Of a stretch of 20,000 bases of DNA, positions 1-20,000 are shown piece after piece. The stretch lies in IMG/VR virus record IMGVR_UViG_3300013382_000009. One strand, written 5' to 3'. This DNA comes from an uncultured virus (IMG/VR IMGVR_UViG_3300013382_000009) (taxonomy: Duplodnaviria > Heunggongvirae > Uroviricota > Caudoviricetes). The position numbers and the translations under genes were made by a program. The notes beneath the pieces were generated by a model. That model saw only the letters and a list, made by a program, of their open reading frames with translations, ran no database searches and was not told where the DNA came from. Every line of letters starts with the position of its first letter. The stretch's first letter is position 1.

Positions 1-1091
1 TTGTTCTGCAATGCTTGAACTGCGGAATCTGATGCTGAAGTTCTAGAGCCATTTGCTGTAATGGTCTTTTCCCAAGTAGCAGAACTGCTTGTGATTCCAA
101 CCTGACACTGGGCTAGGTCTTGCAGCATCTTATCTATCTTATCTATCTTTGGGTTACCTTCAATTGCTAAGATTTTAGATGATGATGGACGTGAACTCCA
201 AGAAAAGCTGTTGTTATCTACAAATAACATAGTTAATGTAGCTGGCAATGTAGCTAAATCTCCAGTCACGTTGCTTTTTTGAAGATCAAGTACAGTTAGC
301 TTACTAAAATTATCAAAGGTATTAATGTTACCTGAAACATTATGTAATCTACAATTTACTAACTGCGTCAAGTTCTTCAAGTTGGCAATGTCTCCAGTCA
401 CTTGTGTGTTGTTTAAGCCTAAGGAGGTCAACTGCGTCAAGTTCTTCAAGTTGGCAATGTCTCCAGTCACTTGCGTGTTGTTTAAGCCTAAGGAGGTCAA
501 CTGCGTCAAGTTCTTCAAGTTGGCAATGTCTCCAGTCACTTGCGTGTTGTTTAAGCCTAAGGAGGTCAACTGCGTCAAGTTCTTCAAGTTGGCAATGTCT
601 CCAGTCACTTGTGTGTTGTTTAAGCCTAAGAAAGTCAACTGTGTCAAGTTCTTCAAGTTGGCAATGTCTCCAGTTGCTGATGAATTAGAGTTTATTAACT
701 GTAAAAATCCCGTAGAATACTTAAGTCCTTCCAAAGAAAAGTGCTTATTGCCATTGTCGTTCGTGGTATTTTTTACCCAATCATTTAGTTTAGAAAAAGA
801 ATACTTATCTAAAACACATATATCACAGTCTGCATTTGATACATATACAGAAGTTGATATATCTTTTAAGACTGTAAGAGTTTTACCTAAGTTTACACTT
901 AAGTTCTCATCTGTAAAGTAGGCATCACCAAGAATTTCTAGCTTAACATTTTTACTAAAGGTAAAATTCTCTCCTCGATTGGAAGTTGTGGGAGATGCAG
1001 ACTTGTCGAAATGAATACGAAACTCACCAATTCTAAGCAAGTCTGTGTTAGGTACTGTACCATTTAATTTTGTAACTAAGCATTTACTCAT
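1..1091 (-). CDS. Leucine-rich repeat protein (>363 aa, 3' end beyond the left edge)
   Basis: Not in the ORF track because no stop lies in the window. Manual translation from ATG 1091 gives MSKCLVTKLNGTVPNTDLLRIGEFRIHF...(LTQLTSLGLNNTQVTGDIANLKN)x~4.5...LTVLDLQKSNVTGDLATL...SDSAVQALQN, open to position 1. AGGAG lies at 1105-1101 upstream. The repeat fits LxxLxLxx(N/T)xV. Confidence 0.9.
   Translation of the reverse strand, partial: MSKCLVTKLNGTVPNTDLLRIGEFRIHFDKSASPTTSNRGENFTFSKNVKLEILGDAYFTDENLSVNLGKTLTVLKDISTSVYVSNADCDICVLDKYSFSKLNDWVKNTTNDNGNKHFSLEGLKYSTGFLQLINSNSSATGDIANLKNLTQLTFLGLNNTQVTGDIANLKNLTQLTSLGLNNTQVTGDIANLKNLTQLTSLGLNNTQVTGDIANLKNLTQLTSLGLNNTQVTGDIANLKNLTQLVNCRLHNVSGNINTFDNFSKLTVLDLQKSNVTGDLATLPATLTMLFVDNNSFSWSSRPSSSKILAIEGNPKIDKIDKMLQDLAQCQVGITSSSATWEKTITANGSRTSASDSAVQALQN
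361..674. repeat. 69-bp near-perfect coding tandem repeat, ~4.5 copies (23-aa LRR unit)
   Basis: Units start at 361, 430, 499, 568 and 637 (aactgcgtcaagttcttcaagttggcaatgtctccagtcacttg[t/c]gtgttgtttaagcctaaggaggtc) and differ by only a few substitutions. Confidence 0.97.
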
Positions 1092-1109
1092 AATTATAAT
1101 CTCCTATTA

Positions 1110-4100
1110 TTAATTTCTTGTATATTTATAAATTTTATCCATGTTGCCTATGCACTTCTCTATCCATTTTTCCGCTCTATATAGGCTGTCAGCATGTCTG
1201 TACTCCTTTATAGGGGAATAAATAGAGATGGCATGTGGTTGATTTGCATCCAATGACTTGGTAGGACTGATGCACTTGAACTTGTAATATCCCTGTACAG
1301 AGTTAAGTCCAAAGGAAACTACATCACCTACAGAGTAAGCATGACTGGCATCGAAAGTCTCAGAGGAATCTGTTTCAGCATTGCCTCTCTCATCCCTGAT
1401 GAGTTCCCAATATTCATCCCTGACAAGGCTATTTGAAATACAAGGTGAGTCAGACCATTTCTTGTATTCTTCCTTGTAGAAGTTTGTGCCTATCCTCATA
1501 GTCCAATCTCTCAGCTTACCACATATATTGTCAGCAGTTATGATGTCTGTATCTGCAAGTTCCTTGTATCTTGTATTTAATTCATCTGTGTAATAATTGC
1601 AGATATATCCTGTTGGTATATCAAAACTATGACCAAGCATGTGACTACTCAATGGCTCTGAGATTCTATCTCCCTTAAAGAAAGAACCAAAAGACTGGTC
1701 TAAGTCATAGGCATTGACCCACCATTTCTTGCCATCATAAGTAGTCCACTGCCAGTTCTTGCCAAAACCATCGCCATTATTTATTATATCCGAGAATATT
1801 TGATAGTCAATCCAATTGTCAACATCAAAATATGTCTCAAATACGTCCTTCAATGTCTTTAGGTCTTGCTCTGACTTGCTGGAAGCCTCATAAGTAGTTC
1901 GTGCTGCAATCAGTGAAGGCATAACCTCCGATAGGTCTTGGATGTATTTCTTGACTTTGGCTGTCATTTGCAGTGCTTTCTTAATCTTGGCTGATATTGA
2001 TGTTTCATCAGGAAGTTTTCCATTGGCTATCCATGTGTTTACTTCTTCCTCGCCTGCTATTTCCTCTTGCTTTATATCAGCATCATACTTGTTGCCTCCA
2101 ATTGCATAGAGTCCCTTGGGGTTGCGTATCTCAAAATCAGACCAAGATATTTTGTCTTTTCCATTGAAGAAGGTCGTTGTATTGAGTGTTCCATCAAGGT
2201 GCACATGTTCTGCTGTATCCTTATTCATGTGATAATTGTCACGGTGCTTCTTTAATTGGAAGGAGAATATACCATAGAACTCTCCTTCAAGGTACACTGC
2301 CACTGGGAAGCCATCAGGGAAACATCTTGCTCCTGTGTCTGTAAGAAGAGAGTAATCTCCTACGTATGGGTTGTCAAAGCTTTTGGTTGTGATGGCTATC
2401 TTTGACATATCAATCAAGGCTTTCTTCCAAGGTCTATCATACATGTTTCCCCTAGTGCGTACAATCTGGTCATAGAACTTATATGACACAGCTCCAACAC
2501 CACGGAAGAAGTCTGTATAGTATGCCTTCATGTGGAAGCTGTCTTGTGGAACCCATTCACCTATTCGAACCTTTGGAGTATCATCTCCAACCCATTCATC
2601 ATCACAAAGGTCAATGGCTACATTCTTCTTGACAAAGCCCATTGAGGAGCTACCTTGTGCATTGAGGATAGCGTGCTTCTTAAAGTAGTTGCCTTGCATA
2701 TCCCAAAACTCCAAGAAAGCCTTCTTGTTCTGCGTCTTTGTGGTAGGCATACTATCTATGTTGGTAATATTGATGATGGCAAAGCGAGGCTCTGGAATCT
2801 GAATGAAGCTGCTGTCACTCCAGTCAATAGGAGTTTTTACATCAAAACCATTTGCTTTAAGGGCATCTTGTATGTTGTTGACACTATTGCCTTGAAGGTT
2901 TAAATTGGAGACATTGAGTTTTTCAACTTGCATATTCTCCTCATGCTTCACTCCTTCTGAATCACGATAAGATAAGACCTTACTATCAGCATCAGTTGTT
3001 ATCTCTGTCCTACCTTCTTTGTCCTCAATGGTGGAGTGTGCCTCCGCAACATCAGAATTTATGAGAGATTTTCCATCCTCCTTGTCAACTTTTGCATCAA
3101 TGGTCTCAGACTTCATGTTGTAGGCATAGTGGCTACCATCTGGATTTGTGGTAGAAAGTACTCTACCGTCTGAATCAGTCTTAGCTGCAAGATACTCTGG
3201 GTTTTCTTGAAGTGAGAACACTGAAAGGAACTCTGAAATATTAGTTTCCAAAGTACTAACCTTGCCTTGAAGAGTTGTGATGTTATTGGTGTTTGTCTTT
3301 ATGCTATTATTGTGCCCATTCACTTTATCTTGCAGTGAAGCCAAATCTTCTTGGAGTTTTGAAACAACCTCTTTGAGAGCATTGACTGCATGAATCTCAC
3401 CAATAATTTCTCCATCTCTTCTGATACCCAACAATACATGGTTCTCTGCATCAAGCCAGACAATATAGAACTCCTCATTTTGCTCCACATGGTACATTTC
3501 ATTGAGAGGTAAGTATGGCTTGCCTGTCTTTCTGTAGATACCAAAGAGAAGCCTGCCCTCGCTATCTGTGATGGCTTTGATAAACTCTTTGTTCTCTATT
3601 ACTTTGAAGTATTTATCTACTGGTGTCTTGAGGGCATTCTTATTGATAAACAAGCCTTTGACTATAGCTTTCTCGACAGTAGCCATTCCTTCAATCTGAT
3701 AATGACCTTGAACAAAGTTGAAAGTATACTTTCGTAAATCAATACAAGCAAATAATTGATAATTCTTAGCTATTGTAATTATTGTATTTGCAAAGTTATC
3801 AGACAGGACACTTGGTATAACTACAATGATGTTTGTATTTGGGTATAAGCGTTGAACTTTTCTAATCATCAAATCATAGGAGTCAGAAAATTCATTGACG
3901 TTGAGTTTATCCTCTGAAACATCAAAATGCAACTCACCAACAGAAACCCCTCTAAAATAATCATTTGTACCACCATGTATGATGATATAGTCTGGGTCTC
4001 CTAGGTTTTCGGCTCTTTGTACAAATGAACTAGTTTCTGTACCACTTATCTTTGAACCAGAGAAAGAATTATTAATCTCTAGCTTGGCATTGCACGCTAC

Positions 4101-4973
4101 AATCAGTCTCATCCACCATGTCTGCTCTACAGAGATAACATCATTAGTGTCATTTGGATAGAATGTAGCATTTCCAGTTGGAATATAGTCCTTGAACGTA
4201 GAAAGACTATCTCCTAAAATTGAAATGGTCTTTCCATCTAAATTAACATCAAAGTGTTCTTGTATTGTTGATATATTAGCATTAACTGCATTGATAGAAT
4301 TAGACAGCTCTTTCTTGGCTGCATTGAGGGCTTCAGTGAGGTCTGTCTTGTCTTGCTTTGACTGATTAATTATCTCTTGCAACTTGGTTCTGATAGGTGC
4401 AGGAATGCCCTTGCTCCACTCAATAGAACCATCAAGCTGAATACCAAAAAGTACGTGGTCTTTTGCATCAACAATGAGTTTGAGGAACTCTGGAGACTCT
4501 ATCTCTCGGAAAGGCAAGGCAAACTGGGAGACTACCTTGTCTTCTGCATCACCTAACTCTTGGGCAATGTTCTCCTTGTCAAACTTCTTGGCAAGAGCTT
4601 CATCCATGTCAGACTTGTTAGCTTTCTTGGCTATCTCTGCATCTTGCTCTGTGTTCTTGGAGTTGACCGTGGAAGCATCTGCCTTAGTTGCAATGGTAGC
4701 ATCCTGAGACTTGTTCTTTGCAGCAAGCTCATCAATGGCTGACTGGGCATTAACTGCTGTCATGCCACTGGTCTCATTGTTGTATGAGACAGCATTGGCT
4801 GTAGAGGCACCAGATCTTGTGGAGATGTCCTTGATGGACTGCTCTAGTTGATGGGTCTTGTCGCCAATCTGCTGCAAGTCCTCTTGGTCTCCATCAAGAT
4901 ATACTTGCTTGGCTGAGGCTATCTTGCCTTTCTTGGTGGCAGCATTTATTTCGTCTGTTAAATTTATTGCCAT
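1110..4973 (-). CDS. Large multidomain tail/fibre-associated protein: coiled coils + SGNH/GDSL hydrolase domain + CotH-kinase-like C-terminal domain
   Basis: 1287-aa ORF. SGNH motifs are ISILGDSLS, SFSGSKI, HGGTND and QGHY. CotH-like motifs are QGSSS..KKN, GEFYGIFSF, IDYQIFSDIINNGDGFGKNW and AYDLDQSFG. It has heptad stretches and lies at the distal end of the structural operon. Confidence 0.75.
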   Translation of the reverse strand: MAINLTDEINAATKKGKIASAKQVYLDGDQEDLQQIGDKTHQLEQSIKDISTRSGASTANAVSYNNETSGMTAVNAQSAIDELAAKNKSQDATIATKADASTVNSKNTEQDAEIAKKANKSDMDEALAKKFDKENIAQELGDAEDKVVSQFALPFREIESPEFLKLIVDAKDHVLFGIQLDGSIEWSKGIPAPIRTKLQEIINQSKQDKTDLTEALNAAKKELSNSINAVNANISTIQEHFDVNLDGKTISILGDSLSTFKDYIPTGNATFYPNDTNDVISVEQTWWMRLIVACNAKLEINNSFSGSKISGTETSSFVQRAENLGDPDYIIIHGGTNDYFRGVSVGELHFDVSEDKLNVNEFSDSYDLMIRKVQRLYPNTNIIVVIPSVLSDNFANTIITIAKNYQLFACIDLRKYTFNFVQGHYQIEGMATVEKAIVKGLFINKNALKTPVDKYFKVIENKEFIKAITDSEGRLLFGIYRKTGKPYLPLNEMYHVEQNEEFYIVWLDAENHVLLGIRRDGEIIGEIHAVNALKEVVSKLQEDLASLQDKVNGHNNSIKTNTNNITTLQGKVSTLETNISEFLSVFSLQENPEYLAAKTDSDGRVLSTTNPDGSHYAYNMKSETIDAKVDKEDGKSLINSDVAEAHSTIEDKEGRTEITTDADSKVLSYRDSEGVKHEENMQVEKLNVSNLNLQGNSVNNIQDALKANGFDVKTPIDWSDSSFIQIPEPRFAIINITNIDSMPTTKTQNKKAFLEFWDMQGNYFKKHAILNAQGSSSMGFVKKNVAIDLCDDEWVGDDTPKVRIGEWVPQDSFHMKAYYTDFFRGVGAVSYKFYDQIVRTRGNMYDRPWKKALIDMSKIAITTKSFDNPYVGDYSLLTDTGARCFPDGFPVAVYLEGEFYGIFSFQLKKHRDNYHMNKDTAEHVHLDGTLNTTTFFNGKDKISWSDFEIRNPKGLYAIGGNKYDADIKQEEIAGEEEVNTWIANGKLPDETSISAKIKKALQMTAKVKKYIQDLSEVMPSLIAARTTYEASSKSEQDLKTLKDVFETYFDVDNWIDYQIFSDIINNGDGFGKNWQWTTYDGKKWWVNAYDLDQSFGSFFKGDRISEPLSSHMLGHSFDIPTGYICNYYTDELNTRYKELADTDIITADNICGKLRDWTMRIGTNFYKEEYKKWSDSPCISNSLVRDEYWELIRDERGNAETDSSETFDASHAYSVGDVVSFGLNSVQGYYKFKCISPTKSLDANQPHAISIYSPIKEYRHADSLYRAEKWIEKCIGNMDKIYKYTRN

Positions 4974-4985
4974 ATTGTTATTGTT

Positions 4986-6353
4986 TTACGATATTACTAA
5001 ATTCCATGTGTTTGCAGTGAGAGGATTGATGGTTCTGTATGCCTTGAAGCTGCCTAGGCTATTGGTAATAGTCTGAGGAGATGCAAGGGTTACATCAAAT
5101 CCTGCACTGGTCACTCTACTTATTGTGAGGTAGCTTGGTACTACTAGCCAGATGTAATCATTATCCTTGGTTGTTACCTTTGGATTGAATGATACTCCTG
5201 TAGTTGAGACCTTGGTGAGAGAGGATAGCAGCTCTGCGGTCATGGAGGACGCTGAGTAACCACCATAATAGCAGAGGTAGCGAGTGAGAGAAGTGTTCTT
5301 GCTGGTTCGTCCTTTCTTGGTAACCTTAAAATTAAAGACCTCTCTTGCGCCTTTTATTTCAGTTACAAAAGAGCCATTTGCAACTGGTGTGCTAGCAAGA
5401 ACTCCTTCAACAGAATCATCATTGATACGCTTTGATACAGATAATGTATCTGGCATGAAAGGCTTGCCATCGCTGCTTACCGAATACTTGACCTCTGTCT
5501 GCATCTTTGAAACGTCTTGGTTTACGGTCAGACCTAACGTGATAGGATAGACGGTATCGTTCAGCTTGGCTAGGCTCTGGTCGATGTCCTGAATCATTTC
5601 CACCATATCATCGGGAAGACCTGTAGCAGCCTCAACTGTCTTGCGAAGCTCTGGGTCTAACTTATCTTTGGTCAGCGTATCGGGGGCTATCTTGTCGTTG
5701 GTTACTGAGCCGTCCTTGATGTTGTCGGTCGATACGGAATCGGGGGATAGTTTAGCGTTGGTGACGCTGCCATCCTTGATTTGCTCTGTATCTACTGATT
5801 CGTCTGCCATCTTATCCTTGGTAATGGATTGTCTCGCTACCTTGTCTGTGGTAACACTCTCGTTGGCTAGATGCTTGGTCTCCACGTTTGCCTCTCTGAG
5901 GACACGACTGTCAACTGACTGGTCGCCCAACTTTTCGTTGGTGATAGCTTTCTCCTCCACCTTCTCGGTTGTTACGGCTCGGTCGTTCAGTTTCTCGGTG
6001 ATAACTGATTTGTCCTTTAACTTGTCGTAGGTGACAGATGAAGGAGACAACTTGGAGTTATCTACCGATTGGTCGGCAAGTTTCTCGGTGGTGACGTTTT
6101 GGTCAGCAATCTTGGAAGTAACTACCGATGACTCGGCTAGCTTTTCGGTCGTCACGTTACCGTCTGCTATCTTTGGGGTCTTGATCGCTCCATCGGGTAG
6201 TTTGTCGGTACTTACTGCACCATCCGCCAACTTCTCGGTCGTAACATTGCCGTCACGAATCTTGACGGTGGTGATAGCTTGGTCGTTGATGTCGTCTGTC
6301 TTCGTCATCGGCACCTTGCTACCTGGTTTAATATCGTCTCTAAATGTAGGCAT
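4986..6353 (-). CDS. Putative tail fibre/shaft protein with 10-aa repeats
   Basis: 455-aa ORF with ~21 repeats of the (V/I)TTEK(L/I)ADx(S/A/N) type in the N-terminal half, followed by beta-rich C-terminal domains. Confidence 0.7.
5655..6300 (-). repeat. Degenerate 30-bp coding repeat array (~21 units, [14 protein letters not shown]); boundaries approximate
   Basis: Period-10 pattern in the translation: [50 protein letters not shown]... Confidence 0.85.
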
Positions 6354-6618
6354 ATTTGATTTCTTTTGGTTGTGAAGAGGTGAATAACTGAATCTTTATG
6401 GTCTCTGGCATTACACGGATGCGAAGCTTGAACTCGGTCGTGTTCTTGTGTGGACAGAGGGGAGCCTTGGGCTTTCTGCCATCGCCACAATCTTGGCGAA
6501 TGACAAGCTTGCCTGGAGTTTGCAAGGTAACCATCAGATAGATGTCACGATGCAAGGTAATCTCTGGAGATACCCATGCAAGCTCTTCCTCGCTATAGTT
6601 GGTTGATACATACTCCAT
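6340..6618 (-). CDS. Hypothetical phage structural-region protein (92 aa)
   Basis: Tightly packed ORF, 9 nt after the upstream stop and overlapping the downstream start, with an A-rich start context. Confidence 0.75.
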
Positions 6619-6627
6619 ACTACTTTA

Positions 6628-7365
6628 TTACTTTGAGGTTTGACTTACGCCCAGCTGCTGCAAGGCAATCGTGTACATCTGGCTAGCCTTGGTATCATTG
6701 TAGGCAGAGAGCAACAGGAAGGCGAGATAATGGATGAATGCGCCCTTGAAGGTGTCGGAGATTTCCACCGTCTTCTCCTCACCGTCAGATGTTGTGAGGT
6801 CGGTCGGCACTCCCACGTAGGAAATGGTAACGGAACCATCGTCTGATGGCTTTGGCTGAATGAGCACTTTGAGCGGATTGACTCGCATGATGGCTGCTAG
6901 CGGTCTATCGAAAGTTCCCTTGGCAGTATCATCGAACATCATCAAGGCTTCATCGTCTGTATCTTCCACTGGCACTACTGCCTTGTGCCATCCCTTGCCT
7001 CGAACACGATTGATATTGAAAACAGAAACGCTCTCTGGCATTGTGATAACCCCTATATCCTCGCTATCCTCGTAAGATTCCACCTGTATGGTTGTGGTGG
7101 TAGATGCTGTAGATGAAACGCTCTCCTTCTTGGATTCCGTGGAAGAATCCTCGTTCTTCTTGGTTGTCGTGGTAGAACCAGAGAGTGCGGAAGAAGATGT
7201 GGCGGTGATGGCTATCCAATGCAGAGCATCTGGAATGTTCGCCTCTATGATATTGTCCATATAGGAATCGTCCTTCTCATCCGTGACTTCTGCCAAGTCC
7301 GAGATATTGTTGGATTCCTCGTCTATGCGCCAACGCACTTCCTTTATGATGTCAGACACTTTCAT
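6628..7365 (-). CDS. Putative head-tail adaptor/head-completion protein (245 aa)
   Basis: N-terminal MKVSDIIKEVRWRIDE helix and C-terminal ISYVGVP..EISDTFKGAFIHYLAFLLL resemble podovirus adaptor-type proteins. Located downstream of the capsid gene. Confidence 0.55.
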   Translation of the reverse strand: MKVSDIIKEVRWRIDEESNNISDLAEVTDEKDDSYMDNIIEANIPDALHWIAITATSSSALSGSTTTTKKNEDSSTESKKESVSSTASTTTTIQVESYEDSEDIGVITMPESVSVFNINRVRGKGWHKAVVPVEDTDDEALMMFDDTAKGTFDRPLAAIMRVNPLKVLIQPKPSDDGSVTISYVGVPTDLTTSDGEEKTVEISDTFKGAFIHYLAFLLLSAYNDTKASQMYTIALQQLGVSQTSK

Positions 7366-7386
7366 TTCACCTTATTATATATATTG

Positions 7387-7797
7387 TTACTCGTTGTAGT
7401 CTGGGAAGATGATTCCCGACTTTGAAGCTTGGTTCATCGCCTTGGCAAGCGTTCTGTAATCCTTACCGAAACGCTCGTTGACGTAAGCAATAACATCAGC
7501 GGCGGTACGGATATTCTTTACCTCCTCGGTTGGCTCCTGCTTCTTCTCGGTCGGCGTATCATCCACTACATCGGATGGCTCGGTGATGGAGCTAACCAAT
7601 GAGACCAAACCTTGCTTGCACAGTTCGCTGCTTTCGAGCAAGTCCTGATAAAACTTATTTTTCAAGATAAGCTCTGGCTTACGCTTGGTTACTACATTTC
7701 CTCGCTCGAAGTTGAAACGAACCGTCAAGCCATTCTTTCCTTGAAGAATATGACTTACCGTATTTCGGTTGGCGTTGTATCTATATGTTTTAATCAT
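7387..7797 (-). CDS. Hypothetical protein downstream of capsid (136 aa)
   Basis: Co-oriented ORF that fills the gap. It appears to have two small domains joined by an acidic linker. Confidence 0.8.
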   Translation of the reverse strand: MIKTYRYNANRNTVSHILQGKNGLTVRFNFERGNVVTKRKPELILKNKFYQDLLESSELCKQGLVSLVSSITEPSDVVDDTPTEKKQEPTEEVKNIRTAADVIAYVNERFGKDYRTLAKAMNQASKSGIIFPDYNE

Positions 7798-7819
7798 TTT
7801 GCTAAATCTTTATTTGGAG

Positions 7820-7853
7820 CAACAAGGAACTAGGGGTTGGCTAGTCCTTGTTG
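7820..7853 (-). terminator. Stem-loop immediately after the capsid gene (weak terminator or mRNA-stabilising hairpin)
   Basis: caacaagga(a)ctag-gggttgg-ctagtccttgttg forms a 13-bp stem with one bulge. There is no U-tract on the coding (minus) strand. Confidence 0.5.
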
Positions 7854-7867
7854 TTTGATATATATAA

Positions 7868-9574
7868 CTAGGCTGCAATGAGCTGACCCGAGAAGATTTC
7901 CCATTTACCACCCTTGTAGATGTAGATGTTTTCCTTCTCGTACTTTGTGCTACCACTATCCGATGTCGTGTCGGTATAATCGGCAGTCAAAGCTACAATC
8001 ATACCCTCATGTGGTGTCTTAGGGAGCGTGCTCAAAGAAACGATGTTGTTGATAACACCAGCTGCACCAAGCGTAGAAATCTTGTTCTCTGGACCTACGA
8101 GAATGCTGTTGTAGCCACGGAGAGCTACGCAGTCAGCCTCCCAATGCATGTAACGCTTAGCCAAACGTGGATCGTAACCATCCTTAGAAAGGTCGTTGGT
8201 CTTCTCCTTGCCCTTCTCCTTGACGTAGTGGCGAGCACCCTTGAAGTCAGCGCCAATCATGCAGTCCTCCAAATCCATGTAGTCGAGTGTGCTATCCCAA
8301 GCAAAGTTGAGCGTACCATAACTGCACTTGAAGCGGTTGAAGGTAATATCGAACTCCTTAACTGTATCGAACATTACATCACGACCCTTTGGAAGTTCAA
8401 TCTTCATCAGTCGCTCAATGGCGTTCTTACCGCAGAAGAGATACATTTCATCAGACTCGGCAAAGTCGGTGAACATCAACTTGGCGATGGCGATAAGGTC
8501 GGCGAAGGTATAGGTATCTCCGATGCCATAAGAGTTGGTCAACTGATTGATGATACCCTCGGCAGAATAAGCATATTCCTGTGCGCCGTCCTTGGTCTCC
8601 ATCAAGAACTTCAATTTGGTGCCATAGAGATATGTGCGTTCCTGACGAAGCAAGAAGTTAGTAAGAGCATTCTCCTTCATGTCAGCAACGGTGTGAGGTG
8701 CCTTCTTCTTAATCTTCTCAAACTCCTCGGTGAAGATGATGGAGAATGCACGTTTCTGCAAGTACACCTCCTCTGAACGAGGCTGGTAGTTCTCTGGCGG
8801 AACCTGCATCTGGCTCTCAGAGAGGATGGTTGAGGCGCAGAGAATGCGACTGTTGGCAGGAATTGCAGGACAACCCATCGTGTCGAGTGTCTCACCGATG
8901 GTGCCTTCTGCCTCGGCTGGACCATTGAGTGCCTGCAAGGTGACCTCGTCCTTGGTCTTGTCGATAACCAAGAGATTCAAGCGACCCTTCAACTTGGTCT
9001 TAGAACCTTGAGCGTAACCAGCTACAGAAGGAACGATAACGGTACTACCCTTGTAGAGAGGGAGCAGAGAGCCTGAGAAGTTAGACTTGCTGAGTTTGAT
9101 GACACTACCTGCGCCTACAGCTGTAATTTCCTTAGTAGTCATACCGTCAAGTGTATCACCACCGACACGTGCGTGCTTCTTCTCGTAGCCATTACAAGGA
9201 ACCGTCTTGGTAATCTTGCGGATAATCTGCAACAATGGAGTCTTGAAAGGACGATACTTCTCTACCTCACTTTCCCAATCCTCTTCGGCAAGTCCACCCT
9301 TGCGAATCTGGGTTGCGGAAGCCTGTGTGCCAGTCAAGTCCTGACCCTCGGCTTTGCCTCCAGGCGCAATTAAATCTGACTTATTTGTGTCAACAGGCTC
9401 GGTAGCTGCATCTTCCTTGGATGAAGGCTCATGACCCTCATCGCCTATTTGCGTAGTTGGCTCGGCTGTATCAGCCATTGCCATCAAGCCACCGCCAGTG
9501 ACCACAGCAAGAAGCATCAGAATCATCTTACAGATGAACTGACCACTAGAAAAATAATTAATTACTTTCTTCAT
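7868..9574 (-). CDS. Major capsid protein (HK97-fold inferred, SU10/DUF5309-like), with N-terminal hydrophobic leader
   Basis: 568-aa ORF directly after the scaffold-like gene. PFKTPLLQII, EEVYLQKRAFSIIFT...KENALTNFLLRQERTYLYG, EGIINQL, MYLFCG and FKCSYGTLNF occur in the order expected for HK97-type capsids. Confidence 0.8.
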   Translation of the reverse strand: MKKVINYFSSGQFICKMILMLLAVVTGGGLMAMADTAEPTTQIGDEGHEPSSKEDAATEPVDTNKSDLIAPGGKAEGQDLTGTQASATQIRKGGLAEEDWESEVEKYRPFKTPLLQIIRKITKTVPCNGYEKKHARVGGDTLDGMTTKEITAVGAGSVIKLSKSNFSGSLLPLYKGSTVIVPSVAGYAQGSKTKLKGRLNLLVIDKTKDEVTLQALNGPAEAEGTIGETLDTMGCPAIPANSRILCASTILSESQMQVPPENYQPRSEEVYLQKRAFSIIFTEEFEKIKKKAPHTVADMKENALTNFLLRQERTYLYGTKLKFLMETKDGAQEYAYSAEGIINQLTNSYGIGDTYTFADLIAIAKLMFTDFAESDEMYLFCGKNAIERLMKIELPKGRDVMFDTVKEFDITFNRFKCSYGTLNFAWDSTLDYMDLEDCMIGADFKGARHYVKEKGKEKTNDLSKDGYDPRLAKRYMHWEADCVALRGYNSILVGPENKISTLGAAGVINNIVSLSTLPKTPHEGMIVALTADYTDTTSDSGSTKYEKENIYIYKGGKWEIFSGQLIAA

Positions 9575-9604
9575 CTTTTACTTATATTTATGGATTAATA
9601 TTAC

Positions 9605-10396
9605 TTAATAGGTAAGACCCTCAAAGAAACCGCTCTTCTTTTCGCTCTTCTTGGTCGCTGGCTTGTTACCTGCACCAGAGCTAGAGAGTGAAGGAGGGAT
9701 GCCCTCGGAAGCGGACGAGCGAACCTTATTCTGAATCTTCTCGTTTCGAGCTTGCATGGCAGCCTCGTCTCGGGCGGAAGAAATGTCGGAATCGTAATTG
9801 TTGGCATTGTGAAGCATCTTCCAAACGTCATCGGGAATGTCGCCGCTCTCCACTTGGTCGTGGATTTCGTAAATCTGGCTCCACATGTCCTGTGCCTCGT
9901 CTGGGTAAAGCTTAATAAGCCGCTGCAAGGACTTCTTCATGTTCTCGCCCACTCGCTCGGAAGCCTCGTTCTGTTCCGTTACTGCCTCGTTGTGCTTGGT
10001 GAGAATGTCGGCGAGTTTCTTGCCACCCTCAGGATCATCGAGTAACGTACGAATGTCAATGCCCAAGCGAGCCATGGCATCAAAAGGATTATCCTCAGGA
10101 TTCTTTTCCATATCCATGGCGAGAGCTGCCAACCACTTGTGCTTATCGAACACCTTGGAAAGTGCCTGACCGCTCTCCTCATAGCGAGAAAGAAGGTCGG
10201 CATCATCATTCATTGCACCATAGCGTGCTTCCTTATCCTCGAAGTCAACATCTGAGTGTCGCTTGGCGAAACGCTTGGAGAACGCCGTGCGGTTAGGTCG
10301 CTCATCTGCTGGAGGTGTAGATTCGGAAGACTGAGCAGGTGCAGCAGCCTCGGCTGTACCATCTGCATTCTGTTTTGCTTTTTCTTCTTCTGTCAT
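9605..10396 (-). CDS. Putative capsid scaffolding protein
   Basis: 263-aa acidic, helical protein with disordered termini and a basic/aromatic C-terminal tip (KKSEKKSGFFEGLTY), immediately upstream of the capsid gene. Confidence 0.7.
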   Translation of the reverse strand: MTEEEKAKQNADGTAEAAAPAQSSESTPPADERPNRTAFSKRFAKRHSDVDFEDKEARYGAMNDDADLLSRYEESGQALSKVFDKHKWLAALAMDMEKNPEDNPFDAMARLGIDIRTLLDDPEGGKKLADILTKHNEAVTEQNEASERVGENMKKSLQRLIKLYPDEAQDMWSQIYEIHDQVESGDIPDDVWKMLHNANNYDSDISSARDEAAMQARNEKIQNKVRSSASEGIPPSLSSSGAGNKPATKKSEKKSGFFEGLTY

Positions 10397-10449
10397 TTTT
10401 TTTGAATCAATTATCTACTATCGTAGAAATTAAACATTTAAATTTGCCG

Positions 10450-10493
10450 CAAAGATGCAAAGAAATGAAAGGCATTTTACCGATACCACGATT
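10450..10493 (-). promoter_or_regulatory. Putative late promoter for scaffold/capsid/tail operon
   Basis: Minus strand reads CGTGGTATCG (10490-10481), a 23-nt spacer, then CATCTTTG (10457-10450), one mismatch from the Bacteroidota -7 consensus TAnnTTTG. Confidence 0.75.
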
Positions 10494-10519
10494 CGCAATT
10501 ATGGGTAATCGTGGTATCG
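10481..10519. repeat. 13-bp perfect inverted repeat formed by two back-to-back promoter motifs
   Basis: cgataccacgatt (10481-10493), a 13-nt spacer, then aatcgtggtatcg (10507-10519). Confidence 0.95.
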
Positions 10520-10550
10520 ACAAAGAAAGGTTCAAATTGGGGTATTTTTG
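10503..10550 (+). promoter_or_regulatory. Putative late promoter for portal/terminase operon
   Basis: GGGTAATCGTGGTATCG (10503-10519), a 23-nt spacer, then TATTTTTG (10543-10550), a perfect TAnnTTTG, 30 nt before the portal ATG. Confidence 0.8.
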
Positions 10551-10580
10551 CGCAATATTATTAATAATGTGTAAGAATAT

Positions 10581-12599
10581 ATGGCAAAAGCAAGATTACT
10601 GACACTCAGCGAGGTGATGCCACAGCATAACAAGTACGACTCGGTGAAGGCTCGCAAACGCCGACAAGAGCACGGCAAGGACTGGGAGCTTCTGACCCGA
10701 TGCCGAAATGCTTGGAACAACCTTAGCGGTGTGCGTGAGACCAGAGCGAGAACCATGAGATACTGCAACGGTGACCAATGGAGCGATACCATCAGAGTGT
10801 ATCACAACGGCTATTGGGAAGAAATGAGCGAGCGCACATATATGGAGAAGCGCAACCAGACCCCGATGAGCAACAACATCATGGTGAGCATCTTGGAATC
10901 AATCACAGGTCTATATGCCAAGCAAGGCACAGAGCCTGTCTGCTTTGCGAGGGACAACGACTCCAGACAACTGAGCGACATGATGAGCGCCACGATGCAA
11001 TGCAACTGGCAGACCACAGGCATGCAGGACTTACTGAACCACTTTGTAAAGGACTACCTGCAAGGAGGAATGATGGTGGCTAGGGAGAGCTGGGAGGACA
11101 GGGAGCTGGAAATGCCCGACTCTTGGACAGACATGATGGAGCCGGACCATGTATTTTTCGAGTGCGGAAGCGACCCAAGACACAACGACATCAGCTTGAT
11201 AGGATGCTTGCACGATGTAAGCCGAGAAGACCTTTACCAGAAATTCGCCAAGCAGGAATATGGCTTGACGGAAGATGACCTGAATGTAATCTTCGATATT
11301 CATCAAGCAGAGGATTATGGCTACGGATATGAGTTTAACGAGGAGAAGGACTTAAACAACCTCAGCTTTGATTTCTCCAACAAGGGAAGACACTATTCGA
11401 GGGTGATTGAGGTTTGGACGGCTGAGACCAAGCCAAGGCTGCAATGCTTCGACCCGATAGCCACTAGTACTAACAATGCCTACTTCCGCATAGACCTCAG
11501 TGATACGGCTATGATAGCCAAGCTAAAAAGCGACAACGAGAAACGCAAGCAGCAGTATGACGAAATGGGCGTGCCCGAGAACGAGCGAGCCTATATCAAG
11601 TCGGAACCCATCGCCGATAAGTATTGGTTCTATACCTTCATGGCACCAGACGGAACCGTGCTCTGCCAAGGAGAAACACCCTACGACTACAAGAGCCATC
11701 CTTTCACCATCAAGCTCTATCCATACATCAACGGCGAGATTCACCCATTTATGACGAACGTGATAGACCAGCAGCGATACATCAACCGATTGATCGTGAT
11801 GAACGACATGGCTATACGCAGCAGTTTCAAGGGATTCAAGATGATACCTACCACCGTGCTGAACGGCAAGAGCCCGCAAAAATTCATGGAGGAGGCAGTG
11901 GAATACGATGGATGGATATTCTACACGCCTAAGCGAACGATGCCGAACGTGAAGCCAGAGATTATCACTTCGAACGCCGTGAACATAGGCACAAACGAAC
12001 TCCTACAGATAGAGTTGAACCTTATCAGGGAGGTGACGAACGTGAGCGGTGCCTTGCAGGGAAAGACCCCAAGCGCAGGAACTTCGGCGGCAAGATACGC
12101 ACAAGAAAGCCAGAACGCAACCACCTCGCTCTTCACCATCCTCTCTGACATGGAGATATTCACAGAAAAACTGGCAATGAAGAAATGTTCCACCATTCAG
12201 CAATATTACGAGGACGGAAGAAAGATTTTCGACAAGGACGGTCTGAACATCTATAAGTACGACCGACTTTCTGCTAGGGATATTCACTTTAAGATTAGCA
12301 TCAAGAACGCCGCTGCCACGGCTGCATACAACACGATGCAGAACGATGAGCTAAAGGAATTGCTCGGCATGGGTGCCATCAACCTTGTGCAGTACTTGCA
12401 GAACGTGAACGAGCCATACGCCGACAAGTTGCTGGCTAGCGTGCAGGAGCAGCAGGCTCAGCTGGAACAGATGTATGCACAGCAACAAAAGATGGCTATG
12501 CAGCAAGGCGGCGGACAGGTGGACGAGAACGGCATTGTGCAGGGCGCAGACCAGAACGCCGTAAATCAATTCTTCAATGGTTACAATCAAGTAGCATAA
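10581..12599 (+). CDS. Portal protein (P22-like)
   Basis: 672 aa with motifs RYCNGDQW, NNIMVSILESITG, IDQQRYINR and IREVTNVSGALQG..SGTSA-like, plus a Q-rich C-terminal helix. Located upstream of terminase. Confidence 0.88.
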   Translation: MAKARLLTLSEVMPQHNKYDSVKARKRRQEHGKDWELLTRCRNAWNNLSGVRETRARTMRYCNGDQWSDTIRVYHNGYWEEMSERTYMEKRNQTPMSNNIMVSILESITGLYAKQGTEPVCFARDNDSRQLSDMMSATMQCNWQTTGMQDLLNHFVKDYLQGGMMVARESWEDRELEMPDSWTDMMEPDHVFFECGSDPRHNDISLIGCLHDVSREDLYQKFAKQEYGLTEDDLNVIFDIHQAEDYGYGYEFNEEKDLNNLSFDFSNKGRHYSRVIEVWTAETKPRLQCFDPIATSTNNAYFRIDLSDTAMIAKLKSDNEKRKQQYDEMGVPENERAYIKSEPIADKYWFYTFMAPDGTVLCQGETPYDYKSHPFTIKLYPYINGEIHPFMTNVIDQQRYINRLIVMNDMAIRSSFKGFKMIPTTVLNGKSPQKFMEEAVEYDGWIFYTPKRTMPNVKPEIITSNAVNIGTNELLQIELNLIREVTNVSGALQGKTPSAGTSAARYAQESQNATTSLFTILSDMEIFTEKLAMKKCSTIQQYYEDGRKIFDKDGLNIYKYDRLSARDIHFKISIKNAAATAAYNTMQNDELKELLGMGAINLVQYLQNVNEPYADKLLASVQEQQAQLEQMYAQQQKMAMQQGGGQVDENGIVQGADQNAVNQFFNGYNQVA

Positions 12600-12602
12600 A
12601 GT

Positions 12603-13118
12603 ATGGCAGGAATCATTCAAACGATAACAGTAAATTACAGCGACCTCAAAGACGAGGTAAGAAGAAGCCTCTCAATTATCGGAAAGAGGACGGCAGACAA
12701 GCAGGGGAATATCTTGTTTGCAAGTGTAACCTTGACTACAGCCGAGGAAGACATCCTGAAGTCGTATCTAAAAGAAGCCATGGAGTCTTTCGTAAGCAAC
12801 TTTTCCGACTTGGCAATTTGCTATATGGATAACGACTTCAATGTAAACATCGTGCTGACTCGCCGAAGGGCTAAGACAGGGCTTGTCGATGCCATAGCTA
12901 GCAATTTCAAAAGCTATGCTTCTTCCTATGTTACCTATCAAGTAACCAGTGTAACTGCACCAGATATAGCCAAGAAATATGCAGAGAGTATGACCGATAA
13001 GCTGAATGAGGCTATCAAGCTGATTTATGCAGTAGAGCCACCTTCGCCTAGCGGCAAGACCTTGCTAGATATGACAGGGGAAGTGATATTGGATAACAAA
13101 CCAGTGGTATTAAAATAA
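12603..13118 (+). CDS. Putative ring/adaptor protein 1 (171 aa)
   Basis: ORF 3 nt after the portal gene, with a helical pattern shared with the next two genes. Confidence 0.55.
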   Translation: MAGIIQTITVNYSDLKDEVRRSLSIIGKRTADKQGNILFASVTLTTAEEDILKSYLKEAMESFVSNFSDLAICYMDNDFNVNIVLTRRRAKTGLVDAIASNFKSYASSYVTYQVTSVTAPDIAKKYAESMTDKLNEAIKLIYAVEPPSPSGKTLLDMTGEVILDNKPVVLK

Positions 13119-13127
13119 GTAAAGACT

Positions 13128-13919
13128 ATGATTATAAAATTTCAAATCGTAAAGTCGGCAGTCCTCAACGAGGTCAAGAACGCCACCTTCTTGAAAGCAA
13201 AGGTGGACGGTGCGACCGATGACAAGGCTATCAAGCTAAGTTTTAACGAGGCAGCAGGAACGGAAGACGTGCATGAGCAGACCCTTACGCATGACTTCCA
13301 GACAGCCCTAGAAATGGTGAAGACCATCCTCGCCGACTACATCGTATCGAACGAGCAGACCATGGGCGACAACATCATCTACTACAACGACAAGACGGAC
13401 GATGTGGTGGAGTTTACGCTGAACGCCTCTAGAAGATGCAACGGAACGCTGACCGACACGCTAGCCAGAATGGTAGCCAAGTATGTGGAGGACTACATGA
13501 TATTCCAGTGGTGGGTGAAGACCACCAATCAGAAGCAAGCCGAGCCATACCAAAGTTTCATGACGATGGACGAGCAAGCCATCAGAAGATGCTTTGTGCT
13601 GAGTGGTCCAGTGCTGCCAACGGTGCCTTACACACAACATCTTTCCGCCAAGGTGGATGGTAGCGATGCGGACGGCGGAATCACTATTCGCATAGACGAG
13701 GATGACGTAACCCTGTCTTACAGCATAGACGATGGAGCCATAGATGATATTGAGGCACGAAGCAACGACAATAGCATCTTGGAAGTTCACCGCATACAGG
13801 AACCTCAAGCCTTCTGGTTGAAGCCAAAGAACACAGGCGTGGCATACGTAACATTGTTCTCCAGACACAGCGACAAGCTGAGCGTGGAGGTGGAAGTAAC
13901 CGTAGCAAAGGAGGTATAA
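13128..13919 (+). CDS. Putative ring/adaptor protein 2 with C-terminal Ig-like domain (263 aa)
   Basis: Shares the helical N-terminal domain of its neighbours. The C-terminal SNDNSILEV...KPKNTGVAYVTL...VEVEVTV resembles a Big_2 Ig-like domain. Confidence 0.55.
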   Translation: MIIKFQIVKSAVLNEVKNATFLKAKVDGATDDKAIKLSFNEAAGTEDVHEQTLTHDFQTALEMVKTILADYIVSNEQTMGDNIIYYNDKTDDVVEFTLNASRRCNGTLTDTLARMVAKYVEDYMIFQWWVKTTNQKQAEPYQSFMTMDEQAIRRCFVLSGPVLPTVPYTQHLSAKVDGSDADGGITIRIDEDDVTLSYSIDDGAIDDIEARSNDNSILEVHRIQEPQAFWLKPKNTGVAYVTLFSRHSDKLSVEVEVTVAKEV

Positions 13920-13920
13920 T

Positions 13921-14529
13921 ATGGAATTTAACCCATTGCACCCAACGCATATTTTGAGAGAGCGAGGATGGAAGCAAGAGCCTAACCCATTCTTACCTCG
14001 TCCGCCGAAACCTGCACACATCTACTTTGACAAGCATATTTTCATCTATGCCAACCAAATATGGTACGACATTGATGCCACCACGAATATGATTGGCAGG
14101 GCGAGACGGGGAAGCGACTCAAAACAGGATGAGATTATCCCGACTAGCGAGAACGACAAGGAGCGACCGATATTCTACCGATGGTTCGACAAATATCTTA
14201 AGAAGGTGGAAGGGATGCTTTCTGCCTACATCATGAAGCCAGAAGGCAGGGTGAGAGACAACGCCTTGAACGAATGGGAAGAGAAGGAAATGTGGCTGAG
14301 GATGCCCGACTCTTGGGACGATGCCCGATTTGACGAGCTGGTGCAGAACATTCACCATTATATTTCGACCGGTGCTCTGTATGAATACTTTATGCTCACG
14401 CTGACAAGCAAAGACCCTCTGACTGCCGACAAGGCTCAGCAACTGGCAGATGACGAACTCGACATCATAGATGCGGCTAACGCCACCAAGGCAGGAAGCT
14501 TGGTGCATCCGATGAAACCGTTCGGGTAA
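13921..14529 (+). CDS. Putative ring/adaptor protein 3 (202 aa)
   Basis: ORF 1 nt after the previous stop, with the same pattern (ELVQNIHHYISTGALYEYF). Confidence 0.55.
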   Translation: MEFNPLHPTHILRERGWKQEPNPFLPRPPKPAHIYFDKHIFIYANQIWYDIDATTNMIGRARRGSDSKQDEIIPTSENDKERPIFYRWFDKYLKKVEGMLSAYIMKPEGRVRDNALNEWEEKEMWLRMPDSWDDARFDELVQNIHHYISTGALYEYFMLTLTSKDPLTADKAQQLADDELDIIDAANATKAGSLVHPMKPFG

Positions 14530-14565
14530 TGTTTAGTGTGTAGTGTTTAATGTTTAATTAGAACG

Positions 14566-14961
14566 ATGGATGATTTCGATTTTCAGACCGTAAGGGAACT
14601 TAAGAAGGAAAGGGCAGAAAAGGCAAAGGCTGTACTACCTGTAAAGAAGAGCGCACAGAAGGAATTTCTGCGTGACTTCTTGGCTCGCCATCAAGAGAAA
14701 TTTGAGGAGAAGATGAATGAGCTAGCCGAGTACGACCCTAAGACCTACGTAACCATCTACAAGGACTTGATGAAGCACATGATACCAAAGCAGAGCGAGG
14801 TGAGCGTGACGCATGGACTGGATGAGGACTTCAAGCAGCTTGCTGCGATGGGTATGACGAAGGTGAGCAACGACAAGGCTCTGGACATGGAGAGCGTACC
14901 TAAGATACAGGACGCTGACTTTGAGGAGCTAAATGACTTGGGAAATGGCACAGGTAACTGA
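14566..14961 (+). CDS. terS: Putative terminase small subunit
   Basis: 131-aa helical protein (DPKTYVTIYKDLMKHMIPKQSEVSVT) that overlaps the TerL start. The call is mainly positional. Confidence 0.6.
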   Translation: MDDFDFQTVRELKKERAEKAKAVLPVKKSAQKEFLRDFLARHQEKFEEKMNELAEYDPKTYVTIYKDLMKHMIPKQSEVSVTHGLDEDFKQLAAMGMTKVSNDKALDMESVPKIQDADFEELNDLGNGTGN

Positions 14962-17080
14962 AAAGGAAATAGATGACCTCGTACTGGAGAACCGAGCAAG
15001 GTACGAAGAGATATACGGAACTTATAATCCGTGGACAGGTGAAAACTGCTACGACATGGAGCACAGGGAACTGTTGGAACTGCCCGACTTCATGATCAAG
15101 AAGATGTGGGTACCAAGGGAATGTATGCGTACCTTATTATATAGGGGACTCAAACAAGTGGGCAGCTTGAAGCAATACATCATACAGGTGTGGGGACGAG
15201 AGTATAACGAGAAAAGCTATTACACCAAGCAGCTCATTATGGTGCTGACCTTCGAGATTATGAAGGTTAGATTCAGGGAAGACCCCGAGTTTGCGCTATA
15301 TGCGACCGACAAGATTGAGGATAAGGTGACAGGTAACATGATACCTTTCAAGCTGAACTATCCTCAGCGAAAGCTATTGAAGATATTCGAGGACTTAAGA
15401 ACGAGTGGAGCCGCTATCAGAGTGGTGATTCTGAAAGCCAGACAGTGGGGAGGCTCTACCTTGACCCAGCTCTACATCAAATGGCTGCAAGACTTTCGCC
15501 GAGACGGATGGAACGCCATCGTGCTAGCCCAGCAGAAGAACACGGCGAAGAAAATCAAGGCTATGTATCGAAAGGCTCTGGAGCATCAACCAGGGTGGAC
15601 ACTCGGACACAGCGGTGCGAAGCTGCAATTCTCGCCTTATGAGAACTCGCCTGACGACTTCCAAGTTACGGATGGCATAAGGGCGATAAGACGAAGCACC
15701 CTGACAGTGGCATCCTTCGAGAACTTCGATTCGGTGCGTGGTAGCAACTTCCACTGCGCCCACTATTCGGAGGTGGCTTACTGGAAGAAGACCCCTGAGC
15801 ACGACCCTGAGGGCGTGATTTCGTCTATCTCTGGTGGTATCAGAAACCAAGAGGACAACTTGGAGGTATTCGAGAGCACAGGAAAGGGTAACTCGGGATT
15901 CTTCTACGAGAAGTGCCAACTTGCCATGGACCCGAAGAACAACGATGCTTACTCCTTCCTCTTCATCCCTTGCTTCTTCATAGAGCACGACATGGAGGAA
16001 GTGAAGGACGAGCGAGCCTTTGCCCGATGGCTCTTGCAGAACAGAGACAAGACCACCAACCCTAAGGGCTACCGAGAGACAGGCAAGTTCTTCTGGAGAA
16101 TGTGGGAGAAGGGCGCTTGCTTCCAAGCCATCGAATGGTACAGGAATTTCCGCAACAAGTTCACCACTCATTCCTTCTGTGCCACCGAGGCACCAGTAGA
16201 TGAGGAAGATGCCTTCCGTAACTCTGGTAACTTGGTATTCAATCCTTATTCGATAGACGACCTACAGAAGAAGTATAAGCGTGAGCCTCTCTATACGGCG
16301 GACATCATGGTGAATACAGCAGTGAAGAACGACCAGACCATCGCCAAGTCGAAAATCAGCATACGAACCGACGGCATGGGCGACTTGAAGATTTGGGCGG
16401 TTCCAAACGTGCTGCAAGTAGAAAACAGATATGTGGTAAGCGTGGATATTGGCGGAAAGAGCACGACATCGGACTACACCGTAATGACCGTGATAGACCG
16501 TTTTGGCATGATACCGACCATCAAGGGCAAGCCTAGGGTGGTGGCTAGGTACCGAGGTCACGTAAGGCACGACAAGCTGGCATGGATGGCTGCGGCTCTG
16601 GCTCACTACTACGATGATGCCATGCTGGTGATTGAGAGCAACACTGCCGACCGAGAGAAGAACAACAACACGGAAGGCGACCACTTCGGAAGCATTCTGA
16701 ACGAGATAGCGGACTACTATGATAACCTGTATCAGCGCACAACCAGCCCAGAGGACGTGAGTGATGACGTACTGGCTAAGTATGGATTCCAGACCAACAA
16801 GCTAACCAAGGGATGGGTAATCGACAACCTAGAGCAATTTGTGGACGATATGCTTTGGGATGAGCCTGACAAAGAAATGTATCATGAGCTGAGAATCTAT
16901 GAGCGACATGACGATGGTAGCCTTGGCAATATCGTAGGCAACGGAAACCACGATGATGTATTGATGAGTACAGCCATCGGTCTCTGGGTTAGTGCCAACG
17001 ACATGGAGAAACCTCAATGGAAGAAGAAAGACAAGTTGAGTTACGGAGGCGATGGTGTTCACTCGGTAGCCAAGATATAA
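14945..17080 (+). CDS. terL: Terminase large subunit
   Basis: Walker A ILKARQWGGST, Walker B AHYSEVAYW, coupling motif FESTGKG, and nuclease motifs VSVDIGG..SDY, VIESN and HDDVLMS. The start is either 14933 or, more likely, 14945 (MAQVTEKE). Confidence 0.95.
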   Translation: MAQVTEKEIDDLVLENRARYEEIYGTYNPWTGENCYDMEHRELLELPDFMIKKMWVPRECMRTLLYRGLKQVGSLKQYIIQVWGREYNEKSYYTKQLIMVLTFEIMKVRFREDPEFALYATDKIEDKVTGNMIPFKLNYPQRKLLKIFEDLRTSGAAIRVVILKARQWGGSTLTQLYIKWLQDFRRDGWNAIVLAQQKNTAKKIKAMYRKALEHQPGWTLGHSGAKLQFSPYENSPDDFQVTDGIRAIRRSTLTVASFENFDSVRGSNFHCAHYSEVAYWKKTPEHDPEGVISSISGGIRNQEDNLEVFESTGKGNSGFFYEKCQLAMDPKNNDAYSFLFIPCFFIEHDMEEVKDERAFARWLLQNRDKTTNPKGYRETGKFFWRMWEKGACFQAIEWYRNFRNKFTTHSFCATEAPVDEEDAFRNSGNLVFNPYSIDDLQKKYKREPLYTADIMVNTAVKNDQTIAKSKISIRTDGMGDLKIWAVPNVLQVENRYVVSVDIGGKSTTSDYTVMTVIDRFGMIPTIKGKPRVVARYRGHVRHDKLAWMAAALAHYYDDAMLVIESNTADREKNNNTEGDHFGSILNEIADYYDNLYQRTTSPEDVSDDVLAKYGFQTNKLTKGWVIDNLEQFVDDMLWDEPDKEMYHELRIYERHDDGSLGNIVGNGNHDDVLMSTAIGLWVSANDMEKPQWKKKDKLSYGGDGVHSVAKI

Positions 17081-17084
17081 GAAG

Positions 17085-17123
17085 AATCCCCACCATGCTA
17101 TCACAGCTGAGTGGGGATTTTGT
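17085..17123. terminator. Intrinsic terminator between convergent terL and lysis operons
   Basis: aatccccac (17085-17093) pairs with gtggggatt (17111-17119), followed by T-rich sequence, 4 nt after the terL stop. The minus strand also reads TTCTTCTT after the stem, so it may be bidirectional. Confidence 0.75.
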
Positions 17124-17184
17124 TATGAACAACATAAATTTAAAATAAATAAACAATCTTTCAACAAAACAAGAAAAACAACTA

Positions 17185-17493
17185 TCACAATTTATCTAAG
17201 AATTTATCCAAATCTTTTGCATACCAGAACTTCTCGGTGAAGCCCTTTCGCTTCTTGCCTTCTGGAAGTCTGCCCTCCTTGACTAACCTTCGGAAGGTGG
17301 AAGGACGAATGCGAGTGTAGGAACATGCTTCGGCAAAGCTCATTCCCTCATCCTTGTTGGCGATCATGTGGAGGAAATCGAGCATCATAAAATTTTGAAG
17401 TTTGTTCGTGAGGCATCTGCCCGAGCGAATACGGTCGTGCAACTCCATAAGTATGGAATCAATAGCCTCCAGTTCCTTTGAAATCTCAGCCAT
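17185..17493 (-). CDS. Helix-turn-helix DNA-binding protein (AlpA/excisionase-like winged HTH)
   Basis: C-terminal MSFAEACSYTRIRPSTFRRLVKEGRLPEG...WYAKDLDKF fits the HTH_17/AlpA pattern. Confidence 0.8.
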   Translation of the reverse strand: MAEISKELEAIDSILMELHDRIRSGRCLTNKLQNFMMLDFLHMIANKDEGMSFAEACSYTRIRPSTFRRLVKEGRLPEGKKRKGFTEKFWYAKDLDKFLDKL

Positions 17494-17496
17494 AAG

Positions 17497-17940
17497 CTAG
17501 CACTTTTTGTTGTGATACCACCAAATGAGGGTTGACACTCCAAGGACTAACGCCAAGAGAATACAGATAATAGATGCCCTACCGATGTCCATCAGTCGCT
17601 GTTCGTTCTTGGTGAGCGTTCTCTGCACAGGATATGGGACGGAAACGGAATCTTGCTTGATGATGGTATCTAGCTTCACCTTATATATATTATGGTAGCG
17701 GTCACGGAAGGTTATCTTCGTGTGGTAGATAGTATCGCCCTTCTGGTACATGAAAACGGAATCTTTTAGATATACGCTATCCAACTTGTGGAAGGTATCG
17801 GTGTGGTTCACGTATTCGGTGTGATACTCTGGCACCTTGATATACTCTTTGCTCTTGCAGCCATACAAGAGAAAAATGAGAAGCAAACCTAGCAGAGCAC
17901 CAATTGCTTTTGTCCATATATTTACATCATACCATTTCAT
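17497..17940 (-). CDS. Lipoprotein with C-terminal TM helix; putative unimolecular spanin
   Basis: Signal peptide with lipobox LLYG|C, a beta-rich DT/DS-patterned middle and a C-terminal TM segment IICILLALVLGVSTLIWW followed by KK. ATG 17940 gives an ATGA overlap with the endolysin stop; 17946 is an alternative start. Confidence 0.72.
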   Translation of the reverse strand: MKWYDVNIWTKAIGALLGLLLIFLLYGCKSKEYIKVPEYHTEYVNHTDTFHKLDSVYLKDSVFMYQKGDTIYHTKITFRDRYHNIYKVKLDTIIKQDSVSVPYPVQRTLTKNEQRLMDIGRASIICILLALVLGVSTLIWWYHNKKC

Positions 17941-18482
17941 ACGCACAAAACCTTTTTACATTTATCCGTCCACTTGGTTCGCTCGGAAAGTCCGTTGGTT
18001 CCACCATTGACTTTCTTTGTGACCTTCAATATATCATCTTTGTCGGCGAGGGCATTGAGACCTTTCTTCCACCAATACCACATGCCGCTCTTGACTGAGC
18101 CATTTTGAGTTTCGAGCAGTTCGGGTTGACTCATGATGTCGCCCTTGCAGAAGCCTGAGTTTTGATAAGCTTGGTAGTTGGCTCGTCCGGTCAACATCAA
18201 GAAACCTCGTCCACGATATTTGAGTCCATCGCCTTTCTGGGTGTTGCCTAACATCTTGGCTAGGTTGCCTTTGTCGTACTTGGAGAAGTAAGCTGGTTTG
18301 CCCACCTCCTTAAGTTGTCTTAATCCATTGGTTTCGTGCAAAACCTGTCCTAAGAAATATGCCATGCGAAGAGGTGTGTTAATCTCGAAGGTGTCCGCCC
18401 ACATATTGATGTAATGCAAGTATCGGTCAACACGATTGGCATCACCGACAATCTCCAACATTTGTGCTCTTGTTATCTTCAT
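17937..18482 (-). CDS. Endolysin, glycoside hydrolase family 19
   Basis: Motifs AYFLGQVLHET, GDGLKYRGRGFLMLTGRANY and TKKVNGGTNGLSER. Confidence 0.93.
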   Translation of the reverse strand: MKITRAQMLEIVGDANRVDRYLHYINMWADTFEINTPLRMAYFLGQVLHETNGLRQLKEVGKPAYFSKYDKGNLAKMLGNTQKGDGLKYRGRGFLMLTGRANYQAYQNSGFCKGDIMSQPELLETQNGSVKSGMWYWWKKGLNALADKDDILKVTKKVNGGTNGLSERTKWTDKCKKVLCV

Positions 18483-18937
18483 GCCTGTTCCTCCTCTGCC
18501 TTTGTTTGCTTCAAAATCTCAATCATAGCCTTGGCTATATCATCTTTGTTCTCTAGGAGAATGCTAACGGTGCGTTCCTGTTTCCGAATCTCTGCCTTTT
18601 GCCAGCTCTTCTCTCGAACGCTAACAAACTCGCAGAACACGCAATATCCTGCCCACAGCATCGAGAAGATAGGTACAGGGCAGTTGGCACAAGCGGCGAT
18701 GATGTCGATGCACACAGCTACCATGAAGGGTGAAAAGTACTTGCGTGCCTTGTCGCACGTCTTCTTGAATCCTCGGCTGGTGGTAGCCTCGCCGTTCTCC
18801 TTGGCTTTCTTGATGCCAAAGAAGAGGTCAACGCCCATGGAAACAACAAGAGCACCCATACAGAGTGCGATGATCAACGCAACCCTATATAGGTGCTCCT
18901 GAAGGAATGTTTGAAATATCTCTGTCATATATACCAT
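18479..18937 (-). CDS. Holin (phage holin family 4-like)
   Basis: Three hydrophobic segments, VDLFFGIKKA..TSRGFKKT..K and CEFVSVRE motifs, and an ATGA overlap with the endolysin. The start is set to ATG 18937 (or 18928) because the track's TTG at 18961 lies inside the -7 promoter element. Confidence 0.85.
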   Translation of the reverse strand: MVYMTEIFQTFLQEHLYRVALIIALCMGALVVSMGVDLFFGIKKAKENGEATTSRGFKKTCDKARKYFSPFMVAVCIDIIAACANCPVPIFSMLWAGYCVFCEFVSVREKSWQKAEIRKQERTVSILLENKDDIAKAMIEILKQTKAEEEQA

Positions 18938-18958
18938 TAATGTTTTGATTAATGGCGA

Positions 18959-19006
18959 CAAAGGTAAATGATACTCCGATATGTTTTTCCGATACCACGA
19001 CTACCC
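18959..19006 (-). promoter_or_regulatory. Putative late promoter for lysis operon
   Basis: Minus strand reads GGGTAGTCGTGGTATCG (19006-18990), a 23-nt spacer, then TACCTTTG (18966-18959), a perfect TAnnTTTG. Confidence 0.8.
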
Positions 19007-19462
19007 TGCTGTAACATACCAAAATATCTTGTCGGTGGGGTGATTGGTGTCCTCATCAGAGAGAAAACTGACAGAAAGGTCGGTTATCTTGTTGATGACA
19101 GACTGCTCCGTTCGAGACCATTTCCTAACAAGTTCGATGTGATTGGAATAGACTAGGTTCATGGTGACGGCGAAGTCCCATAAGTTGTAGTCTGGGATAG
19201 CATCGGCTACCTTCTCGTATTCCTCCCTGACCTCCTCGTAGGAGAAGTATGGCGCAAAAGCCTTCTCGGTGTCGGAACGATAGTAATACATCTGTGCTAT
19301 GCAACCTCTGGCTGATATTTCGTTGAAGTGGCTATTGCCGCTCATAAAGTAGTCTAGGGTTCGCATGGCAGACTCACGCTGAATGTTATCGAAACCACAC
19401 TCTCCATTCTCTAACATTCGCAGGGCATTTCTTGCCTTCGATAATAATGCTAATGATTCCAT
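19001..19462 (-). CDS. Hypothetical protein (153 aa)
   Basis: Well-formed ORF (YNLWDFAVTMNLVYSN...FLSDED...KIFWY) of unknown function that overlaps the upstream gene by 77 nt. Confidence 0.8.
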   Translation of the reverse strand: MESLALLSKARNALRMLENGECGFDNIQRESAMRTLDYFMSGNSHFNEISARGCIAQMYYYRSDTEKAFAPYFSYEEVREEYEKVADAIPDYNLWDFAVTMNLVYSNHIELVRKWSRTEQSVINKITDLSVSFLSDEDTNHPTDKIFWYVTAG

Positions 19463-19883
19463 AAGCGTATATGATAAGGGTTAATACTATCAAGAAGTAG
19501 TGGGCAGGAAGCTGCTCGGGTGTCATGAACCAATGCTGGTACCACAGTCGGATGGCATTGATGCCTATGAAGTAGTAAAACGGAATGCGGATAATCCAAC
19601 ACCAGTGAAAGAAATAGCTCACAGGTATCATGGCAAACGGCATATACAGATAGCATAGCACGTACATCCAGATTACGCAACTGCCATTATCATCTGTATC
19701 GAGGATGGTAGGTCTCGGATAATTGCTGTAATCATATACACCGTACCAGTGGCTTAGCATCAGAAGAAATGGTGCCAGCCAAGACAGGAACTCATAAAAA
19801 CAATAAATCTTGCGGCTCAGTATTACGCTACGCACGGCTTGCCGCTCCTCTTCCGTAAGAGGTGAATCGTTCTTTTGCTTCAT
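19386..19883 (-). CDS. Hypothetical membrane protein (~4 TM, 165 aa)
   Basis: Four hydrophobic, aromatic-rich segments and an AT-rich upstream intergenic region. Confidence 0.8.
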   Translation of the reverse strand: MKQKNDSPLTEEERQAVRSVILSRKIYCFYEFLSWLAPFLLMLSHWYGVYDYSNYPRPTILDTDDNGSCVIWMYVLCYLYMPFAMIPVSYFFHWCWIIRIPFYYFIGINAIRLWYQHWFMTPEQLPAHYFLIVLTLIIYAYGIISIIIEGKKCPANVREWRVWFR

Positions 19884-19963
19884 ATTACTTACGTTTTAAA
19901 AATAATTATGTAGAATTAATTACTAATTCCAGCTAAATATAGGTTAAATGTATTAATCTTCTG

Positions 19964-19971
19964 CAAAATTA
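19964..19971 (-). promoter_or_regulatory. Possible Bacteroidota -7 element upstream of the membrane-protein gene
   Basis: TAATTTTG on the minus strand. The late motif is absent at the corresponding position (19995-20000 reads atttta). Confidence 0.4.
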
Positions 19972-20000
19972 AGCATTTCTAGACAAAAAGGAACATTTTA

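Follow-up and report, generated by a model that had tools for sequence, protein, structure and literature searches.

A conserved secretion-signal-type leader on the major capsid protein of gut Bacteroidales phages, and a phage-encoded mini-rhomboid that may act on it

The window, by which we mean the whole 20,000-nucleotide stretch of DNA that was analysed, belongs to a temperate gut podophage of Segatella/Prevotella with a genome of roughly 75 kb. Its head genes, assigned with Pfam and PHROGs, surround the capsid gene that is the subject of this report.

6628..7365, minus strand: SU10-type head-tail adaptor (PF24175, 29.8 bits against a cut-off of 27)
7868..9574, minus strand: major capsid protein gene, 568 aa plus stop; SU10-type HK97 fold; phrog_26635
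9575..9604, minus strand: A-rich spacer of 30 nt between the scaffold stop and the capsid ATG
9605..10396, minus strand: putative scaffolding protein, 263 aa, co-oriented with and directly upstream of the capsid gene (phrog_22323, E 5e-18)
10581..12599, plus strand: P22-type portal protein, divergent from the capsid gene (PF16510, E 5e-26; phrog_156)
14933..17080, plus strand: probable large terminase, 715 aa (weak PHROG terminase matches, E about 1e-5)

Judged by profile matches and structure prediction, the product of 7868-9574 (minus strand) is a major capsid protein of the SU10 type, with the HK97 fold. Pfam SU10_MCP (PF17236) matches its residues 89-468 with 36.7 bits (cut-off 24.1). When an AlphaFold2 (AF2) model of the protein (pLDDT 78.4) was submitted to Foldseek, 345 matches were returned at E <= 0.001, including the capsids of VP1 (the best, E 4e-22), crAss001, P1, SU10 and HK97, and all 41 of the best rows are phage capsid or encapsulin shell proteins. 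The Pfam match, the model and its phage-capsid matches bear out the HK97 fold proposed in a preliminary description of this DNA. The scaffold family lies directly upstream of the capsid gene in each of the three chromosomal islands with a scanned scaffold ORF, and an unnamed ORF of similar size takes that position in cultured phages. The capsid genes of these cultured relatives have been deposited as 'DUF2951' or 'DUF5309' proteins.

The translation of the capsid ORF opens MKKVINYFSSGQFICKMILMLLAVVTGGGLMAMA|DTAEP, as the preliminary description had quoted, and its N-terminal part is divided as follows.

9473..9574, minus strand: leader, codons 1-34, residues 1-34 of the capsid protein
9527..9574, minus strand: n-region, residues 1-16, with K2, K3 and K16; net charge +3
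9473..9526, minus strand: h- and c-regions, residues 17-34, with a MILMLLAVV core, a T-G-G-G break, L-M-A-M-A and small -3/-1 residues
9260..9472, minus strand: acidic disordered linker, capsid residues 35 to about 105 (about 70 residues)

Translation and alignments uphold the layout described earlier, of a basic N-region, a hydrophobic core, a Gly break, an A-x-A site and an acidic disordered linker. The positive n-region, hydrophobic h-region (about 7-15 residues by the usual criterion), helix breaker and small uncharged -3/-1 residues are those of a Sec signal peptide, a label that rests here on hydropathy, charge and the -3/-1 rule. In the AF2 model a helix spans leader residues 2-25, and the block-mean pLDDT is 38-58 over residues 31-110; the linker has a conserved motif in the homologue alignment, PGG..GQ.L.G.QAS.TQ..GGL. 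Among the 20 ORFs of the window, no head or tail protein other than the capsid protein has a hydrophobic N-terminal segment, and the remaining four hydrophobic ORFs lie within or beside the lysis cassette (17497-19883).

Conservation among homologues, which the preliminary description had proposed as a check on the leader, proved extensive. The leader is kept in 22/22 aligned close homologues, down to 53% identity, with L19, A23, T26, G27, G28 and A32 invariant; it is carried by 83 of the 106 full-length 50%-cluster representatives (among the 150 listed of 246 matches), and is still present in capsid homologues at 22-30% identity. Across the 41 records compared, its identity to that of the window phage is 65-97%, and the capsid body is less conserved than the leader: 14 records with bodies only 49-63% identical to the window phage have leaders 79-97% identical. 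The 25 nt upstream of the capsid ATG are likewise identical or nearly so in lineages whose bodies are 49-63% identical. Leader codons are under purifying selection (dN/dS = 0.30), with synonymous variation at A23, V24, T26, G27, G29 and A32. In 30 genes position 32 is always Ala and position 35 always Asp, and position 34 (-1) is Ala or Gly (Ala, Gly, Thr or Ser in the 22 homologues).

The capsid ATG lies 30 nt past the stop of the upstream 263-aa ORF, behind an A-rich stretch, and the start ATG-AAG-AAA is fixed in 30/30 genes. The start context given earlier, including the G+C-rich surroundings of the Met31 and Met33 codons, was seen in full, and the first ATG stands as the real start in view of the selection on leader codons and the variation at Met31 and Met33 described below. 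The leader is, as far as sequences tell, a real, translated and selected membrane segment of secretion-signal type, whose insertion into the membrane we infer. The N-flank carries +3 and the C-flank is acidic, and over the 83 leader-bearing representatives the net charges average +2.5 and -2.1. By the positive-inside rule these charges predict an N-in/C-out orientation, so that the capsid domain would be exported. The membrane-tethered model of the preliminary description leaves out this predicted export.

No prohead protease is recognisable in the window by Pfam or PHROGs, as the preliminary description had stated, nor in G002, a complete relative of 79.8 kb (Pfam on 92/96 ORFs, leaving out three that span borders and one of 5810 aa; PHROGs on 24). 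From the earlier interpretation, then, the HK97 fold, the first ATG, the conserved leader and the lack of a prohead protease are retained. Removal of the leader 'possibly by a host membrane protease' needs changing, as the phage has a candidate of its own, a mini-rhomboid with intact catalytic residues, encoded just beyond the window in the same record (G001).

20084-20539 (window-equivalent), plus strand: rhomboid partner gene (phrog_27246)
20475-20984 (window-equivalent), plus strand: mini-rhomboid, 169 aa, 475 nt past the right end of the window

Pfam, PHROGs and the ESM Atlas give no function for the partner gene. The rhomboid profile PF01694 (cut-off 22.6) is matched by small margins in the G001 copy (24.7 bits) and the G003 copy (23.3 bits), which are 97% identical, and at 33.6 bits by gp50 of phage BKO1-TP3. 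Residues H55, N57, H60, N64, G100, S102, N140 and H144 are invariant in 32/32 rhomboid sequences, and the equivalent His, His, Asn, Gly-x-Ser and His are invariant in 9/9 rhomboids that are just 20-28% identical. The AF2 model (pLDDT 90.7, pTM 0.85) has a six-helix rhomboid fold, and its top 34 Foldseek matches are all GlpG (TM-score 0.46-0.64), with the phage G-L-S-G aligned to that of GlpG. With the Ser-His dyad and the TM2 His and Asn intact, the protein is a candidate intramembrane serine protease; going by its charges, it would have the usual N-in/C-in topology with the active site towards the periplasm. It resembles Escherichia coli GlpG in fold, in the TM2 H..H...N motif, in the G-x-S-G serine and in the TM6 histidine, and differs from GlpG and AarA (PF01694) in being virus-encoded and of a minimal, 157-172-aa form.

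In the window phage the rhomboid operon, which starts beyond the window, adjoins a lysis cassette and not the head genes.

17497..18961, minus strand: lysis cassette, between the terminase and the rhomboid operon
17497-17946, minus strand: spanin-like lipoprotein with a C-terminal TM segment, member of the cassette
17937-18482, minus strand: GH19-like endolysin (Pfam 24.2 bits, below the cut-off of 25.5)
18479-18961, minus strand: holin-like ORF (Pfam 19.2 bits, below the cut-off of 22.2)

Several further membrane proteins and lipoproteins are encoded by the phage.

The rhomboid was found in 47/50 related records, in 19/19 of the records at least 90% complete, and in 5/5 GTDB genomes searched. 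In the lineage of BKO1-TP3, whose capsid protein is about 22% identical, a leader-bearing capsid gene lies about 1.35 kb away at 32/33 rhomboid loci. A search of 50,697 GenBank phages gave rhomboid and capsid matches in the same three Bacteroides phages, where the rhomboid adjoins the scaffold-capsid genes. In BF1-TP2 the gene immediately downstream of the rhomboid has a record note that suggests a terminase-like structure, and in both BF1-TP2 and prophage G151 the rhomboid is directly upstream of a terminase-sized ORF; in BKO1-TP3/BS-TP4, BF1-TP2 and G151 the rhomboid lies beside or within the head-gene cluster. A sample of 401 Bacteroidales genomes was used for the contexts of distant capsid genes. 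The phage-type rhomboid profile matches three of these genomes, each time on the contig of the capsid gene, and in 18 of the 28 capsid genes of the sample the leader is longer and a phage-type rhomboid is missing from the neighbourhood; these 18 are chromosomal. Two single distant capsid representatives, P0149 and P0233, had no matches in viral contigs. Rhomboid and leader-bearing capsid proteins co-occur in two lineages that diverged deeply. In 861 pairs from 42 records, the identity of the leader tracks that of the capsid body (Spearman 0.73) more closely than that of the rhomboid (0.37); regressed on the rhomboid it has a coefficient of 0.04, and leader-rhomboid covariation beyond ancestry is not seen. 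Literature searches, with subscription journals outside their coverage, turned up no paper that connects a phage rhomboid with a capsid protein and no proteomics of this clade, and the terms 'signal peptide' and 'transmembrane' are absent from the main text of the paper on the cultured relatives.

The reading that we tentatively favour, while holding it well short of established, is that of a membrane-tethered capsid precursor released by the phage rhomboid. New capsid protein would be targeted to the cytoplasmic membrane and held there by its leader. The mini-rhomboid, acting as an intramembrane serine protease, would cut in or beside the T-G-G-G / A-x-A stretch; the cut would set free a capsid domain that begins near Asp35, at the acidic linker, stays in the cytoplasm and is assembled under the direction of the scaffold. 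In this role the rhomboid would stand in for a soluble prohead protease or a host protease.

Clues to such a cut are mixed. The recognition motif of rhomboids has a small P1 and hydrophobic P4 and P2' residues, and V25-T-G-G28|G-L30 of the leader may fit it. T-G-G-G is the kind of helix-destabilising stretch that favours rhomboid cleavage according to passages of a paper on these enzymes (PMC2941825). The N-in/C-out orientation of the leader, assigned by the charge rule only, is not the one that rhomboids prefer; type I/III substrates are named as preferred in one source (PMC7232013), and passages of the other discuss an exceptional type II substrate (Star) and a loop-back model (PMC2941825).

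The -3/-1 pattern would suit host signal peptidase I equally well. On that account an ordinary Sec signal peptide makes up the leader, or else one whose role is limited to initiating Sec targeting; signal peptidase I cuts at A-x-A|D, and the rhomboid acts elsewhere, for example in clearing leftover leader peptides from the membrane. The textbook n/h/c layout speaks for it, as do the invariant Ala at -3 with small -1 residues, the acidic early mature region, a charge distribution that suits N-in insertion, and the persistence of leaders in rhomboid-less homologues. We nevertheless think it unlikely: a capsid protein must package DNA in the cytoplasm, so that its export makes no sense without an extra step, and the retention of a phage rhomboid, often inside the head/packaging operon, is left unexplained. 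Gln at +1 is moreover described, in passages of Matrishin et al. (PMC10367356), as distinctive of Bacteroidetes signal peptidase I substrates, a 'Q rule' that is a tendency and not absolute; it follows the A/S-M/L/C-A/T/S tripeptide in 0/46 tripeptide-bearing leaders, and the window phage has Asp35 there.

A second possibility keeps the hydrophobic helix out of the membrane altogether, with no removal by a membrane protease. The helix would be a scaffold-binding or delta-domain-like assembly element retained inside the capsid, and the rhomboid would be unrelated. The AF2 helix at residues 2-25, followed by a long disordered tether, is compatible with this, N-terminal assembly domains are well known on HK97-type capsid proteins, and 18 homologues have a leader with no phage rhomboid nearby. 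We find it doubtful, and more so than cleavage by signal peptidase I. Invariant small -3/-1 residues, a Gly break and a plus-to-minus charge asymmetry mark cleavable membrane signals, not coiled-coil assembly domains; the scaffold has a gene to itself; and the tight pairing with a rhomboid in two lineages would be a coincidence.

The location of the rhomboid operon in the window phage, beside the holin, endolysin and spanin genes, could mean that its substrate is a lysis protein or other membrane protein (holin, spanin or a small secreted protein), and the phage offers several other membrane proteins and lipoproteins. The rhomboid would then have no role in head assembly, and the leader would be handled in one of the two ways just described. 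This seems improbable, since BKO1-TP3/BS-TP4, BF1-TP2 and prophage G151 have the rhomboid next to their head genes or among them, and since the capsid protein alone among the head and tail proteins has such a hydrophobic segment. Hardly any credence is due to a mis-called start, with translation from the in-frame Met31 or Met33 codon and a leader that is never made: these codons vary in many homologues (Met31 to Leu, Met33 to Ile, Val or Ala), so that an internal start is not conserved, and it is contradicted by the conservation of the 34 upstream codons, with purifying selection, a fixed ATG-AAG-AAA in all 30 genes and a leader that persists at 22-30% identity.

Release of a tethered precursor by the rhomboid can be set beside several known systems. 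In HK97 a prohead protease removes the N-terminal delta domain of the capsid protein during head maturation, and in staphylococcal phage 80alpha the host enzyme Prp, not a phage product, processes the capsid and scaffold proteins. The removal proposed here is likewise that of an N-terminal extension from an HK97-fold capsid protein by a protease; those proteases are soluble and act on propeptides that carry no membrane signal, and no such protease gene was found in the window or G002. In T4, prohead initiation takes place at the inner membrane via the portal gp20 and gp40, with later detachment. This is a precedent for tailed-phage head assembly that begins on the cytoplasmic membrane, but in T4 it is the portal that associates with the membrane, instead of the capsid protein, and an intramembrane protease plays no part.

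Among rhomboid systems, Providencia AarA cuts a short N-terminal piece from the single-pass protein TatA, which is thereby activated (passages of PMC2941825). The capsid leader differs from TatA and from type I/III substrates in its opposite charge orientation and in having a capsid protein as passenger. The rhombosortases are a rhomboid subfamily co-distributed with the GlyGly-CTERM signal, in which a TM helix is combined with a Gly-Gly motif and a cluster of basic residues, the genes often being adjacent, as summarised by Haft and Varghese 2011 (PMC3237569). As in that signal, the Gly-rich motif of the capsid leader would face the periplasm and the basic residues the cytoplasm; unlike GlyGly-CTERM, which that summary places at the C-terminus of secreted proteins, the leader stands, in mirror image, at the N-terminus of a structural protein of the cytoplasm, and its pairing with a rhomboid is one-to-one. 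Capsid proteins with SignalP-predicted signal peptides are the subject of a passing remark on Porphyromonas gingivalis phages (Matrishin et al. 2023, PMC10367356); the passages concerned assume cleavage by a phage prohead protease and do not mention a rhomboid.

Taken together, the leader and the phage rhomboid hint, at the level of sequence, at a membrane step in the building of tailed-phage heads. A wider version of this reading, which we offer with more hesitation still, is that a large clade of gut Bacteroidales tailed phages may insert its capsid protein into the membrane by the leader and free it with a virus-encoded mini-rhomboid; an intramembrane protease would then be the head-maturation protease, head assembly would be spatially coupled to the membrane, and the rhomboid-less chromosomal 'long-leader' copies would be a domesticated offshoot on another route. 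The capsid proteins of tailed phages are taken to be soluble and cytoplasmic, matured by soluble proteases packed in the prohead. In the present case a leader of signal type has been kept in hundreds of capsid genes from gut phages, with a virus-encoded rhomboid as its companion, and annotation pipelines may call such capsid proteins secreted or leave them nameless. If the rhomboid does cleave the leader, a membrane step and a maturation enzyme of a new class would be added to the picture of head assembly, with the topological puzzle of a leader built for export on a passenger that is cytoplasmic; for the study of rhomboids it would provide a natural pair of enzyme and substrate, of which few are known, testable in cultured Bacteroides phages.

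The product of the ORF at 7868-9574 is the major capsid protein. Its translation agrees with the preliminary description of the leader (residues 1-34, window 9473-9574, minus strand), which was accurate as to the N-terminus, the A-rich start context and the G+C-rich DNA around the Met31 and Met33 codons; the ATG lies 30 nt past the stop of the preceding ORF, with an A-rich spacer between.

7868-9574, minus strand: major capsid protein ORF, 568 aa, N-terminus MKKVINYFSSGQFICKMILMLLAVVTGGGLMAMA followed by DTAEP
9605-10396, minus strand: putative scaffold, ORF of 263 aa, phrog_22323

The HK97-type fold that had been proposed for this protein is borne out by a match to Pfam SU10_MCP (36.7 bits, cut-off 24.1) and by an AlphaFold2 model built from 68 sequences (pLDDT 78.4), which resembles the phage VP1 capsid (E 4e-22) and those of crAss001, P1, SU10 and HK97. 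Besides the putative scaffold, the genes around it specify a portal of P22 type and an adaptor of SU10 type, as well as tail fibres and a probable terminase; a lysis cassette is also present. Relatives with complete sequences measure 74-80 kb and encode an integrase, and Segatella/Prevotella genomes are the most frequent setting (hosts of 5 of 10 GTDB loci).

Several other genes were noted. Adjacent 263-aa and 202-aa genes in the portal-terminase interval (13128-14529, plus strand) both match phrog_19255 (no assigned function) and appear to be a tandem paralogue pair within the head module. A 1287-aa tail-region protein (1110-4973, minus strand) carries both a GDSL-like lipase/acylhydrolase domain (E 7e-26) and one resembling CotH kinase (E 2e-7), and may be a receptor-modifying tail enzyme. 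The 149-aa protein at 17497-17946 (minus strand), with a lipobox (LLYGC) near its N-terminus and a C-terminal transmembrane segment, is a candidate unimolecular spanin; it adjoins GH19-like endolysin and holin-like genes, both scoring under the curated Pfam cut-offs. The complete relative G002 has a single 5810-aa ORF (L084:2304-19736, minus strand), whose giant counterpart in the cultured Bacteroides phage BKO1-TP3 is annotated as DarB-like antirestriction.

The leader is conserved, a point that the preliminary description had asked to be checked: it is kept in all 22 aligned homologues (53-100% identity; picked from the best 120 of 990 matches), with L19, A23, T26, G27, G28 and A32 invariant. 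At greater distance, among the 150 of 246 matches listed as 50%-identity representatives, a hydrophobic segment is present at the N-terminus of 83 of the 106 full-length proteins and absent from 23, five of which are borderline. Homologues have Leu in place of Met31 and Ile or Val in place of Met33, which leaves no conserved internal start; initiation at the first ATG stands, and a mis-called start codon is scarcely credible. Across 30 distinct genes from 75 viral loci, dN/dS is 0.30 for the leader versus 0.26 for the capsid body, and the invariant residues are encoded by several different codons.

The leader is also more conserved than the shell, with 79-97% identity to the window in 14 records whose capsid bodies are only 49-63% identical. 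Its 34 codons have a dS of 0.44, under half the 1.06-1.25 of the remaining gene, and the 25 nt leading up to the ATG hardly differ between lineages with 49-63% identical bodies (window 9473-9604, minus strand; loci L004-L077). Together these point to extra nucleotide-level constraint on the leader region, or to recombination. The related record G033 matches the window's phage at 97% identity in both leader and rhomboid but at 62% in the capsid body, a mosaic that suggests a recombination joint at the leader/linker border.

No prohead protease was recognised in the window, as noted previously, or in the scanned ORFs of G002 (Pfam, 92 of 96 ORFs, leaving aside three border-spanning ORFs and the 5810-aa ORF; PHROGs, 24 ORFs). 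The Pfam scan of G002 instead surfaced a Rhomboid-domain ORF, whose counterpart in the phage's own full record, G001, lies just beyond the window (window coordinates are G001 coordinates minus 2963).

20084-20539 (window-equivalent; L086:1048-1503), plus strand: small partner gene, phrog_27246, preceding and overlapping the rhomboid gene
20475-20984 (window-equivalent, 475 nt past the window end), plus strand: rhomboid, 169 aa, 24.7 bits (cut-off 22.6)

By profile, fold and catalytic residues alike, the phage enzyme is a rhomboid family member. H55, N57, H60, N64, G100, S102, N140 and H144 are kept in 32 family members, and nine sequences of only 20-28% identity retain the corresponding His, His, Asn, Gly-x-Ser and His; its G-L-S-G aligns by profile with the catalytic G-L-S-G of GlpG, and GlpG accounts for all of the top 34 structural matches to its model (pLDDT 90.7). 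The partner gene, encoding a soluble protein of 134-151 aa, overlaps the rhomboid gene from upstream in the window's phage, BF1-TP2, BKO1-TP3 and a G195 island. Both copies scanned (window phage and GTDB genome G364) match phrog_27246, which has no assigned function; in the rhomboid-less G364 island a spanin-like lipoprotein comes next in place of the rhomboid.

Leader and rhomboid occur together. Within the close family the rhomboid was found in 47 of 50 records examined (of 75 loci), in 19/19 records at least 90% complete and in all five GTDB host genomes searched. In a second lineage (BKO1-TP3/BS-TP4, capsid ~22% identical) a leader-bearing capsid gene lies ~1.35 kb from 32 of 33 rhomboid loci, the lone exception being a 3.2-kb fragment, and a third cultured phage, BF1-TP2, has the same arrangement. 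Among 50,697 GenBank phages the rhomboid and capsid queries match the identical three records; in these cultured phages the rhomboid adjoins the scaffold-capsid genes, and in BF1-TP2 the gene immediately downstream of it bears a record note that points to a terminase-like structure. The phage-rhomboid profile matched 3 of 401 sampled Bacteroidales genomes at E <= 1e-8, always on the capsid gene's contig.

The same 401 genomes yielded 28 capsid homologues in 27 genomes. In five the leader is short and Gly-rich and a small rhomboid lies 1.4-16 kb off; four are leaderless with no rhomboid nearby, and one is broken. The other 18 have leaders of greater length (MKK..FIK.N..W.LLAL...AAVIP), and near them this sample showed no rhomboid of the phage type; a leader can thus occur in the absence of the phage enzyme. 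One rhomboid-domain match near a long-leader gene is a 339-aa ORF beside ordinary chromosomal genes. One of the long-leader genomes has an unlinked mini-rhomboid island.

The three long-leader loci inspected (L125-L129, L170 and L171, in GTDB genomes G364, G164 and G289) are not ordinary prophages. Scaffold and capsid genes are flanked there by housekeeping genes (fumarase, tRNA synthetase, histidine utilisation), with adaptor, holin or endolysin genes each beside them at one locus. A single P22-type portal gene lies away from the capsid locus in all five genomes checked, 47-51 kb off in two and on another contig in three; in G364 it stands alone among transporter genes. Such loci look like a domesticated, multi-locus, gene-transfer-agent-like element.

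The likeliest mechanism, which we favour tentatively, is that the capsid protein is membrane-tethered by its leader and then released by the phage rhomboid. Our confidence is held down mainly because the leader's predicted topology conflicts with this. Its N-flank is positively charged (+3; family mean +2.5) and the 20 residues that follow are acidic (family mean -2.1), so under the positive-inside rule the N-terminus would be inside and the passenger outside, and the capsid protein would end up in the periplasm. Judged by sequence the leader qualifies as a signal peptide, and by the charge rule it lacks the orientation expected of a rhomboid substrate. The rhomboid's own charges read as the usual N-in/C-in, with the active site probably on the periplasm side. 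Passages of PMC2941825 discuss Star, a substrate of type II, as well as a loop-back model that applies to motifs lying outside the helix.

Cleavage by host signal peptidase I at A-x-A, the rhomboid having another job, is unlikely: the leader fits the -3/-1 rule, but Gln at +1, described in passages of PMC10367356 as typical of Bacteroidetes substrates, occurs in 0/46 motif-bearing leaders. The capsid model has a helix at residues 2-25, a largely unstructured stretch at 27-105 (block-mean pLDDT 38-58) and a confident fold from about residue 110; that this helix stays in place as an assembly element seems quite improbable. A role of the rhomboid in lysis we consider very unlikely.

A literature search outside subscription journals found nothing on phage rhomboids together with capsids. 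The nearest parallels to rhomboid release include AarA/TatA, a rhomboid and its substrate, the trimming of capsid proteins by a prohead protease or by host Prp, and T4, in which prohead initiation is membrane-bound. Rhombosortase/GlyGly-CTERM, as outlined in PMC3237569, likewise pairs a dedicated rhomboid with a signal of Gly-Gly, helix and basic cluster, of which the phage leader would be the mirror image. In the rhomboid-release mechanism the leader would tether newly made capsid protein to the membrane, and the rhomboid would cut in or beside T-G-G-G/L-M-A-M-A, freeing a capsid protein that starts with the acidic linker.
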